Positions 1 through 64,000 of a DNA stretch of 64,000 nucleotides are shown one piece after another. The notes under the pieces are model-generated. The model was not told the DNA's origin and made no database searches. It was given only the letters and a program-made list of their open reading frames with translations. Source of the DNA: Candidatus Cloacimonadales bacterium. GTDB taxonomy: Bacteria > Cloacimonadota > Cloacimonadia > Cloacimonadales > JAIOQZ01. Every line of letters begins with the position of its first letter. Position 1 is the first letter of the stretch. The DNA lies in assembly GCA_963674825.1 (NCBI GenBank), contig OY771587.1, forward strand, positions 2,688,001-2,752,000, in the 5' to 3' direction. Made by a program: the position numbers and the translations under genes.

Positions 1-1032
1 ATTGATCATTACACTAGTGGACGAAGTGGCTTTCTATTTCCCGGTGACCCGAATCCGCTCTATATCACAATCGGTAACCAGGGTAGCGCAACTTCACCGG
101 AAATCAGCACCGAATTGACATTGCTCAACGGGCAGGCAACAATATCGCCTTATGTTGACACATCAGCTCCACTCGAGGGAGGAGAAAATGTGGAACTGTG
201 GTTCGATATCACTCCGGATATCTCAACGCAGACCGGCTCGATCCTGACGTTCGAACTCGAAGTGGACGCAGGCGCATACAGCTTTACGCGAATTCTGGAA
301 ATCCCGGCTGGCGAACTTTGGGAACTTTTTGATAACTTCACGGATCTTCCGTGGCAGTTCACTGGCGAGGGGGACTGGACGATCGACGACGAAGGCTTCG
401 AATCGAACCAAAGTGCTCGTTCGGGTGATATCGGCGACGATGAATCCAGCGGTCTGACCATCACCATGGAAGACTTACGCCAGGGCACCATTTCGTTCCA
501 CTACAAGGTCTCTTCCGAAGCAGATTACGATCATCTGCGTTTCTTCATCGACGATATCCAGATGGGTATGTGGAGCGGTGATACCGGCTGGCAGGAGAAG
601 GTTTGCCCGGTTACAGATGGAACTCACGCCTTCACTTGGCTCTACACGAAAGATGCGGGTGCGTCGGATGGCGATGACTGCGCCTGGGTCGATGCAATCA
701 TCTTCCCGCCACACGAAACCTGGAACGCTATCGACACCGAAGAAATGGCGAAGCTCGTGAAGCAGGGTCTGACCAACTACCCGAATCCGTTCAATCCCGA
801 AACGACCTTTGCCTTCGCGTTGGAAGAGCCGTCGCACGTGTCGCTGGAAATATTCAACATCCGTGGCCAGCGAGTTCGCAAACTGCTCGACGAACGCATG
901 CAAAACGGCATTCATCATGCTGTATGGCAAGGACGGGACGATACAGGACGCGCTGTTTCATCGGGTGTGTATTTCGCACGGATAATTACTGCTACCGGCG
1001 CTGTTGTGAAGAAGATTGCAATGATCAAGTAG
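1..1032 (+). CDS. Secreted multi-domain protein, C-terminal part (5' truncated by the window edge), with FlgD-Ig/T9SS-type-A-like C-terminal domain
   Basis: Frame 1 is open from base 1 (IDHYTSGRSGFLFPGD...). Internal beta-rich SSEADYDHLRFFID domain. C-terminal NYPNPFNPETT...IFNIRGQRVRKL...SSGVYF...KKIAMIK. Confidence 0.85.
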   Translation: MDHYTSGRSGFLFPGDPNPLYITIGNQGSATSPEISTELTLLNGQATISPYVDTSAPLEGGENVELWFDITPDISTQTGSILTFELEVDAGAYSFTRILEIPAGELWELFDNFTDLPWQFTGEGDWTIDDEGFESNQSARSGDIGDDESSGLTITMEDLRQGTISFHYKVSSEADYDHLRFFIDDIQMGMWSGDTGWQEKVCPVTDGTHAFTWLYTKDAGASDGDDCAWVDAIIFPPHETWNAIDTEEMAKLVKQGLTNYPNPFNPETTFAFALEEPSHVSLEIFNIRGQRVRKLLDERMQNGIHHAVWQGRDDTGRAVSSGVYFARIITATGAVVKKIAMIK

Positions 1033-1052
1033 ACTATCAGTAGTTTATCATA

Positions 1053-1082
1053 GCCCCTTGCCGCGATGCGGTGAGGGGTTTT
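1053..1082 (+). terminator. Probable intrinsic terminator
   Basis: gccccttgccgc-gat-gcggtgaggggt hairpin followed by a short T run, 20 nt after the stop. Confidence 0.55.
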
Positions 1083-1086
1083 CAAT

Positions 1087-1160
1087 TGTAGGGGCAGGTC
1101 TCCGTGCCTGCCCTTCCTGTTTACGGAGAAAACGGGCAATCACAGTGGATGGCCCCTACA
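1087..1160. repeat. GTAG-type REP/REPIN-like inverted repeat element
   Basis: tgtaggggc (1087-1095) and gcccctaca (1152-1160) are terminal inverted repeats; internal gggcagg...cctgccc hairpin. Confidence 0.6.
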
Positions 1161-1230
1161 CCAACCCTGGGTACGCAGAGCTCCTTGAATCTTCAACGCC
1201 CTCATCTCACATGCAACATGATTTTTTACT

Positions 1231-1245
1231 TGCAAATGATTCGCA
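1231..1245 (+). promoter_or_regulatory. Candidate Zur/Fur-family operator
   Basis: Imperfect palindrome TGCAAATGATTCGCA (12/15 with its reverse complement) 20 nt upstream of the Fur-family gene heading the znu operon. Confidence 0.4.
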
Positions 1246-1264
1246 TGTAGAATATCTTGGTTTC

Positions 1265-1678
1265 ATGAATCAATGCAATGCTGAAAATGTGCTCGAAAAG
1301 AGCGGGATACGTAAAACGAGACAGCGGATCGATCTGTTGTGGATCATGATCCGCGAGGTATCGTTTTCTGCGAACCAGTTGCAGAAGGATTTGCCGCAGA
1401 TCGATCTCGCGACCATCTACCGGTTTATTCATCTGCTGCAGGAGCATAACATCATCCGTGAGATCGCTTATCTGGATGGACATCAATTCTTTGAATATGT
1501 CTGCGAGCATCACCCACCGCACGGGCACTTTTACTGCGAAAATTGCTGTCGCCTCTTCTGCCTGGCGCCGTTTGATTTCGACCAAAGTTCAATCCTGATC
1601 CGGAATGCGGAAAGCCACCGGATCGACCACATATCGCTCATCATGAAAGGAGTGTGCAGAACATGCCGCGAATCTTAA
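1265..1678 (+). CDS. Fur-family metalloregulator, probably Zur
   Basis: GIRKTRQR, DLATIYR, HHPPHGHFYCENC and C-terminal CRTC motifs; adjacent to a zinc ABC transporter; start reassigned to ATG 1265. Confidence 0.85.
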   Translation: MNQCNAENVLEKSGIRKTRQRIDLLWIMIREVSFSANQLQKDLPQIDLATIYRFIHLLQEHNIIREIAYLDGHQFFEYVCEHHPPHGHFYCENCCRLFCLAPFDFDQSSILIRNAESHRIDHISLIMKGVCRTCRES

Positions 1679-2583
1679 TGTTTTTTTTCATCGCTTTACT
1701 TCTGCTGGCGTCCTGCTCGACGGATCGTCAGAAAGAAGCCCTGTCCAAACCCATGGTCTATGTCAGCATCGCGCCGCAACAGTACTTCGTCCAGCGTATA
1801 GCCGGTGACCTGGCAGATGTGCGCTTGATGCTTCCATCCGGGTCCAGTCCGGTGACCTATGAGCCTACGATTAAGCAGCAAGTTGAGCTCAAAACCGCCG
1901 CGATCTATTTCCGTATCGGTGTCCCTTTCGAGGAATCATTCCTGGCCAAAGTTGCGGAAGCCGCGCCGGACCTGAAGATTATCGACACACGGAAGGGCAT
2001 ACACTTGCGTGAAACCGAGTCGTTCGAGGATGTCGCATTGCATCTGGGAACGGAAGACGCTGAACACCACGACCACGATCACGAGCATGAGCATGGCGAG
2101 AAGGATCCGCATATCTGGCTCTCACCGATGCTGGTGAAAATCCAGGCGATGACTATCGCGAATGCACTGATCGAACTGATGCCGAATCAGAAGGGTGTTA
2201 TCGAAAAGAATTTGCTCGCTTTCTACAATGATATGGATCTCCTCTCGATCGAGATTACGAAGACACTCGAGCCGATCCAGAATCGCACCATGCTGGTTTT
2301 TCATCCTGCGTGGGGCTACTTTGGCGATCAATTTGGTCTTCAGCAGATACCCATCGAGATTGAAGGCAAAGAGCCGCTGGGCAAGTACACGGTCGAGATC
2401 ATGAATTACGCCCGTGAAAATGGAATCAAGGTCATCTTTGTGCAGAAGCAGTTTGACGAAGCTATTGCGCAAAGCATAGCGAACGAGATCGGTGGGGGCG
2501 TGGTTCCAATCGATCCTATGGCACCGGATTATCTGGAGAACATGCGTAATATCGCTACGACCATCGCGGAGAATATCCGGTGA
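1663..2583 (+). CDS. znuA: Zinc ABC transporter substrate-binding lipoprotein
   Basis: Lipobox LLASC, His-rich loop HHDHDHEHEHGE, DPHIWLSP, HPAWGYF; RBS aaggag before ATG 1663. Confidence 0.9.
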   Translation: MPRILMFFFIALLLLASCSTDRQKEALSKPMVYVSIAPQQYFVQRIAGDLADVRLMLPSGSSPVTYEPTIKQQVELKTAAIYFRIGVPFEESFLAKVAEAAPDLKIIDTRKGIHLRETESFEDVALHLGTEDAEHHDHDHEHEHGEKDPHIWLSPMLVKIQAMTIANALIELMPNQKGVIEKNLLAFYNDMDLLSIEITKTLEPIQNRTMLVFHPAWGYFGDQFGLQQIPIEIEGKEPLGKYTVEIMNYARENGIKVIFVQKQFDEAIAQSIANEIGGGVVPIDPMAPDYLENMRNIATTIAENIR

Positions 2584-3305
2584 AAACAGCTGTCAGTGTT
2601 GAAAACGTTTCCTTTGCCTACAACACACAACGGGTGCTGGAAGATATCGACCTCGATATTGAAACAGGCGAGTTCATTGCGATCGTTGGCCCGAACGGCG
2701 GTGGCAAGACGACCCTCTTGCGGCTGATGCTGGGACTTCTGAAACCGAATCGCGGATCGGTCAGAATAATGGGTAAAGCCCCGGACAAGGCGCATCGGTT
2801 CATCGGTTATGTGCCGCAATACGGCGTGAAATACGAGGATTTCCCGGTGCGCGTTCGTGAAGTGGTGATGACGGGCGGCCTGACTGCCGGTTCTTTTTTT
2901 CCTTTCTGGTCGGCGATGATCAAATCGAAGGCTGACGAGATGCTGGAGAAAATGCAGATCATGGATCTGGCTAACGAGCGCTACGGCGATCTCTCGGGTG
3001 GTCAGAAGCAGCGAACGCTCATCGCACGAGCCTTGATATCCAATCCAGATATCCTATTTCTGGATGAGCCCACGGCCAGCGTTGATATGCGTATGGAGCT
3101 TGGTATCTATAAGCTATTGAAGACCATCGACAAAACGATCGTGCTTGTCACGCATGACATCGGTTTCGTCTCGACCTACGCTGACCGCGTGGCTTGCCTG
3201 AATCGCCGTATCGCGATTCACAAGACCGAAGAAATCAATGCGGATGTCATATCAGGAACCTACCACGACCAGATGGAGATCATCAGTCACCGTTGCGGTC
3301 TGTAA
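2580..3305 (+). CDS. znuC: Zinc/metal ABC transporter ATP-binding protein
   Basis: GPNGGGKTT, GYVPQ, LSGGQKQR, LFLDEP; GTGA overlap with znuA. Confidence 0.9.
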   Translation: MKTAVSVENVSFAYNTQRVLEDIDLDIETGEFIAIVGPNGGGKTTLLRLMLGLLKPNRGSVRIMGKAPDKAHRFIGYVPQYGVKYEDFPVRVREVVMTGGLTAGSFFPFWSAMIKSKADEMLEKMQIMDLANERYGDLSGGQKQRTLIARALISNPDILFLDEPTASVDMRMELGIYKLLKTIDKTIVLVTHDIGFVSTYADRVACLNRRIAIHKTEEINADVISGTYHDQMEIISHRCGL

Positions 3306-5001
3306 TCTCTGGCAAACGATAGACATAGATATGGTAATAGTCTCCCTTGTCCCGTGCGATCGGCGTCAATCCGATCCGGTCCGCATTGCGTATTGGTAGC
3401 GCTGAGAAAAGGTAATCAACTCCCATTTCACGAAGCTTCTTCAGGTTCAATTCACAGGTTGTCGAAGGTAGGGTCTTGCGCAGCCAGTTTTGATCCAGCA
3501 TATGTATAAATACCCTGTCGTCGAAGAGATATAACTGCGATCCCCATTTCTTCATGTAAATCTCGAGCACTTTGTTTTGTCGCATTTCGCCTTGCAGGAT
3601 TTCCACGAAATCATTTTTCAGATGCAGCGGATAAGACGGGCAATATGCGCCCAACGTCCGGTATCCGTTGAAGTTGGCGACCGATGGTGCGAAGCAGAAA
3701 CATCCGATGCGCGTCGTGGTTTTGTCGAACTCTGGTTCGTTATCTTCCAGAAATTGCCCGATCCTGTCAAACTGGTCGGTGGACATTACCTCATTAAAGG
3801 TCGGTTTTTGCCTCCAGGCTTTCAAGCTCGAGAAGCTGTAGTTGATCCCTATCTGGATGAGAAGTACGGTTGTAACAAGGATCATAACCGGTTTTTTCCA
3901 CTTAGAGCGCTGGATGGCGTAGCTCAGGACTATACCGACCAGCAAGTACCATACGGGAGGGGTAAGGAAGTAAAACCGCGAATAGTCGAACCCGAATTTC
4001 ATCCGCATGTAGAGATTGTTTATCGGCTCATACCGGTAGATGGCGAAGATCACGGCACAGAAGAAGATGAAGCTTTCCAGAATTATGACAAGCCTTCGAT
4101 TGGGTGCATCCTTCTTGCGCAACATCACGTATGAGCCGATGACGATGATCGGAAGAAACAAATACTGGTGAAACGAGTGTGCGTGCTGCTGCGATTGCAC
4201 GAAAAACGAAAGAAAGAAATCGGTCATGACGGTGCCCAGATTCTTCGATGCCAGCAGGATTTCGGAGCGGTTGGACGGAATCTTCTCGAAAAAGAGGATC
4301 ACGAAGAACGAGTAGTATACCACGCAGTAAATAGTGAGCATGATCAGCATCGGTGGGATCAGTCGCCAGAAGGGCTTCCTGGCGATTGCTAGCGCAATCA
4401 TGATGAAACCGAGGATCATCAGGATGAAGATGCCGGTCAGAAAGAATCCCGAATACAGGGTGTATAGCACGACGCATAGGTAAGAGATGATGAGGTGCTC
4501 TTTATTCCAGATAGATAAGAATGCCCAGGCGAGAAGGGGAAGTCCCGCGATGGATAATCCACCCTGCGGCCAGAACGGCAGGTAGATATATGCGATCGCA
4601 AGCAATGCGGGTAAAATGCGAGGAACGTCACGCATGAAGAACCTTCGGAGCAGCAGGAAGAATCCGATGAACCCGAGGATGCGATAGACCATCTCGTTGA
4701 TGATGTATCCAGGCAGGAATCCGAATTGCCAGAAAAGTTTCTGAACGGACAGAATCGAGACTCGGAAGATGGGCTCCATGCCAGGGAGATAGTTTTCGGG
4801 CATGTCATCCGTAGGAAAGAACTTTCCGTGGAATCCTCCATCGAAGATACCGAGATAGCTGATCTGATCGAGGTTGTCGAACTGGTTAATCCAGACGTCG
4901 CCTCCTTTGATCAGATAGGGTAGTACATATATCAGAAACAGAACAAAGACGATTGCGAAAACCCAACGGGGCGAGTCGTACCATTTCAATTTATTGGGCA
5001 T
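3283..5001 (-). CDS. Polytopic membrane protein, DUF6044/YkoS-like; putative GT-C-type glycan transferase
   Basis: N-terminal TM followed by FDNLD acidic loop, about 12 hydrophobic segments, RFYFLTP motif and a soluble C-terminal domain; last gene of the glycan operon; start reassigned to MPNKLK. Confidence 0.6.
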   Translation of the reverse strand: MPNKLKWYDSPRWVFAIVFVLFLIYVLPYLIKGGDVWINQFDNLDQISYLGIFDGGFHGKFFPTDDMPENYLPGMEPIFRVSILSVQKLFWQFGFLPGYIINEMVYRILGFIGFFLLLRRFFMRDVPRILPALLAIAYIYLPFWPQGGLSIAGLPLLAWAFLSIWNKEHLIISYLCVVLYTLYSGFFLTGIFILMILGFIMIALAIARKPFWRLIPPMLIMLTIYCVVYYSFFVILFFEKIPSNRSEILLASKNLGTVMTDFFLSFFVQSQQHAHSFHQYLFLPIIVIGSYVMLRKKDAPNRRLVIILESFIFFCAVIFAIYRYEPINNLYMRMKFGFDYSRFYFLTPPVWYLLVGIVLSYAIQRSKWKKPVMILVTTVLLIQIGINYSFSSLKAWRQKPTFNEVMSTDQFDRIGQFLEDNEPEFDKTTTRIGCFCFAPSVANFNGYRTLGAYCPSYPLHLKNDFVEILQGEMRQNKVLEIYMKKWGSQLYLFDDRVFIHMLDQNWLRKTLPSTTCELNLKKLREMGVDYLFSALPIRNADRIGLTPIARDKGDYYHIYVYRLPEITDRNGD

Positions 5002-5002
5002 G

Positions 5003-6127
5003 TCATTTCCTTTCATAGAAACGATGGATCGCTTCGCAAACGCGATCGACATCGCCGAGAGTAAGATTGTAATGCATGGGCAGCCTCAGGATGTGGTTGG
5101 CTGTCTCGATCGTAACCGGTAATTCGTCTCCATCGTACGTGCCGTTCCAGTATGGTGCCAGGTGCAGCGGTTGGTAGTGGAAGGCCGACTGGATGCCTTT
5201 CTCGTGCAGGTAATCGATAAGCTCCCTGCGCTCGACTTCCGATTCGCAGAGAATGAAAAAGGCGTGGCCATTGGGCTGTGTGTTCTGCGGGATGGACGGC
5301 AGATTTTCCGGTGGCAGCACGGATCGCAGGTTTTTCAGGTAGCGGTTGAACAGCGTAAAGCGGTAATTGGTCACGTCTTTCAGCGCGTCCAACTGGGCGT
5401 GCAAAAATGCTGCCTGGAGTTCGCTGGCGAAGTAGTTCGACCCCGGAAGCTGCCATGTGTATGCGGCTACTTTGTTCTCCTCGAACCGGCTTCTATCCGT
5501 GCCGCGATCGCGGATCATGCGCACGCGCTCTATCAGCTCCGGGTGCTGTACGATCACCGCACCGCCTTCACCGCAATGGATGTTCTTGGTTTGGTGAAAG
5601 CTCAGGGTGGAAATATCGCCGTAGGTTCCCAAGAGCTTGTCGTGATACTGTGCGTCGATTCCGCAAGCGTTGTCTTCCACAAGGTAGATACCATGGCGGT
5701 CGCAGATTTCGCGGATGCGGATCATCTCACACGCGATACCGCTGTAATGGACTGCGATGATGGCTTTGGTGCGCTCGGTGATCAGCGCTTCGATCATATT
5801 CTCATTAATGTTACGAGTGTCTTCACGGATTTCGCACCACACCGGCTGCACGCCAAGTCTGACAAACGCCGTGGCGGTTCCTACGTGGGTGAACGACGGT
5901 AGGATTACCTCGTCACCAGATTTCATCTGCATGGCGAGAGCTGCGATCTCCAGCGCAGCGCTACACGACGAAGTAAGGAGCGCGATTGGGGCACCATACA
6001 TATCTTTGAGCCGTGCTTCACAGCTCAGGCCGAAGTCGCCGTTTCCGCAGAAGTAGTCCGAGGCGAATACCTGCTGGATGTTCAGTTCTTCCTGTCCGGT
6101 TATCAGCGGTCGGTTGAAAACAATCAC
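5003..6127 (-). CDS. wecE: dTDP-4-amino-4,6-dideoxyhexose aminotransferase (DegT/WecE-RffA family)
   Basis: SCSAALE, VHYSG, EDNA, SFHQTKNIHCGEGG (PLP lysine), GTDRSRF, FHYQPLH; GTG start overlaps the upstream TGA. Confidence 0.85.
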   Translation of the reverse strand: MIVFNRPLITGQEELNIQQVFASDYFCGNGDFGLSCEARLKDMYGAPIALLTSSCSAALEIAALAMQMKSGDEVILPSFTHVGTATAFVRLGVQPVWCEIREDTRNINENMIEALITERTKAIIAVHYSGIACEMIRIREICDRHGIYLVEDNACGIDAQYHDKLLGTYGDISTLSFHQTKNIHCGEGGAVIVQHPELIERVRMIRDRGTDRSRFEENKVAAYTWQLPGSNYFASELQAAFLHAQLDALKDVTNYRFTLFNRYLKNLRSVLPPENLPSIPQNTQPNGHAFFILCESEVERRELIDYLHEKGIQSAFHYQPLHLAPYWNGTYDGDELPVTIETANHILRLPMHYNLTLGDVDRVCEAIHRFYERK

Positions 6128-6813
6128 GATGAACCTCCCCATATGTATCGCGGACTGGCATTACCCACGTTCAACAGCAGATCGAGGATACTCACACGGT
6201 GCTCGAAATCGCCGTATGGCTGTGGGTAGATGGGATACTCGGGATACTGGAAGAACTCGACACCAATTCCCTCTTTCTCGAAGAGTGCGACATCCAGATA
6301 ATTTTTTGCTGCTGGGCCAGAAACATAGATATCTGCCTCCAGCTCTCTGGCGATGGATAACAGACGCAGGTTACGATCCTCAGAGACGGTAAAATCCTCA
6401 TCACCGTGAAAAGTGGTTTCGATACCGAGTAGTACGCTGATTTTCTTGATAAAGTAGCGGTTGAGCTCGTAAAGGTTGTCCCAGCTTCGATCCAGGTACA
6501 CGTCTTGCAACAGATCGTTGAAATGATCGAATCGCCTGCATGTATGATAGTTATGGCATATTGTCATGTAATGCTTCTGCTGCCAGTCGGTTCCGTCAAT
6601 CTTTGCTTGTGCTATCGATGTTGAGCGATCAGCGCGCACCGGCACCGTGAGCCACAACAAGCCTTCACGTGTCTTGATTAGATTGCGGTTACGCCAATCG
6701 CGCGTGGTGTATTGTACCGAATCGAGGAAAACGAAATCGTCTACGTCATGGATGATGTGGAAATAGCCCTTCCATGGGATGTAATTGGACTGGAGAATCG
6801 CGACCTTCTTCAT
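6124..6813 (-). CDS. WbqC-family protein (putative aminoacyl/glycyl transfer to amino sugar)
   Basis: QSNYIPWKGYF, DSVQY..RDWRNRN, YVSGPAAKNY, SILDLLLNVG signatures. Confidence 0.9.
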   Translation of the reverse strand: MKKVAILQSNYIPWKGYFHIIHDVDDFVFLDSVQYTTRDWRNRNLIKTREGLLWLTVPVRADRSTSIAQAKIDGTDWQQKHYMTICHNYHTCRRFDHFNDLLQDVYLDRSWDNLYELNRYFIKKISVLLGIETTFHGDEDFTVSEDRNLRLLSIARELEADIYVSGPAAKNYLDVALFEKEGIGVEFFQYPEYPIYPQPYGDFEHRVSILDLLLNVGNASPRYIWGGSS

Positions 6814-7466
6814 CGTGCCTTCCTGAGAAATCTGGCCGGGTTTCCGACGCGTATATCCATTGTATCCATGTCTGACAACAGCACCGATCCCATACCAAGT
6901 GTGGAGTATTTTTTGAGGTGCAGACCTTCGCGCACGGTGGCATTCAATCCGATGTGAACACCATCATCAATCACAACGCGTGAGCTGATGCAGCTTTGTG
7001 CGGCAAAGTGACAGTAATCGCCGACGACGGAGTCATGACCGATGGATGCGTTAACCATTACAAGGCAACATTTACCTAGGACTGCTTCCGACGAAATAGA
7101 AGCGTTGGGCATTACGACGGTACCGCTTCCAAGCCTTGCGCTGGGTGCGACATACGCCATGGGATGAACGAAAGTGAGGAGTTGTTCGTCTGGAATGTTC
7201 AGCTTATCAAAGAGGGCGATCCGACCTTTTTGTCCATCGATGCGGTAGATGGTGTACACGAAATGGTAGCCCTCGTCGATGAACGCGGCAATCTCTCCTG
7301 TTGTTCCCAGCACGGGCCAGGAGCCGATTGTGTCGCCTTCCTGTTGGCGGTCGTTCAAGAATCCGGCAACGATGGGGTCGTCATCGTGACGATGGGCATG
7401 GGTGATGGCGTCGGCGATCACGGTTCCATTCCCGATACCGCCGATTATAATCACTCGTTTAGGCAT
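6810..7466 (-). CDS. NeuD/PglD-family sugar acyltransferase (left-handed beta-helix)
   Basis: N-terminal IIGGIGNG Rossmann-like start, hexapeptide repeats, IGHD, GNPAR. Confidence 0.85.
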   Translation of the reverse strand: MPKRVIIIGGIGNGTVIADAITHAHRHDDDPIVAGFLNDRQQEGDTIGSWPVLGTTGEIAAFIDEGYHFVYTIYRIDGQKGRIALFDKLNIPDEQLLTFVHPMAYVAPSARLGSGTVVMPNASISSEAVLGKCCLVMVNASIGHDSVVGDYCHFAAQSCISSRVVIDDGVHIGLNATVREGLHLKKYSTLGMGSVLLSDMDTMDIRVGNPARFLRKAR

Positions 7467-7469
7467 GAT

Positions 7470-8324
7470 TTACTCCGATTCGATTTTGAAATGCGGCTTG
7501 AACCGGCACAGGAAGCGCTTATCCTTTATCAGCAATGAGAGGATGAATCCAATAACCGCGAGTGTTCTGAGAAACCGGTTCTTTGTGCAGGAATAAATAG
7601 TGACGGTTTTCGCTATTCCCAGCAGACCTAACACCTGATGAGGTATTCTCCCGAAGACAAAGATTCTCGTCATGGCCAATGCAAGGAGCTTTCGTATAGA
7701 ATAGGTACTGCGATTACCGGGACGCGACTCGCGTTCGAGCTTGATTGTCGCCCAACTGCATCCGCTGGCGTGCAATTGGCTCAGCAGCGTTCCTGGCTGG
7801 ATGGGCTTACGGAAGATCGGATCCAGGCAATCGCGCCGTAGGATGCGGAAAACCCCGGCACAGCGAGGATTGCGAATGGTTGTAAGCCGGTTTGACAGCA
7901 GATAGAAGCCAATGGACGCGAGGTTGCGCCGCAGATTCTGGTTAGACTGCGGTCTGCTGGCGATGACCATGTCGATCTGCGAATCGAGGATTCGCTGGTA
8001 GAGAACCTCAATGTCCTCGGGCTTGTCCTGAAGGTCGCTGTCCATGACCACGCAGTATTTTCCTCGGGCGCGGGTCAGTCCGGCTGCGATTGCGTTCGAT
8101 TGCCCATAATTCCTGATCAGCTTGATTAGCCGGATATGGTTGTATTGTTCCATTTGCTGGCGGATGATCTGAACCGAGTCGTCGCGACTTCCGTCATCGA
8201 CGAGTAGTATTTCGTATTCGAGTTCCATTCGGGTCATGGCTTCGCTGGTTCTCCTGATGAACTCGGTGATGAACCGCGAGCCGTTATAAACAGGTGATAT
8301 TACCGATATCTGGATGGATTTCAT
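7470..8324 (-). CDS. GT2 polyprenyl-phosphate glycosyltransferase (GtrB/ArnC-like)
   Basis: ISPVYN, VDDGSRD, RNYGQSNA, MDSDLQD, C-terminal hydrophobic segments. Confidence 0.85.
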   Translation of the reverse strand: MKSIQISVISPVYNGSRFITEFIRRTSEAMTRMELEYEILLVDDGSRDDSVQIIRQQMEQYNHIRLIKLIRNYGQSNAIAAGLTRARGKYCVVMDSDLQDKPEDIEVLYQRILDSQIDMVIASRPQSNQNLRRNLASIGFYLLSNRLTTIRNPRCAGVFRILRRDCLDPIFRKPIQPGTLLSQLHASGCSWATIKLERESRPGNRSTYSIRKLLALAMTRIFVFGRIPHQVLGLLGIAKTVTIYSCTKNRFLRTLAVIGFILSLLIKDKRFLCRFKPHFKIESE

Positions 8325-9271
8325 TGTGCGCCTCCCGCGAGAATGTCCTGTTTTCGTATGTTATCGTGGATGGAGAGTATTCCGCCGATCAGTGCGGGGA
8401 TACCAGCCATAATCAGGAAATTGAGAATCGATATGGCGATTAGATCGGCAGGAAGGATGTTCAGTCTCTGGTAGAAGAAGATAAAAGCGCTTTCTCGGAT
8501 ACCGAAACCGCTGGTTGTTAGCGGAATCAGCGCGATTGTCTGGATAAGTGGCACAAAACAAAGGTGTTGTATAAAAGGCAGTGGGTGCCCGAATAATAAA
8601 AAAAGGAAATGGATGTTCAGGATGCCGAAAAGCTGCACGAGCAGGACAAAACCAATACCCCGAATCAAATACGTGCGGTTTGCCTGTGCCAGCAGATTCG
8701 CAAGCCTCCGGAATTTCAGCATGATTCTTTGCGGTAGATTACCACCGTTGCCTTCTTTGACACTGACCTTACGGACAATCATGAAAATAGCTATCAGGCC
8801 TGTGATAATAATGACGAGGGAAATCCGTAAAATCCAAATCCATTCGATGTCGTTTAAGAAAAGGCTTGCGAGCAGCGCCAGCGTGAATAGGCAGAAAACC
8901 CCCATGAATTTACCCAGGATTACCGACCCGATCGCGGCTTTCGTATCGATTATGCGCATCAGGATGTAGGCGCGAATGAGCGCGAAGCCGTCAGCGGAAG
9001 GCAAGAGCACACCCCAGAAGATCGAAACAAAGTTGATACGAATAAGGCGCGATAGTGGGTAGTTAACCCCAAGTGCATTCAACATGTAATGCCAGCGGAA
9101 TCCGGCGAGAACGGGTATGCATAGAATCGTGATCAGCAGGCAAGGTATCAGCCACACAAAGTTGCCGTCTGTAATCCGAATCTCGCTGAAGGTGACGCGA
9201 TATCGAATTACAAGAAAAGTGAGTAGTGCTACTGCGATCAGCAACTGAATCCATTTAAAAGCCTTTTTCAT
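8321..9271 (-). CDS. Lysylphosphatidylglycerol-synthase TM domain / flippase-like membrane protein
   Basis: RW..ML, LPSADG, IPLTTSGFGIRE motifs; about 8 TM segments. Confidence 0.75.
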   Translation of the reverse strand: MKKAFKWIQLLIAVALLTFLVIRYRVTFSEIRITDGNFVWLIPCLLITILCIPVLAGFRWHYMLNALGVNYPLSRLIRINFVSIFWGVLLPSADGFALIRAYILMRIIDTKAAIGSVILGKFMGVFCLFTLALLASLFLNDIEWIWILRISLVIIITGLIAIFMIVRKVSVKEGNGGNLPQRIMLKFRRLANLLAQANRTYLIRGIGFVLLVQLFGILNIHFLFLLFGHPLPFIQHLCFVPLIQTIALIPLTTSGFGIRESAFIFFYQRLNILPADLIAISILNFLIMAGIPALIGGILSIHDNIRKQDILAGGAQ

Positions 9272-10173
9272 TACCGCATGATCTCCGCCATACGCTGTAG
9301 CGAACGGGCCATCGGCTCAGCGATCGCTTCGTCTAGCACGACCTCATTCTTCTCGTTTTCAAGTGCGTCGATTGCCAGATCGAGATGATTCAGCTTCATG
9401 TCCTCGCACTGCATGCGGGGACTGAGCGGCACCAGCGATTTTTCCGGGAATCTGTGCCGAAGCTGCTCGTATAGGCCGATCTCTGTTCCGATAATGCAGC
9501 GATCATTGTGCTGCACATAATCGATCATCTGACTGGTAGAGCAGACCACATCCGCGAACTTGCATACGTCCAAGCCACATTCAGGATGCACCAGAAGAGT
9601 ATAGTCCGGATATTTCTCTTTCATTGCCTGGGCTTCTTCCAGCTCAATCTGATGATGAACGTAGCAATAGCTATCGAACATGATCAGCTTGCGGCCTGTT
9701 TTATATTCTACCCAGCGGCCGATGTTGCGGTCGGGAATGAAGATGATCTCCTTATCCTCGGGAATACGGCTAACCAGTTCCACACAGTTCGCTGACGTAC
9801 AGGTGATGGTGCTTTCCGCCTTGAGTGTCGCAGGTGAATTCACATAGCAGACGACTTCCGCGTCGGGATGCTCATCGCGTAGCTTTCTGAGGCTAAAAGG
9901 GTTCTGCATGTTCGCCAGTCGGCAATCCGCGGTGGGATGCGCCATCAGTACTTTCTTCTCCGGGTTGAGCAGCTTGGCTGTCTCTCCCATGATGCGGATG
10001 CTACACACCAACAGCATCTTCTCGTTTCGCGTGGCAGCGACTTTTGCCATTTGCAGTGAATCGCCCACGTAATCCGCTACCTCCTGAATGCTGTAGTCCA
10101 CGTAGTTATGCGCCATGACGAAGCAATCTTTCTTCTGTTTCAGCTCGATAATCCGGTTCTGTTTCGTGTCCAC
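9271..10173 (-). CDS. nadA: Quinolinate synthase NadA-family [4Fe-4S] protein (divergent)
   Basis: AHNY, GDSL, YVNS, CTS, CYVH, HPEC, GTE and CEDMK motifs with three Cys ligands; GTG start with taaggag RBS. Confidence 0.85.
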   Translation of the reverse strand: MDTKQNRIIELKQKKDCFVMAHNYVDYSIQEVADYVGDSLQMAKVAATRNEKMLLVCSIRIMGETAKLLNPEKKVLMAHPTADCRLANMQNPFSLRKLRDEHPDAEVVCYVNSPATLKAESTITCTSANCVELVSRIPEDKEIIFIPDRNIGRWVEYKTGRKLIMFDSYCYVHHQIELEEAQAMKEKYPDYTLLVHPECGLDVCKFADVVCSTSQMIDYVQHNDRCIIGTEIGLYEQLRHRFPEKSLVPLSPRMQCEDMKLNHLDLAIDALENEKNEVVLDEAIAEPMARSLQRMAEIMR

Positions 10174-10182
10174 GAGTACTCC

Positions 10183-11454
10183 TTATTCATAATGATTGCC
10201 GATCTTCGATCGAATAAACGGTGTTTTTCCACCCTTCGTTTTTTCCAATTCATCTACGATTTCAAAATCTATCTTCATGCTGCTGCCGATTCGCTTACGC
10301 AAACCCTGTTCCAGCGCGTCCTGAGATACTTCGGAATATTGATCGTCCACTACCAGGCGAAAAGTGATATGATCCAGTGCGTCCTGTACGCATTGTGATA
10401 CAATCACGCCTTTTGCCTGATCTACCGAGTGCGACATCACCGCGCCCAGGATGCGCCCGTCCGGCGTGATGATGTGGTCGCAAGCTTTTCCCTGTATCTC
10501 TTTCACCTTGCGAAATGGTCTTCCGCAAGCACAGTTTCCAACTTCCAGCGAAACCAGATCGCGCGTTTTGTAGCGAATCAATGGCATGGAATAGTTATAA
10601 TAGCTGGTTCCGATGAGCCTCCCATCCTCGACTTCCATGAAGCTGAAATCTTCGATCAGGTGCAGCGATCCGTGCTCGCACTGGGAGATCATCGCGCTGC
10701 ATTCGTGCATGGAGTGGAAATCGAACACGGTGGTCTTGTAGAGCGACTCAATCTGCTGCCTGCGGTTTTCGGAGAGCTTCTCACCATATGTGATAACACT
10801 TTTTGGAGAGGGGATCGAGAGTCCGGCATCGGATGCGAATTGCGCGATCATCATGATGTCGAACGGGAATCCGATTATGAAGCGTGGCGGTTTTTTATGC
10901 AGGTATTGGATCAGTTTCAGCGCTGATTCTTTTTGCAGCCTGTTGGAATCGAACCGAATAACGTTGTAAAGCTTATTATGCTGGAAATCGTTCTCCTTGA
11001 AATAGTAACTCTGCACCGATAACGTGCGAATACCGGGACGATAGCCTGCCCAGCCGAAGCTCCGCAGCAGTGCGGCGATCTTGTTTGCCTGAATGGCGTT
11101 GCTCAGCACAAAATGAAGCGGCGTTCCGGTGGAACCGCTGGTGGAGTCCCATGTGATGCCATAGCGTTTAGCCTGGTCGGAGAGCAAGTCCTCCTTTCGA
11201 GTGCGGACAGTTTCTTTGTCCAGGGTGGGAATCCGGTGCATATCCTCGATTCCCTTAAAGGTTGCGGTATCCAAGTCGATCTCGCTGAATAATTGCTTAT
11301 AGTACGGGACATGCGCTCCGGCGTATCGAATGAGGCGGATCAATTGCTCGTTCTGCATAGCTCGCAGTTCCTCCGCACTCCGGAATTGGGATTTCCGGTA
11401 GTATCGTAGCCGTTTCAGGACCGCGAAGGGGATTTGCAGGATCGATTTTTCCAT
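10183..11454 (-). CDS. Phenylacetate-CoA ligase family (CapK-like) adenylating enzyme
   Basis: VPYY, TSGSTGTP P-loop, MPLIRYKTRD, GKTPFI. Confidence 0.85.
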   Translation of the reverse strand: MEKSILQIPFAVLKRLRYYRKSQFRSAEELRAMQNEQLIRLIRYAGAHVPYYKQLFSEIDLDTATFKGIEDMHRIPTLDKETVRTRKEDLLSDQAKRYGITWDSTSGSTGTPLHFVLSNAIQANKIAALLRSFGWAGYRPGIRTLSVQSYYFKENDFQHNKLYNVIRFDSNRLQKESALKLIQYLHKKPPRFIIGFPFDIMMIAQFASDAGLSIPSPKSVITYGEKLSENRRQQIESLYKTTVFDFHSMHECSAMISQCEHGSLHLIEDFSFMEVEDGRLIGTSYYNYSMPLIRYKTRDLVSLEVGNCACGRPFRKVKEIQGKACDHIITPDGRILGAVMSHSVDQAKGVIVSQCVQDALDHITFRLVVDDQYSEVSQDALEQGLRKRIGSSMKIDFEIVDELEKTKGGKTPFIRSKIGNHYE

Positions 11455-11455
11455 G

Positions 11456-12346
11456 TCAGGTCCGGATCATTTTCTGGATATGTTCGTAGCGTTCGATGGT
11501 GTTTCTTGCTTTCTTGAGCATGGGGGGGCCGATGAAGCGTCCGTTAATCACAGCAACGCCTTTCTCTTGTGACTTCGCCAGATCTGTCAGGCGCACCATC
11601 TCCAGTGCTTCCGTGTATTCATCTGCCGAGGGAGTGAAGTGCCGGTGCGCAGGCTCGATCTCCTTCGGGTTCAAGAGCAGCATGCCCTCGAAACCGAGCT
11701 TGCGCGCGATATCGAGGTTGTATTCCAAGTTCTCCATGTTGTGGACATCGACATGAACGGTGTCGATGGGGATGATCCCATGTGAACGTGCGGTGATGGC
11801 TATCTTCGCACGGGGATAAAACAAGCTCTGCGCTTCTGGGTCATGCACGCCATGAAGATCGGTGATGAAGTCTTCGCAGCCGAACGCGATCGCGATGATG
11901 CGCTCCGATGCGCGGCAGATAGAGTCGAGATTAACGACAGCGCCACAGGTCTCGATGATGGGGACAAGCTTGAGCTTGCCCGATTCGATCTGATTTTCGA
12001 TCTCGACAACGTGCATGAGGTGGTCGATGAAAAAGATATCCTTGGCGGTGTAGGTTTTTGGGAAGACGAACCCGGTGATAGCCAGCGGGGCGAAGGTCTT
12101 GACTTCGTCGTTGAGAAACTTGCTATCGACGTCGTTCAGCCGGATGAAGATATGTTTGCCGGTGAAGATTCCTTCTTCTATAAGCTCTTTGCAGAGTCCC
12201 CTCGCCTTGATTTTGTTTGCATCCGGTGTAACCGAATCTTCCATATCGAGGATAACTGCGTCTGTATCGGTAGTAGCGGCTTTACGAAGCAGGCGCTCGT
12301 TGTGTCCCGGTACGAATAGCATTGAACGCAATATATAATCACACAC
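11456..12346 (-). CDS. CitE/HpcH-HpaI family acyl-CoA lyase (malyl-/citramalyl-CoA lyase-like)
   Basis: RSMLFVPG, LDMEDSV, IRLN, PIIET, FGCEDF, LGFEG. Confidence 0.88.
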   Translation of the reverse strand: MCDYILRSMLFVPGHNERLLRKAATTDTDAVILDMEDSVTPDANKIKARGLCKELIEEGIFTGKHIFIRLNDVDSKFLNDEVKTFAPLAITGFVFPKTYTAKDIFFIDHLMHVVEIENQIESGKLKLVPIIETCGAVVNLDSICRASERIIAIAFGCEDFITDLHGVHDPEAQSLFYPRAKIAITARSHGIIPIDTVHVDVHNMENLEYNLDIARKLGFEGMLLLNPKEIEPAHRHFTPSADEYTEALEMVRLTDLAKSQEKGVAVINGRFIGPPMLKKARNTIERYEHIQKMIRT

Positions 12347-12806
12347 GCCTACCTCCTTTTGGGATCAGAACGTTTCGCACAAAGGAGAGTACTTCCGCGC
12401 CATTCTGATTGAACGCTCGCGTACGAACCCGGACGATTCCGCGGTCAGATTTACTGTGTGAGGCACGGACATCGAGTATTTCGGAGGAAGCATGAATGGT
12501 GTCACCGATAAATACTGGCGCGGTATGGCGAATCTCCTCGTAATCGAGGTTCGCGACAGCCTTTCCGCTGATATCACGCACAGTCATGCCCACGACGACA
12601 GAAAAAACGAGCGTTCCAACTACCACGCGCTCTTTGAATTGCGTTGTCGATGCGTATTCGCTATCGAGGTGAAGCGGGTGGTGATTCATGGTCAAAAGAC
12701 AAAAGAGATTGTTATCGCTTTCGGTGATTGTTTTACCAGGATAATGATCGATCATCTCACCATTTGTAAAATCTTCCAGAAACCTGCCATAATCGTTTGC
12801 TTTCAT
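12339..12806 (-). CDS. MaoC-family acyl-CoA hydratase/dehydratase
   Basis: GRFLEDF, TITESDN..F..LTMNHHPLH, PVFIGDTI hot-dog motifs; 8-nt overlap with the CitE-like gene. Confidence 0.88.
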   Translation of the reverse strand: MKANDYGRFLEDFTNGEMIDHYPGKTITESDNNLFCLLTMNHHPLHLDSEYASTTQFKERVVVGTLVFSVVVGMTVRDISGKAVANLDYEEIRHTAPVFIGDTIHASSEILDVRASHSKSDRGIVRVRTRAFNQNGAEVLSFVRNVLIPKGGRRV

Positions 12807-12942
12807 GATTCTTCCCTCTCATAAGATCAGATGCAAATTCAGTTCCAATTTTTCACAATATTTAACGATTAATACGCCTGATTTTTATAGAAGAGAAACG
12901 GGCCGGAGTGCAAGAATGATATAACGTAAGATCAAATCAGCA

Positions 12943-14898
12943 TCAGGATTGCTGATTTCTGGTGAGATAATCCCTTCCTCGCTGGGTTATAACGCGATAA
13001 TCTCCTCTACGAACCGTGACGCCCTCACGATCGAATTTATTGATTAACAGGAGACAGATTTTGCGATTTCCGTCGATCAGATCACGGAAAGTTGCGACGG
13101 TTGCGCCTTCTTCGTTCTCGAGAAGATGTTCGAGCAGAATACGTCTGCTGTCGTCAACGATACTGGCGTGGATAAAATTTGCGTCCAGGTTGTACGCTTT
13201 GTTTCTGAATACCAGCAGTTGCAGGATCTGCTTGAGCTTAAGCTCGGGGATGCCCTGGTCGAGAGCGGCTGGCACCATTTGTGACCATAATGGCGTCTGC
13301 ATCTGGCAATCGAGAAGGAATTTTTCGATGAAGTCGATCTGCTGGATATCGCGAGGTGTGAGCTTGACATCGTGCGACTTCAATGCCCAGGTGTGTCCGA
13401 TGCGCTTGAGCTCGCTCTCTGCTTCAAGCTGCTCCAGCACGAGCTGCATGACCGCTTCGGTGGTGGAATCGCGATGGACACCGAAGATACCCATCAATTC
13501 CTCGAACGATCGTCCGCCCTCATCCAGCGGATTCCGTTTGTGATAAGTATTCAGATAGCGGATGATCTTCAGCCGAAGCTTGTCGTATCGCTTACGTTCC
13601 ATCAGGTACGCGACGCTCGGTGTGGAAAGCAGCATGATATCTTCAGGCATATCGCCGGCAATGGCCTTGTCGATCTCAGTACCTGAGATGTTCAGGAGAT
13701 TGGATAGCTCTTCGCTGGTCATGGGGGAGAGGCGTTTGCGGACTTCCGCGGCGATGAGCTCGGGAATGCCGCCCTGTACAACTTCTTTGAGCTTATGGAT
13801 CAGCTCTTCCGGGCGTCTGCGGTGATGCAGTGGATGCGCGTCGATAACTTCACCGCCACCAAGCGTAAGGTCGCTGGAGCTGTTACGGATAACAAATTTA
13901 TCGCCATGCATCAGCACGGCAGGTGCTTCCAGGTGGATCTGAACGATTGCAGTGTCGCCGCCGTCGAGGCGGTCTTTGTCGATGAGGTGGACGCGTGCCT
14001 GCCCTGCGTAGGTTCCCAGCAGGAATATGACCTGCGACCAGAGGTTAAGCGGTTTGGCATGATCGTAAAGCTTAAGCCGGGCGTCGATCATGCGCGTGGA
14101 AGGCAGGATGCGGTCGCTGACCAGCATGCCGCGCTTGTATTGGTCGATATCGAGACCGACCAGATTCATGGAAGCACGGTCACCGGTTGATATTCGCTGC
14201 ACTTCGCCACCGTGGCGTTCAAGCCTTCTGGCACGTAGTTTGTCACCGGTCGGGAGCAGATAGACGTTTGCTGAACGGTTCAGTTCTCCGCTGATCACTG
14301 AACCATTGACGATGGTTCCGTGGCCGGGAATGTTGAAAATACGGTCGATATACATACGGAAAATTTCACCTGATTCCCGTTCCGGGATATCCTGTGATAT
14401 TGCTTCCAGATGCTCGATCAATTCTGGGATGCCCTCGCCGGTTTTCGCGGAGACCTTCACGATAGGTGCGTTTTCGAAGGCGGTATCTTCCACCAACTCA
14501 CGGATATCGATTTCAGCGAACTCGAGCAATTCCTGATCGACCAGGTCTATCTTGGTAAGAACGATGATACCCTTTTCGATGCCGAGGGTGCGGATGATCT
14601 GAAGATGTTCGCGTGTTTGTGGCATCACGCCGCTGTCTGCCGCGATGACCAGCAATACAAAATCGATTCCGCTTGCGCCGGAGACCATCGTATTGACGAA
14701 GTCCGCGTGGCCCGGGACATCGACGATGCCGAGGCTGTTTCCGCTGGGGAGATCGAGGTGACTGAATCCCAGATGGATGGTGATTCCGCGCAATTGCTCT
14801 TCTTTATGGGTGTCGCAGTTGAAGCCGGTGAGCTGCTCGATGAGTGTGGTTTTTCCGTGGTCGATATGACCGGCTGTCCCCATGATCAGGTGTTTCAT
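12943..14898 (-). CDS. selB: Selenocysteine-specific elongation factor SelB
   Basis: GTAGHIDHGKT, RGITI, DVPGH, TKID G-motifs; C-terminal winged-helix end FRDLIDGNRK...RRGDYR; follows selA. Confidence 0.95.
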   Translation of the reverse strand: MKHLIMGTAGHIDHGKTTLIEQLTGFNCDTHKEEQLRGITIHLGFSHLDLPSGNSLGIVDVPGHADFVNTMVSGASGIDFVLLVIAADSGVMPQTREHLQIIRTLGIEKGIIVLTKIDLVDQELLEFAEIDIRELVEDTAFENAPIVKVSAKTGEGIPELIEHLEAISQDIPERESGEIFRMYIDRIFNIPGHGTIVNGSVISGELNRSANVYLLPTGDKLRARRLERHGGEVQRISTGDRASMNLVGLDIDQYKRGMLVSDRILPSTRMIDARLKLYDHAKPLNLWSQVIFLLGTYAGQARVHLIDKDRLDGGDTAIVQIHLEAPAVLMHGDKFVIRNSSSDLTLGGGEVIDAHPLHHRRRPEELIHKLKEVVQGGIPELIAAEVRKRLSPMTSEELSNLLNISGTEIDKAIAGDMPEDIMLLSTPSVAYLMERKRYDKLRLKIIRYLNTYHKRNPLDEGGRSFEELMGIFGVHRDSTTEAVMQLVLEQLEAESELKRIGHTWALKSHDVKLTPRDIQQIDFIEKFLLDCQMQTPLWSQMVPAALDQGIPELKLKQILQLLVFRNKAYNLDANFIHASIVDDSRRILLEHLLENEEGATVATFRDLIDGNRKICLLLINKFDREGVTVRRGDYRVITQRGRDYLTRNQQS

Positions 14899-14905
14899 GA
14901 ATGCC

Positions 14906-16291
14906 TCAATCCTTCAGGTCGGAGATCCAGCGAGCAATGATCGCGAACTGGTCGGGCTGGAGTGTGAAAACATCGAACATGAGCTTGCCTTCGCGCAGGA
15001 TGCCTACAACCGGTTTATCGGCTTGCATGAGCGCTTTCCAAATTCGTTCAGCCCATAATTTATCCTGCCTGGGCGGCAATGCCTGTACGGCAAGGCTTGG
15101 GATGCTTAGATGCGGAAGTGTTCCTCCACCGCAATAGGCTATGCTTTCGATGATCTCGGACGCGATTCCTTCCTTTGCCATCGATTCGATAAACTGCTCG
15201 GCCTTGGCGCGAAGTTCGCCCGGCGTCTGGTTAAGCAAGCTGAAAAGCGGTAACCGCGATTTCAGGCTGTCGTCGTCGATGTAGCAGCGAATAACTGCGG
15301 AAAGGGCCGCGAGGGTGAGTTTTCCGGTTCTTAGCGCGCGCATCATGGGTGCTTTGGCGATCTTGCGGATGTGTTCCTGCTTGCCGGCGATAATGCCAGC
15401 CTGCGGACCGCCCAGAAGTTTATCACCGCTGAAACACACGATGTCGACACCTGCGTCGATGGTGCTGCGAATGTCGGGTTCGTTCTGAAGCGGCAGTCCC
15501 TTGGGCTTGCGCAACAGTCCTGAACCGATGTCGTAGATGAAAATAAGGTTGTGCTTGCGTGCGAGATCGACCATCTCCTCGATTTCTGGCTCTTCGGTGA
15601 AGCCGCCGATGAAGTAGTTTGAGCGATGCGCTTTGAGGATGACGCGCGTTTTATCGGTGATGGCGTTTTCGTAGTCACCGATGCGTGTACGGTTTGTGGT
15701 GCCTACTTCTATCATCTTCGCACCACTGGCAGCCATGATGTCCGGCAGGCGAAAGGAGCCGCCGATCTCGATCAATTCACCGCGCGAGACGATCACTTCG
15801 CTTCCTTCTGCAAAGGTCTTGAGGCTAAGCATGACGCCAGCTGCGTTGTTGTTGACTACCACAGCGTCATCTGCACCGGTAACCCACCGGATCAGGTGAG
15901 AAATGTGGGTTTCTCGTTTACCACGTTTCCCTTCGTCGAGGTCGTATTCAAGATTGCTGTAGCCACGAATGATGGGGGTTAACTCGCCCAGGACGTAGTC
16001 ACCCAATGGTGCTCTGCCGAGATTGGTATGGATAACCACACCGGTCGCGTTGATCACCGGTATAAGGGACGGTTTTGCGATCCTGCGACAGCGTGTTTCG
16101 ATATTGTTAATAATCTCTTGAACCGGGATCGCCTTGCCACCATCGAGGATACTTTTGCGGATGTCTTCGAGTTCTTGCCGGATGGATAGTGTGACCAATT
16201 GCGGTCCGTAGCTTTGGATCAATTCCAGGGTCGATTTATCAGTGAGTAGGGTGTCAACGCCGGGGATTTTCTTGAACTCTTCCTGTCTCAT
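14906..16291 (-). CDS. selA: L-seryl-tRNA(Sec) selenium transferase SelA
   Basis: INATGVVIHTNLGRA, VNNNAA, SRGELIEIGGSFR, FSGDKLLGGPQAG; true start MRQEEFKK at 16291 (the ORF-track extension to 16414 runs through the tRNA gene). Confidence 0.95.
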   Translation of the reverse strand: MRQEEFKKIPGVDTLLTDKSTLELIQSYGPQLVTLSIRQELEDIRKSILDGGKAIPVQEIINNIETRCRRIAKPSLIPVINATGVVIHTNLGRAPLGDYVLGELTPIIRGYSNLEYDLDEGKRGKRETHISHLIRWVTGADDAVVVNNNAAGVMLSLKTFAEGSEVIVSRGELIEIGGSFRLPDIMAASGAKMIEVGTTNRTRIGDYENAITDKTRVILKAHRSNYFIGGFTEEPEIEEMVDLARKHNLIFIYDIGSGLLRKPKGLPLQNEPDIRSTIDAGVDIVCFSGDKLLGGPQAGIIAGKQEHIRKIAKAPMMRALRTGKLTLAALSAVIRCYIDDDSLKSRLPLFSLLNQTPGELRAKAEQFIESMAKEGIASEIIESIAYCGGGTLPHLSIPSLAVQALPPRQDKLWAERIWKALMQADKPVVGILREGKLMFDVFTLQPDQFAIIARWISDLKD

Positions 16292-16326
16292 ATTCACAGC
16301 CTGGTTATGTTGTTTTGGGTTGAAAA

Positions 16327-16421
16327 TGGCTGAGAGGGCAGGAATCGAACCTGCCACGGACGGTATTATCCGCCCGATACTGGCTTTGCAGACCAGCCGG
16401 ACCACCAGATCCATCCTCCCG
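16327..16421 (-). tRNA. selC: tRNA-Sec-type tRNA (selC) with GCA (Cys) anticodon, 7/5 fold
   Basis: Reverse complement reads CGGGAGG-AT-GGATC TGGT GGTCC-G-GCTGGT CTGCAAA GCCAGT-AT-CGGGCGG ATAATA CCGTCCG-TG-GCAGG TTCGATT CCTGC-CCTCTCA-G-CCA. It has a long D-stem with 4-nt loop, 6-bp anticodon stem, long variable arm, G73 and encoded CCA, and lies 35 nt upstream of selA. Confidence 0.92.
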
Positions 16422-16502
16422 CACGTGGTTTCCTTTTTGCGCTACGGCTTTTCATCCGTCAACGAAAAACTTGCCGTTGTCAAACTTCTTCCATAGCGTT
16501 CA

Positions 16503-17429
16503 TCAAAACTCCTTCAGCCAGCTTTTGTACATGAGCGTCTCTTTGAAACCGCACTTGTCGTAGATCGTGTGTACCGGTCCTTCATTCGAATCGAGGAATG
16601 CCCACTGCGCTTCAATCTCTTTCAGCCTGCGCAAGCCCTCGTGGAGCATGGCTCGTGCGATTCCCCTTCGGTGAAATATAGGCTCGACTCCTACCGGCTC
16701 AAAGTAGCCCGAACGGGTTACGTCATCGAACCAGATGGTAACGAATCCAGCGAGTGTGCCGTCGTCAGCCACAGCCACGATATCGAGGTCGCGTTTGTAA
16801 AGGGGTGCTTTCTGGATGTTGAGGTACCATTCCCATCCCTCGTATTTCTCATCCGGCTCGTTAGGATGAAACGCTCTCCAAGAAACCCAGCTCCGGGCGG
16901 GAAGTTCGTCTCTTGTCCCGAGTGAACGAAGGGAGAATCCTTCAGGAACCGTTACAACCGGTTCGAAATCCGGCAGATAAATTCGACCACAGCGGTCTTC
17001 GCCGGTGGCAATTCGGTATCCTCGATGGAGCAATACCTCGGTTTTCAGCTTGTCCTGCAATTCGCATGCGATGTACAGCTTTTTTCCACCGTCTTGAGAG
17101 CGTTTGAAGTAGGTTTCTTCCGCTCTTTCGACCATAAAGGCCAGAAGCTCTTTTGTGCATCGATGCGGGTGTGTCTGCAAGGCTACTGCTCCGAATGACT
17201 CCTGGAATATCGCACCCAGGAAATTTGCGTTATCGTCTCGAACGATGATTGCACATTTCTGTGGGGGCTGCTCGAGGCAGTTCTTCCAGATATGCCAGTA
17301 GAAGTAATCGAAACGCTGAACGAACCAGTTCATTTCGATGTGGTTGTTCATGAAAAAGGCATCGCGCAGGAATTGGCGCAGTTGATCGTAATCGCGATCT
17401 GGTTGGAATGATGATGTCTGAAACTTCAT
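16503..17429 (-). CDS. GNAT-family N-acetyltransferase (tandem fold)
   Basis: FEPVGVEPIFHRRGIA acetyl-CoA motif A, YDKCGF. Confidence 0.85.
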   Translation of the reverse strand: MKFQTSSFQPDRDYDQLRQFLRDAFFMNNHIEMNWFVQRFDYFYWHIWKNCLEQPPQKCAIIVRDDNANFLGAIFQESFGAVALQTHPHRCTKELLAFMVERAEETYFKRSQDGGKKLYIACELQDKLKTEVLLHRGYRIATGEDRCGRIYLPDFEPVVTVPEGFSLRSLGTRDELPARSWVSWRAFHPNEPDEKYEGWEWYLNIQKAPLYKRDLDIVAVADDGTLAGFVTIWFDDVTRSGYFEPVGVEPIFHRRGIARAMLHEGLRRLKEIEAQWAFLDSNEGPVHTIYDKCGFKETLMYKSWLKEF

Positions 17430-17550
17430 AATATCTCCATGGGACCATCTACGGGTTGAAAGTGTGTTCCAGACCTGCCGTCTGCCGGAAACGATGGGTA
17501 AGACGGCATGAAGTGCTCATAGGGCATGAGCGGATATCGGAAGGTGAATG

Positions 17551-17565
17551 TTAGCGGATGATCAT
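17551..17565 (-). promoter_or_regulatory. Candidate 4-codon leader ORF (MIIR) upstream of the GNAT
   Basis: aggagcgacaaggaa-ATG ATC ATC CGC TAA followed by two hairpins before the GNAT RBS. Confidence 0.35.
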
Positions 17566-17805
17566 TTCCTTGTCGCTCCTTGTGTTATCTTGCGTCAGAT
17601 AGTAATAGAGATATGAAGCCTGGCAATGAAAAAATGTTTCTTACTGTAAGCGATTGCATACGCTTATAAAAGAAATACGGCGGAATCAGAGAAAGGCACA
17701 CCGAAGAAAATAGAGATTCTCAGAAAAAAAATCTTTACAATAATTTTCACAATTATAATCTAATAGATTTTGTAGTGATTTGAAATCAATAACCTGGAGG
17801 TAACG

Positions 17806-20800
17806 ATGATAAAACGAATGATCCCTCTTTTGTGGCTTATGAGCCTCGCAGTTGCGATCAGCGCCTTTACACCTGTAATCGACGGCACCAAAGATGCCGC
17901 CTGGGGTGCTACACCTACTGAAGCAACTTTCACTACGATGCAGCCTACGGAATTCAATCTGGAGGATGGCTGCTACGTAACGGACGATGACAACTATATT
18001 TATTTCGGTATCCCGACTGACAACGATCCCTGGGGCGATGGAAACGCCATCCATCTGCATCTGTCGATCGACCTTCGCAACACCGCTGCCGGCGGTACGG
18101 GCGATGCATGGGGAAGCCAGGTACAATATGGCCAACCCTATCTGCCCGATTACGACATCATTATGCAGTGGAACACGAACGATCAGAACGTTGGCTACAC
18201 TGGATTCATGACCTGGAACGGCACCGGCTGGGATCAGGTTCAGCTCGATCCGGCGAACATCGCGGGTGGCGGTGGTCAGTTCACCGAAATCGCAGTTCCC
18301 AGAAGCATGTTCGATAACGTCGAACTGGACGAAAACCTCAATATTTCTCTCTGGCAGCGTCCGGCTTGGAACAAGAACAATGCCAACGCGTGCTGCCCGG
18401 CAGACGCCGAGTTCCCATCCGATTGGGGTGATGGTGCAGGTGGAACCCAGACAACCCAGTTTGCCTATACCGTATCAACTCAGCTTGCCGATACAACTGC
18501 TCCGCGCATGTCCTCGGCAGTGCAGGACGGCCCCTCCACAGTCCGCGTAACCTTCAACGAACCGATGGGTAGCGGCGCTCAAGTGGCTGGAAACTACACA
18601 ATCGATAACAGCGCTTCAATCGATGCAGTATCGATGATTTCTGCGAGTGTGTATGATCTCACCGTCAGTGGCCTTGTTGCCGGTACGGAATACGAACTGA
18701 CAGCGACATCCGCCATTATGGACGTGTCGAACAATCCGATCGACCCTTCCTACAACAGCGATACGTTCACCGCCAGCGCTTTTGCTGATGTGACTTTTAC
18801 AATCAACGACAACAGCCATATCTATGAGAATATCAAAGTCAAGGGTAACTTCGACGAATGGGCTCTTCATCAGGCTTACGACGATGGTACCCATGGCGAC
18901 CCGACTGCCGGCGACTACTCCTGGACCTGCGTGGTAGAGAATGTACCCGAAGGTAGCTGGGAATGGGGCGCAATCGAAGACGATGGCTCACAGTATGGTA
19001 TCTGGCTCATCGATGGTCCGAACCTTCAATTTACCGTGGATAACACAGGTGCTGTGACCGGCGATGTATCGTACGATATCGCTGGTGGAATCGCACAGGA
19101 TGTCGATGTGACCTTCCGTGTCAATATCGGCTCGCTCGACGTAACCGGTGTTTCCGTGCAGGGTAGCGTTCTGCCGCTCAACTGGACGCCCGGCAGCAAC
19201 CTTATGGCCGACCCCGAAAACGATAAAATCTATGAAGCGACGATCACCTTCCCCGCAGGAAGCAACTTCGACGTTGACTACAAATTCACCTACGAATCGT
19301 CTGTCCGTGATTGGAACTGGGAAGATGTCGATAACCGCACATTCACCATCGATGATACGCAGATCTCGATGGTCCTTGATGTCAATTACTGGAACAACAA
19401 CGAAGTAAGCGAGCTGACCGCTGTGTCTTTCATGGACAGCACTACTTCGGATTACACCAACTTCCAGAGCGGCGACGTCCTGGGAGCAGGCAGCAACATC
19501 CAGATCGAAGTTGAAGCCGACGCGATCGACGTTAACAACAACTCAGGCTTCAGCCTGATGCTGCATTACCGCGTGAACCTTGGCCTCGAGCAGTCCAAGG
19601 CCTTCACCTGGGAAAGCAATGGTGAAACAGCTTCCTACTGGCGTGTCGCGCTCAACTACGGCGCTGAAATCAGTGACGATGACAATGTTCTGTTCCGCAT
19701 TGAAGGTACAGACTACAATGGCCCAACCGTCGAAGACGATAATGGTGGCAGCAATTACGAAGTAAGCCTCGGCTCATCTGGAACCCAGCAGGATGTAGAT
19801 GTGACCTTCACATTCAACCTGGGCACTTCCGACGCGATCGAAGTTGGCCTGGTTGGAACTGTCGCTCCACTCAGCCCGTTAGGATCGGACAACCTGATGG
19901 TTGACGACAACGGCGATAAAATCTATACAAAGACTGTCACTTTCCCGGCAGGATCGCCCTACGCAGTGTCTTATAACTATGCCCGTAACCTGCCGGAAAC
20001 ACGCTCCTGGCAGATCGAACCAAGTATCAGCAGAAGTTTCAATCTCGACGACGTGACCGGAACCATGGATCTCGGTGTCGAGTATTGGGAAGGTGTGGCG
20101 GTTTCCGAACTGACCGATGTATTCTTCCTGGACAACGAGACTTCGGTTTATTCAAACTTCGCCAGTGGTGGATCGGTTGATACCGGTAGCGATATCCAAA
20201 TCGAAGCGCAGGTCGAAGGTGTTGACGCCAATGCAAATTCCGATTTCCAGGTAACATTGTATTACCATGTGAATTCAGGAGAGCTTCAATCAAAAACATT
20301 TGGATGGGCAAGCAACTACGAAGGAAATTCCTGGTGGCATGTGATGCTCGAGAACGGTGTCGAAGTAAATGATGGCGACGATGTGAGTTTCTATATCGAA
20401 GCTACTGATTACAACGGTCCGGTCATCACCGATGACAACGACGGTAGCTCTTACACTGTCAGCGTACTCGGTGCCACGACATCGCAAGATGTCACCGTGA
20501 CATTCTCTATCAACGTTGGTGCGCTCAATGCCGACAGCATTTCGGTTCAGGGCAGCGTTGCTCCGCTTAATTGGATAGCCGGTTCAACACCGATGACCGA
20601 TGAAGATGGCGACCGCACTTACACTGTTGATGTCCTCTTCCCGGCAGGCTCACCTTTCACGGTTGAATACAAGTTCACCCGCGAAACGCCTGCAACCCGT
20701 GAATGGGCCTGGGAATACATAGGTAACCGCAGCTTCCAGATTCAGGATGCCGAGTCTACACAGGTTCTGGATCTCGACTACTGGAATCTCAACGAAGTCC

Positions 20801-21396
20801 ACGAAATGACAAGTGCCGCTTTTGCTGACAGCAGTGCATCCGATTACACCAACTTTGCCAGTGGCGACGTTCTTCCCATGGGCAGCGATGTCCTGATCGA
20901 AGCCTATACCGGTGGAATCGATACCAACTACAATTCTGGCTACGAAGTGACACTTCACTACATCATCAATGGCGGAACCGAGCAAACGACAGTGCTGAAC
21001 TGGCAGGGTAGCGATGCGGAATATTCCTGGTGGCGAATCGGCCTCGTGAATGGCGACACCGTCAGTGATTACGATCAGGTTGAATTCTGGATCACAGCAA
21101 CCGACTACAACGGCCCCGTCTTCACCGATGATAATGGTGGCGAGAACTACACCGTCAGCGTTGGTCAGGCAGCACCTCCGGCAGCACCGCAGGATGTCAT
21201 GATCACCGTCGTCGGAACCGATGTCCAGATATCCTGGGCAGCCGTAACCGGCGCGACGAGCTATCGTCTGCAGTCTTGCGATGCACCGGATGGAACCTTC
21301 ACGAACGTAACGGTTACTACCAATACAAGCGTGACCATCACCAATGGCGCGGGTTCTGCCGATATGAAGTTCTATCGCGTTAAGGCAATGAATTAA
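17806..21396 (+). CDS. Large secreted multi-module carbohydrate-binding protein: DOMON-like and Ig-like domains, three tandem CBM20-like + CBM25-like units, C-terminal beta-sandwich
   Basis: Signal peptide; repeats QDVDVTFRVN / QDVDVTFTFN / QDVTVTFSIN...VTFPAGS...YKF...W and ...DYNGP..DDNGG.NY; YDDGTHGD..AGD motif; ggagg RBS. Confidence 0.75.
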   Translation: MIKRMIPLLWLMSLAVAISAFTPVIDGTKDAAWGATPTEATFTTMQPTEFNLEDGCYVTDDDNYIYFGIPTDNDPWGDGNAIHLHLSIDLRNTAAGGTGDAWGSQVQYGQPYLPDYDIIMQWNTNDQNVGYTGFMTWNGTGWDQVQLDPANIAGGGGQFTEIAVPRSMFDNVELDENLNISLWQRPAWNKNNANACCPADAEFPSDWGDGAGGTQTTQFAYTVSTQLADTTAPRMSSAVQDGPSTVRVTFNEPMGSGAQVAGNYTIDNSASIDAVSMISASVYDLTVSGLVAGTEYELTATSAIMDVSNNPIDPSYNSDTFTASAFADVTFTINDNSHIYENIKVKGNFDEWALHQAYDDGTHGDPTAGDYSWTCVVENVPEGSWEWGAIEDDGSQYGIWLIDGPNLQFTVDNTGAVTGDVSYDIAGGIAQDVDVTFRVNIGSLDVTGVSVQGSVLPLNWTPGSNLMADPENDKIYEATITFPAGSNFDVDYKFTYESSVRDWNWEDVDNRTFTIDDTQISMVLDVNYWNNNEVSELTAVSFMDSTTSDYTNFQSGDVLGAGSNIQIEVEADAIDVNNNSGFSLMLHYRVNLGLEQSKAFTWESNGETASYWRVALNYGAEISDDDNVLFRIEGTDYNGPTVEDDNGGSNYEVSLGSSGTQQDVDVTFTFNLGTSDAIEVGLVGTVAPLSPLGSDNLMVDDNGDKIYTKTVTFPAGSPYAVSYNYARNLPETRSWQIEPSISRSFNLDDVTGTMDLGVEYWEGVAVSELTDVFFLDNETSVYSNFASGGSVDTGSDIQIEAQVEGVDANANSDFQVTLYYHVNSGELQSKTFGWASNYEGNSWWHVMLENGVEVNDGDDVSFYIEATDYNGPVITDDNDGSSYTVSVLGATTSQDVTVTFSINVGALNADSISVQGSVAPLNWIAGSTPMTDEDGDRTYTVDVLFPAGSPFTVEYKFTRETPATREWAWEYIGNRSFQIQDAESTQVLDLDYWNLNEVHEMTSAAFADSSASDYTNFASGDVLPMGSDVLIEAYTGGIDTNYNSGYEVTLHYIINGGTEQTTVLNWQGSDAEYSWWRIGLVNGDTVSDYDQVEFWITATDYNGPVFTDDNGGENYTVSVGQAAPPAAPQDVMITVVGTDVQISWAAVTGATSYRLQSCDAPDGTFTNVTVTTNTSVTITNGAGSADMKFYRVKAMN

Positions 21397-21414
21397 TCAC
21401 GATTATCACCATAG

Positions 21415-21450
21415 AAAAACGCCCCGTCCGATTGGATGGGGCGTTTGTTT
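21415..21450. terminator. Bidirectional intrinsic terminator
   Basis: aaacgccccgtcc-gatt-ggatggggcgttt between convergent genes. Confidence 0.8.
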
Positions 21451-21495
21451 TCTGGTATGCAGATATCTGGGACCAATTCTCAAATATCTGCTTCT

Positions 21496-22305
21496 CTATA
21501 TCGTGTCATGGATATTTTGAGCCATCTTCTCATAGAGCATGCGACGGGCATCGCGATCATAAACATTATCGCTGTACTTATCGCACAAAGCAACCGACAT
21601 AAAGATAATATAGTCGTGATTCGTATAATTCATCGAATAAATGAAGTATGCGTACCCCGTATCGATCGATTCGAAGTCATCGACGCATCCCACCGGGAAG
21701 GTATAGCTGCGGTCGCTTGGGGAGATATCCTCGAGGAAGACGTCATCATCGTACGTCTCATCTTCTACGTTATAGCACTGACTGATTGCGTACGCTGCCT
21801 GCATCATGTTGTTATTATCCAAATCCCATGAAAATGTGACTTCCTCGTTCGAACTGGTGAGTGAATCGGGTTTGGTCCACGTCGGGTAATATGCGACCGT
21901 GATATCTCCTGAGACAATATCGTTAACGATGATAATATCATCTTCGACCTGTTGGTAACAATAGCTGATCGCGTAGTTCTGGCCGGAAACAAGTTCATTC
22001 GGAAGAACGAACTCTGCGTAGATAAGCTCGCAATATGTGAGGTAGTCGGAATAATCTTCACCATCGATGTGCAAGTAGTGGTAGTAATCGCCATCAAACG
22101 AATCGTCGTCGTATTCGTCATAGCCCTCGACCGTGATAGTTGTTCCTCGATCTCTTTCGGATCCGACTCCGATCACATAGTGTGAAACTGCGGTTTTAAT
22201 GATGATATTGTTGAAACCATAGTCTGCGGATTCTTCTTCACTCTCGCATGATATCAGAGCAGCCAGGAACGTTAATGCGAGTATCGTGATTCCCAGATAT
22301 CTCAT
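21496..22305 (-). CDS. Acidic lipoprotein of unknown function (paralog of 48986-49813)
   Basis: Lipobox LISC; Asp/Tyr-rich; motifs shared with the 48986 gene. Confidence 0.75.
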   Translation of the reverse strand: MRYLGITILALTFLAALISCESEEESADYGFNNIIIKTAVSHYVIGVGSERDRGTTITVEGYDEYDDDSFDGDYYHYLHIDGEDYSDYLTYCELIYAEFVLPNELVSGQNYAISYCYQQVEDDIIIVNDIVSGDITVAYYPTWTKPDSLTSSNEEVTFSWDLDNNNMMQAAYAISQCYNVEDETYDDDVFLEDISPSDRSYTFPVGCVDDFESIDTGYAYFIYSMNYTNHDYIIFMSVALCDKYSDNVYDRDARRMLYEKMAQNIHDTI

Positions 22306-22459
22306 ACAGGTCTCCTTGTGTTTGTTATGTTCTGTATAACAATCAAATGCGTCTGATCCTGTAAAGAAAGTTTTAGATGGTGATTTGAATCATTTTTCAT
22401 TGACGGTTTTACGGGAATAAATTCAATCGGGTTCTATAAAACGAAAGGAGACGAAGAAG

Positions 22460-22525
22460 ATGCATACACACCATGAGACAAGCCAGCATGATATCTTCGC
22501 CCCATCGTTACATCTGCTCCCCTGA
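22460..22525 (+). promoter_or_regulatory. Candidate leader peptide upstream of leuS (MHTHHETSQHDIFAPSLHLLP)
   Basis: aaggag RBS 9 nt before ATG; Leu codons TTA, CTG, CTC among the last five codons; stop codon inside a tcccc-tgag-gggga hairpin. Confidence 0.4.
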
Positions 22526-22605
22526 GGGGGATAAACAACTTCAATTCGCTTCCGAAGACGCTCATCACACAAAGAGATAAATTAAATAACATACGGAGGA
22601 TTTTC

Positions 22606-25083
22606 ATGGAGTATCCGTTCCACGAAATCGAAAAAAAATGGCAAAAGGTATGGCTGGACAGGAATATCTTTCATGCCGATAACAACACCGAGAAAGAAAA
22701 GTACTATGTGCTTTCGATGTTCCCATATCCTTCGGGCATCCTGCACATGGGTCATATATCCAATTACTCCATCGGCGACGCGGTAGCGCGTTTCAAGATG
22801 ATGGAAGGCTACAACGTCATGCAGCCGATGGGCTATGACTCCTTCGGCATGCCGGCGGAGAACTTCGCGATCAAGCACAATTCGCATCCACGAATCACCA
22901 CCGAACAGAACATCGACGTTATGCGCGGCCAGTTTAACTCGATGGGATTCGGGTTTGATTGGGAGCGTGAGGTCAGCACCTGCCGTCCAAACTACTACAA
23001 GTGGGGTCAATGGCTCTTCAAACGCATGTACGAGAATGGCCTGGTTTATCAGAAGAAGTCGTTTGTGAACTGGTGTGACGATTGCCAGACAGTTCTTGCA
23101 AACGAGCAGGTGGAAGACGGTTCCTGCTGGCGCTGCGGAAGCGAAGTCAAGCAGAAAGAGATGATGCAGTGGTTCTTCCGTATCACGAAGTACGCCGAAG
23201 AATTGCTCGATTTCTCTCATATGATTGAGTGGCCCGAACGCGTTGTCACCATGCAGAAAAACTGGATCGGCAAGAGCTACGGAACCGAGATTGTCTTCCC
23301 GCTGGAAGACGGCAAGGGCGAAATTCCAGTATTTACGACCCGTCCCGACACGATTTACGGTGTGACCTTCATGGCGCTTCCGCCAGAGCATCCGCTGGTT
23401 CGCGGGTGGCTGGAGCAGGAAGATGAAGGCTCCGAGATGGCGAAATTCTGCGACAAGGTCCTTATGGAAGATAAAACCGAGCGCGGTGCGGACGACACCG
23501 TCAAGGAAGGCGTTTTCACCGGCAGATATTGTATCAATCCGCTCAATGGCGACAAGGTGCAGATATGGGTGACTAATTATGTCCTGATGGAATACGGTAC
23601 CGGTGCTGTGATGGCTGTTCCCGCGCACGATCAGCGTGACTGGGAATTCTCCGATAAATACGATATTCCGCGCAAGATTGTAATCCAGAATCCGGAAGAA
23701 GAACTTGTGCTGGAGAATATGACCTGTGCCTATACAGAGCCCGGTATCATGGTGGATTCGAAGACATTCGATGGCATGAAGAGCACTGACGCCATCACCG
23801 AGATCTCGAAATACATCGAGGCTCAGAAGATGGGCAAGCGAACGGTCAGCTATCGTCTGCGCGACTGGGGTATTTCTCGTCAGCGTTACTGGGGTAATCC
23901 AATTCCGATTATCCATTGCCCCAAGTGCGGAGAAGTGCTGGTTCCTGACGAAGACCTTCCCGTGTTGCTGCCGGACGATATCCAGGTGGGCAAGACGAAG
24001 CAGAATCCGCTGCTGTCTGCCGACGCGTGGCTGAACACAACCTGCCCGAAGTGCGGTGGGCCTGCTAAGCGCGAGACCGACACCATGGACACGTTCGTCG
24101 ATAGCTCCTGGTATTTCGCGCGTTACGCAGATGCACACAACGACGAGATGCCTTTCTCGCCGGATATGGCAAACTATTGGCTGCCTGTGGATCAGTACAT
24201 CGGCGGTATCGAACACGCATGTATGCATTTGCTCTACGCAAGGTTCTTCCATAAATTCATGCGCGATATGGGCATGATCAAGTGCGACGAGCCGTTTGCG
24301 CGTCTGCTGACGCAAGGAATGGTCATCAAAGACGGTGCCAAGATGTCAAAGTCGAAAGGCAATATGGTTGAACCGGAAGGGTACATCGATCGCTACGGAG
24401 CCGATACTGTGAGGCTTTTCATGCTCTTCGCGTCACCACCGGAGAAGGATGTCGAGTGGAACGACGAGGGCGTCGTGGGCGCGTTCAGGTTCTTGAACCG
24501 AGTCTGGAGAACCGTGGAGCAGAATCTCGACCTGATAGCGGATTTTTACAAGCCCTATTCGGAAGATGTCGATCTCTCGCGCGAGATCAAGGAACTGCGC
24601 TACAGTACGCATTATACCGTGAAGAAAGTGAACGAAGATATCCGCGAGCGTATGCATTTCAACACTGCCATCGCGGCTGTGATGGAGCACTTGAACAATG
24701 TCTCGTCTATTGATACCGATAAACTCACGGACGAAGAAAAGATGGTGTTCGCGGAGTCTGTCGCGGTGATCCCGAGGTTGCTCTATCCCTTCACACCGCA
24801 TATCTGCGAAGAACTGTGGTCGATGATGGGACATGACGAACTGGTGCACGAAGCGGGAGTTCTCACTTGCAACGAGAAGTATCTGGTCAAGGATGAGGTC
24901 ACCTATCCTATCCAGATCATGGGCAAGGTTCGCGGTAAGCTGGATGTACCGGCCAATACACCGATCGAAGAGGTCAAGAAGCTGGCTCTGGCAGTCGATA
25001 ACGTACAGAAGCATATCGAAGGCAAGACGGTACAGAAGGTGATCGTGGTGCCGAACAAGTTGGTCAGCATCGTAGCGAAATAA
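22606..25083 (+). CDS. leuS: Leucine--tRNA ligase
   Basis: MFPYPSG, HMGH, FTTRPDT, GTGAVMAVPAHDQRD, SRQRYWG, KMSKS. Confidence 0.98.
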   Translation: MEYPFHEIEKKWQKVWLDRNIFHADNNTEKEKYYVLSMFPYPSGILHMGHISNYSIGDAVARFKMMEGYNVMQPMGYDSFGMPAENFAIKHNSHPRITTEQNIDVMRGQFNSMGFGFDWEREVSTCRPNYYKWGQWLFKRMYENGLVYQKKSFVNWCDDCQTVLANEQVEDGSCWRCGSEVKQKEMMQWFFRITKYAEELLDFSHMIEWPERVVTMQKNWIGKSYGTEIVFPLEDGKGEIPVFTTRPDTIYGVTFMALPPEHPLVRGWLEQEDEGSEMAKFCDKVLMEDKTERGADDTVKEGVFTGRYCINPLNGDKVQIWVTNYVLMEYGTGAVMAVPAHDQRDWEFSDKYDIPRKIVIQNPEEELVLENMTCAYTEPGIMVDSKTFDGMKSTDAITEISKYIEAQKMGKRTVSYRLRDWGISRQRYWGNPIPIIHCPKCGEVLVPDEDLPVLLPDDIQVGKTKQNPLLSADAWLNTTCPKCGGPAKRETDTMDTFVDSSWYFARYADAHNDEMPFSPDMANYWLPVDQYIGGIEHACMHLLYARFFHKFMRDMGMIKCDEPFARLLTQGMVIKDGAKMSKSKGNMVEPEGYIDRYGADTVRLFMLFASPPEKDVEWNDEGVVGAFRFLNRVWRTVEQNLDLIADFYKPYSEDVDLSREIKELRYSTHYTVKKVNEDIRERMHFNTAIAAVMEHLNNVSSIDTDKLTDEEKMVFAESVAVIPRLLYPFTPHICEELWSMMGHDELVHEAGVLTCNEKYLVKDEVTYPIQIMGKVRGKLDVPANTPIEEVKKLALAVDNVQKHIEGKTVQKVIVVPNKLVSIVAK

Positions 25084-25121
25084 GTATGGATTGCAGGTGC
25101 ATGCCTGCTTCGATAGTATGG

Positions 25122-25160
25122 GAAATCCCAATGTCCTTATGGATGTTGGGATTTCTCTTT
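25122..25160 (+). terminator. Probable leuS terminator
   Basis: gaaatcccaatgtcc-ttat-ggatgttgggatttc hairpin then tcttt. Confidence 0.6.
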
Positions 25161-25225
25161 GGCTCGTCCAGAGGTTGAGTGCTGCAAAGTGACATCGGCA
25201 ATGGATAAGCTCAGTATGTAATTGA

Positions 25226-25264
25226 TAGAAAAAGCCCGGCCACCATGTGACCGGGCTTTTTCTA
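25226..25264. terminator. Bidirectional terminator
   Basis: tagaaaaagcccgg...ccgggctttttcta perfect 14-bp inverted repeat. Confidence 0.8.
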
Positions 25265-25298
25265 TGGTAACCTGTTAACTCGTAACGGGTAACTTCCT

Positions 25299-27899
25299 TT
25301 ACTCGTGTTCTCTCGACATCTCTTCGTCTGGCTGCGTGATGATGACGAAGCTGTTGTTGAGATACTTATTGGCAACTTGCTGGATCTGCTCGGGTGTGAT
25401 GGTGCGAAGGATATCGCCCATGCGATAGAGGTAATCGTACCCATAGCCGCGGTATTCGTAGTAGAGGGCATAGGATGGCAGAGCGTTTTCGCTGATCATG
25501 CTCTGCATGCGTTTGTCGAATTCAATGATCGCCTGATCGAGTTCTTCCTGACTGACCGGCTCGGTTTTCAGCCTTTCGATTTCACCTTTAAGCACCTCGA
25601 TCAACTCATCTTTTTTAGGAAGAGATGTTTGGGATACCATCTCGAATGTGCCCCACTCGTCGCTGAACTGGTAGTCTGAATAAGCCCAATAGGCGAGATT
25701 GTTGGTGCCGCGTGTGGCTTTGTGAAGCCGAGATTTGGATGAACCGCTCAGGATGATTTCCATCAACCGCATTGTGAGGTTGTCTTCGGAATAGAAGCTG
25801 GGTGCCGGGTAGAAGATGTTGACGTTAACCGGCTCGAAATCGTACGTATTGACGGAGACGGTATCTTTCTCGACGATCGTGCGCCATACGCGGGGCTCAT
25901 CGACGGTACCCTTCGGTATTGCCTTGTAGATCTCTTTTGCCCACTTGCGTGCCTCGTCTTCCGAGAGGTCGCCGAAGAGCGCAGCTACGACCGGCTTCTC
26001 GTCGGAAGCCTTGAAGTACTTGTCGTACAGTGCTTGCACCTTATCATGGTCAAGGTCTTTGATTGCTTCCCATTTTTCCTTGTTGGACAGCGAGAACATC
26101 GGTTCTTTGTAGATGAGCTTGTTCGCGATTTCGTTGTGGACGGACAGCGGCCAGCTCTGGGAATTTAGCAATCCTCCCTTCTGTTCTTCCAGCATAAGCT
26201 GGATTTCTTTCTGGGGAAACGTCGGGTTCTTCAGCGCATCAATGATCATATCGAGTAATTCGTCGAAGTCGTTTCGCAGCAGTTTCATTTCAAGCTTGAA
26301 GCCTGTCTCGGTGAGGATGCCGTTCGTCTCGATATAGTGGTCGTCCATGAATTCGGATAGCTCGGTTGCACTGTATTTTTTCGATCCTCTGAGAAGCATA
26401 TCCACTGTAAACTCGAGGCGTTCCAGGTCGCCTTCCGATCCGTAGTTCTTGTAGATAGGCATCAGGATTTCAGCACGGATAATCGGGCTGGTGTTGTTGT
26501 GGCGGTAAATGAGCGTAAGGTCTTCGTTGATTACTATCTTTTTCATCTCTTCGCGGACACCGGCATCTTCTTTTTGCTGTTCCAAAAGCTGACTTGTTCC
26601 GGTAGGCATGGCGAAATAGGTGATGCGATTCTTAGGTACAAGGTGGCGCTGGAAGGCCGCATAGATGTCTTCCGGGGTCAGTTTACTGGCCTGATCGATC
26701 TTTCTCTGGTAGTATTCAGGAGAACCATATATTTGTGTGTAGATACCAATTCGGCTGGCTTCGCTGCCGGGACTCGGAGTCGAGAGTAGTTGAGCCGCCT
26801 GGATGCGGTCGATGTATTTCTGGATATCTTCCTGCGTGATGCCACTTTGGCTGTATTGGAGGATGTATTGGTCGATCACATCGACGATTTCGTTCATCTT
26901 CGAGGGATCTTTCGCTTCGAATCCGATTGTGGCGTCTGCGGCAAACTGCATGTTGTAAGCTGCTCCGCCCCAGACGTTGTTACATAGCTGGAGGTCTTCA
27001 ACCAGAGCTTTGTTGAGCGGCGATGTGCGCTTGGCGAGTAGATAATCCATGCCAACGTTGAGCGCCATGCAGTCCATGTACCATGCATCGGGGATAATGG
27101 TGCAGAGCCTGCCGGTTGCCTGCTGGATGTTGAACTCTTTCACATAGACCGTGTTGCCCTCGAAAGGCGGCTGCTTGACGATGTCTACCGGCTCGAGGAC
27201 TCTTCTCTGGTAATTCTTGAACGTCTCTTCAACTTTTGTCATGAGGGTGTCGGGATCGATATTTCCAACGCCAACGAAGATCATGTTATTGGGCATATAG
27301 CGTTTATTGTAGTAGTTGACCAGGTCGTCGCGCGTGAGTTGCTTGTAGAGCTCGATCTTACCGATGACGGGGTAGTGCCCCGTCGATTGTGGCTGAGAAA
27401 GATCCATGAAGGTCTCGTAGGCCTTCACTGGAGGTGGACTGGAGCGATACACGAATTCTTTGATGATCACTTCACGTTCTCGTGTGACTTCCACCGAATC
27501 GAACGAGCAGAACATGATGTGCTCGGAGAGCATTTCCAAGCCCTTATCCACGTATTCGGCTGGAACTGTCATTTGGAAACAGGTGGTGAACGTGTTGGTA
27601 TAAGCATTGGCTGTTGCGCCAATCTCCTGTTCCATCTGGCCATATTCCTCTTCGGTGTGCAGGGTTGTGGAGCCACCGGAGACGATGTGCTCGAGGTAGT
27701 GCGAAATACCGGTTCCGATGTACTCGTCTTCATAGGCTGAGCCCGTTTTTACGAAACAGTATAATGCAACAGATTCGTTGTTTTCATTGTTTTTCGTGAT
27801 AACTTCCATACCATTGGGAAGTGTTTTCTGGATATAGTCGCCGGCGAACAGTGTAACGCAGGCAATCAGTACCAGTACGATAGCGTACAATTTCTTCAT
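25299..27899 (-). CDS. Secreted M16 (pitrilysin/PqqL-like) zinc peptidase
   Basis: Signal peptide, LPNGM, GISHYLEH (HxxEH), ANAYT, EREVIIKE; duplicated M16 halves. Confidence 0.92.
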   Translation of the reverse strand: MKKLYAIVLVLIACVTLFAGDYIQKTLPNGMEVITKNNENNESVALYCFVKTGSAYEDEYIGTGISHYLEHIVSGGSTTLHTEEEYGQMEQEIGATANAYTNTFTTCFQMTVPAEYVDKGLEMLSEHIMFCSFDSVEVTREREVIIKEFVYRSSPPPVKAYETFMDLSQPQSTGHYPVIGKIELYKQLTRDDLVNYYNKRYMPNNMIFVGVGNIDPDTLMTKVEETFKNYQRRVLEPVDIVKQPPFEGNTVYVKEFNIQQATGRLCTIIPDAWYMDCMALNVGMDYLLAKRTSPLNKALVEDLQLCNNVWGGAAYNMQFAADATIGFEAKDPSKMNEIVDVIDQYILQYSQSGITQEDIQKYIDRIQAAQLLSTPSPGSEASRIGIYTQIYGSPEYYQRKIDQASKLTPEDIYAAFQRHLVPKNRITYFAMPTGTSQLLEQQKEDAGVREEMKKIVINEDLTLIYRHNNTSPIIRAEILMPIYKNYGSEGDLERLEFTVDMLLRGSKKYSATELSEFMDDHYIETNGILTETGFKLEMKLLRNDFDELLDMIIDALKNPTFPQKEIQLMLEEQKGGLLNSQSWPLSVHNEIANKLIYKEPMFSLSNKEKWEAIKDLDHDKVQALYDKYFKASDEKPVVAALFGDLSEDEARKWAKEIYKAIPKGTVDEPRVWRTIVEKDTVSVNTYDFEPVNVNIFYPAPSFYSEDNLTMRLMEIILSGSSKSRLHKATRGTNNLAYWAYSDYQFSDEWGTFEMVSQTSLPKKDELIEVLKGEIERLKTEPVSQEELDQAIIEFDKRMQSMISENALPSYALYYEYRGYGYDYLYRMGDILRTITPEQIQQVANKYLNNSFVIITQPDEEMSREHE

Positions 27900-28058
27900 T
27901 CAGGTTCCTCCGATATGCATATCAAATCCATTTCCTGTTCAGCGTATGCATTTTTCATGCCTTTTCTGTCAATGGAATCTTTGCTTCTCACAAAATTTGT
28001 TTGACAGCATGAAATAACCTGAAAAAGATACCTCCAGCAAGAAACCGGGGAGTTCCCA

Positions 28059-28940
28059 ATGTGGAAAACGATAAATATAGAAGATAAACAGAAAATAAAT
28101 AGCTATTTAGCGAAGATCAGCACGGAAATTTCCGAGCTGAATTTCACCAATCTGTTTCTCTGGCAGCCGGGGCAGGATATCCGGTATTGGGAGATGGATG
28201 GCTTTCTCATGATACGTGACGGATTGAAGGACTACGAGTACTTCTTTCCGGTCGGCGAAGGTGATCTGACACAGGCTGTAAAGCATCTTCGTGAAGTTCA
28301 CGAGCAGGGGCCGCTTGTCTTCCGCTGTCTCGACGAATCGATGAAAGATGCCCTGGAAGCCGCGATGCCCGGCCAATTTACCTTTACTCGCACGGATGAC
28401 CGCGACGACTACGTCTATAGCGTACAAGAGCTTATTGATCTCTCTGGGCGCAAGTTTCGCAACAAGCGCAATTTCATTCTCGGATTTTTACGCGAGAACA
28501 ATTTCAGCTACCACCGTCTTACAGCGGATACGGTCGATCTGGTCGCCCATTCCCAACTCGAATGGTGCAACCAGCGTAACTGCGAGCTATTCCCGGATCT
28601 ATATCGCGAAAAGCTTGGTATTATGCGAGTTCTGGAGCATTTCTCGGATCTGGATTATATTGGTGGTTATATTGAGATCAATGGCAAGGTACAGGCGTTT
28701 ACATTCGCTGAACCTCTCACTGATGACACGGTTGTCATCCATATCGAGAAAGCGAATGATCAGATTCGCGGACTTTACCAGTTTATTAATCAGCACTTCC
28801 TTGAGCAGGAATGGAAGGATTTCACGTACGTTAATCGCGAGTGCGATCTTGGAATCGATGGGTTGCGTCAGGCGAAACTATCGTACCGGCCAGTCCGCAT
28901 GATTACAAAATATAAAGCTGTGGAAGTAGGTAACTTGTAA
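28059..28940 (+). CDS. DUF2156 / aminoacyl-phosphatidylglycerol synthase C-terminal-like GNAT protein
   Basis: SELNFTNLFLW, DYVY..ELIDLSGRKF..KRN, HIEKA, NRECDLGIDGLRQAKLSYRP. Confidence 0.85.
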   Translation: MWKTINIEDKQKINSYLAKISTEISELNFTNLFLWQPGQDIRYWEMDGFLMIRDGLKDYEYFFPVGEGDLTQAVKHLREVHEQGPLVFRCLDESMKDALEAAMPGQFTFTRTDDRDDYVYSVQELIDLSGRKFRNKRNFILGFLRENNFSYHRLTADTVDLVAHSQLEWCNQRNCELFPDLYREKLGIMRVLEHFSDLDYIGGYIEINGKVQAFTFAEPLTDDTVVIHIEKANDQIRGLYQFINQHFLEQEWKDFTYVNRECDLGIDGLRQAKLSYRPVRMITKYKAVEVGNL

Positions 28941-28957
28941 CTCGTAACTGCTAACTT
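28930..28957. repeat. Heptamer tandem repeat (GTAACTN)x4
   Basis: gtaactt gtaactc gtaactg ctaactt; related arrays at 25267-25295 and, inverted, at 40104-40120. Confidence 0.7.
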
Positions 28958-28962
28958 TTCTC

Positions 28963-30243
28963 TTACTCGACTATCCTGCCGACCAAATCGTATTCCCACG
29001 CATCGATAATCTCGACGGTGACAATATCGCCCAGCTTCGCCTTACCTTCGGTAATATAAACAATTCCGTCGATTTCAGGAGCATCCTGGCGTGTCCGGCC
29101 CTCGTAGCGATAACCTTCCTCTTCTGATTCCGCGTCGATGATCACCTCAAGCTTCTTTCCGACCTTCTCTTCCATGATCTCGCGGGAAATCTCCTGCTGG
29201 ATCTGCATGAGACTGTCCTTGCGCTTCTCGGCGGTCTTGGGTGTGACTTTGGGCGTTATCTCATATGCAGCGGTACCTTCCTCTTCAGAATAGGTGAAGA
29301 CACCCAAACGATCGAACCGGGCGTCACGCACGAATTCTTCCAGGCGTTTGAAATCGGAAACCGTTTCACCCGGGAAACCAGTGATGAAGGTGGTGCGGAG
29401 CGCGATATCGGGAATGATGTTGCGGATACGTCGCAGCAACATTTCGAGCTGTTCGGTAGTTGTTCTGCGATTCATTGCCTTCAATACGGGATCGCTGATA
29501 TGCTGGAAGGGTACATCCAGATAATGGCAGATCTTGGGGATGGACGCGATGGTCGTCAGCATTTTCTCGGTGATGTGAGCGGGGTGAAGATACATGAGGC
29601 GGATCCATTCGATGCCTTCGATTTTCTCCAGCTCCCACAGCAGATGCGTAAGGCGCTGTTCGCCGTATATGTCGATGCCGTATTGAGTGATGTCCTGTGC
29701 GGTGACGATCAGCTCTTTGACGCCTTTCGCGGCGAGAGATTTCGCTTCCTCGATCAGTACTTCCATCTTTTCGCTCTGGAGTCTTCCGCGAATATCGGGT
29801 ATTGCACAGTAGGCGCAGTAATTCTCGCAACCGTCACTGATGCGAAGATAGGCGTAGTGCGAAGGTGTGAGAATATGCCGGGCCGAGAAATCACCGGTAG
29901 GCTGTTCTGTGAAGATCGATTCGAATTTCGAGAAGTCTTTGAGGTCGATCCAGGCGTTCACCTCCGGAATATCTGATTCGAGCGCGTCCAGATAGCGTTT
30001 GACCAGGCAGCCGGTAACTGCCAGGTATGAATTCGGCTTGCGAACCTCATTGTATTCCAGTATGGTGTCGATCGATTCCCGCTTTGCATCCAGGATGAAT
30101 CCGCAGGTGTTGATCAAAATCATGTCCGCCTCGCGGATATCCATCGTCCGTCTGTAACCGTGTTGCAGCGCGATTTCTGTAAATCGTTCACTGTCCACCA
30201 GGTTCTTCGGGCACCCAAGACTTTCGACGTAAAAGGTTTTCAT
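28963..30243 (-). CDS. rimO: Ribosomal protein S12 methylthiotransferase RimO
   Basis: SLGCPKNLVDSE, NTCGFI, CENYCAYC radical-SAM triad, DAPEIDG TRAM end. Confidence 0.96.
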   Translation of the reverse strand: MKTFYVESLGCPKNLVDSERFTEIALQHGYRRTMDIREADMILINTCGFILDAKRESIDTILEYNEVRKPNSYLAVTGCLVKRYLDALESDIPEVNAWIDLKDFSKFESIFTEQPTGDFSARHILTPSHYAYLRISDGCENYCAYCAIPDIRGRLQSEKMEVLIEEAKSLAAKGVKELIVTAQDITQYGIDIYGEQRLTHLLWELEKIEGIEWIRLMYLHPAHITEKMLTTIASIPKICHYLDVPFQHISDPVLKAMNRRTTTEQLEMLLRRIRNIIPDIALRTTFITGFPGETVSDFKRLEEFVRDARFDRLGVFTYSEEEGTAAYEITPKVTPKTAEKRKDSLMQIQQEISREIMEEKVGKKLEVIIDAESEEEGYRYEGRTRQDAPEIDGIVYITEGKAKLGDIVTVEIIDAWEYDLVGRIVE

Positions 30244-30387
30244 TCTTGCTCCTTCACGAAAACATTATATTTCACGTAACATCGATGGTCAACATAAAAT
30301 GGATTTTATAAGCATTCATGAACGGAATTGTTTGACGCAATAGGGTTTCATACATTAGATGGGAGATCGGTATCAGAAGAGGATTGT

Positions 30388-31299
30388 ATGGAACAGGAAC
30401 GAATCGAATCGAAGCATAACCGAGCGCTTCTGAACCAGTTCAGAAGTTATCTGAAGCTGGAGAAGGGACTCTCCGACAACACGCTCGAAAGCTATACCAA
30501 CGATCTGGTGCAGTTCATGGAGGATCTGGACAGGGATGTTGAAATGATACCGGTCGAGACGATCGTCAATCATCTTGTACACCTTCAAGAGATCGGTATG
30601 GCATTCACCAGCATTGCGCGCAAGCGTAGTACCATCGTATCGTTTTTCAGATTCCTTGCCGAGGAAGAATTACCGCTTGCATTCACCATCGAGAGCATTC
30701 CGCCGATCAAGCCGCCGCAGCGGTTACCGGAGGTGCTTTCCAAAGATGAGATCATCGAGTTTCTCGACGCGTTACCATTGGAAACACCTCTTCAATATCG
30801 CAACAAGGCCATGTTCGAGCTGATGTACGCTACGGGCGTACGCATCTCGGAGGCAATCGACGCTTCCATTCACGATATTCTGTGGGAAAACCACGTACTG
30901 CGCGTGACCGGCAAGGGCAATAAGCAGCGCTTTGTGCCTATCGCGGGAGAATCGCTCAAGTATTTGCAGCTTTATGTGGATAAGTATCGCATTCTGCTCA
31001 AGCGTGAGAAGCGTACCGATGTTCTGTTTCTGAACCGCTCGGGAAAGGGACTGAGCCGCATGGGTGTGTGGAAAGTATTACGCGAGGAAGCGAAGAAGCT
31101 GGGCTTCAAATGGTGGGAGAAGCTCCATCCGCACATTATCCGGCATTCGTTTGCGACTCACCTGCTGGAAGGCGGAGCGAATCTGCGTACCGTGCAACTT
31201 CTACTCGGGCACGTAAGCATCAACACCACGCAGATCTATACCAACATCGACATGCAGCACATCATCGAGCAACACCGCCTCTACCACCCCAGAGGGTGA
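30388..31299 (+). CDS. xerD: Site-specific tyrosine recombinase XerD/XerC
   Basis: EKGLSDNTLESY, YATGVRISE, GKGNKQR, HIIRHSFATHLL, LLGH...TTQIY. Confidence 0.88.
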   Translation: MEQERIESKHNRALLNQFRSYLKLEKGLSDNTLESYTNDLVQFMEDLDRDVEMIPVETIVNHLVHLQEIGMAFTSIARKRSTIVSFFRFLAEEELPLAFTIESIPPIKPPQRLPEVLSKDEIIEFLDALPLETPLQYRNKAMFELMYATGVRISEAIDASIHDILWENHVLRVTGKGNKQRFVPIAGESLKYLQLYVDKYRILLKREKRTDVLFLNRSGKGLSRMGVWKVLREEAKKLGFKWWEKLHPHIIRHSFATHLLEGGANLRTVQLLLGHVSINTTQIYTNIDMQHIIEQHRLYHPRG

Positions 31300-31324
31300 A
31301 TGAACGCTAATCAGCAGACAGTTC

Positions 31325-31354
31325 TTGACAATATAAAGCGTGAACTCATACTAT
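31325..31354 (+). promoter_or_regulatory. Sigma70-like promoter
   Basis: TTGACA-18 nt-TACTAT upstream of the lipoprotein gene. Confidence 0.5.
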
Positions 31355-31374
31355 GTTGCCGGGTATGGAGAGTC

Positions 31375-31929
31375 ATGAAGAAATCGATCCTGTTATTCAT
31401 CGTCGTTCTGTTGTTCGCCGGTTGTAGTGGAAAACGCAACGGCCGCGAAGAAGAAGCTATTGCGAAAAAGATGTTCGAAGCGCTTCGAGAAGAAGATTCC
31501 GGGAAAATCGGATCGTGCATCGTGACGCAGGATGATGTCGAATATGTCATGACCTACTTTTCCATGAACACTGATGAGTATAAGGCGATGACTCTGGAGG
31601 AGAAGCAACAATTTGAACAGCTCTTCCAGATACGCGTCGAAGAACTCCGCCAAGCCTGGCTCAACAGCTACGACAACATGATCGACCAAATCAACGAAAT
31701 TCAGCAGGCCAATCGTATCGACTGGGGCAAGATCCGTTATGACGGATACCAAGCTTCATTTCCCGACTTCGAGATTGAATATATGCCGCGCTACGGCGAA
31801 TTCGACCTGCTGTTTCATCACGGAAAGACACACTATCGGCTACACACCAAAGGTATCGTGAAAATCCACGACCAATGGAAGCTACAATTGGGTGAATTCA
31901 CCCTCGAGGTGATCGACAATGATTCATGA
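31375..31929 (+). CDS. Lipoprotein of unknown function
   Basis: MKKSILLFIVVLLFAGC lipobox, ggag RBS; start reassigned. Confidence 0.75.
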   Translation: MKKSILLFIVVLLFAGCSGKRNGREEEAIAKKMFEALREEDSGKIGSCIVTQDDVEYVMTYFSMNTDEYKAMTLEEKQQFEQLFQIRVEELRQAWLNSYDNMIDQINEIQQANRIDWGKIRYDGYQASFPDFEIEYMPRYGEFDLLFHHGKTHYRLHTKGIVKIHDQWKLQLGEFTLEVIDNDS

Positions 31930-33178
31930 CATATACGAAAAAGATACATTAAGCAACTATCTGAAACAGGTACAGTTACAGTTCGATGAACGTCCAGCAC
32001 AGGTTATTTTCTTCAATTTCGAAGAGAAGCGCGCATCAATCGAAGAAGCCCTCTCACCGATGGGACACTATGTGCGGTTTCGGCAAACGGATAGTATTGC
32101 TGAGATGGAAAATGAAGAGCAGCCCGACCTATTGATTCATAACATCCACAATATTGAACAGCTTGACGATGCGTTTCTCGCCTATTTAAAGCGTTGTTAC
32201 GAAGCGAGAGTTCCTACCGTTGTCATACTACCCGAACCCAATACGGATCTTCAAAAGCAGCTTATTGCCCAGAATGTCGACGCGGTTATCGAACCGCCAT
32301 ACAGTGAGGCCGATCTGCTCTGCCGTATCAGGAACCTTATTCGTATTCGCAGGCTTCAGCAGTGGAGCGATATGCTTCTGCGCCAGCTTACAGATCTCCT
32401 TCAACGGCGCACGCACGACCTCATCGACGAAGAACGGCAGACTGTTATCGATAACCTGATCAATGGTATATTCCACAACATTCGCGGTCCGCTAACCGGA
32501 CTTTTCTTTGCCTGCGACACACTGTCGCTCTCGGTTCAGGATCTTGCAGGTGGCCCTGCTGGCTTGACCAGTCAGGCTGAAATCGCAGACTTGGATGGAA
32601 GCGTGAACATGATCCGTAAAGCTGTCGAGCGTATGAACGACATGCTCTGCAAATTGCTCGAACGCAGTGAGGCGGACAGCCGCGCCTATCCGCAGGTGAT
32701 TGACCTGAATCTGCTTGTGACCCAGGAAATCGAGCTGATGAAAGCGGATATGGAGTTCAAGCATCAGATTCATAAGACGATCGAGCTTCATCCCGAACCA
32801 ATCGAGATAAAAGCCGTTCGCAGCGAGATCTCACAATCTATTTTCTCCATTCTGCGCAATGCGGTGGAAGCCCTGGCAGGGCATGAATCTCCTCAAATTG
32901 AGATCCGCACCGATATTACCGATAACATGGCGAATATTTACATTGCGGATAACGGCCCCGGTATCGCCCCGGAGACTCGGGAACGAATATTCGAACCCTT
33001 TTTCAGCACCAAGCCCAAACCACCGGCCGATACGATCGGGGCGGCTGTCAGTAAAGGGCTGGGGTTGCATTTTTGCCGGCAGTCCATCCGGGCGAATCGC
33101 GGCGAAATTATCCTTGTTTCGGAGCCAGGCAAACGAACCTGCTTCCGGATCAAGCTGCCTCTTCACAAAGAACCATGA
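31919..33178 (+). CDS. Histidine kinase with N-terminal degenerate receiver domain
   Basis: FHNIRGPL H-box, RNAVEA, DNGPGI, FEPFFSTK, GLGL; receiver-like PDLLIHN lacks the phospho-Asp. Confidence 0.85.
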   Translation: MIHDIYEKDTLSNYLKQVQLQFDERPAQVIFFNFEEKRASIEEALSPMGHYVRFRQTDSIAEMENEEQPDLLIHNIHNIEQLDDAFLAYLKRCYEARVPTVVILPEPNTDLQKQLIAQNVDAVIEPPYSEADLLCRIRNLIRIRRLQQWSDMLLRQLTDLLQRRTHDLIDEERQTVIDNLINGIFHNIRGPLTGLFFACDTLSLSVQDLAGGPAGLTSQAEIADLDGSVNMIRKAVERMNDMLCKLLERSEADSRAYPQVIDLNLLVTQEIELMKADMEFKHQIHKTIELHPEPIEIKAVRSEISQSIFSILRNAVEALAGHESPQIEIRTDITDNMANIYIADNGPGIAPETRERIFEPFFSTKPKPPADTIGAAVSKGLGLHFCRQSIRANRGEIILVSEPGKRTCFRIKLPLHKEP

Positions 33179-33432
33179 TCGACGAAAGACCGGAAGAACC
33201 CATCGAGGTGATGTTTTTCTTCGGGAAAGATAAGCGCTATCCTCAACGATTTCGATGGAATGGAGACGTTATCCAGATCGCTTCGAACAACGGCTACTGG
33301 ATGCGGCACATCGGCAATGTTCCATGCCACTACTACGCTGTTTCGGATGATATCGGCAATTACTACGAACTTGAGATGAACGGCGAGACACTGAAATGGA
33401 GATTGATGCGATATGTGCTTCAGACCGCATGA
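33175..33432 (+). CDS. Small DUF6504-like protein
   Basis: EPIEV...PQRFRWNG...W...YYAV...YEL...W pattern; ATGA overlap with the kinase. Confidence 0.55.
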   Translation: MIDERPEEPIEVMFFFGKDKRYPQRFRWNGDVIQIASNNGYWMRHIGNVPCHYYAVSDDIGNYYELEMNGETLKWRLMRYVLQTA

Positions 33433-33573
33433 GTTTTCATGAAGTTCCTGCCATTTCGAGCTGTTGTGTTTGCTTTCTTTTAAGGATTCATGTAGATTAT
33501 ACATACGTGCAGTATTGGGTGCTGGTAGATAGCATTTACTTGCACCGACAGTAACAATAACCGGGAGTATTGA

Positions 33574-35595
33574 ATGAGTACAGAGCCATGCACAGGCGAG
33601 ATCGAACTTGAAGTCATCGGTAACGGCATATCGGCACTATTCAAACGCCTTTGTCCATTTTTACCGGACGGTACGGCTGTAACCAAAGAATACCTTATCG
33701 AGCTTCTCAAGGATAACAGCATTGTATCGGGCATCGATGAGAGTGCTATCGAGTATTATCTTGAAGTGGCAAATGATAAAAACGAACCACAAATGAATTG
33801 TCTGATTGCTCATTCCACACCTCCGAGAAAGAAAAAGACAGCACGTTTTTATTTCGAAGTCGAGTGTAAGCTGAAACCTGAAGCCAAGCCTGCCTGGCAC
33901 GCAATGTACAATTGTCTGAACGGTATCGATCCCGAAGGTTTTACGGTTATGTACCCGAGCGATATGATTCTCATGCATGAAAACCAACGTATTGGTTCGT
34001 ATCGTGAGAATCCCGAAAATGAAGATGGCGTCAATGTTTTCGGTGGGCGAATTCCCGCGTTAAGAGCTCATCCCGATGAATTACGTGCTGGTGTGAATGT
34101 CCTCTACGATGAGCGTACCGGATCTTTTACGGCAGGTGCGTGTGGGTACCTGTTGATATACGATAACACGATTCAGATTCTGGATGCTTTTGCCGTGTCC
34201 AAAGATAAAATGCACCTCTATTTCCTGAACCTGCCACGGATGAAGAAAGAACTCCCTACTCAGAAGGAAATCGATCGATATCAGCAGAAGAACAACATCA
34301 TGTTCGATATCAAATTCAGCGAGGACGATCTCGAATTATCTCCGATGAGTCATCCTGTTGTTTGCACCGGCAAGCAACCGGGTGAGTCGTTCGACGCGAC
34401 CATCGAAGAGCATTTCAGTATCGACAAAACGATCGGAACGATGGACGATCAGGGCAAGATCGACTTCAAAGAGCGCAACCTGTTTACCAGTATCGGTGGG
34501 GATGAGCTGCTCGCGGTAAAGAAGCTGCCGATTCGCGGTAAAGAAGGGATGGATATCTTCGGTAATCCCGTGTTTTCGCGAATGCCCAAGGACATTGTTC
34601 TCAAGAATGGTCCGGGAACCCGCGTTGAAAAGACGGAAGAGGAATTCCGCATTTTCAGTTTCGAGGATGGTATCGTAGAATACAATCATGGGATCATCTC
34701 AGTGTTTCCCAAAATCATCATCATGGGTGATGTCTGCTATGAAACCGGTAACATCGATTCCCGCGCAAATGTCGAGATCAGTGGGAGCGTGCTGGCCGGG
34801 TTCAATGTGAAGTCCGAGAAGAACATCTTCATCAAAGGCAATATCGAAGATCATTGTGAGATTGAATGCAAGGGTGATCTCTCGGTGATTGGCGGTATTA
34901 CCGGTGAATCGACCAAGATTGTCTGTCACGGAAACATGACAGCAAAATACATCGAATCCTGCTCCGTCCTTTCATATGGGCAACTGACTGTGCAGCGCTT
35001 CATTCGTGGAGCGAAGATCGAAGGACGACACAACATCATCGTGTTTGGGCATGGAATCAACCTCAATGAGCGTGGCGCGATCGTCGATGCCGAGATCAAG
35101 GTCACCAAGAAGCTTCTGGTGCCGGTCATTGGTTCGGATGCTGGCTTGAAGACCATTATTCATATTGCATATGACGAGCAGTTGCAAAAGAAGATCGATC
35201 AGCAGACCGAAGCCTGTCAGAAAATCGAAGAAGCGCTCAAAGCCATCACTGAACGGTTCAGTTTCGATATCCTGTCACCAACAATCTACGATGAAATGAA
35301 GAACATGACCGTCGATGTGAAGGAAAAAGTTATCAAGGCGTTGCGAGAAAAAAACCAGCTCGAAAAGAAGCAGGAGATGATGCAGCGCATTTTAGACAAG
35401 GAACTGAAAAACAAAGTAGATATGATCCGGGAATCCTCGGTCGATATAAGCGTAAAAATAATTCCGGACCTCATTCTGCGTGCGGAAGGCCTGCAACGAA
35501 CCATTGACAAAATAATGGGCCCATCCAAATTCTACCTCGATCTTGAGACGCATCTGATTGAGAAGAGCGTTGTTGTTGCGAAACCGGAAATCTGA
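33574..35595 (+). CDS. FapA (DUF342) family protein
   Basis: GKIDFKE, GMDIFG, GDVCYETGNI, beta-helical repeats and a C-terminal coiled coil. Confidence 0.85.
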   Translation: MSTEPCTGEIELEVIGNGISALFKRLCPFLPDGTAVTKEYLIELLKDNSIVSGIDESAIEYYLEVANDKNEPQMNCLIAHSTPPRKKKTARFYFEVECKLKPEAKPAWHAMYNCLNGIDPEGFTVMYPSDMILMHENQRIGSYRENPENEDGVNVFGGRIPALRAHPDELRAGVNVLYDERTGSFTAGACGYLLIYDNTIQILDAFAVSKDKMHLYFLNLPRMKKELPTQKEIDRYQQKNNIMFDIKFSEDDLELSPMSHPVVCTGKQPGESFDATIEEHFSIDKTIGTMDDQGKIDFKERNLFTSIGGDELLAVKKLPIRGKEGMDIFGNPVFSRMPKDIVLKNGPGTRVEKTEEEFRIFSFEDGIVEYNHGIISVFPKIIIMGDVCYETGNIDSRANVEISGSVLAGFNVKSEKNIFIKGNIEDHCEIECKGDLSVIGGITGESTKIVCHGNMTAKYIESCSVLSYGQLTVQRFIRGAKIEGRHNIIVFGHGINLNERGAIVDAEIKVTKKLLVPVIGSDAGLKTIIHIAYDEQLQKKIDQQTEACQKIEEALKAITERFSFDILSPTIYDEMKNMTVDVKEKVIKALREKNQLEKKQEMMQRILDKELKNKVDMIRESSVDISVKIIPDLILRAEGLQRTIDKIMGPSKFYLDLETHLIEKSVVVAKPEI

Positions 35596-35733
35596 TAGTG
35601 ATGGCAGTGCGATCATCGAGGTATTAAGGAAAAATTATTTCACTTCAGCCAGGTGCAGATTGGCCGATAATAATATGAACGGATTTAAACCTTTCACGCG
35701 AGAGGATAATTCGACATCCGAGCTGAGGTGCCC

Positions 35734-36636
35734 ATGCACAAACTAATTGTCTTATCACAAGAAGTCTTTGAGGCAGTGCAACATTCCAGGCCAATTCTGG
35801 CGCTGGAATCTACTATAATAGCGCATGGAATGCCTTACCCGCAAAACCTTGAAACAGCACTCAAGCTTGAACAAATCGCACGCGATAACGGCGCAGTTCC
35901 CGCTACAATCTGTATACACGACGGGAAAATTCGCATTGGATGCGATCGTGATTTGCTGGAACACCTGGCATCCAGCGATCAGGTATTAAAAGCAGGAACC
36001 CGTGAAATCCCTGAAGCGCTTGCCTCTGGGACAACAGCAGCAACGACCGTGTCCGGTACGCTCCATTGCGCGAATATGGCTGGTATCAAGGTCTTTGCGA
36101 CAGGTGGGATCGGTGGGGTTCATCGTGGTGCAGGATTGAGTTTCGATGTATCGGCTGATCTAACACAACTATCCAGAACACCCATGATTACCGTCACGGC
36201 CGGCGCTAAAGCGATCCTTGATGTTCCAGCGACGCTCGAATATCTTGAGACGCTTGCAATCCCGGTTTATGGATTCTGTACTGATACGTTTCCGCTTTTC
36301 TACTCGCATTTTTCGCAGTATCCTATCAGGAAACTGGTCTCTATTGATGGGATCACTACGCGTTTTAAAATGATGCAGGAATGCGGAATCACGAGCTCGA
36401 TGCTTGTCTGCAATCCGGTACCGATCGAATCGGAGATACCGTATGAGGAAATGAGTGGCTGGATCGAAAAAGCACTTGAGGAAAACAGCCATCTCCGAGG
36501 ACCCGAGATAACCCCCGCGCTACTCAAGACGATTGTTGAAAAGACGCAGGGACGATCCCTGAAAGCGAATATCGCACTGGTGGAATCGAATGTGAAGCTG
36601 GGTGCGATGATCGCTGTAAATCTATGTAATGAATAA
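35734..36636 (+). CDS. psuG: Pseudouridine-5'-phosphate glycosidase
   Basis: ALESTIIAHGMPYPQN, ATTVSGT, FATGGIGGVHRG, DVSADL, GAKAILD. Confidence 0.93.
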   Translation: MHKLIVLSQEVFEAVQHSRPILALESTIIAHGMPYPQNLETALKLEQIARDNGAVPATICIHDGKIRIGCDRDLLEHLASSDQVLKAGTREIPEALASGTTAATTVSGTLHCANMAGIKVFATGGIGGVHRGAGLSFDVSADLTQLSRTPMITVTAGAKAILDVPATLEYLETLAIPVYGFCTDTFPLFYSHFSQYPIRKLVSIDGITTRFKMMQECGITSSMLVCNPVPIESEIPYEEMSGWIEKALEENSHLRGPEITPALLKTIVEKTQGRSLKANIALVESNVKLGAMIAVNLCNE

Positions 36637-36656
36637 TAAAAGAGCAATAAAGGCCT

Positions 36657-38696
36657 ATGGAATTCGAAATTAACATTGATACCTCGCAGTCGATTGACAA
36701 CCAGATCGAGCAACTTGAGATCATGCTTCGCGACATGAACTCCAGTGGCTCAATGGACGATAACACACTCGTTAAAAAGAAAGTGGATATTCTGAATCAT
36801 CTTTCTACGCTCTACCGCAAGCACGCAGTGGTCAAAGATCTCGATATCTGTCGAATCTCGCTGGAACTTTCGGAAGACTACATCGACCAGGCGCTTGATC
36901 TGTCCCGCAGAGTCAGCTATAAGATGGGGGAGGGCTCAGCGCTCCTTAATCTCGGACAGAGCTGTTTCCTCTCGAACAATTACGAGCAAGCTCTCAACTA
37001 CCTTCAGCAAGCCTATTCCATCTTCAGCCAGGAACAATTGAAGTATGCCATGGGCGAAGCGTTGAATAACATCGGTATTATCTATTGGAACACCGGAAAG
37101 CATAATAAAGCGCTGGAGTATTACCTCAAGAGCCTGAAGGTCAAAGAGGAAATCAATGACAAAGACGGTATTGCGCGTCTTCTGAATAATATCGGACTCG
37201 TATATACCAACCTTTCCAACGAGAGAAAAGCGCTCACATATTACCTCAACGCGCTCCGTCTCAAGGAAGAACTTGGCGACGAGGCAAGCATATCCACCAC
37301 ATGTAACAACATCGGTATCATATACCGCAATATGCAGGAATTCGATAAAGCGCTGGAATATTATCTCCGCTCGCTCGAAATAAAGAAGAAGCTCGGGAAC
37401 GACCGTGGAGCTGCTTTCTCACACAATAATATCGGCCTCCTCTATTGGCGTAAAGGGGATATGCTTGATGCATTGAACCACTATGAAAGCGCACGTGAGA
37501 CGTTCGAGCGGATCGGTGACCGCTGGGGTGTGGCCAATACACTTAACAATATTGGTAACCTCAGCATCCATCTGCAAAACTACGATGTCGCTGCCGAGAA
37601 CCTCAAGAAGTCGCTCCAGATCGCGATTGATATGGAGAAACCCGATCTTGAGAAGTCGATCTACCGTTCGCTGACCGACCTTTACGAACGCAAAGCGAAG
37701 CAGCAGACGACAGCCGAAGGTCGCTCAGAAGCGCTTGATGAATCGCTGAACTACTTCAAGCAATTCAATGAAATCAACGAGAAGATTTTCAATGAGCGTA
37801 CCAGCAGCAAGATCGCGGAAGTTCAGGCTGCATACGAGATGGATAAAAAGGTCCGCGAGGCGGAAATCTATCGTCTGAAAAACATCCAGCTTACCGAGAT
37901 GTACAAACGCATTTCCTCACAGAATGCGGAGATCTCCGAGCAGAAAGAAAAGCTGGAAGTCCTGAACCACGAGCTTCACGAAGCCAACGCGACCAAGGAT
38001 AAGTTCTATTCGATCATTGCGCACGATCTGAAAAACCCGCTCAGTATTCTTCGTCTATCCGGTGAGATGCTGGAGGAAAATTTTGCTAACTTCGAGCGTG
38101 ATAAAATCTTACAGCTCATCAAGAAGATGAATATCGGCGCGAAACGGCTGGCCGACTTGCTCGACGACCTCCTTTCCTGGGCTCGCTTCCAGATGGAAAA
38201 AATCGAGTTCCAGCCTGAGGTGATCGACCTGTATGAAATTGCCAACGACGCCTGTTATCTGCTCAAGCCCAGTGCGGACAAGAAGCGGATCAACCTGATT
38301 TTCGACATTGAGCGACCCTGCAATGTGTTTGCGGATCGCAACATGATTAAAACTACCGTTCGTAACCTGATCTCCAATGCAATCAAGTTCACCGGATTCG
38401 ATGGCGAAGTACGATTGGAGACGCAGGACAAGAATAACCTGATAACCTTCAGTGTCATCGATAACGGTGTAGGAATTCCGCCGGAGAATCGCGACAAGCT
38501 GTTCCGTATCGATTCAACAATTTCTACGCTCGGAACAGCGCAGGAGAAAGGAACGGGCCTTGGTTTGATCCTCTGCAAGGAATTCATCACCAAGAATGGT
38601 GGTTCCATCCGGGTTGAGAGCGATGAAGGCAAGGGAAGCCGGTTCTTCTTCACGTTGCCGCGTTTCGAATCAACAAGCAACGAGAGTTCTGGGTAA
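36657..38696 (+). CDS. TPR-repeat sensor histidine kinase
   Basis: Multiple LNNIG..Y TPR repeats; IAHDLKNPL, NLISNAIKF, DNGVGI, GTGLGL. Confidence 0.92.
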   Translation: MEFEINIDTSQSIDNQIEQLEIMLRDMNSSGSMDDNTLVKKKVDILNHLSTLYRKHAVVKDLDICRISLELSEDYIDQALDLSRRVSYKMGEGSALLNLGQSCFLSNNYEQALNYLQQAYSIFSQEQLKYAMGEALNNIGIIYWNTGKHNKALEYYLKSLKVKEEINDKDGIARLLNNIGLVYTNLSNERKALTYYLNALRLKEELGDEASISTTCNNIGIIYRNMQEFDKALEYYLRSLEIKKKLGNDRGAAFSHNNIGLLYWRKGDMLDALNHYESARETFERIGDRWGVANTLNNIGNLSIHLQNYDVAAENLKKSLQIAIDMEKPDLEKSIYRSLTDLYERKAKQQTTAEGRSEALDESLNYFKQFNEINEKIFNERTSSKIAEVQAAYEMDKKVREAEIYRLKNIQLTEMYKRISSQNAEISEQKEKLEVLNHELHEANATKDKFYSIIAHDLKNPLSILRLSGEMLEENFANFERDKILQLIKKMNIGAKRLADLLDDLLSWARFQMEKIEFQPEVIDLYEIANDACYLLKPSADKKRINLIFDIERPCNVFADRNMIKTTVRNLISNAIKFTGFDGEVRLETQDKNNLITFSVIDNGVGIPPENRDKLFRIDSTISTLGTAQEKGTGLGLILCKEFITKNGGSIRVESDEGKGSRFFFTLPRFESTSNESSG

Positions 38697-38702
38697 TAAG
38701 CT

Positions 38703-40100
38703 ATGAAAAACGATGCGCTTGAAATCGCCAGAGAAGACTTTCAGAAGCGGATCGACGAAGGATTTAACTTACTGCATAATTATCCTGAGAAGGCCGCTGA
38801 TTTAACAGCCAGGCTGCTTCAGAAGGCCATAGCCGAAGGCTGGAGGCTCGAGGAAGCACTGGCGACGCAGCTTACCGGCATTATCAAACGCACGAACGGA
38901 CATCTTAACGAAGCCCTTGAATATTACCGCAAAGCCCTGAAACTCATTCGTATGGAATCGGATGAGAACCGCCAGGCAGTGCTGCTTAACAATATCGGTA
39001 ACATCTATCTCGATTTCGGGCGATACTCCGATGCCTTAAAGCAGTTCAAAGAGTCGGTCAGGCTCAGCGAAAAGTTGGGTAATCAGGAAAACACCGCCGT
39101 AGCCATGAACAACATCGGCATAATCTATTACCGCATGGGCGAGTACGATCAATCGCTGAAGCACCATCAGGAAGCGCTGCGTATCAGCCGGGAAATCAAC
39201 GATCACTCCATGTTTGCCAGCTCGCGCAATTACATCTCCGTTCTCCTGGCGCGGCAGGGTTATCTGGAAGAGGCGATTCAGGCTGGCCTGGATTCACTGC
39301 GGTTGTACACTGAATTGGAGAATCGTAAGGGCATTGCATCGGTAAATGGCAACTTGGGAACCTATTACATCCAGCTCGGGGATTCCCGGAAAGCGCTTGC
39401 GCACCTCGAGGAATCCTATCGAATAGCCCTCGAGATGGACGACCGGAAAAGTATCATCAGCACCGAGAGCAACATCGGCAAGATATACAAGGACCTTGGT
39501 GACAACGAAAAGGCGTACGAATATCTCGAGAAAGCACTCATGGGAGCCCGGGAGTTTGGAATTGTGTATATCCAGCAGAAGATCTTGTTTCTTATGCACA
39601 ACATGCTGAAGGCCGATGGGAACTATGAAAGAGCGCTGGATTGCCACGAAGAGTACCACGAACTAAAGGTCAGTAGCCTGCAAATCGAGCGCAGCCAGCA
39701 GCTTGCGCAGATCCACACGCAGTACGAATTCGAGAAGAAAGAGCGCGAAGCCGAGATCTATCGTCTGCGCAATATCGAACTCGCGGAAACAAACCGAGTC
39801 CTGCAGGAGACCCGTGATGAGCTTGTCGCAGCCGAGCGACAGAACTCCACGCTCGCTATGGCCGTAACCGCCAACCATGAGATCAATCAGCCGTTAATGA
39901 TCATTCGCGGCAGCCTCGACATGCTCGAGCACCACCTTTCCGAACAACTTTCCGACCCCAAGCTTCGAAAATACGTCACCAGCATCCACGACAGTATAAA
40001 GCGTATCCAGGGTATACTCGCCAAGTTTAAAAAGGTGGGACGCCTGCGCTTAGAACCATACAGCGACGGATCGCAGATGATTGTGTTTGAGGACGAATAG
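38703..40100 (+). CDS. TPR-repeat protein with HisKA dimerisation/phosphoacceptor domain only (no HATPase)
   Basis: TPR repeats, TANHEINQPL H-box; ends about 70 aa later without N/G boxes. Confidence 0.85.
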   Translation: MKNDALEIAREDFQKRIDEGFNLLHNYPEKAADLTARLLQKAIAEGWRLEEALATQLTGIIKRTNGHLNEALEYYRKALKLIRMESDENRQAVLLNNIGNIYLDFGRYSDALKQFKESVRLSEKLGNQENTAVAMNNIGIIYYRMGEYDQSLKHHQEALRISREINDHSMFASSRNYISVLLARQGYLEEAIQAGLDSLRLYTELENRKGIASVNGNLGTYYIQLGDSRKALAHLEESYRIALEMDDRKSIISTESNIGKIYKDLGDNEKAYEYLEKALMGAREFGIVYIQQKILFLMHNMLKADGNYERALDCHEEYHELKVSSLQIERSQQLAQIHTQYEFEKKEREAEIYRLRNIELAETNRVLQETRDELVAAERQNSTLAMAVTANHEINQPLMIIRGSLDMLEHHLSEQLSDPKLRKYVTSIHDSIKRIQGILAKFKKVGRLRLEPYSDGSQMIVFEDE

Positions 40101-40296
40101 AAGAAGTTACAAGTTACGAGTCCAGGAACGAGGCGTCCATATCTACAACGCTCTCAGAATCATCTCCGCGATACGTTGATCATCACAGAAATTCAGGTTT
40201 CCAAATCCGATAAACACACCTTCAGAAACGCTTAATAAAAAAAGATTGACGTTCAGCAGCATTGTGTTCTTTCTAAAAAAAACATTGGAGGGATAT

Positions 40297-40749
40297 ATGT
40301 TTGGACTGTCACCTGCCGTAATCTGGCTGATTATTGGCATCATCTTCATCGCGCTGGAGTTCGTGATTCCCGGGCTGGTCATCAGCTTTTTTGGTCTGGG
40401 AGCACTGATCACCGCGCTAACCACAGTCATCGGTCTGACCACGGGCTTCAACTTTCAGGTCATCGTGTTTATCGTGGCGTCGCTGGCGTCGCTGTTCCTC
40501 CTCAGGCGCTACATGAAGAAGGTCTTCATGGGCAAATCGGAGGGTGACGGCGTGAACGAGTTCAACCTCGATATCGGAAAAGTCGTGCCGGTCATTCAAA
40601 CCATCGATCCGAAGAAGAGCACCGGCAGGATAAAGTACCAGGGTACGCTCTGGAACGCATCCGCGGAAGAACTCATCCCCGAGGGTGAATCGGTTCGCAT
40701 CGTCGGGCGCGAGAATATAACCATCAAGGTCGAGAAGATCGAATCGTAA
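40297..40749 (+). CDS. NfeD-family membrane protein
   Basis: WLIIG..ALEFVIPG, GRIKYQGTLWNA OB-fold; precedes the SPFH gene. Confidence 0.88.
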   Translation: MFGLSPAVIWLIIGIIFIALEFVIPGLVISFFGLGALITALTTVIGLTTGFNFQVIVFIVASLASLFLLRRYMKKVFMGKSEGDGVNEFNLDIGKVVPVIQTIDPKKSTGRIKYQGTLWNASAEELIPEGESVRIVGRENITIKVEKIES

Positions 40750-40758
40750 GGAGGAATC

Positions 40759-41670
40759 ATGCCATACGCATTAGCTATTATCGGACTTCTGGTCATCATC
40801 ACCTTTTTCAAGACCATCCGTATCGTACCGAACCAGCACGCCTACATCGTCGAGCGCCTGGGTAAGTATTCAAAGACTCTCGAGGCCGGATTCCACATCC
40901 TGTTTCCCTTCATCGACAAGGTCTCCTACAAGTTCTCGCTCAAGGAAAACGCCATCGATGTGCCACCGCAAATGTGTATTACACGGGATAATATCTCGAT
41001 CGAGATCGACGGCGTCCTCTACGTCAAGATCTACGATCCCGTGAAAGCGGCTTACGGTATCAACGACTACCGCTACGCCATCATCCAGCTCGCGCAGACC
41101 ACAATGCGTTCCGAGATCGGTAAGCTCGACCTCGATGTTACCTTCGAATCGCGCGATGTTATCAACGCGGCCATCGTGCTCGCCATCGACGAAGCCTCCG
41201 ACCCGTGGGGCATCAAAGTGACACGCTACGAGATCAAGAACATTACTCCGCCGCCCACCATCATCGACGCCATGGAAAAACAGATGCGCGCCGAACGCGA
41301 GAAGCGCGAGCAGATATACCTCTCCGAAGGCGACAAGCTCTCCAAGATCAACCGCGCTGAAGGCGACAAGCAGGAAGCCATCAAACGCTCCGAGGGTGAA
41401 CGCCTGAAACGTGAGAACGAAGCCACCGGCGAGGCATTCGCCATCGAAGCCGTTGCAAAAGCCACCGCGATGAGTATCCGCGAGATCTCCAAGGCCATCA
41501 ACGAGCCTGGAGGCCAGCAGGCCGTGCAGCTACGTATCGCCCAGGACTGGATCGAATCCTTTGCCAAACTCGCCAAGGAAAACAACACCCTCATCATCCC
41601 CACCAATGTCACCGACATCGCCTCCGTGACATCCGTGGTCAAAACCGCCTTCGAAAGCGTGAAGAAGTAA
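40759..41670 (+). CDS. SPFH/stomatin-like (paraslipin) protein
   Basis: IVERLGKY, ITRDN, AQTTMRSEIG, WGIKVTRYEIK, QMRAER. Confidence 0.93.
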   Translation: MPYALAIIGLLVIITFFKTIRIVPNQHAYIVERLGKYSKTLEAGFHILFPFIDKVSYKFSLKENAIDVPPQMCITRDNISIEIDGVLYVKIYDPVKAAYGINDYRYAIIQLAQTTMRSEIGKLDLDVTFESRDVINAAIVLAIDEASDPWGIKVTRYEIKNITPPPTIIDAMEKQMRAEREKREQIYLSEGDKLSKINRAEGDKQEAIKRSEGERLKRENEATGEAFAIEAVAKATAMSIREISKAINEPGGQQAVQLRIAQDWIESFAKLAKENNTLIIPTNVTDIASVTSVVKTAFESVKK

Positions 41671-41730
41671 ATCAGTTAATCAGGATAGACTTTGTTCCCC
41701 CTCTGCGTTTGTGGAGGGGGAGGAGAATAT

Positions 41731-42444
41731 ATGGATTTCTTTTTTGACTCAGCCGTAGAACTTTCTGAATTTACTCAGATGCTCAAAGTACCACATCGGG
41801 GAAAGGGGCGGAAAACAATTCATTGTGAGAAAGATAGCGCCTTCAATTTGGTCATTTTGATGGTTTCCAAGAATATTTTTGAACTTCCTATCAGAATCGA
41901 AATGAGGGATAAGCCGGATTGCTTTATTGATACCGGATCAAGAAAAATCGGAGTCGAGATAACTGAACTGGTTGCGAAAAATGAAGCTAAATTCGATGCC
42001 CTTTCTAATTGTGGTGTTATTCAATCAGAAAGCGAATACATTGATCTTGGAGCATTTGATTATCGAGATGAAGAGAAAAATCTTGATGAGCTTAAGGAAA
42101 TTGCCTCAGAGGACCCTTTTAAATCAAATGCTGTTTTTGGCGAGAAATTCGAAGAGGAACTTGAGTACGCGATCAAGGATAGAATACATGAAAAAAAAGA
42201 AAAATTCCATGGTTATACGTTTAGAAAAGAAAACTGGTTACTTCTTTATGATAATCTCTCGAAGCCGGGCACTGATGAGGAGATGGTAATGGAATCATTG
42301 AAAAATGATGGAATCGATATATCACCTTTTTCGTCGCTCATTCTTTTATCAGGATCATATTTGATTAAGTATGATTGTGAAACAAGAAGCTATAAGTATT
42401 TATGGGAAGACTTATTGCATAAATACCAGAGGACCAGAAGGTAA
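41731..42444 (+). CDS. Hypothetical protein, possible PD-(D/E)xK-like nuclease fold
   Basis: Visibly AT-richer than its neighbours; DKPDC...IGVEITE motif; ggag RBS. Confidence 0.5.
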   Translation: MDFFFDSAVELSEFTQMLKVPHRGKGRKTIHCEKDSAFNLVILMVSKNIFELPIRIEMRDKPDCFIDTGSRKIGVEITELVAKNEAKFDALSNCGVIQSESEYIDLGAFDYRDEEKNLDELKEIASEDPFKSNAVFGEKFEEELEYAIKDRIHEKKEKFHGYTFRKENWLLLYDNLSKPGTDEEMVMESLKNDGIDISPFSSLILLSGSYLIKYDCETRSYKYLWEDLLHKYQRTRR

Positions 42445-42469
42445 GAGAATTCTGTATCGCACTTTTTCC

Positions 42470-42522
42470 TATCCATATATCACCCTGCCGTATTTATTTG
42501 CCGGGTAGGCCATTCCACCGAT
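42470..42522 (-). pseudogene. Duplicated 3'-end fragment of the nucleotidyltransferase gene
   Basis: Near-identical to about 42690-42742; encodes IGGMAYPANKYGRVIYG*. Confidence 0.75.
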
Positions 42523-42560
42523 ATTTTCCGGAACGTGATTCATTCATCCACCAGCATGCC

Positions 42561-42638
42561 CCTTCGACTCCGCTCAGGGTGACACGCTGAGGGAGTTAAT
42601 CGCGTTATCTACCGTGTCATCCTGAGCGGAGTCGAAGG
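42561..42638. repeat. REP-like doublet (GTCATCCTGAGCGGAGTCGAAGG family)
   Basis: 26-bp inverted arms ccttcgactccgctcagggtgacacg / cgtgtcatcctgagcggagtcgaagg with one mismatch. Confidence 0.8.
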
Positions 42639-42687
42639 ACAACGGTAGAAAACGAGATAATCATTGAGCATTTAACTTGCGGCCGCT

Positions 42688-43002
42688 TTATCCATAAATC
42701 ACCCTGCAGTATTTATTTGCCGGGTAGGCCATTCCTCCGATCACATCCTTGCTGGCCTCAAACCAGTCTTTCTGCATTACGACGATATCGAACGGAAAAC
42801 CGAGGCCGGATAGCGATTCCTCGATCTTGAGGCTCTCCTGCCTTCGATTGACCTCTTCATTCTCGACAATCAAAAGATCGATATCGCTATCGCGGGTCAT
42901 GGTGCCTGTTGCGGCTGAGCCGAACAGGATTACCTTCTCCGGTTTTACGACATTCAATATCCTGCCTAGTATCTCGGTAATCAAGGCGTCATCGATACCT
43001 AT
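42688..43002 (-). CDS. Minimal nucleotidyltransferase (MNT, antitoxin-like), start codon uncertain
   Basis: ILFGSAATG...DSDIDLLIV motif; the RBS-spaced codon at 43002 is ATA and the next in-frame start is TTG 42984. Confidence 0.75.
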   Translation of the reverse strand: MGIDDALITEILGRILNVVKPEKVILFGSAATGTMTRDSDIDLLIVENEEVNRRQESLKIEESLSGLGFPFDIVVMQKDWFEASKDVIGGMAYPANKYCRVIYG

Positions 43003-43226
43003 AATTCATCCTGTAATCATTGTTTGCTACAACACAAGCGTAGCGAATCTTGCTGGTCAAGAAGAATCTGCATCGAACTTGTAAGAAATCCTTACAGATT
43101 GGAACACGTTCGATATTTCAGTAGTCGAGTATTGCTTCACAACTTGATTATCGGATAAAGGATGCTCGCCCGGAGGCCGAGAGCTACGAAGCGACGCAGG
43201 GTGGATCATGCATTACGTATCGTGCA

Positions 43227-43326
43227 TCGATACATCCCGGCAAACCGGCCACTCAGCATGACACGCTTATTGATGCGGAACATACTCCTGTGTCATCCTG
43301 AGTAGCGAGGAACGAGCGTATCGAGG
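43227..43326. repeat. Second REP-like doublet of the same family
   Basis: tcgatac...actcagcatgacac paired with gtgtcatcctgagt...gtatcga. Confidence 0.6.
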
Positions 43327-43356
43327 GAGAATGCAGGCAATGGCATACTCAGGCGG

Positions 43357-43386
43357 AAAAGAAAAACGCCGGACGAATCCGGCGTT
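43357..43386 (-). terminator. Intrinsic terminator of the SBP gene
   Basis: aacgccgga-cgaa-tccggcgtt hairpin with a minus-strand T tract. Confidence 0.7.
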
Positions 43387-43408
43387 GAAAGCGTGATGCG
43401 AGAATCGG

Positions 43409-44179
43409 TTATTCTTTGACCAGCGCGGCGATACCACCCTTGTAATACGGCTTGGAGAAGAGCACCTTCTCCTGGCGTTCGGGGGAGATGGTGATGCAGG
43501 CCGCGATCATATCGACCTTACCCTCTTCCAGCGCGGGGATCATCTCGCCAAACTCCATGTTGACGATTTCCAGCTTCTTATTCAGCTTCTGCGCGATCAG
43601 CTTCGCGAGCTCGATGTCGATACCAACAATCTGCTGGTTTCCATCTACAAACGAGAAGGGTTCGGTCACGGCGGCGGTTCCGAGGCGCAGTACGTCATCC
43701 GATTCAACTTCCGGCATTTCCGGCATGGGAGCGGGTGCGCCTTCTTCGGGCAGCCAGCGCGCGATCATCTCGGTATAGTAACCGTTGCTGTTGATCTCGT
43801 CGAGGACGGCGTTGATCTGGTCCGCAAGCTCAGTGTTTTCCTTCTGCACGGCGATTCCATAGTGGTCCACGGTGATCATGTCGGCAAGGACCTTGAGTCC
43901 GGGCGTCTTGGCGGCGATGTTCTTGAGGATGGGTTCGTCGTAAGCGGCAGCGTCGGCTTCACCGTTCATAACGGCTTCACAGCATGCAGCGACGTCGTTG
44001 AAGTACTTGAATTGAGCAGTGGCATACTTGGATCTGACCAACTCATCCGCGATGGTTCCCTGCGGTACGGCAAAAACTTTGTCTGCAAGCTGGGCTGTTT
44101 TTTCGATTTTCACTTGTATCTGGCAACCTGCGATCAGCGCGATCGCCAGTACGATTAAGATGATTGATTGCAATTTCAT
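43409..44179 (-). CDS. Polar amino-acid ABC substrate-binding lipoprotein (family 3, circularly permuted)
   Basis: Lipobox IAGC; YGIAV...RW block precedes the LRLGT..EPFSF...GIDIEL...ITISPER..FSKPYY block. Confidence 0.85.
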   Translation of the reverse strand: MKLQSIILIVLAIALIAGCQIQVKIEKTAQLADKVFAVPQGTIADELVRSKYATAQFKYFNDVAACCEAVMNGEADAAAYDEPILKNIAAKTPGLKVLADMITVDHYGIAVQKENTELADQINAVLDEINSNGYYTEMIARWLPEEGAPAPMPEMPEVESDDVLRLGTAAVTEPFSFVDGNQQIVGIDIELAKLIAQKLNKKLEIVNMEFGEMIPALEEGKVDMIAACITISPERQEKVLFSKPYYKGGIAALVKE

Positions 44180-44559
44180 GACATTCCCCTCGTATTTTTT
44201 GCAGCAAGGAAGAGTGCATGCGTTGGGTTGTCAATGAAAAAGCGCACCGCCGGTTTGCATTACCAAGGAGAAAGAATAATGGCTATAATGTTTAACGATA
44301 CTAATGTAAGTGTTTACTAGTATGTTAAAGCCTATCCTGTTCGTATTCCTCCAAGCCAATCAATTCTGCGATAATTCTATATTCTCCCAAAAAACCTTGA
44401 CACACTGGCGAAATCCCCATCGATTAACAGTAATTTCTTAAGGAAACGAAAGGGGGATGTTTTTCTGAAGATGAATCATCCTGAAATAAGCAAGGCATTG
44501 CATATCAATTCTTACAACACACGTGAAACACGCATATACTATGTTGGAAAGGACGTTTT

Positions 44560-45729
44560 ATGAACATTCATGAGTATCAGGCGAAAAAGATTTTCGCGAA
44601 GTACGGTGTTCCCCTCAGCAAGGGGAAGGTCGCGTTCACAGTCGAAGAAGCGGTTGAAGCCGCGAAGGAAATCGGCGGTGAGAAATGGGTAGTCAAGGCG
44701 CAGATTCACGCCGGTGGCCGCGGAAAAGGTGGCGGTGTGAAGCTCGCGAAGACATTGGATGAGGTAAGGCAGCACGCGGACGCGATTTTGGGCATGACAC
44801 TTGTTACGCATCAGACGGGACCGCAAGGCAAGCTGGTCAAGAAGCTCTATATCGAGGCAGCCGCGGATATCGCGAAGGAATATTATCTCGGTGTAGTGCT
44901 CGATCGTGCGCGCGAAATGCCGGTCTTCATCGCGTCCACCGAGGGTGGTATGGAGATCGAGAAGGTTGCAGCAGAAAGCCCCGAGAAGATCATCAAGGTC
45001 GGTGTCGATCCGCTGAGCGGATTCCAAGCCTTCCATGCACGTGAACTGGCTTTCGGGCTGAATCTGTCTCCTGCACAGATGAAGGAATTCGGTAAGTTCG
45101 TGCAGGCGCTCTATAAGGTCTATATCGAGAACGACGCCAGCCTCATCGAGATCAATCCGCTGGTTCTGACCGGCGACGACCGTTTTATCGCGCTCGACGC
45201 CAAGATGAATTTTGACGACAACGCGCTCTATCGCCATCCGGCAATCATGGAGATGCGCGATCTGGACGAAGAAGAACCCACCGAGACAGAGGCTGGTAAC
45301 TTTGGGCTGAGTTATATCAAGCTCGATGGCAATGTCGGTTGTATGGTCAACGGCGCGGGTCTGGCGATGTCCACGATGGATATCATCAAGCTTTCCGGCG
45401 GTGAACCGGCGAACTTTCTGGACGTAGGTGGTGCTGCCAGCGCTGAGACGGTTGCCAAGGGATTCGAGATCATTCTGCGAGATCCCAACGTGAAGGCGAT
45501 CTTCGTGAACATCTTTGGCGGTATCGTGCGATGCGATCGTATCGCGAACGGCATCCTTGAAGCGACTCAGGTCACCAACGTATCGGTGCCGGTCATTGTG
45601 CGTCTGGACGGAACCAACGCGAAAGAAGCCTCGGAGATTCTCCGGCAATCGAACATCGAGAATATCATCACCGCGAGCGACCTCGCAGACGGCGCACAGA
45701 AAGCGGTTCAGGCAGCGAAAGGAGCATAA
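44560..45729 (+). CDS. sucC: Succinate--CoA ligase beta subunit
   Basis: [41 protein letters not shown]. Confidence 0.97.
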
Positions 45730-45730
45730 C

Positions 45731-46606
45731 ATGTCGATATTGGTCAACAAAGATTCGAAGGTCATCGTTCAGGGATTCACCGGCAAAGAGGGAACCTTTC
45801 ACGCCGGACAGTGCATCGACTACGGCACCAATATCGTCGGCGGTGTGACTCCCGGAAAAGGTGGTCAGGAGCACCTCGGCAAGTCGGTTTTCGATACCTG
45901 TAGAGACGCTGTGGTAGCGACAGGCGCGAATGTCTCGCTCATTTTCGTTCCGCCCAAATTCGCAGCGGATGCAGTCATGGAAGCTGCTGAAGCCGGTGTC
46001 GAAGTGATCGTTTGCATCACCGAAGGTATCCCGGTCAAGGACATGATGATCGCCAAGAAGCTCTGCAACGCGCGTGGCGTACGGCTTGTCGGGCCGAACT
46101 GTCCTGGCATCATCACCCCGGAAGAAGCCAAGATCGGTATCATGCCCGGATTCGTTTTCAAGAAAGGACGCGTGGGCGTAATCAGTAAATCCGGAACCCT
46201 CACCTACGAAGCAGCCAACCAGGTCGTGCAGGCGGGACTGGGTGTTTCCACTGCGGTGGGTATCGGTGGCGATCCCATCATCGGAACCGGGTTCATCGAT
46301 CTTCTGGAACTGTTTGAGAAGGATCCTGAGACGGATGCCATCGTCATGATCGGCGAGATTGGCGGCGATCTGGAGATTCAGGCAGCAAGCTATATCAATG
46401 AGAATGTAACCAAGCCGGTGATTTCGTTCATCGCCGGTCAAACCGCGCCCAAAGGAAAGCGCATGGGCCATGCCGGTGCGATTATCGCCGGTAGCAAAGG
46501 CACCGCGAAAGAGAAGATGGACGCGCTTCGAGCCGCGGGAGTGTCCGTGGTCGATTCACCAGCAGAGATAGGAGTGACAGCATTCAATAGATTGAAAACC
46601 ACATAA
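45731..46606 (+). CDS. sucD: Succinate--CoA ligase alpha subunit
   Basis: [28 protein letters not shown]; start reassigned to ATG 45731. Confidence 0.97.
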
Positions 46607-46615
46607 AACAAGGAG

Positions 46616-47467
46616 ATGCTTATGCGGAACATCAACGTGAATGAGATCATTCCGGTGGTCCGGCAGCTTTGCATCGACGCCAACTACTACATCGGGGAGG
46701 ATGTTCTGAATCGCATCAAGCAGATGCGGGAGACCGAGGAATCGGATACCGCGCGCGAGGTGCTGGACATCATGCTCGAAAACTACAAGCTGGCGGCCGA
46801 AGAAAAGATGCCATCCTGTCAGGATACCGGAGTGGCGGTCGTATTCATCGAACTGGGACAAGAGGTTCACATCGAAGGCGGCGGTTTCGTCGAGGCCATC
46901 AACGAGGGAGTCCGACAGGGCTACAAGGACGGCTATCTGCGTAAATCGCTGGTCAATGACCCTATCATCGATCGGAAAAACACCGGTGACAACACACCGG
47001 CATTGATCTATACCGATATTGTCCCGGGAGACAAGCTCAAGATCACCGTAGCGCCCAAAGGCGGCGGCAGCGAGAACATGAGTGAAGTCAAGATGATGAA
47101 AGCGGCTGACGGCATCGAAGGCGTAATCGAATTCGTGGTGGACCGCATCAGACGGTCTGGAGGCAATCCCTGTCCGCCGGTGGTTGTAGGCGTCGGTTTA
47201 GGCGGCAATTTCGAGCAGAGTGCTCTGCTGGCAAAAAAATCGCTGTTGCGCCCTCTGGATCAGGAGAATCCCGATCCGAAGTGGGCGAAGGTCGAGAAAG
47301 AGATTCTGGAGAAGGTCAACAAACTGGGGATTGGTCCGCAGGGCTTTGGTGGCAGAACCACCGCCCTGGGCGTGAGCATCCTCCATAAACCGTGCCACAT
47401 CGCTTCCATGCCGGTTGCGGTGAACGTACAGTGCCACGCGGCACGGCACAAGAGCGCGGTGATATGA
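46616..47467 (+). CDS. Class I fumarate hydratase (Fe-S hydro-lyase) alpha subunit
   Basis: CQDTG, KGGGSEN, GNPCPP, GIGPQGFGG, CHAARH. Confidence 0.92.
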   Translation: MLMRNINVNEIIPVVRQLCIDANYYIGEDVLNRIKQMRETEESDTAREVLDIMLENYKLAAEEKMPSCQDTGVAVVFIELGQEVHIEGGGFVEAINEGVRQGYKDGYLRKSLVNDPIIDRKNTGDNTPALIYTDIVPGDKLKITVAPKGGGSENMSEVKMMKAADGIEGVIEFVVDRIRRSGGNPCPPVVVGVGLGGNFEQSALLAKKSLLRPLDQENPDPKWAKVEKEILEKVNKLGIGPQGFGGRTTALGVSILHKPCHIASMPVAVNVQCHAARHKSAVI

Positions 47468-48180
47468 ACTTCAGCGCCTTCCGCAAGACCAGACTCTTCC
47501 ATCGACTCAAGCTGATTGCCCTGCCGGTGTTGCGTCCGTTCTTCAAGACGCGCATCAAGCGTTGGGCGGAATTCACCTACTGGAAAGAGCAGTGGGAGAA
47601 GGAAGGCGGTACCTTCGCGAACGCACACTACAAGCCATTGATGCTGGCCGTGGCTGGCGAGAACGATGCGGAATTCCTGCGCGATAAACACGTTGCCGAT
47701 TTCGGCTGCGGGCCGCGCGGAAGCCTCTGCTGGGCGAAAGACGCCCGTTCGCGCATCGGGATCGATGTGCTCATCGACCAGTATGCGAAACTGGGAATTG
47801 CCGAGCATGACATGGTCTATGTATGCAATACCGAGAAGTGGATTCCGCTGCCGGATAACTACATCGATGTCATGTTCATGATCAACTCACTGGACCATTG
47901 CTCCGACCTCGGAAGCTCGTGCAAGGAAATCCTGCGCGTGATGAAAAAGGGCGCGCTGCTCGTCGGTTCCTTCGGACTGGAGGAGGAGATGAGCGCTGCC
48001 GAACCCACCACGCTCACCATGAAGAAGCTCAACGGCTGCCTTCTGGACAAATTCCGCATCGAGCGCATGATCCTCGGTCCCAAGGGACCCGACGGCGACA
48101 CTTACTGCCACATGGCAAATCCGCCTGAGATAATCCCCGACGGACCGCGCATCCTGTGGGTCAGAGCAACCAAGCTTTAA
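47464..48180 (+). CDS. Class I SAM-dependent methyltransferase
   Basis: VADFGCGP motif I, IPLPDNYIDV, NSLDH, EILRVMKKG; ATGA overlap with the alpha subunit. Confidence 0.82.
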   Translation: MNFSAFRKTRLFHRLKLIALPVLRPFFKTRIKRWAEFTYWKEQWEKEGGTFANAHYKPLMLAVAGENDAEFLRDKHVADFGCGPRGSLCWAKDARSRIGIDVLIDQYAKLGIAEHDMVYVCNTEKWIPLPDNYIDVMFMINSLDHCSDLGSSCKEILRVMKKGALLVGSFGLEEEMSAAEPTTLTMKKLNGCLLDKFRIERMILGPKGPDGDTYCHMANPPEIIPDGPRILWVRATKL

Positions 48181-48189
48181 GGAGAAACC

Positions 48190-48747
48190 ATGGCAAAGAC
48201 CGTCTATCTGCAAACTCCTTTGAAATCGGAAGACCTCGTAAAGCTCGAAGTGGGCGACAAGGTCTATCTCTCCGGAATTATCTACACAGGGCGTGACGCC
48301 GCGCATAAACGGCTCGTGGCGCTGCTCGACGAGAATAAAGCGCTTCCCTTCGATGCCGAGGGCTCGGTTATATACTACGTAGGGCCTGCTCCGGCACCTC
48401 CGGGAAAGCCCATCGGCTCAGCCGGTCCAACCACCAGTTACCGCATGGATCCCTACGCGCCGGCGTTGCTCGACGCGGGAATGAAAGCCATGATCGGCAA
48501 AGGGCCGCGCGGCGATAAGGTGGTGGACTCGATGAAAAAGAACCGCGCCGTGTATCTGGCCGCCATCGGTGGCGCTGCGGTGGTGGTAGCGAAATCGATC
48601 AAAGACGCGAGAATCATCGCGTACGAAGACCTCGGCCCCGAAGCAATCCGTGAGCTCAAGGTAGAAAATTTCCCTTGCATCGTCGCCAACGACACCCAGG
48701 GAAACGACATTTACAAGCTCGGCGTGGAGACGTATAAGAGGGATTGA
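48190..48747 (+). CDS. Class I fumarate hydratase beta subunit
   Basis: GRDAAHKR, GPTTSYRMD, MIGKG, DLGPEAI. Confidence 0.92.
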   Translation: MAKTVYLQTPLKSEDLVKLEVGDKVYLSGIIYTGRDAAHKRLVALLDENKALPFDAEGSVIYYVGPAPAPPGKPIGSAGPTTSYRMDPYAPALLDAGMKAMIGKGPRGDKVVDSMKKNRAVYLAAIGGAAVVVAKSIKDARIIAYEDLGPEAIRELKVENFPCIVANDTQGNDIYKLGVETYKRD

Positions 48748-48768
48748 TTTCCGGTTCTCATCTTTTAC

Positions 48769-48792
48769 GGGCGGATTAATTCCGCCCTTTTT
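48769..48792 (+). terminator. Intrinsic terminator
   Basis: gggcgga-ttaat-tccgccc-ttttt. Confidence 0.8.
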
Positions 48793-48985
48793 CTTATGCG
48801 TCGATACATATCCATTTAATTCCCATCGTACGAATTATCCATACACCAACGAGATAGGAAACAGGTGTGAGTGAACTTCATTATGGGCGTTGGTCTAAAA
48901 ATGAACAGCCATGTGTTTCGTGTACGCTTTACCTTGACAGAATGGTTTTTCTGGGCAGTGTTGCCGTCAAATTCAAGGAGGATTC

Positions 48986-49813
48986 ATGAAACGAATCATT
49001 TATTTCGTATTGGCAGCTTTGATTGCGCTTACCTTTTTTGCATGCGACAGCAGCAGTGACAGCGATGGAGGTGGTTCCAATAACCTCGTCGAATCTATTC
49101 GTAACGCAGATTTCATGATCGATGTTGCTGGGAATGAATACCGCGGCACGTATATTTCCGTTACCATTTCTTCGGATGTTGTCGATTATGAAACATTCAT
49201 GGGCACATTCATCCATACTCTTACCGTGGATGGCGAAGACATGACACAATACCAGAGTAGCTACGCCGATGTCGATTGGGTGACCTACTATCTTCCCACA
49301 TCCCTGGTCGCAGGACAAACGTACGCGATGACCTACAAGCTTCAGCTGTTCGTCGATGGCGTAAACACCCTTACAAAAGAGGTCGGCGGATCGGTCATGA
49401 TCGCAAATTCGGCTACCTGGGATGTTCCTACAGCTCCGTCAACACCTGCTGAAGAAGTGTCATTCTACTGGCAGATGGACGCAAATAACTCTCATCAGTT
49501 CGCTTTCGCTTCCTCTGAAGGCTTCGACTGGGAAACATATGATTACGAATTCGATGAATTCTGGGCAGAACTGGGTGTCGATGACCGCAGCTACACTTTT
49601 GCTGCTAATTGCGTCAATGACTACAGCGAGAACTGGGATGAAACTTACCTCTGGTATCAGGTTACATCATTTAACTACTTTATGAACGATGACCTGGCTA
49701 TCCTGAGCGAGACCTCCGGTTCAACTTCCTACGATCCGTGGGATCGCGCAGAATCACGCGAAGATCTTCAGAAGCGCGTTAGCGCATTTGTACGCTATCT
49801 GAGAACAAAGTAA
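48986..49813 (+). CDS. Acidic lipoprotein of unknown function (paralog of 21496-22305)
   Basis: Lipobox FFAC, Ser/Gly linker, aaggagg RBS. Confidence 0.78.
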   Translation: MKRIIYFVLAALIALTFFACDSSSDSDGGGSNNLVESIRNADFMIDVAGNEYRGTYISVTISSDVVDYETFMGTFIHTLTVDGEDMTQYQSSYADVDWVTYYLPTSLVAGQTYAMTYKLQLFVDGVNTLTKEVGGSVMIANSATWDVPTAPSTPAEEVSFYWQMDANNSHQFAFASSEGFDWETYDYEFDEFWAELGVDDRSYTFAANCVNDYSENWDETYLWYQVTSFNYFMNDDLAILSETSGSTSYDPWDRAESREDLQKRVSAFVRYLRTK

Positions 49814-49827
49814 TCTATTACCATATA

Positions 49828-49860
49828 GAAAAAGCCCTGTCAGATCGACAGGGCTTTTCT
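49828..49860. terminator. Bidirectional terminator
   Basis: aaaagccctgtc-agatc-gacagggctttt. Confidence 0.8.
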
Positions 49861-49877
49861 TATTGAACAGCTTAGAA

Positions 49878-50975
49878 TCAATCACCCAGGCAGATGCCGA
49901 GTCCACGAGCTGTGTGCATGATATTCGAATCCATCTTGATATAGTTATACTTGGCGATTGCTTCCTTTATAGGGACGGCCTTGATGTCCTGATTACGATA
50001 GGCGACCATATATCCCCATTTCTTCTCCATGACCAATTCCATCGCCTTTACGCCGAACTGTGTTGCCAATACACGATCAAATGCACAGGGCGAACCGCCA
50101 CGCTGAAGGTGACCGAGGATCGAAACGCGCATGTCCATCTCCAGCCCTACTTCCTTGAGCTCTGCCATCAAGCGCATGCCAGCGCCGCCAAGACGGAAGT
50201 TCTCGTAGCCTGGCTCGTCGCTCTTCTGCCCGACAACCGATCCGCCTTTCGGCATTGCGCCTTCGGCGATAACGATATTCACGAAGCCACGTCCGCGTTT
50301 GTAGCGGCTACGGATACGATCTGCGATTATATTGATATCATAAGGTATTTCAGGGATAAGGCAGATCTCTGCTCCACCACCAATTGCTGCGTAGAGAGCG
50401 ATCCAGCCTGCGTCGCGTCCCATCACCTCGAGGATCATGGTGCGGTTGTGGCTTTCGGCAGTCGAGACCAGCTTGTCAACTGCGTCAGTTGCAATTTCCA
50501 CCGCAGTCTGGAAACCGAAAGTAAAATCGGTGGTCTCAAGATCATTGTCGATAGTCTTTGGCACGCCGACGACATTAAGTCCTTTCTCGAAGAGAGCTTG
50601 CGAGATTTTCTGCGAGCCGTCTCCACCGATGCTGATTACGGCGTGAACGTTCTGATACTGGAGCTTGCGGATAAGCTCGTCGGAGCGGTCAGCAGTGGTC
50701 CACGTTCCATCCGAATTCTGAATTGGCCATGAGAATGGGCCGCCTTTGTTGGTGGTCCGAATGATAGTTCCACCCTTAACGTGAATGCCGGCTACACGAG
50801 CCTTGTCCAGCCTGATAATCTCCATCGGTTCTTTCAAGATGCCGTTGTATGCTTCGATGCTGCCGAGGACTTCCCAATCGGATTCCTGACAGGCACGCTT
50901 GACGATTCCGCGAATAACGGCGTTGAGTCCCGGACAATCTCCCCCGCCTGTGACGACCATTACACGTTTTGTCAT
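49878..50975 (-). CDS. pfkA: 6-phosphofructokinase (PfkA family, GGDG type, probably ATP-dependent)
   Basis: TGGGDCPGLN, GGDGS, PKTIDND, EVMGR, LGHLQRGG. Confidence 0.93.
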   Translation of the reverse strand: MTKRVMVVTGGGDCPGLNAVIRGIVKRACQESDWEVLGSIEAYNGILKEPMEIIRLDKARVAGIHVKGGTIIRTTNKGGPFSWPIQNSDGTWTTADRSDELIRKLQYQNVHAVISIGGDGSQKISQALFEKGLNVVGVPKTIDNDLETTDFTFGFQTAVEIATDAVDKLVSTAESHNRTMILEVMGRDAGWIALYAAIGGGAEICLIPEIPYDINIIADRIRSRYKRGRGFVNIVIAEGAMPKGGSVVGQKSDEPGYENFRLGGAGMRLMAELKEVGLEMDMRVSILGHLQRGGSPCAFDRVLATQFGVKAMELVMEKKWGYMVAYRNQDIKAVPIKEAIAKYNYIKMDSNIMHTARGLGICLGD

Positions 50976-51066
50976 GGTTCCCCCTGATGATATTATTTTA
51001 CTATTACAATCATGAAATTTTATGGTGCAAGGTTGGCAAGTAAAATTTAGTGAAGCCGAGTAATCG

Positions 51067-53817
51067 CTACTCAGACCGGGAAGTCAGTCGATGAGCCGCC
51101 TCTGACATTTCTTTAAGCGTATAGGGCTTCTGTATGAAGAGGTCAGCGCCGTCATCCATCACTTCCTGTACCCGACGGTCCATGCGATAACCGGAAGCTA
51201 TTGCGATACGTGCGTCTGGATTTAAAACTTTGATCTCCTTGAAGGCTTCTCTTCCTGATTTGTGAGGCATGACCATATCGAGGATCACCGCGTCGATCTC
51301 ATGCTGTCGCTGGCGATAAGTCTCCACGCCGATCTCGCCGTCTTCCGCGATAATTACCTTGTAGCCAAGTGCATGCAGGATATCGCGTGCTGTAGCCCGG
51401 ATAATATCGTTATCATCGACAACGAGGATTGTTCCGGATCCCTTTTCAAGTGCGTTGCTCGGCCTGGTTTTCTCTGGTTCCTCTTGATGCTCTGTGGTTG
51501 CGACCGGCAGGAAGATATTAAACACAGTACCAATATTGATTTCCGAATAGATATCGATGAATCCGCCATGCTGCCGGATGATGTTGTACACCATCGAGAG
51601 CCCCAACCCGCTTCCTTTGATCCTCTTTTTCAAGGAGAAGAATGGTTCAAAGATCTTGGAGATGGTCTTCGAATCCATTCCGACACCGGAATCGCTTATT
51701 GAAATACACCAGTACTTGATCTGTTGCGCTTCCGGATGGTTCTCGGTAAAGAGTGAATCTGCTTCGACCTGCGTAAGTGCTATGGAAAGCGTACCACCGT
51801 GCTTTTCCGATGGATCGCGCATGATGGTCATGGCGTGGGAGGCGTTGATGAAGAGATTGAGCAGAGCCTGCTCAATCTGGCTGGCCTCAGCATTACACAG
51901 CGCTTTTTTTTCTGGAAGATCCGTCTCGATTTCAATCGACTTATCAAATGTGTTGCGGCAAATCTGCAGGACATTCTCGATCGAATCTTGCAATACAATC
52001 TGTGTGAAATCGACTTCCCGTTTCTGCGAGATGGTCAGTAATTGCTCGACAACCTCTCTTGCCCGGTATGCAGACTGGCTGATGATACTGGCGTAGCGAA
52101 TCAGGTTGTCGTTACTGATCGTATCCTTTGCCAGTTCGAACTCGATCAGCGAGATCGTACCTGTGATACCACCAAGGACATTATTGAAGTCATGTGCCAG
52201 GCCACCGGCGAGATTGCCAATAACCTCCATTTTTTGCGCCTGCATGAGCTGTTGATCCTTAATCTGCGCTTCGGTTATATCGTCGATACGCAGCACAACA
52301 CCGCGGCTTCCGTTGAAGAGGAGCGGGTTGAAGTTTACTTGCAGGTAGCGCTCTTTATCCCGGTAGAACGATTTTAAAACGATTTTCCGGTGAGAATTGG
52401 TTTCGAATGCGTGCTGGTATCGATCCGTATAGTCGTTCAGGAAAGGGAGGCATTCAAGGTAGTTTTTACCAATAGCGTCTTCAGGCAGTATTCCTGTAAA
52501 GAGGCTCGCAGCCTGGTTCCATTGGGATATCTCGCCATTGGCCTGAACGGTTATCAGGCTGGAATCGAGGGAATTGACGATATTATCCAGATATTCGCTG
52601 GCGGATCTGTATTGCGCTTCGGCGATCCTAAGCTTTTGCCGATCTTCCTCGATCTCGTCGTGGTTTTCCTGCAATGCGTTCATGAATGTGTTGAAGTATC
52701 CACCGAGTAGATATATCTCATTGTTGCTCAGCACGGGAATCCGAACAGACAGGTTTCCGGATGATCCCTGCTCGAAGGCTGCGATCAACTCCCTAATTGG
52801 TTTGATGATTGTCGATCTTGACCAGATGAAGAACACAGTGAATATAGTCAGTGAACCAAGAATCGACATAAGGAACACATAGCTTAGAATGCGCAATGGA
52901 TAGTAAAATTCATCCTGATATCCGCTCGACACGATAATCCATTTCAATTCAGGGTATGTATGGAAATATGCGTATTTTTTACGTGGCGCAGGGTCACCGC
53001 GATTCTTCCAGTAATATTCCACAAAGCCAATGCGATTATCCAGGAAGGTTCTCGTGAGAGGGAAACCACGTTTATCTGTCGTATCCCTGACATTTCCCGA
53101 CATCTCGGGGTGGATGACCATATTTCCATTATAGTCAACAATGAATGAGTAGCCTGTCTTACCGAATCGTTGAGAAAGGATAATGCTCTTGATATCATCC
53201 ATGTTGATGAGTTCGTGAAACTCATCTCGATAGGAGGACGCGGCGATCAGCCAGTGCCAGGGTTCGTAGTAGGACAGATACACGGCTTTGCTTCGAGGCG
53301 ACTTATCGATTGGATTCTGCCAGTCATATTCGATGTATCCATTCTTGACTTCTGCAGCGCGCCTTGCAAATGCATACGGGCTGAGATCCTGCCCTTCAAT
53401 CAATGGATGAACAACCAGGGGTAATGAATCGGGTGCGTTTGAAATATCCCATACATAGATATAGCCGGTGTCGCCTATTTTTTGCGATAGAAGGACTTCG
53501 CGAAGCTCTTTCATTCCCTGCTTTTCCGAGATATCTCCACTTTTGATCATCCTGTCGAATCGTTCAACAATCTCAAGGTTTTTTTCTGCGATAGCTCGCA
53601 GGTAGTTTCTTATCGATACATCGACGGCATGTTGTGTCAAGCGAAGCGTGTTGGCTGTGGCATCCTGCAATTCAGCTCTAACCTCGTTTTCAATTTCCGC
53701 TCGGAGGATGATGTAAGCGAACGCGAGAAATACGAGAAACAAAAACAAAATTGTGGAGAAGAGAAGTATGATCTTGATATGCAGGTAGATGCGCTTTTCC
53801 CTGAGAAGATGTTCCAT
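51067..53817 (-). CDS. Hybrid sensor kinase: Cache domains, HAMP, PAS, HisKA, HATPase, receiver
   Basis: Two TM segments, GYIYV/GYSFI Cache motifs, AHDFNNVL, DSGVGM, GSGLGL, LVVDD...LDMVMP...QKPY. Confidence 0.92.
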   Translation of the reverse strand: MEHLLREKRIYLHIKIILLFSTILFLFLVFLAFAYIILRAEIENEVRAELQDATANTLRLTQHAVDVSIRNYLRAIAEKNLEIVERFDRMIKSGDISEKQGMKELREVLLSQKIGDTGYIYVWDISNAPDSLPLVVHPLIEGQDLSPYAFARRAAEVKNGYIEYDWQNPIDKSPRSKAVYLSYYEPWHWLIAASSYRDEFHELINMDDIKSIILSQRFGKTGYSFIVDYNGNMVIHPEMSGNVRDTTDKRGFPLTRTFLDNRIGFVEYYWKNRGDPAPRKKYAYFHTYPELKWIIVSSGYQDEFYYPLRILSYVFLMSILGSLTIFTVFFIWSRSTIIKPIRELIAAFEQGSSGNLSVRIPVLSNNEIYLLGGYFNTFMNALQENHDEIEEDRQKLRIAEAQYRSASEYLDNIVNSLDSSLITVQANGEISQWNQAASLFTGILPEDAIGKNYLECLPFLNDYTDRYQHAFETNSHRKIVLKSFYRDKERYLQVNFNPLLFNGSRGVVLRIDDITEAQIKDQQLMQAQKMEVIGNLAGGLAHDFNNVLGGITGTISLIEFELAKDTISNDNLIRYASIISQSAYRAREVVEQLLTISQKREVDFTQIVLQDSIENVLQICRNTFDKSIEIETDLPEKKALCNAEASQIEQALLNLFINASHAMTIMRDPSEKHGGTLSIALTQVEADSLFTENHPEAQQIKYWCISISDSGVGMDSKTISKIFEPFFSLKKRIKGSGLGLSMVYNIIRQHGGFIDIYSEINIGTVFNIFLPVATTEHQEEPEKTRPSNALEKGSGTILVVDDNDIIRATARDILHALGYKVIIAEDGEIGVETYRQRQHEIDAVILDMVMPHKSGREAFKEIKVLNPDARIAIASGYRMDRRVQEVMDDGADLFIQKPYTLKEMSEAAHRLTSRSE

Positions 53818-54028
53818 TCATCAATCCTTGTTGTGCTTTCTCGCAGGTTGGCTACCTGCGGGATGTTCCAACAATAATATAATGAAATATGTTCAACGCA
53901 AACACGATTTCTTCCTGACAACACAAGAAAATGCAGTATACCTATTCGCTCAATTCATCGTTAAAAGAATCTTCACAGGTAATCCATGAAGAACTTGTCA
54001 GAAGTTGCAGATAGACAAAGGGGGAGAG

Positions 54029-55564
54029 ATGAATCAACGGAAACGATTTTTTACAATCATCACGATACTGCTACTGGCAACCTTTCTGGGTGCGCTGGAC
54101 TATCCGATTGTCGATACCGGCCAAACGGATTGCTTCAACAATACAACCACAATCGAATCACCATCCGCTGGAGAAGCTTTCTTCGGACAGGATGCGCAAT
54201 ACGACGGAAATCAACCACAATATACCGATAATGGCGACGGTACGGTTACAGACAATATCACCGGCCTGATGTGGCAGAAGGGTTACTCTGAGGTGAAGCG
54301 CACCTTCAGCCAGGCCGTAGAAGAAGCAAATGACTTCGAGCTTGCAGGGTATACCGATTGGCGATTGCCTACAATTAAAGAACTCTACTCACTGATCCTG
54401 TTCTCGGGAATCGATCCCAGTGGATACGAAGGCACTGACGTTACCTGGATGGTTCCATTCATCGATACGGACTATTTCGACTTCCGTTACGGCCTCTCCG
54501 ACGAAGGAGAGCGTGTCATTGATGCACAATATGTGTCTTCGACCGAATATGTCGGAACCGTATTCAATGGCGTTAGTGCTGTGTTTGGCGTGAATTTCGC
54601 TGATGGCAGGATCAAGGGCTATCCATCGGGCGTTACCGAGATGGGTGAGAAGCTGTTTGAGGTTAAATATGTGCGGGGCGCAACGAGTTACGGCACGAAT
54701 GATTTCGTGAATTTCCAGGATGGTATTGTCGTCGACCACGCGACTGGCTTGATGTGGACGCTGAATGACAGCGGTGAAGCCATGAACTGGCAGGAAGCCC
54801 TGGCCTGGGTGCAGCAATGCAACGCGGAAGAATATCTGGGTTATAGTGACTGGCGTTTGCCGAATGTCAAGGAGCTCGAGAGCCTCGTTGATTACACCAG
54901 AGCACCTGATGTCACCGATTCACCTGCGATTGACCCGATTTTCAATGTAACAGCTATCACCAATGAAGGTGGTGTTACTGATTATCCGTATTTCTGGAGC
55001 TCGACCACGCACGAGAATTTCCGGGATACCAATGGAGAAGCAGGGTGCTATGTCTCGTTTGGAAGAGCGTTGGGCTGGATGACTGTCCCTCGATATGCGC
55101 GTGATTACGTATTGATGGACGTTCACGGTGCTGGAGCTCAACGCAGCGATTACAAGGCTGGTGATCCTGGTGATTATCCTTATGGTCACGGTCCTCAGGG
55201 GGATGTAGTGCGAATGTACAATTTTGTTCGTCTGGTGCGCGATTCTGAGCTGGAAGTTGATCAGGATACGGAAGATACACCGGAAACCGGCATGCTGGAG
55301 ATGGATATTTTCCCGAATCCGTTCAATCCCGATACGACGATCAAGTTCGATCTTGATGAGCCCGGAAACGTTACGTTGGATATCTTCAATGTTCGAGGGC
55401 AGAAAGTGCAAAAATTGGTCAATGGAATCCTGGAAACAGGTAGCCATTACATAGCCTGGAATGGTAAAGATCTTGCAGGGAAATCGGTTTCCTCCGGGAT
55501 CTATCTCGCGAGATTACAAACTGAAGGAAGCGCGGTGTCGTCCCGGATGACATTGCTGAAATAG
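54029..55564 (+). CDS. Secreted DUF1566 (Lcl-C) tandem-domain protein with FlgD-Ig C-terminal domain
   Basis: DNITGLMW...DWRLPTIKEL twice; C-terminal FPNPFNP...SSGIY..RMTLLK. Confidence 0.88.
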   Translation: MNQRKRFFTIITILLLATFLGALDYPIVDTGQTDCFNNTTTIESPSAGEAFFGQDAQYDGNQPQYTDNGDGTVTDNITGLMWQKGYSEVKRTFSQAVEEANDFELAGYTDWRLPTIKELYSLILFSGIDPSGYEGTDVTWMVPFIDTDYFDFRYGLSDEGERVIDAQYVSSTEYVGTVFNGVSAVFGVNFADGRIKGYPSGVTEMGEKLFEVKYVRGATSYGTNDFVNFQDGIVVDHATGLMWTLNDSGEAMNWQEALAWVQQCNAEEYLGYSDWRLPNVKELESLVDYTRAPDVTDSPAIDPIFNVTAITNEGGVTDYPYFWSSTTHENFRDTNGEAGCYVSFGRALGWMTVPRYARDYVLMDVHGAGAQRSDYKAGDPGDYPYGHGPQGDVVRMYNFVRLVRDSELEVDQDTEDTPETGMLEMDIFPNPFNPDTTIKFDLDEPGNVTLDIFNVRGQKVQKLVNGILETGSHYIAWNGKDLAGKSVSSGIYLARLQTEGSAVSSRMTLLK

Positions 55565-55585
55565 ATAAACGTTACTTGAATCGGT

Positions 55586-55609
55586 GCCGGTATTCTTCGG
55601 GATACCGGC
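55586..55609. terminator. Hairpin terminator with cUUCGg loop between convergent genes
   Basis: gccggtattc-ttcg-ggataccggc followed by a T-rich run. Confidence 0.7.
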
Positions 55610-57135
55610 TATTTCTTTTTTGCTTTCCAGTTACGGCAGATTTTCTCAACTTCGCGGAAATTCACCTTACCGCTGGACATGAGCGGGATGTCCTGTATCA
55701 CATGGAAATCCTTCGGAATGGCAATAGAAGGAAGTTCCTTGGCCATCATCTTTTTAATGTGTCTAACGTTGATCTCTTCCGTCGTGACCACTGCCACGAT
55801 CTCGGAGCCTTTTACCGGATTCGGGACGTCCACAGCACAGCAAATGGTGCCTTCTGGCAGTAACTTTTCAAGAACCGTCTCGACCTTGACCAGCGACACC
55901 ATTTCACCGCCGATCTTCACAAAACGTTTGAGCCTGCCTCGGTGCCATAGATAACCATCGTTGTCAACCATACCCATATCGCCGGTTTCATACCAGCCGT
56001 TGTGAATGCGTAGCGAGGTTTCTTCGATGTCATGATAGTAACCCTTCATGACGTTGTCGCCCTTGACCATGATCTTGCCTTCTTTGCCGATCGGCAGTTC
56101 TTCGCTTGTCTCGCGATCGACGATCTTCACCTGCACGCTGGGAAGCGGTAATCCAACGCTGCCGGGCTTGTTTCGTCCGGGGAGATTGGTGGAGATAACC
56201 GGGCTCGTCTCGGTAGCGCCGTATCCTTCGCAAACCTCGAGGTTGTGCATGTGCAGATATTCATCGCGGATCTGACGGGTGAGTTTGTCAGCGCCTGCCA
56301 CCGCGATGCGGACCGTATCGAAATCACCTTTCTGGCTCTTCTTGAGGTAACCGTGGTAGAAGGTTGGTGTTCCCACCATGACCGTAACCTTGTTGTCACG
56401 GATCGAATCGCAGATCGACCGGTAGTCGAGCGGGTTGGCATGAGCGACGATGGTGTTGCCATGGGTAATGGGCAGCCACATATCGATGGTGAGACCGAAG
56501 ACGTGGAATAGTGGTAGATTTGCCAGGAAAATATCTTCAGGCATAATCCGGAGGATCTGATGCACGTCACCGAGGTTGGTGTTGATGTTCTTGTGAGAGA
56601 GCTCGACGGCCTTGGGATCTTTCTCGCTGCCGCTGGTGAAGAGGATCACGGCAGTGCTTTCCCTGCCGTCTTTTGGCAGCAACTTCTTTAAAACGGAGTA
56701 GGGGAGTTTCGCTTTCAAGGCAGCGGAGATTTTGTCCGCGAGGGTTACCTTCTTCAAGATATCCTCGATGAAGATCATGCCCTGCATCGGTGTGACACGA
56801 ATCGCTTCCAGCAGTTTGCGGCTGGTGATGATCGTATTGAAATTACATTTATTCCGGGCGTATTCACAGTTTTCTTTCGCGCCGGTGGAGTAGTTCAGCA
56901 TAACGGGAACCTTGTTCTCCATCAGAACGCCAAGGATCGACAGCATACATCCGGCGGATGTGGGCAGCATGATCCCGATGTGCGATTCGCGGAAGGATGA
57001 GACCTTTTTCGCCAGGATGAACGACGCGATCAACATTCTTTCGTATGTGAAGGTTTGTCCGGTGCCGATGTCTTTGACTGCGATGCGACTCGCGTGATTC
57101 TTCGCGGCCAGAATAAATGCGTGATGTAATAGCAT
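55609..57135 (-). CDS. AMP-binding enzyme, Aas C-terminal (acyl-ACP synthetase)-like, stand-alone
   Basis: LFTSGSEKDPK, LPLFHVFG, EGYGATETSP, GRLKRFVKIGGEMVSL, SGKVNF. Confidence 0.87.
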   Translation of the reverse strand: MLLHHAFILAAKNHASRIAVKDIGTGQTFTYERMLIASFILAKKVSSFRESHIGIMLPTSAGCMLSILGVLMENKVPVMLNYSTGAKENCEYARNKCNFNTIITSRKLLEAIRVTPMQGMIFIEDILKKVTLADKISAALKAKLPYSVLKKLLPKDGRESTAVILFTSGSEKDPKAVELSHKNINTNLGDVHQILRIMPEDIFLANLPLFHVFGLTIDMWLPITHGNTIVAHANPLDYRSICDSIRDNKVTVMVGTPTFYHGYLKKSQKGDFDTVRIAVAGADKLTRQIRDEYLHMHNLEVCEGYGATETSPVISTNLPGRNKPGSVGLPLPSVQVKIVDRETSEELPIGKEGKIMVKGDNVMKGYYHDIEETSLRIHNGWYETGDMGMVDNDGYLWHRGRLKRFVKIGGEMVSLVKVETVLEKLLPEGTICCAVDVPNPVKGSEIVAVVTTEEINVRHIKKMMAKELPSIAIPKDFHVIQDIPLMSSGKVNFREVEKICRNWKAKKK

Positions 57136-57158
57136 AAGCGATACTCCGGTTGTCAGAT

Positions 57159-57192
57159 AAAAATCAGGTTCGGACTGATGCGCCCGAACCTG
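57159..57192 (-). terminator. Probable arcC terminator
   Basis: caggttcgg...ccgaacctg stem with minus-strand ATTTTT. Confidence 0.55.
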
Positions 57193-57198
57193 TCAAAT

Positions 57199-58143
57199 TT
57201 ACGATGCAATAATCGTTCCCGTCTTACCTTCAAATGCGTCGAGGATTTTCTCGATCGATGTGATCAAGACCTCTTTTCCTCCGCGTTCGATGAAGCGTAT
57301 GGCGGCCTTGATTTTTGGCCCCATGCTTCCTTTCGGGAAATGTCCTTCTTCGCTGTATTGCTTTGCTTCCTGCAGGGTCATGCGGGAGAGCTCTTTTTGA
57401 TCCGGTTTGCCAAAATTGATGCAGACCTTCTCAACACCTGTGAGGATTACAAGCCGTTCCGCGCCGATCTTTTCTGCGAGTAGTGCGGATGCGTAATCTT
57501 TATCGATTACGGCGTCAAAACCTTCGTAGGTTCCGTCTTCCTGGACGTAATAGGGAATGCCGCCGCCACCGCATGCGATTACGATCTGGCCTTCATCGAC
57601 CAGTCGTTTGATCGTCGGTGCCTGAACGATGTCGATCGGCAATGGAGATGGGACCACCTGACGGTAGCCGCGTCCTGCATCTTCCACCATTGTCCAGCTA
57701 TATTCACGCTGCATGGTCTCAGCCTTCTCCTTGTCGAAGAATGGTCCGACCGGCTTGCTGGGATTCTTGATACTGGGATCGTCTCGATCAACCAGTACCT
57801 GCGAGAGGATGGTTATGACGTTACGTTCAATCTTGTTCTTGATGAAAAGGTTCTGTAAGGATTGCTCGATCATGTATCCCATCGTTCCTTCGGTTGCCGC
57901 ATTGAGCACACCAAGCGGAAGCGGTGCGATGTTTTTGTCCATGCCAGCGAGTTGCTGGATAAGCAGGTTTCCGACCTGCGGCCCATTACCGTGCGTGATT
58001 GCCAGTTTGTAACCCTGTCTGGCTAATTCGGCCATGACGGAGAGACTGGTTCTGGTGTTGGCGAACTGCTGCGTGATGGTTCCTTCCTGTCCCGCGGCGA
58101 TGATTGCGTTTCCGCCAAGTGCCACAACAGCTTTGCGATTCAT
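57199..58143 (-). CDS. arcC: Carbamate kinase
   Basis: VALGGNA, THGNGPQVG, PSKPVG, GGGGIP, AVIDKD, GSMGPK. Confidence 0.95.
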   Translation of the reverse strand: MNRKAVVALGGNAIIAAGQEGTITQQFANTRTSLSVMAELARQGYKLAITHGNGPQVGNLLIQQLAGMDKNIAPLPLGVLNAATEGTMGYMIEQSLQNLFIKNKIERNVITILSQVLVDRDDPSIKNPSKPVGPFFDKEKAETMQREYSWTMVEDAGRGYRQVVPSPLPIDIVQAPTIKRLVDEGQIVIACGGGGIPYYVQEDGTYEGFDAVIDKDYASALLAEKIGAERLVILTGVEKVCINFGKPDQKELSRMTLQEAKQYSEEGHFPKGSMGPKIKAAIRFIERGGKEVLITSIEKILDAFEGKTGTIIAS

Positions 58144-58492
58144 GTGTACCTCAACTTCCATTGTAAAAGAAATTGACCCGATCCTTCGATTGGGTCATCC
58201 GTTTCCAATATTTCCATATTCGTGTTAAAAGAGCGAACGTTAGGAAACATTCACCCACATTACCAGTTACCGTTAGTCTGGATAGGCTCTTAACGTCAAG
58301 CTTTTTGTCGGCACTTGTGTACCTGCAATCTCATTCCAACTGGCTCTCAGCGGGGAGAACACGGATGGAACAAAGCAAGAAAGATCAATTCATCAGCGGC
58401 CCAATACCGAATCATGTTCATTAACAGCAAGCAGCGTCAAGACGGCTTATCGCCGATGATTTATCGTGACACCATCAGAAACAGGAGGTATC

Positions 58493-58960
58493 ATGAAAGA
58501 GATTAAGATTCACCCCATCGGCATCGTACGAAGAAAAGACCGGCTCGTTATCGAGATTGACAAACCCTTTCGCCCGGCGATGAAAGCGCTGGGAAAATTC
58601 AGCCACGTAATCGTTCTCTGGTGGGCGCATGGCCTGGACACCGACGAATATCGACAGATGTTGCAGACCGATCCGCCCTATGCTCCAGGGCATCTTTGCG
58701 GTGTTTTTGCTACACGCGCGCCCTATCGTCCCAATCCCATCGGCATGAGTATATGCCCGATCGTAAGTGTGGATGAAGAAAACGGTGTGGTGGTCGTAAC
58801 CGATATCGACACAGTAGATGAGACGCCGGTTCTCGATCTGAAGGCGTATTTTCCGGTTTGCGATCGCGTGAAGAGTGCGCAAATCCCCGACTGGCTTTCC
58901 GACTGGCCTGAATGGATGCCAGAAGATGGTATTCCACTGGAGGAATACGGACAGGAATAA
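58493..58960 (+). CDS. TsaA/TrmO-like SAM-binding protein
   Basis: PIG, FSHVIVLWW, GVFATRAPYRPNPIG, TPVLDLK. Confidence 0.88.
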   Translation: MKEIKIHPIGIVRRKDRLVIEIDKPFRPAMKALGKFSHVIVLWWAHGLDTDEYRQMLQTDPPYAPGHLCGVFATRAPYRPNPIGMSICPIVSVDEENGVVVVTDIDTVDETPVLDLKAYFPVCDRVKSAQIPDWLSDWPEWMPEDGIPLEEYGQE

Positions 58961-58992
58961 TCATTTCGATGTTTCAAAATTGTCGTGAGTGT

Positions 58993-59050
58993 CCATCGGC
59001 TTCGTTTGGGTAATACGTTATCTGCTGTGTCATCTGGGCGGAGTCGAAGG
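58993..59050. repeat. Degenerate copy of the 42561-42638 REP-like doublet
   Basis: cgttatctgctgtgtcatctgggcggagtcgaagg matches cgttatctaccgtgtcatcctgagcggagtcgaagg; the left arm is decayed. Confidence 0.6.
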
Positions 59051-59167
59051 GCCACGGCACATTTTTGCAATCAATAGAAAAGTACCGGAAACCTCCTTTC
59101 TATAATTGCTTTCTTGACAATTTTTGCGGCTTGATTCAAACAAAACGAAAAAGTAATCGAGGTCGCA

Positions 59168-59500
59168 ATGCTGTGGTTTTATCTGCTGCTCCCGATCATA
59201 TTAATCGGCTATTTTGCGCTTAGGGTCATCTTTTATCGTTATCCGGTTAAGAAGCGTATTGAAATCCTGCACCGAGAGTATAAAAAATACCAGCTCATGT
59301 GGGCGATCGGTTTTGGGATTATCCTTCTGATCGCTGTTTATATCATCTGGGTTATTCTGCGTCTATCCGAGCGGATGTTTTGGGATGACTGGATTCTGCT
59401 TCCGGCGTTAACCCTAATTGTGCTCGTATTCTGGAACCGGCTCGATTTCATCTTCAATACCAAAGTCGAGAAAAAGCCACCGTTCTTCCTCAAGAAATAA
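59168..59500 (+). CDS. Small 3-TM membrane protein
   Basis: Three hydrophobic segments; gagg RBS; TTGACA upstream. Confidence 0.65.
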   Translation: MLWFYLLLPIILIGYFALRVIFYRYPVKKRIEILHREYKKYQLMWAIGFGIILLIAVYIIWVILRLSERMFWDDWILLPALTLIVLVFWNRLDFIFNTKVEKKPPFFLKK

Positions 59501-59508
59501 GGAGAGGC

Positions 59509-60567
59509 GTGATGTGGAGAGCCCGGAAAATTCATCATGCAAAGCTTGGATCTGTACCTGGAAGCCTGACCTATACCGGTGAAACAACCGGAGACGCAAC
59601 GCGCATCGAGCTGCTCTCGTACAACAAAGATCAATGCGATACGCAAGCGATCGATGATATTACTCAATGGCAACCGGTCTCGGGGAGGGTAAACTGGATC
59701 CGCGTTTTTAACTCGGGCAATGAATCGATTATTCAACAATTCGGTCAACGATTCGGGATTCACACCCTCCATCTGGAGGATATCCTACACACCGCGCAGT
59801 TCTGCCGCGTTTATGAAGAGAATAACTACGTCTTTGCGCTTCTGAGTCGCTACTTCATGGAAGGCGATCTGATGAAGAAAGAGCAGATTAGCCTCATCAT
59901 GACAGGCAGCACGGTTATTTCATTCCAGGAATCAGGTGACGAGCCCTTCCTCGAACCTCTGCGACGCAGGATCGTCGATGGCATGGGACGCATCCGGCAG
60001 CGTGGCGTTCACTACCTCTATTATTGCTTGATGGACCTGGTGCTCGATTACTATTTCCCACTACTGGAAGAGATTACGCTCAACCTCGAAAAGACGGAAA
60101 ATGAGGTGCTGGAGAGTCCTGACTCAAGTAACATCCGTAAGATATACGAATTCCGCTCGGATATTCTCGAGCTACGTAAGGATACACGCCATATTTACGA
60201 GATGATGAACCGGCTGGATAAGGAAATCCGGCTCAGTAATGGCACCGATCTCAGCATGTTTTATCATGATCTCTTCGAGCATGCCGTCATGATCCGCGAC
60301 TCGGTGGATGCACTGCGCGAGAGCATTACCAGCCTTATCGAGCTCTATATGTCCAACATTAGCAACAGGATGAACGAGGTAATGAAGACCCTGACGATCA
60401 TTTCGACCATCTTCATCCCGCTCAGCTTCATTGTCGGGCTCTACGGCATGAACTTCAAGTACATGCCGGAGCTGGAATTCCATTGGGGCTATCCGGTAGT
60501 GCTCGGTATTTTAGTGGCAATCGTTGTGGTGATGATTGCATTTTTCAAACGTAAAAAGTGGCTCTGA
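59509..60567 (+). CDS. corA: Magnesium/cobalt transporter CorA
   Basis: GIHTLHLEDI, MNEVMKTLT, YGMNF..MPEL. Confidence 0.95.
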   Translation: MMWRARKIHHAKLGSVPGSLTYTGETTGDATRIELLSYNKDQCDTQAIDDITQWQPVSGRVNWIRVFNSGNESIIQQFGQRFGIHTLHLEDILHTAQFCRVYEENNYVFALLSRYFMEGDLMKKEQISLIMTGSTVISFQESGDEPFLEPLRRRIVDGMGRIRQRGVHYLYYCLMDLVLDYYFPLLEEITLNLEKTENEVLESPDSSNIRKIYEFRSDILELRKDTRHIYEMMNRLDKEIRLSNGTDLSMFYHDLFEHAVMIRDSVDALRESITSLIELYMSNISNRMNEVMKTLTIISTIFIPLSFIVGLYGMNFKYMPELEFHWGYPVVLGILVAIVVVMIAFFKRKKWL

Positions 60568-60590
60568 TAAATCAATGAAAGAAGAAAAAA

Positions 60591-61235
60591 ATGATCGAAA
60601 TTATACTGGATAAACTCTATCATGGCGAGCGGACACTTCTGCGGAACGTCCGGCTCGAAATCCCCGAAGGCGGCAAGGTCGTGCTCAGTGGTGAGACCGG
60701 ATCGGGAAAGACCTCGTTGATGCACACGCTTAATCGAATGAATATGGGTTGGGACGGCAAGGTGAGATTCAAGGGTGAGGATATCCGCGACTTGAACCCC
60801 ATGGAACTCCGCCATCGCGTTATCGAAGTGATGCAGGAGCCATTCCTAGGCAGGGGGAAGGTACGAGAGGCAATCCGTATTCCATTCCAGTTCAAAATCA
60901 ATCGCAGCCGCGAAATCGATCCCGACCGACTAAAGCTTTTACTGCATTCGTTCTCTCTGCAGGAATCGATATTGGACCAGTCGGTGGATAAGCTCAGCGG
61001 TGGCGAGAAGCAGCGTATAGCGATGGTGCGTGCGATGATGCTGAATCCGGAGGTGTTGCTTCTCGACGAACCTTCTTCAGCGCTGGATCGTGAGATATCG
61101 AAGAGGGTACTTGATTTCATGCTGAACAAATGCTCAGCATCTGTTCTCTGCATCAGCCACGATCCCGTATGGCAGGACGCGTTCCCGCTACACTACGCCA
61201 TCGAAGGCGATATACTGGTGAAGGTAAAGGGGTGA
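60591..61235 (+). CDS. ABC ATP-binding protein (FetA/YbbL-like)
   Basis: GETGSGKT, LSGGEKQR, LLLDEP; paired with a FetB-like permease. Confidence 0.85.
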   Translation: MIEIILDKLYHGERTLLRNVRLEIPEGGKVVLSGETGSGKTSLMHTLNRMNMGWDGKVRFKGEDIRDLNPMELRHRVIEVMQEPFLGRGKVREAIRIPFQFKINRSREIDPDRLKLLLHSFSLQESILDQSVDKLSGGEKQRIAMVRAMMLNPEVLLLDEPSSALDREISKRVLDFMLNKCSASVLCISHDPVWQDAFPLHYAIEGDILVKVKG

Positions 61236-61237
61236 GC

Positions 61238-62029
61238 ATGGATATCCAATGGCTTGGACTCGCGCTAAGTGCGCTGCTGTTGATCATACCGATCGTTGTT
61301 TCAAGATACAAAAAGCTGGACCTCGTCAAGCCGCTTCTGAAGGCAATCACTCGTATGGTGGTGCAGCTAGCCATGATCGGCCTGGTGCTGGAATACCTCT
61401 TCAAGTGGAATACTCCCGTCTCGACATTTGGTTGGATGCTGATCATGATTGGCGCGGCGGTACACACCATCATCTCGAGACTGGATATCAAATGGCGATT
61501 CATGCTACCGGTAGTAATCTTTCCGCTGCTGGCCTCGACACTGGTTGTCATGCCGTTCGTGATCTTCGTCATCGTGCGGCCGCAACCCTTCCTGGATGCG
61601 CGCTTTATAATCCCCATCTACGGTATGGTGCTGGGTAATAGCATGAACAGCACTGCGCTTGCTCTGGAGCGTTTTCACAGTGATATCAAGAGCAGCTGGA
61701 AGGAATACTATACTTATATTGCTATGGGGGCTTCACCAAGGGAGGCGACGTTCAGTTTCTGCCAGAAGGCGATCAAGATGTCGCTCATGCCACGCATCAT
61801 GAACGTATCTTCCATGGGTATCATTGCGCTACCGGGAATGATGAGCGGACAGATTCTCAGCGGGGCCAGTCCTGCAACGGCAATAAAATACCAGATCATG
61901 ATCATGATTGCGATCATTGCCGCAGTTACGCTGACTGTTTTTCTTTCGCTTCGGCTCTTCACCGCGAGGATGTTCGACCGTGACTATTTACCTCTCCCAG
62001 AAGTGCTGGATCCGGAAGATCGGGATTAG
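61238..62029 (+). CDS. FetB/YbbM (UPF0014) ABC permease
   Basis: RMVVQL, IPIYGMVLGNSM, GIIALPGMMSGQILSG.SP..AIKYQ. Confidence 0.88.
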   Translation: MDIQWLGLALSALLLIIPIVVSRYKKLDLVKPLLKAITRMVVQLAMIGLVLEYLFKWNTPVSTFGWMLIMIGAAVHTIISRLDIKWRFMLPVVIFPLLASTLVVMPFVIFVIVRPQPFLDARFIIPIYGMVLGNSMNSTALALERFHSDIKSSWKEYYTYIAMGASPREATFSFCQKAIKMSLMPRIMNVSSMGIIALPGMMSGQILSGASPATAIKYQIMIMIAIIAAVTLTVFLSLRLFTARMFDRDYLPLPEVLDPEDRD

Positions 62030-62225
62030 AACGAGCAATTGCAAAAAATCGACCCTATATCAACGTACTCGCGAGTTTATTGAGTTCTAATTCAGTTATA
62101 GCGTGGGTCGAGGTTATTTAATTATAAGGTTATAGAGAATCAAACAAATTCATTGACACTATAGACGTACCCCGAATCTTTGCATCGAACTGAGAGGTTC
62201 GTGTTTCATTAGAAGGAGGTTATAC

Positions 62226-63473
62226 ATGGCGAAAATACGTCCATTCCGAGGTCTTCGACCTGTCCCGGAAAAAGCGAAGGAAGTTGCTTCTCTACCATAT
62301 GATGTGATCAATTCCGCTGAAGCACGCGAGATGGCGAAGGGAAAACCTCACACATTTCTGCATGTTGTAAAGCCCGAGATTGATCTACCGGAAGATGTAG
62401 ATCTCTATGACGATATAGTTTACCAGAAAGGCAAAGAAAATCTCCAGAAGCTCATTCAGGACAAGGTTCTGGTTCAGGATGCAAAGCCTTCCATGTACCT
62501 GTATCAGCAGGCGATGGGATACCATAAGCAGATTGGTCTGGTGGCTTGTGCCTCCGTTGAAGATTACGAAAACAACATTATCAAGAAACATGAGCACACT
62601 CGCGCGGACAAGGAAGCAGACCGTATCCGCCACGTGGACACGCAAAACGCGAACGCCGGCCCGATCTTCCTCACCTATCGTGCACAAGATGAGATGAATA
62701 AGATCGTTGCCGATTATAAAGAAAACCATCAGCCTGTTTACGATTTCGTAGCTGAAGACGGCATCTGGCACACTCTGTGGGTGATTGAAGACGACGCGCT
62801 TCTGGTGAAAATCGAGAAATTGTTCGGCGAGATGGACGCTCTCTATGTTGCCGACGGGCATCACCGTTCGGCATCCGCCGCGAAAGTAGGTGCGAAACGC
62901 CGTGAGGCCAATCCAAACCACACCGGCGATGAAGAATACAACTTTTTCCTGGCTGTGCTTTTCCCGCACGACCAGCTCTATATCATGGATTATAATCGCG
63001 TCGTGAAAGACCTCAACGGTAACACACAGGAAGAATTCATCGGTAAAGTCAAAGAGAAATTCCAGATCGAACCGCTGGAAGCGAACGGTGGCTTCAGCCC
63101 CGAGCACGCGCATGAATTCGGAATGTATATGAACCGTAAGTGGTACAAACTCACCGCGAAACCCGGAACCTTCGATGCGAAAGATCCCGTCGGTTCGCTG
63201 GATGTCTCCATCCTTCAGGAAAACCTTCTTTCTCCGATCCTGGGAATCGAAGATCCGCGCAAAGACAAGCGTATCGATTTTGTCGGCGGTATCCGCGGAC
63301 TGGAAGAGCTGCGCAGACGCGTGGACGCAGGCGAAGCCGTTGCATTCGCAATGTGCCCGACCTCCATCGAAGAACTCATGTCGATCGCCGATACCGGCAA
63401 CGTCATGCCACCGAAATCGACCTGGTTTGAGCCCAAGCTGCGCTCGGGAATCGTGGTGCATCTGCTCGACTAA
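62226..63473 (+). CDS. DUF1015 family protein
   Basis: IRPFRG, LPYDV, KKHEHT, ADGHHR, MPPKSTWFEPK. Confidence 0.9.
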   Translation: MAKIRPFRGLRPVPEKAKEVASLPYDVINSAEAREMAKGKPHTFLHVVKPEIDLPEDVDLYDDIVYQKGKENLQKLIQDKVLVQDAKPSMYLYQQAMGYHKQIGLVACASVEDYENNIIKKHEHTRADKEADRIRHVDTQNANAGPIFLTYRAQDEMNKIVADYKENHQPVYDFVAEDGIWHTLWVIEDDALLVKIEKLFGEMDALYVADGHHRSASAAKVGAKRREANPNHTGDEEYNFFLAVLFPHDQLYIMDYNRVVKDLNGNTQEEFIGKVKEKFQIEPLEANGGFSPEHAHEFGMYMNRKWYKLTAKPGTFDAKDPVGSLDVSILQENLLSPILGIEDPRKDKRIDFVGGIRGLEELRRRVDAGEAVAFAMCPTSIEELMSIADTGNVMPPKSTWFEPKLRSGIVVHLLD

Positions 63474-63551
63474 TTCGATGATCTATAACGCAAACGCTAT
63501 TCACGAGGGCTCCTGATTCACATCGGGAGCCTTCTTACAATCAGGCAGATT

Positions 63552-64000
63552 ATGAAACGTACGTTGAGACTACCGGACAATCCCACGTTTGTCGTGTTCC
63601 GCAATTCGGCCCTGGGTAACGCCATTATGGACAGCCCTATCTTTCCGTGGCTTCGATCGCAGTGGAATGGCGCGAAGATCGTGGCGATATTCGATCCGGT
63701 CAGCGCGGAGCTCTTCAAAGAAGAACCCTCAATCGACCGCATCATCGTTCTGCCCAATAAACCATCCAAGGCGGAGCTTTTCAAGCTACGTCCGATCATC
63801 GCAGCGCTCGAGCCGGATGTCTCCATTCATCTCAAGACCGGTGTTCGTTACGAACTGCTGGCGCTTTTTTCCGGGTGTCGTTATCGCGTCGGATTCAAGC
63901 TCAAGGGTTCGATCCAGTACCTCACACATCGCGTTAAACGGCCTTCAGACTCGCATGCTCGCTATTTTGCCCAGGCACTTGCCGGTGTACTGAAGCCTGA
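63552..64000 (+). CDS. GT9 (heptosyltransferase-like) glycosyltransferase, 3' truncated by the window edge
   Basis: Absent from the ORF track; reads MKRTLRLPDNPTFVVFRNSALGNAIMDSP...PSIDRII...YRVGF and stays open to base 64000. Confidence 0.75.
   Translation, partial: MKRTLRLPDNPTFVVFRNSALGNAIMDSPIFPWLRSQWNGAKIVAIFDPVSAELFKEEPSIDRIIVLPNKPSKAELFKLRPIIAALEPDVSIHLKTGVRYELLALFSGCRYRVGFKLKGSIQYLTHRVKRPSDSHARYFAQALAGVLKP

What the first reader, a model, noticed from the sequence alone, without database searches (positions are those of the whole stretch)
16327..16421. tRNA-Sec with a cysteine (GCA) anticodon heading selA-selB: selenocysteine probably encoded by UGC/UGU
Seen: the tRNA upstream of selA has Sec-type architecture (5-6 bp D-stem with UGGU loop, 6-bp anticodon stem, 7-bp variable arm, G73, encoded CCA), but its anticodon loop is CU-GCA-AA rather than CU-UCA-AA. 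Established: G73 with a long variable arm suits SerRS/SelA, whereas CysRS needs U73, so this is unlikely to be an ordinary tRNA-Cys or a selC*-type tRNA-Cys. Sec at a Cys codon has been reported in Aeromonas salmonicida (Mukai, Soll and colleagues), so the principle is known but rare. Inference: this organism recodes SECIS-marked Cys codons to Sec. Its selenoproteome would then be invisible to UGA-based finders and would default to Cys when selenium is scarce.
Basis: partly seen in the sequence, partly recalled or inferred. Interest (0 to 1): 0.92.

Follow-up and report, generated by a model that had tools for sequence, protein, structure and literature searches.

The report
Selenocysteine tRNA that reads cysteine codons
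A selenocysteine-type tRNA carrying a cysteine anticodon sits directly in front of the selenocysteine synthesis genes, and comparison with relatives indicates that this bacterial group writes selenocysteine with hairpin-marked cysteine codons instead of the usual stop codon.

Summary
Window 16327-16421 (minus strand) is a 95-nt tRNA that scores as tRNA-Sec in Rfam. It has anticodon GCA, G73 and an encoded CCA, and lies 35 nt upstream of selA-selB.

Record titles of matching loci place the genome in Candidatus Cloacimonadota.
- The GCA form occurs in 24 of 201 sampled genomes of the phylum and is often the only Sec-type tRNA, yet selA, selB and selD are kept.
- At the known Sec site of SelD and FdhA, genomes with only the UCA tRNA have TGA. 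Genomes with only the GCA tRNA have TGC/TGT.
- The SECIS-like hairpin is kept after the Cys codon, with compensatory changes.
- The window's own genome has selD with TGT plus this hairpin.

I found no TGA selenoprotein gene for that pair.

The principle is in print (Mukai 2016, which I could not read), as is a "Cloacimonetes type" tRNA-Sec. This is therefore a new member of a known kind. The pairing of two tRNAs with two SelBs may be new.

The parts
16327..16421 (-). tRNA-Sec-type tRNA with anticodon GCA. C1.A72, 7-bp acceptor stem, 5-6-bp D-stem with UGGU loop, 6-bp anticodon stem, 7-bp variable-arm stem, 5-bp T-stem, G73, encoded CCA.
   Evidence: Rfam RF01852 54.8 bits over the gathering score of 47. 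ARAGORN cloverleaf. CCA register from 52 of 52 other tRNA genes. Pair counts over 114 distinct homologues.
16387..16389 (-). Anticodon G34-C35-A36, in loop CUGCAAA. G34 is base 16389.
   Evidence: Sequence read directly. No difference in contigs of four runs. The loop is CUGCAAA in 20 of 20 distinct GCA-type homologues.
14906..16291 (-). selA (L-seryl-tRNA(Sec) selenium transferase), the only copy in the genome. The start at ATG 16291 is inferred. It lies 35 nt after the tRNA's CCA.
   Evidence: TIGR00474 529.9 bits, cut-off 267.9. One match in the whole genome. The profile match begins at residue 48 of the listed ORF, whose first 41 codons overlap the tRNA. No terminator-like site on the minus strand between the tRNA and selA.
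12943..14898 (-). selB (here SelB1), the Sec-specific elongation factor. It belongs to the SelB clade that holds every SelB of the genomes having only the GCA tRNA.
   Evidence: TIGR00475 335.2 bits, cut-off 242.25. 35% identical to the genome's second SelB. Quick tree.

Best explanation
This is a genuine tRNA-Sec whose anticodon has changed from UCA to GCA.

Inferred mechanism:
- SerRS charges it with serine, using G73 and the long variable arm.
- The genome's single SelA converts Ser to Sec, using selenophosphate from SelD.
- SelB1, encoded just downstream, carries Sec-tRNA to ribosomes paused at a UGC/UGU codon followed 16-18 nt later by the apical loop of a SECIS hairpin.
- Cys codons without the hairpin are read normally by the ordinary tRNA-Cys (U73) with EF-Tu. 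A marked codon read by that tRNA gives the Cys form of the enzyme.

Shown here:
- The tRNA's anatomy and its linkage to selA-selB.
- The match between tRNA anticodon and the codon at the Sec site of SelD and FdhA across relatives.
- Conservation of the hairpins.

Inferred, not shown: charging, conversion, delivery and the actual insertion of Sec.

In this genome the one identified target is selD (G000:C1:133302-134423, TGT at 134294).
For: 1. tRNA identity. The Rfam tRNA-Sec score is over the gathering score. G73 stands in 114 of 114 distinct homologues and CCA in 20 of 20 GCA forms. The body is homologous to the UCA tRNA-Sec of the same genome and of other phyla, sharing the T-arm and 3' acceptor strand. 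The cloverleaf is backed by several Watson-Crick pair types at pairs 11:22, 12:21, 13:20, 27:41, 46:65, 47:64 and 51:60.

2. Linkage. The order tRNA(GCA)-selA-selB holds in G000-G003, G006 and G017. The order fdhA-tRNA(GCA)-selA holds in G004, G007 and G017.

3. The machinery is kept without a UCA tRNA. Of 18 relatives in which GCA is the only Sec-type tRNA found, selA is found in 15, selB in 14 and selD in 17.

4. Codon follows anticodon at SelD. I examined 30 loci. The active-site codon is TGA in 9 (8 UCA-only genomes and G015) and TGC/TGT in 21 (17 GCA-only, G000, G002, G003 and G033).

5. Codon follows anticodon at FdhA. Of 17 genomes with a match, the 2 UCA-only genomes have one in-frame TGA. 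The other 15 (14 GCA-only and G015) have none. Both states occur within family f11.

6. SECIS is kept behind Cys codons.
- FdhA hairpin GUGGCC-GGUCU-GGCUGC: 92.4% of cells paired, 4 of 7 pairs with changes on both sides, 0 of 500 shuffles as high. One pair shows GC 6, AU 4, UA 2 at third-codon positions.
- SelD hairpin UUAGGRC-CGUGY-GYCUUAA: 87.5% paired, 2 of 8 pairs compensatory, covariation score reached in 1 of 500 shuffles.
- Both fit the published bacterial rules, namely 16-37 nt from codon to apical loop (PMC10778597, passage seen) and G in the first or second loop position (PMC13582414, passage seen).

7. Control. The [NiFe] hydrogenase large subunit (DPC..C motif) has no in-frame stop in any of 12 matches, including UCA-only G030 and G040. 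The TGA/TGY switch is therefore not a general property of active-site cysteines.
Against: - There is no biochemical evidence of any kind.
- Both hairpins lie in conserved coding sequence, so part of their conservation comes from the protein. Fossil SECIS-like hairpins after Cys codons are reported in Cys-type relatives of selenoenzymes (PMC13582414, passage seen).
- GCA is itself a strong CysRS identity element, so some Cys charging cannot be excluded.
- In this genus the tRNA carries G3.U70, the alanine identity pair.
- Relatives are kin, so the codon/anticodon association rests on few independent events.
- In the window's own genome only one target (selD) was found. A loop-motif scan gave no enrichment of Cys codons over other codons.
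- Some GCA-type genomes show TGY without a clear hairpin: SelD of family f6, and FdhA of G022.
- Sec-tRNA with SelB would have to compete with abundant Cys-tRNA with EF-Tu.
Confidence: 0.8

Rival explanations
1. It is a Cys-inserting Sec mimic, like selC*/tRNAReC. CysRS charges it, SelB delivers it, and Cys is placed at SECIS-marked codons.
For: The anticodon is GCA, the cloverleaf is Sec-like, and a selB lies downstream. These are the features of selC* tRNA-Cys (PMC5389517, passages seen).
Against: - G73, not U73, in 20 of 20 GCA forms. All 54 published selC* sequences end in U, mostly U-CCA.
- selA lies between the tRNA and selB, and is retained in 15 of 18 GCA-only genomes.
- There is one ordinary cysS and no cysS*.
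- Delivering Cys to a Cys codon would achieve nothing.
Confidence: 0.07
2. It is a relic. The enzymes have become ordinary Cys enzymes, the hairpins are fossils, and the tRNA and sel genes are leftovers with no role in decoding, or serve only selenouridine or cofactor routes.
For: - Fossil SECIS-like hairpins in Cys-type enzymes are reported (PMC13582414).
- Only one target was found in this genome.
- Family f6 SelD has no hairpin.
Against: - The anticodon changed to match exactly the new codon.
- The GCA tRNA is conserved across 16 of 61 sampled genera, with anticodon loop CUGCAAA in all 20 distinct GCA-type sequences.
- selA has no known role outside Sec-tRNA synthesis, and it is kept intact next to the tRNA.
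- Compensatory synonymous changes keep the FdhA hairpin in genomes that have only TGY.
Confidence: 0.06
3. The GCA tRNA still reads UGA through a G34.A mismatch when SelB tethers it. This is reported for GCA forms of tRNAReC. The Cys codons would then be irrelevant.
For: PMC13582414 cites Vargas-Rodriguez 2018 as showing that both UCA and GCA anticodon forms mediate UGA recoding with a SECIS. I did not see that paper.
Against: - In GCA-only genomes the Sec sites of SelD (17 of 17) and FdhA (14 of 14) carry TGY, not TGA.
- I found no TGA selenoprotein gene in this genome.
Confidence: 0.04

Closest known systems
Natural tRNA-Sec with sense anticodons: Sec at the Cys codon UGU in Aeromonas salmonicida (Mukai et al. 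2016, Angew Chem)
   Same: A tRNA-Sec body with anticodon GCA and a 12-bp acceptor/T branch, with Sec encoded by a SECIS-marked Cys codon. [quoted passage not shown]
   Different: - A different phylum.
- Here the trait runs through 16 of 61 sampled genera.
- It coexists in four genomes with a UCA tRNA-Sec and a second SelB.
- The original paper is not in the library, so I cannot say whether it already lists Cloacimonadota GCA forms.
'Cloacimonetes type' tRNA-Sec: 7/5, 12 bp, one linker nucleotide fewer
   Same: Exactly this architecture: a 7-bp acceptor stem, a single A8 linker, a D-stem that can close with 9:24, and G73. It is described in PMC5330540 (passage seen), which credits Mukai 2016.
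   Different: That passage says nothing about the anticodon. In my set the type is shared with Bacteroidales, Fibrobacterota, Ignavibacteria and others, all with UCA. GCA was seen only in Cloacimonadota records.
selC* tRNA-Cys / tRNAReC with SelB* (Mukai 2017 NAR; Vargas-Rodriguez 2018)
   Same: A Sec-like tRNA with GCA in a genome that also has a full Sec system, and a second selB in the genome.
   Different: - U73 against G73.
- Charged by CysRS against (inferred) SerRS plus SelA.
- There, selB* follows the odd tRNA. Here the mainstream SelB and selA follow the GCA tRNA, and the divergent SelB sits beside the UCA tRNA.
Canonical bacterial system (E. coli selC-selA-selB-selD, UGA plus SECIS)
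   Same: The same four components and a hairpin immediately 3' of the codon. FdhA and SelD are the classic targets.
   Different: - The codon is UGY rather than UGA, so there is no competition with RF2 but there is competition with Cys-tRNA.
- The acceptor/T branch is 12 bp rather than 13 bp.
- The first base pair is mismatched.

Membership tests
tRNA-Sec (selC, Rfam RF01852) | Covariance-model score at or above the curated gathering score | tested here: met
   54.8 bits against 47. The genome's UCA tRNA-Sec scores 58.8.
tRNA-Sec (selC, Rfam RF01852) | SerRS identity: G73 and a long variable arm | tested here: met
   G73 by the CCA register and in 114 of 114 homologues. 7-bp variable-arm stem. 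That these are SerRS identity elements is established knowledge, also stated in PMC5389517.
tRNA-Sec (selC, Rfam RF01852) | D-arm with a 6-bp stem and 4-nt loop (SelA determinant) | tested here: inconclusive
   The loop is UGGU and five pairs are firm. The sixth pair (9:24) is U.G here but pairs in only 57 of 114 homologues.
tRNA-Sec (selC, Rfam RF01852) | 13-bp acceptor/T branch (8/5 in bacteria) | tested here: not met
   7/5 = 12 bp, with C1.A72 as the first pair. This is the published 'Cloacimonetes type' minority form (PMC5330540).
tRNA-Sec (selC, Rfam RF01852) | Anticodon UCA | tested here: not met
   GCA.
tRNA-Sec (selC, Rfam RF01852) | Serylation by SerRS and conversion to Sec by SelA | not testable with these tools
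   Needs in vitro charging or in vivo labelling.
Sense-codon tRNA-Sec system (Mukai 2016 kind) | Known selenoprotein genes carry the matching sense codon plus a SECIS at the Sec position | tested here: met
   selD of this genome has TGT plus a hairpin. SelD and FdhA of relatives show the same.
Sense-codon tRNA-Sec system (Mukai 2016 kind) | Sec shown at that codon by 75Se labelling or mass spectrometry | not testable with these tools
selC* tRNA-Cys / tRNAReC | U73 discriminator (CysRS identity) | tested here: not met
   G73. The genome's ordinary tRNA-Cys has U73.
selC* tRNA-Cys / tRNAReC | Likeness to the 54 published selC* sequences | tested here: not met
   Compared by eye with supplement sheet 3 of PMC5389517. 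No group shares its acceptor, D or T arms. I ran no computed alignment, because those sequences are not session sequences.
Bacterial SECIS | Hairpin with 16-37 nt between the codon and the apical loop, and G in the first or second loop position | tested here: met
   SelD has 16 nt and loop CGUGY. FdhA has 18 nt and loop GGUCU. The rules are taken from passages in PMC10778597 and PMC13582414.

The most novel reading that the evidence does not exclude
Cloacimonadales are caught part-way through moving the selenocysteine codon from UGA to UGC/UGU.
- Genomes that hold both tRNAs keep two tRNA-SelB pairs that share one SelA. One pair serves UGA and the other serves marked Cys codons.
- In G015 both pairs are in use: SelD has TGA and FdhA has TGC.
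- In the window's genus the known target has already switched, and the UGA pair is decaying. Its SelB is 58-59% identical between congeners whose other SelB is 87-88% identical. The pair was not found in G001.

This would be a natural intermediate in a codon reassignment, and a natural example of two Sec-insertion channels in one cell.
Probability: 0.45. Interest if true: 0.8.

Novelty: new member of a known kind. Interest (0 to 1): 0.62.

Why it matters
- Finders that look for in-frame TGA will call these bacteria selenoprotein-poor or Sec-free, although they keep the whole machinery. SelD and FdhA here would be annotated as plain Cys enzymes.
- Writing Sec with a Cys codon removes the risk of termination. 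It also gives a working Cys enzyme when selenium is short. That includes SelD itself, which lets the system start up.
- The genomes with two tRNAs and two SelBs offer a ready-made test of whether two Sec channels can run side by side. This is of direct use for engineering selenoproteins.

Tried and rejected
- **TGA selenoprotein genes in this genome.**
  - Two read-through ORF screens were too noisy to use.
  - A hexamer-scored screen kept 77 of 343 candidates, most of which are in-frame neighbouring genes.
  - Twenty candidates sent to Pfam gave no domain spanning the TGA.
  - Nineteen TGA sites with a Cys within 3 residues looked like antisense or non-coding frames; 10 of them were printed in full.
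  - The screens are not exhaustive, so the targets of the UCA tRNA and SelB2 remain unknown.
  - The neighbourhood of the UCA tRNA and selB2 holds no evident selenoprotein gene.
- **Other families.**
  - FdhA was not found in this genome or genus.
  - GrdB was found only in G019.
  - The [NiFe] hydrogenase is Cys-type everywhere.
- **Genome scans for more TGY targets.**
  - The strict loop CGUGY found only selD in a credible gene.
  - The relaxed loop NGUNN with a stem of at least 7 bp gave 10 TGY hits, no more than other codons give.
- **selD_A (NifS-SelD fusion) of this genome.** TGC with no clear hairpin.
- **Expression.** No RNA holder was listed.
- **Earlier notes of this scan.** Nothing shown.
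- **Literature.**
  - Mukai 2016 (PMC4833512) is not held.
  - Searches for Cloacimonetes with tRNASec and with selenocysteine each found only PMC5330540. The listed results of two broader searches on Cloacimon-, Cloacimonas and Cloacimonadota terms added no other relevant paper.
  - I therefore cannot say whether the GCA anticodon in this phylum, or the pairing of two tRNAs with two SelBs, is in print.
- **Tree.** The careful tree search did not finish, so only the quick tree is used.

Full report
**What is at the locus.** The feature lies on the minus strand.
- ARAGORN finds one tRNA in the whole window, tRNA-Cys(gca) at 16331-16420.
- Rfam's tRNA-Sec model matches 16330-16424 at 54.8 bits (gathering score 47, E 2.5e-8). 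It is the only Rfam family found in the 64 kb.
- Directly downstream on the same strand lie selA (TIGR00474, 529.9 bits) and selB (TIGR00475, 335.2 bits).
- The listed selA ORF runs into the tRNA. The profile match starts at residue 48 and an ATG at 16291 is the likely start, 35 nt after the tRNA's CCA.
- No terminator-like site lies between them on that strand.

**Register of the 3' end.** ARAGORN ends the tRNA at A (16331), which would give A73 and no CCA.
- All 52 of the 52 other tRNA genes of this genome encode CCA, and the sequence reads ...CUCUC-A-G-CCA.
- The first pair is then C1.A72.
- Across 114 distinct tRNAs of this type, position 73 is G in all 114. The 1:72 position shows correlated classes: A-U, A.G, C.A and a few others. 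The next six pairs are always paired, with a GCGAGG/CCUCGC variant.
- The cloverleaf is a 7-bp acceptor stem, a single A8 linker, a D-stem of 5 firm pairs plus 9:24, loop UGGU, a 6-bp anticodon stem, loop CUGCAAA, a 7-bp variable-arm stem and a 5-bp T-stem.
- This is the 12-bp "Cloacimonetes type" that the Secmarker paper credits to Mukai 2016 (PMC5330540, passage seen).

**Not an error.**
- Logan contigs of runs X1 and X2 (one sample, possibly the source) and X3 (a second sample of the same study) are identical over the tRNA.
- A 180-nt contig of X4, from another study, has 8 differences. All lie at 16296-16322, outside the tRNA.

**The rest of the genome.** The window belongs to a single 3.89-Mb contig. 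The genome also holds:
- an ordinary tRNA-Cys(GCA) with U73;
- one cysS;
- one selA, which is the window's;
- two selD;
- a second tRNA-Sec with UCA at C1:1971717-1971811 (58.8 bits);
- next to that tRNA and divergent from it, a second selB.

The two SelBs are 35% identical over 645 residues. The two Sec-type tRNAs share the T-arm and 3' acceptor strand exactly.

**Who has it.**
- Where record titles are shown, this tRNA-Sec type occurs in Cloacimonadota, Bacteroidales, Fibrobacterota, Ignavibacteria, Lentisphaeria, Kiritimatiellae, Spirochaetota and others.
- The anticodon is GCA in 11 of the 120 loci. All 7 of those with a displayed title are Cloacimonadota.
- One of these loci matches a same-genus relative, so the window's organism is a member of Candidatus Cloacimonadales.
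- In a sample of the phylum, the GCA form is in 24 of 201 genomes and 16 of 61 genera. The UCA form is in 55 of 158 genomes at least 90% complete.
- Both forms occur together only in G000, G002, G003 (one genus) and G015 (another family).
- Family f3 (0 of 88 for GCA, 0 of 69 for UCA) seems to lack the trait altogether. No selD, selB or selA was found in the five f3 genomes among the 40 relatives.

**The machinery is kept where GCA is the only Sec-type tRNA.** Among the 40 nearest relatives:
- 18 have only the GCA form, 10 only the UCA form, 3 both (4 counting the window's own genome G000) and 9 neither.
- selA is found in 15 of the 18 GCA-only genomes. The three misses are 82%, 68% and 88% complete.
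- selB is found in 14 of the 18, and selD in 17 of the 18.
- selA has no known use other than making Sec-tRNA (established knowledge).

**Codon follows anticodon.**
- SelD: of the 30 loci examined, the active-site codon is TGA in 9 (8 UCA-only genomes and G015). It is TGC/TGT in 21 (17 GCA-only, G000, G002, G003 and G033).
- The search also flagged a TGA in the hits of G001 and G002. It lies upstream of the start codon.
- FdhA: of 17 genomes with a match, the two UCA-only ones (G011, G035) have one in-frame TGA. The other 15 (14 GCA-only and G015) have none. At the U/C-H-S-S-T site I confirmed the codon in 15 of the 17 loci. My motif missed G017 and G011.
- Both states occur inside family f11.
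- G015 uses TGA in SelD and TGC in FdhA.
- As a control, the [NiFe] hydrogenase large subunit has no in-frame stop in any of 12 matches, UCA-only genomes included.

**The hairpins stay.**
- Behind the FdhA codon the same hairpin (GUGGCC-GGUCU-GGCUGC, 18 nt from codon to loop) follows both TGA and TGY.
  - On 15 sequences, 92.4% of cells pair and 4 of 7 pairs have changes on both sides. No shuffle of 500 reaches the observed values.
  - One pair made of two third-codon positions reads GC 6, AU 4, UA 2.
  - G022 was included although it lacks the hairpin.
- Behind the SelD codon a hairpin stands in the same register in TGA genes (loop GGG or CGGGG, peptide KLGPGVL) and in TGY genes (loop CGUGY, peptide KLGPCVL or KLGPCAL).
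  - On 13 sequences, 87.5% of cells pair and 2 of 8 pairs are compensatory. The covariation score is reached by 1 of 500 shuffles.
  - I left out three TGA sequences (G026, G031, G019) whose hairpin is in another register.
- Both hairpins meet the published distance and loop-G rules (passages).
- Because the hairpins are coding, the protein accounts for part of this conservation. The synonymous compensatory changes are the part it does not explain.
- In this genome, selD (C1:133302-134423) has TGT at 134294 followed by an 8-bp stem and loop CGUGU.

**Gene order.**
- tRNA(GCA)-selA-selB is kept in G001, G002, G003, G006 and G017.
- In G004, G007 and G017, fdhA lies immediately upstream of the tRNA (coordinates).

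**Two tRNAs, two SelBs.**
- SelB is present twice in exactly the four genomes that have both tRNAs, and once in the 26 others that have it.
- selA is single everywhere.
- In G015 one SelB lies next to the UCA tRNA and the other next to selA.
- I built a quick IQ-TREE tree of 32 SelBs. G005, which has an in-frame TAG, and the partial G014 were left out. The careful search did not finish.
  - The window's SelB1 and G015's selA-linked SelB fall in a clade (SH-aLRT 99) with all SelBs of GCA-only genomes, plus family f12.
  - G015's UCA-linked SelB sits among SelBs of UCA-only genomes.
  - The SelB2 of this genus is a long separate branch.
- SelB2 is 58-59% identical between congeners whose SelB1 is 87-88% identical.
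- SelB2 has no closer relative in 114 genomes of the class.
- SelB2 and the UCA tRNA were not found in G001.
- The variable arms of the tRNAs also fall into two kinds that roughly follow the two SelB groups. This is my reading, not a test.

**What I could not find.**
- I found no TGA selenoprotein gene in this genome, so the UCA tRNA and SelB2 have no known target here.
- I found no further TGY targets.

**Comparison with the literature.**
[quoted passage not shown] I saw passages in PMC10778597, PMC6267555 and PMC8124441, all citing Mukai 2016, which I could not read.
- selC*/tRNAReC is a different thing. It has U73, is charged with Cys, and has selB* behind it. I saw passages and the supplement sheet of PMC5389517 and passages of PMC7609411.
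- A 2026 survey assigns long tRNAs to SelC only if UCA with G or A at position 73, and to tRNAReC only if U73 (PMC13582414). A GCA/G73 tRNA like this one would fall through both nets.

**Verdict.** The kind is known and this is a new member of it. The paired tRNA/SelB duplication and the apparent transition from UGA to UGY are the parts most likely to be new.

Noticed in passing
window 16419 with 16333 (third acceptor pair): The third acceptor pair of this tRNA is G.U, the alanine identity pair. It occurs in 7 of 114 distinct homologues, including the UCA tRNAs of family f12. Some charging by AlaRS is conceivable.
   Followed up: partly
window 16421 with 16331 (pair 1:72), and homologues: The first acceptor pair is rarely Watson-Crick in Cloacimonadota. 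It comes in correlated classes: C.A mostly with GCA forms and A.G mostly with UCA forms. Other phyla have A-U. The mature 5' end is unknown.
   Followed up: partly
G000:C1:1971860-1973665 (L010 1477-3285): The second SelB, beside the UCA tRNA, evolves fast. It is 58-59% identical between congeners, against 87-88% for SelB1. It has no closer relative in 114 genomes of the class.
   Followed up: partly
G000:C1:81208 and 83536, minus strand (L275): Two neighbouring secreted T9SS-type proteins begin with a thioredoxin-like WCGYCP or WCPYCP motif. Its first Cys codon is followed by a hairpin with the same GGUCU loop as the FdhA SECIS. This may be chance, and conservation was not checked.
   Followed up: partly
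G000:C1:153552-155801 (L014 271-2520): The second selD is fused to an N-terminal NifS-like cysteine desulfurase or selenocysteine lyase domain (749 aa). Its active-site codon is TGC with no clear hairpin in this genome. G014 and G024 have a hairpin with loop CGUGYU there.
   Followed up: partly
L200-L204 and L219 (family f6 genomes): Family f6 genomes carry the GCA tRNA, selA and selB. However, their SelD (GGCSAKLSP) and the FdhA of G022 show TGY without a recognisable hairpin, while the FdhA of G012, G028 and G038 has one.
   Followed up: no
window 10183-12806, minus strand: Directly after selB lie a MaoC/RipB-like enoyl-CoA hydratase, a CitE/RipC-like lyase and an acyl-CoA ligase-like gene. 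No link to selenium is evident.
   Followed up: no

What the first reader, a model, noticed from the sequence alone, without database searches (positions are those of the whole stretch)
16327..16421. The same tRNA has a 12-bp (7/5) acceptor branch and an initiator-like C1:A72 mismatch
Seen: acceptor CGGGAGG/CCTCTCA gives six pairs plus a terminal C:A mismatch, stacked on a 5-bp T-stem. Established: canonical bacterial tRNA-Sec is 8/5 (13 bp), and C1:A72 is the tRNA-fMet hallmark that weakens EF-Tu binding and blocks peptidyl-tRNA hydrolase. Inference: a sense-codon-reading Ser/Sec-tRNA must be kept away from EF-Tu or it would mistranslate every Cys codon, so the mismatch may be a borrowed anti-determinant. 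An alternative fold starting at 16422 with a bulged A would consume the encoded CCA and looks less likely.
Basis: partly seen in the sequence, partly recalled or inferred. Interest (0 to 1): 0.75.

Follow-up and report, generated by a model that had tools for sequence, protein, structure and literature searches.

The report
Short selenocysteine tRNA with open end
This is a known short type of selenocysteine tRNA that here reads cysteine codons, and its unpaired first base pair is real but is shared by relatives that read the ordinary stop codon, so it is a lineage trait rather than a special safety catch for reading cysteine codons.

Summary
Observation confirmed: window 16327-16421 (-) is a tRNA-Sec (Rfam RF01852) with a 7/5 branch, C1:A72, G73, encoded CCA and anticodon GCA, just upstream of intact selA-selB. 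The 7/5 fold is the published 'Cloacimonetes type' (PMC5330540).

Among 96 distinct 7/5-type genes, 1:72 is mismatched in 19/20 GCA and 22/27 UCA Cloacimonadota genes, but in 4/45 from other phyla. C:A is enriched with GCA (13/20 vs 2/27). The second, UGA-reading copy in this genome has A1:G72, one GCA gene has A1:U72, an Aeromonas-genus Cys-codon (ACA) tRNA-Sec has G1:C72, and the host initiator is C1:U72. So the mismatch is neither needed for nor specific to sense-codon reading.

No member has C1:G72, G1:C72 or U1:A72 (0/96), and the E. coli EF-Tu antideterminant box is mostly absent, so an auxiliary EF-Tu-dampening role stays plausible but untested. Function as Sec tRNA on UGY codons is supported: selD Sec-site codons track the anticodon, and 10/10 'KLGPC' Cys-codon selD genes keep a SECIS-like hairpin with loop CGUGY. 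Verdict: new variant of a known kind, moderate interest.

The parts
16327..16421 (-). selC: Cloacimonetes-type 7/5 tRNA-Sec, anticodon GCA, 95 nt with encoded CCA
16421..16421 (-). C1 (predicted mature 5' end; not mapped experimentally)
16331..16331 (-). A72, mismatched with C1
16415..16421 (-). acceptor stem 5' strand (7 nt)
16331..16337 (-). acceptor stem 3' strand (7 nt)
16398..16413 (-). D arm: 5 bp plus a U.G sixth pair, 4-nt loop UGGU (tRNA-Sec type), one-base linker A8
   Evidence: PMC5330540 section 10
16379..16397 (-). 6-bp anticodon stem and loop; anticodon GCA at 16387-16389
16357..16376 (-). long variable arm, 7 bp with 6-nt loop
16338..16354 (-). T arm, 5 bp (G49:C65, C50:G64, A51:U63, G52:C62, G53:C61)
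16327..16330 (-). G73 discriminator and encoded CCA
14906..16288 (-). selA, 460 aa from the likely ATG, PLP-lysine motif aligned with Aquifex SelA
12943..14898 (-). selB, 651 aa, GTPase domain to C-terminal winged helices

Best explanation
The gene is a Cloacimonetes-type 12-bp (7/5) tRNA-Sec. SerRS charges it (G73, G2:C71, long variable arm), the adjacent SelA converts Ser to Sec, and the adjacent SelB delivers it to UGC/UGU codons followed by a SECIS hairpin (in this genome the selD at G000:C1:134294, minus strand). These steps are inferred from genes and sequence, not assayed. The 1:72 position is weak across the whole 7/5 family (A:U or G.U) and fully open in most Cloacimonadota (A:G, C:A, A:A), whatever the anticodon. 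Most likely, delivery by SelB released the need for a closed 1:72 pair, and mild selection keeps a strong pair from forming because a 12-bp branch that lacks the E. coli antideterminant box would then bind EF-Tu better. The open end is thus an auxiliary, dispensable EF-Tu damper shared by UGA- and Cys-codon readers; C:A is one inherited state of it, not a feature taken from the initiator or evolved for Cys codons.
For: Shown: mismatch in 41/47 Cloacimonadota vs 4/45 other-phylum genes; 19/20 GCA vs 22/27 UCA. 0/96 with C1:G72, G1:C72 or U1:A72 although C1 and G72 are both common (about 8 C:G expected if the two positions were independent among the 47; kin not independent). 31/31 Rfam-found Cloacimonadota loci have G7:C66, G49:C65, C50:G64, A51:U63 against the E. 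coli box C7:G66, G49.U65, C50:G64 (PMC11231383, PMC9976931 passages). A 14-row SelB clade (support 97-99) reads UGA with mismatched tRNAs. Host elongator tRNAs all have paired or wobble 1:72; of 53 tRNA calls only the initiator and the two selC genes are mismatched. selD Sec-site codon: TGA in 11 matches from 10 genomes, all with a UCA selC; no stop in any of the 16 GCA-only genomes with a selD match. Established: 1x72 mismatch lowers EF-Tu binding in E. coli (PMC6393288).
Against: No binding or RNA data (no RNA run listed). 40/96 family members have A1:U72, a pair that elongator tRNAs of this genome also use (5 A:U tRNAs), so they must avoid EF-Tu by other means, which could make the mismatch superfluous. 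The absence of C:G could reflect few independent changes on the tree. The trees do not resolve whether the mismatch came before the GCA anticodon. C:A is enriched with GCA (13/20 vs 2/27), which this reading puts down to shared ancestry.
Confidence: 0.4

Rival explanations
1. Neutral drift: SelA, SelB and SerRS of this lineage ignore 1:72 and CCA is encoded, so the pair simply decays.
For: Five states in Cloacimonadota (A:G, C:A, A:U, A:A, U.G). CCA is encoded in 43/47 Cloacimonadota vs 8/45 others, paralleling the mismatch. Paired variants exist with either anticodon.
Against: Position 1 is limited to A/C (2 U) and 72 to A/G/U, and C:G and U:A never occur. 7 mismatched genes lack encoded CCA.
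Confidence: 0.22
2. Length compensation: a frayed end lengthens the single-stranded 3' arm so that a branch one pair short still reaches the SelA active site or the SelB amino-acid pocket.
For: The 13-bp branch matters for SelA/SelB in E. coli (PMC6267555, PMC4605307 passages); the CCA end lies far from the SelA site in the closed structure (PMC11047290 passage); the family never has a strong terminal pair.
Against: Aeromonas-type 12-bp tRNA-Sec has G1:C72 in 28/28 loci, so 12-bp branches can work closed. No structural test was run.
Confidence: 0.13
3. One reading: the mismatch was selected because this tRNA reads Cys codons and is the main barrier to EF-Tu.
For: 19/20 GCA genes are mismatched and C:A is enriched with GCA; GCA was found only in the phylum where mismatches are common (20/47 vs 0/45).
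Against: UCA genes are mismatched too (22/27); GCA with A1:U72 (L034); ACA with G1:C72 (L311); host initiator is C1:U72; the mismatch alone is leaky in E. coli (PMC6393288).
Confidence: 0.1
4. Synthetase tuning: breaking A1:U72 removes a TrpRS identity pair (G73, A1-U72, G2-C71 with C35, A36), and lack of C72 attenuates serylation.
For: Identity table in PMC9976931; host tRNA-Trp and tRNA-Gln have A1:U72 with G73.
Against: 35/45 other-phylum genes keep A1:U72 with UCA.
Confidence: 0.08
5. The mature tRNA starts elsewhere: at G2 (6-bp stem) or at 16422 with G-1:C74 and C1:G73 and a bulged A72.
For: The precursor fold with 16422 is slightly more stable in silico; G2 is invariant in the set analysed (partly by my filter).
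Against: G at -1 in 4/15 C:A genes only; A1:G72 genes cannot form it; it would consume G73 and the CCA; position 1 is constrained while -1 takes all four bases.
Confidence: 0.07

Closest known systems
Cloacimonetes-type 12-bp (7+5) tRNA-Sec (Mukai et al. 2016, as described in PMC5330540)
   Same: 7/5 branch, one-base linker between acceptor and D stem, G73, next to selA and selB; same phylum (inferred).
   Different: A 1:72 mismatch and a GCA anticodon are not mentioned in the passages I could read; the original paper and its supplement were not available, so they may be shown there.
Cys-codon-reading tRNA-Sec (UGU in Aeromonas salmonicida; UGC/UGU per PMC8124441 and PMC10778597)
   Same: tRNA-Sec body with a Cys anticodon, 12-bp branch, SECIS-dependent recoding.
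   Different: The Aeromonas-genus example found here has anticodon ACA, a bulged acceptor and G1:C72; the window tRNA has GCA, no bulge and C1xA72.
Canonical bacterial tRNA-Sec (8/5; E. coli, Aquifex)
   Same: Long D stem with 4-nt loop, 6-bp anticodon stem, long variable arm, G73, SelA/SelB.
   Different: 13 bp vs 12 bp; UCA vs GCA; antideterminant box C7:G66/G49.U65/C50:G64 vs G7:C66/G49:C65/C50:G64.
Bacterial initiator tRNA-fMet
   Same: Mismatch at 1:72 (C1xA72 in E. coli).
   Different: No three G-C pairs at the end of the anticodon stem (it ends in U.G), G73, long variable arm, no CAU; this host's initiator is C1xU72.
selC* tRNA-Cys (8/4; PMC5389517, PMC7609411)
   Same: tRNA-Sec-like body, GCA anticodon possible, second selB in the genome.
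   Different: selC* has U73, an 8/4 branch with bulged A51a and is charged by CysRS; the window tRNA has G73, 7/5, no bulge, and lies beside selA.

Membership tests
Cloacimonetes-type 7/5 tRNA-Sec | 12-bp branch, 7+5 | tested here: met
   (six pairs plus open 1:72, 5-bp T stem)
Cloacimonetes-type 7/5 tRNA-Sec | one nucleotide missing in the acceptor-D linker | tested here: met
   A8 alone precedes a U.G-closed 6-bp D stem (that sixth pair forms in 12 of 20 rows)
Cloacimonetes-type 7/5 tRNA-Sec | G73, and selA/selB/selD in the genome | tested here: met
tRNA-Sec (functional) | charged with Ser, converted to Sec, delivered by SelB | not testable with these tools
   inferred from gene context and selD codon/SECIS covariation
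Cys-codon Sec recoding system | matching codon plus SECIS in a selenoprotein gene | tested here: met
   G000 selD (C1:134294, -): TGT at the Sec site, 8-bp hairpin, loop CGUGU at +16; 2.4% of 2000 synonymous re-codings do as well; 10/10 genes of this selD type keep it. In silico only.
Canonical 8/5 tRNA-Sec | 13-bp branch | tested here: not met
Canonical 8/5 tRNA-Sec | EF-Tu antideterminant box C7:G66, G49.U65, C50:G64 | tested here: not met
   1 of 3 pairs present
Initiator tRNA-fMet | 1x72 mismatch | tested here: met
Initiator tRNA-fMet | [quoted passage not shown] | tested here: not met
selC* tRNA-Cys | U73, 8/4 branch, A51a bulge | tested here: not met
   G73, 7/5, no bulge
1x72 mismatch as EF-Tu antideterminant | weaker EF-Tu binding that is restored by pairing | not testable with these tools
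   needs a binding assay
1x72 mismatch as EF-Tu antideterminant | mismatch confined to, or required in, sense-codon readers | tested here: not met
   22/27 UCA mismatched; GCA with A1:U72; ACA with G1:C72

The most novel reading that the evidence does not exclude
Cloacimonadota replaced the classic tRNA-Sec EF-Tu antideterminants (13-bp length, 7/49/50 box) with an open 1:72 pair, and this let a large part of the phylum move selenocysteine onto Cys codons with its own SECIS loop (CGUGY instead of a GGR-type loop); genomes such as this one run two tRNA-Sec/SelB sets side by side, one for UGA and one for UGY, as orthogonal recoding channels.
Probability: 0.2. Interest if true: 0.72.

Novelty: new variant of a known kind. 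Interest (0 to 1): 0.4.

Why it matters
A 12-bp tRNA-Sec that reads Cys codons must avoid EF-Tu without the known antideterminants, and how it does so is open. The family supplies natural variants (C:A, A:G, A:A, A:U, with UCA or GCA) that make the question directly testable, and 12-bp Sec tRNAs are the scaffolds wanted for EF-Tu-driven selenoprotein engineering (PMC11231383). Practically, such genes are annotated as tRNA-Cys and their selenoproteins as Cys proteins, so Sec use in this phylum is likely undercounted. The mismatch by itself is a modest detail on a published tRNA type.

Tried and rejected
De novo scans of G000 for UGA read-through or Cys+SECIS genes were too noisy; only the selD at 134294 stood out, and outputs were cut, so parts were not seen. 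Family searches for GrdB, MvhD, AhpC, thioredoxin-3, DsrE, molybdopterin Fe4S4 and Rdx in 5 genomes each found no UGA selenoprotein in G000; G000 MvhD has Cys and lacks the hairpin seen in G035. No RNA holder listed, so the 5' end and expression could not be checked. No sigma-70 promoter or terminator match at 16200-16700. The careful SelB tree did not finish; quick and FastTree trees leave the backbone open, and the tRNA tree is too short to order events. Mukai 2016 was not held. Earlier findings of the scan: nothing. Rejected: assembly error; selC* tRNA-Cys (G73, 7/5); pseudogene (covariation and intact selA/selB); the alternative fold from 16422 as the conserved form.

Full report
1. Observation. 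The stretch 16327-16421 on the minus strand folds as described: six acceptor pairs, C1xA72, a 5-bp T stem, G73 and encoded CCA. Rfam scores it as tRNA-Sec (54.8 bits, cut-off 47); ARAGORN calls it tRNA-Cys and trims the mismatch. The anticodon is GCA. Contigs of two runs from one sample match 16000-16700 without a difference (possibly the source DNA), and 3 of 3 same-genus genomes carry the same C1:A72 and GCA, so it is not a base-call error. In 20 hand-picked homologues the 7/5 structure is supported by covariation (95.6% paired; 0/500 shuffles reach it, a control that ignores relatedness) and 1:72 is the least paired position. The alternative fold from 16422 is slightly more stable for this precursor, but its G-1 is present in only 4 of 15 C1:A72 genes.

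2. Context. selA (14906-16288) and selB (12943-14898) follow directly and align over their length with solved SelA and SelB. The genome (G000, one contig) also holds an ordinary tRNA-Cys, a second tRNA-Sec with UCA and A1:G72 beside a second, divergent selB, and two selD genes. The phylum label Cloacimonadota is my inference: the window tRNA is identical to that of a record titled Ca. Cloacimonadales (L140).

3. What is known. PMC5330540 (passages and section 10 read) states that Mukai et al. 2016 described a 'Cloacimonetes type' tRNA-Sec with 12 bp (7+5) lacking one linker nucleotide, so the first half of the finding is published. PMC8124441 and PMC10778597 (passages) state that some bacteria encode Sec at UGC/UGU with matching anticodons. 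Mukai 2016 itself was not held and its supplement was not seen; it may show the GCA anticodon or the mismatch. Searches returned no paper whose listing or passages discuss a 1:72 mismatch in tRNA-Sec or UGC recoding in this phylum; the library lacks most subscription papers.

4. Comparative test of the mismatch. Sources: RF01852 in 41 genomes of the order (32 over cut-off), regions fetched by place, and a GTDB pattern scan that stopped at 121 loci (the pattern fixes the D loop and T arm, so it is a biased sample). One search parsed 162 rows, dropped 2 cut by contig ends or N, set aside 45 rows of other tRNA-Sec types (including L154, a 7/5-like gene with A1:A72 excluded by my G2:C71 filter), and reduced 115 rows to 96 distinct genes. 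Results: Cloacimonadota GCA, 20 genes: C:A 13, A:G 4, A:A 2, A:U 1. Cloacimonadota UCA, 27 genes: A:G 19, A:U 3, C:A 2, U.G 2, A:A 1. Other phyla (Bacteroidota, Fibrobacterota, Ignavibacteria, Lentisphaerae and others), 45 genes, all UCA: A:U 35, G.U 6, A:C 3, A:A 1. Four unclassified genes were kept apart. So the mismatch follows the phylum (41/47 vs 4/45), not the anticodon (19/20 vs 22/27). C:A is enriched with GCA (13/20 vs 2/27), which shared ancestry can explain; kin are not independent and the trees do not settle the order of events. The host initiator has C1:U72, not C1:A72.

5. Evidence that the open end is not pure noise. No gene of 96 has C1:G72, G1:C72 or U1:A72, although C1 and G72 are each common in Cloacimonadota. 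All 31 Rfam-found loci have G7:C66, G49:C65, C50:G64, so only one of the three E. coli antideterminant pairs (PMC11231383, PMC9976931, PMC6267555; passages) is present, in a branch of the length EF-Tu prefers. In E. coli a 1x72 mismatch lowers but does not abolish EF-Tu binding (PMC6393288; passages). Against this, 40 of 96 members have A1:U72, a pair that ordinary elongators of this genome use, so other barriers must exist; I recall that A51:U63 is a weaker EF-Tu pair than G51:C63, which comes from no call.

6. What the tRNA does. In the 41 genomes, selD has TGA at the Sec site in 11 matches from 10 genomes, all of which have a UCA selC, and no stop in the 16 GCA-only genomes with a selD match; G000, G002 and G003 have both tRNAs and Cys-codon selD genes. 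Of 35 selD loci examined, 33 were parsed. All 10 Cys-codon genes of the 'KLGPC' type carry a 7-8-bp hairpin with loop CGUGY starting 16 nt after the codon, with paired changes in the stem; synonymous re-coding reaches such a stem in 0.7-8.5% of trials per gene. UGA genes have purine-rich loops (GGG, GGA and similar) and weaker support in several cases. The other 14 Cys-codon selD genes are mixed: 2 NifS-fused genes have a 7-bp stem (2.6% and 5.1% of trials), 8 more fused genes and 4 'KLSP' genes from GCA genomes or one without a selC match (5 in all with G033) show no convincing hairpin and probably encode plain Cys. The position fits a bacterial SECIS (conserved G about 20 nt downstream; PMC4605307 passage). 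This supports Sec insertion at UGY codons, in silico only. No UGA selenoprotein was found in G000 by searches that were not exhaustive.

7. Mechanism and odds. Shown: structure, gene context, distribution of 1:72 states, selD codon and hairpin pattern. Inferred: charging, conversion, SelB delivery, and any role of the mismatch. Best reading (0.40): released constraint plus mild selection against a strong pair, an auxiliary EF-Tu damper common to UGA and Cys-codon readers.

8. Verdict. The fold is a known type, Cys-codon Sec recoding is a known phenomenon, and the open 1:72 pair is a real, phylum-wide detail that I did not find described. New variant of a known kind; interest 0.40. Papers seen: PMC5330540 (passages, section 10), PMC5389517 (first fifth of the text), and passages only of PMC7609411, PMC8124441, PMC6393288, PMC11231383, PMC10778597, PMC4605307, PMC11047290, PMC9976931, PMC6267555; no supplements were read.

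Noticed in passing
G000:C1:1971717-1973668 (L001, L041): Second tRNA-Sec (UCA, A1:G72) divergent from a second, shorter (600 aa), long-branch selB; also in G002 and G003, not found in G001. No UGA selenoprotein target found in G000.
   Followed up: partly
G000:C1:133299-134423 (-) and relatives (L046, L175, L177, L187, L191, L192, L194, L320-L322): selD with a Cys codon at the Sec site and a conserved SECIS-like hairpin with loop CGUGY; UGA homologues have purine-rich loops, changing the protein from GPG to GPC. Possible SECIS switch that accompanies the codon switch.
   Followed up: yes
G000:C1:153606-155801 (+): Second selD fused behind a NifS-like domain (731 aa), Cys codon, no convincing hairpin in this genome.
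   Followed up: partly
G000:C1:483121-483197 (-), 130001-130297 (-): Host initiator tRNA has C1:U72; the three tRNA-Gln genes have A1:U72 with G73.
   Followed up: partly
L311 (G080:C26:342938-343025): Aeromonas-genus tRNA-Sec with anticodon ACA and G1:C72, 1 of 28 loci; fits the published UGU-Sec case.
   Followed up: partly
G018, G036, G026, G031 (family f12): UCA tRNAs whose SelB groups with GCA-associated SelB (with G017, support 92-94): possible return from GCA to UCA.
   Followed up: partly
G012, G016, G022, G028, G038: GCA selC kept although selD lacks a hairpin (or was not found, G038): other UGY-Sec targets should exist.
   Followed up: no
L044 (G022:C3:1598000-1610000): A second copy of the 3' half of selC nearby, as left by an element integrating into the tRNA gene.
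   Followed up: no
G005:C274:600-2480 (L212): selB with an internal TAG; no selA, selD or selC match in this 81%-complete genome: possible decay of the Sec trait.
   Followed up: no
L051-L171: The 7/5 'Cloacimonetes type' tRNA-Sec also occurs in records titled Bacteroidales, Fibrobacterota, Ignavibacteriaceae, Lentisphaeria, Kiritimatiellia, Desulfobacterota, Riflebacteria and others, with a related SelB clade.
   Followed up: partly
L063/L064, L164: Two selC copies close together in an Endozoicomonadaceae and a Photobacterium record.
   Followed up: no
window 17806-21396 (+): 1196-aa secreted-looking protein with repeated domains upstream of the sel cluster; not examined.
   Followed up: no
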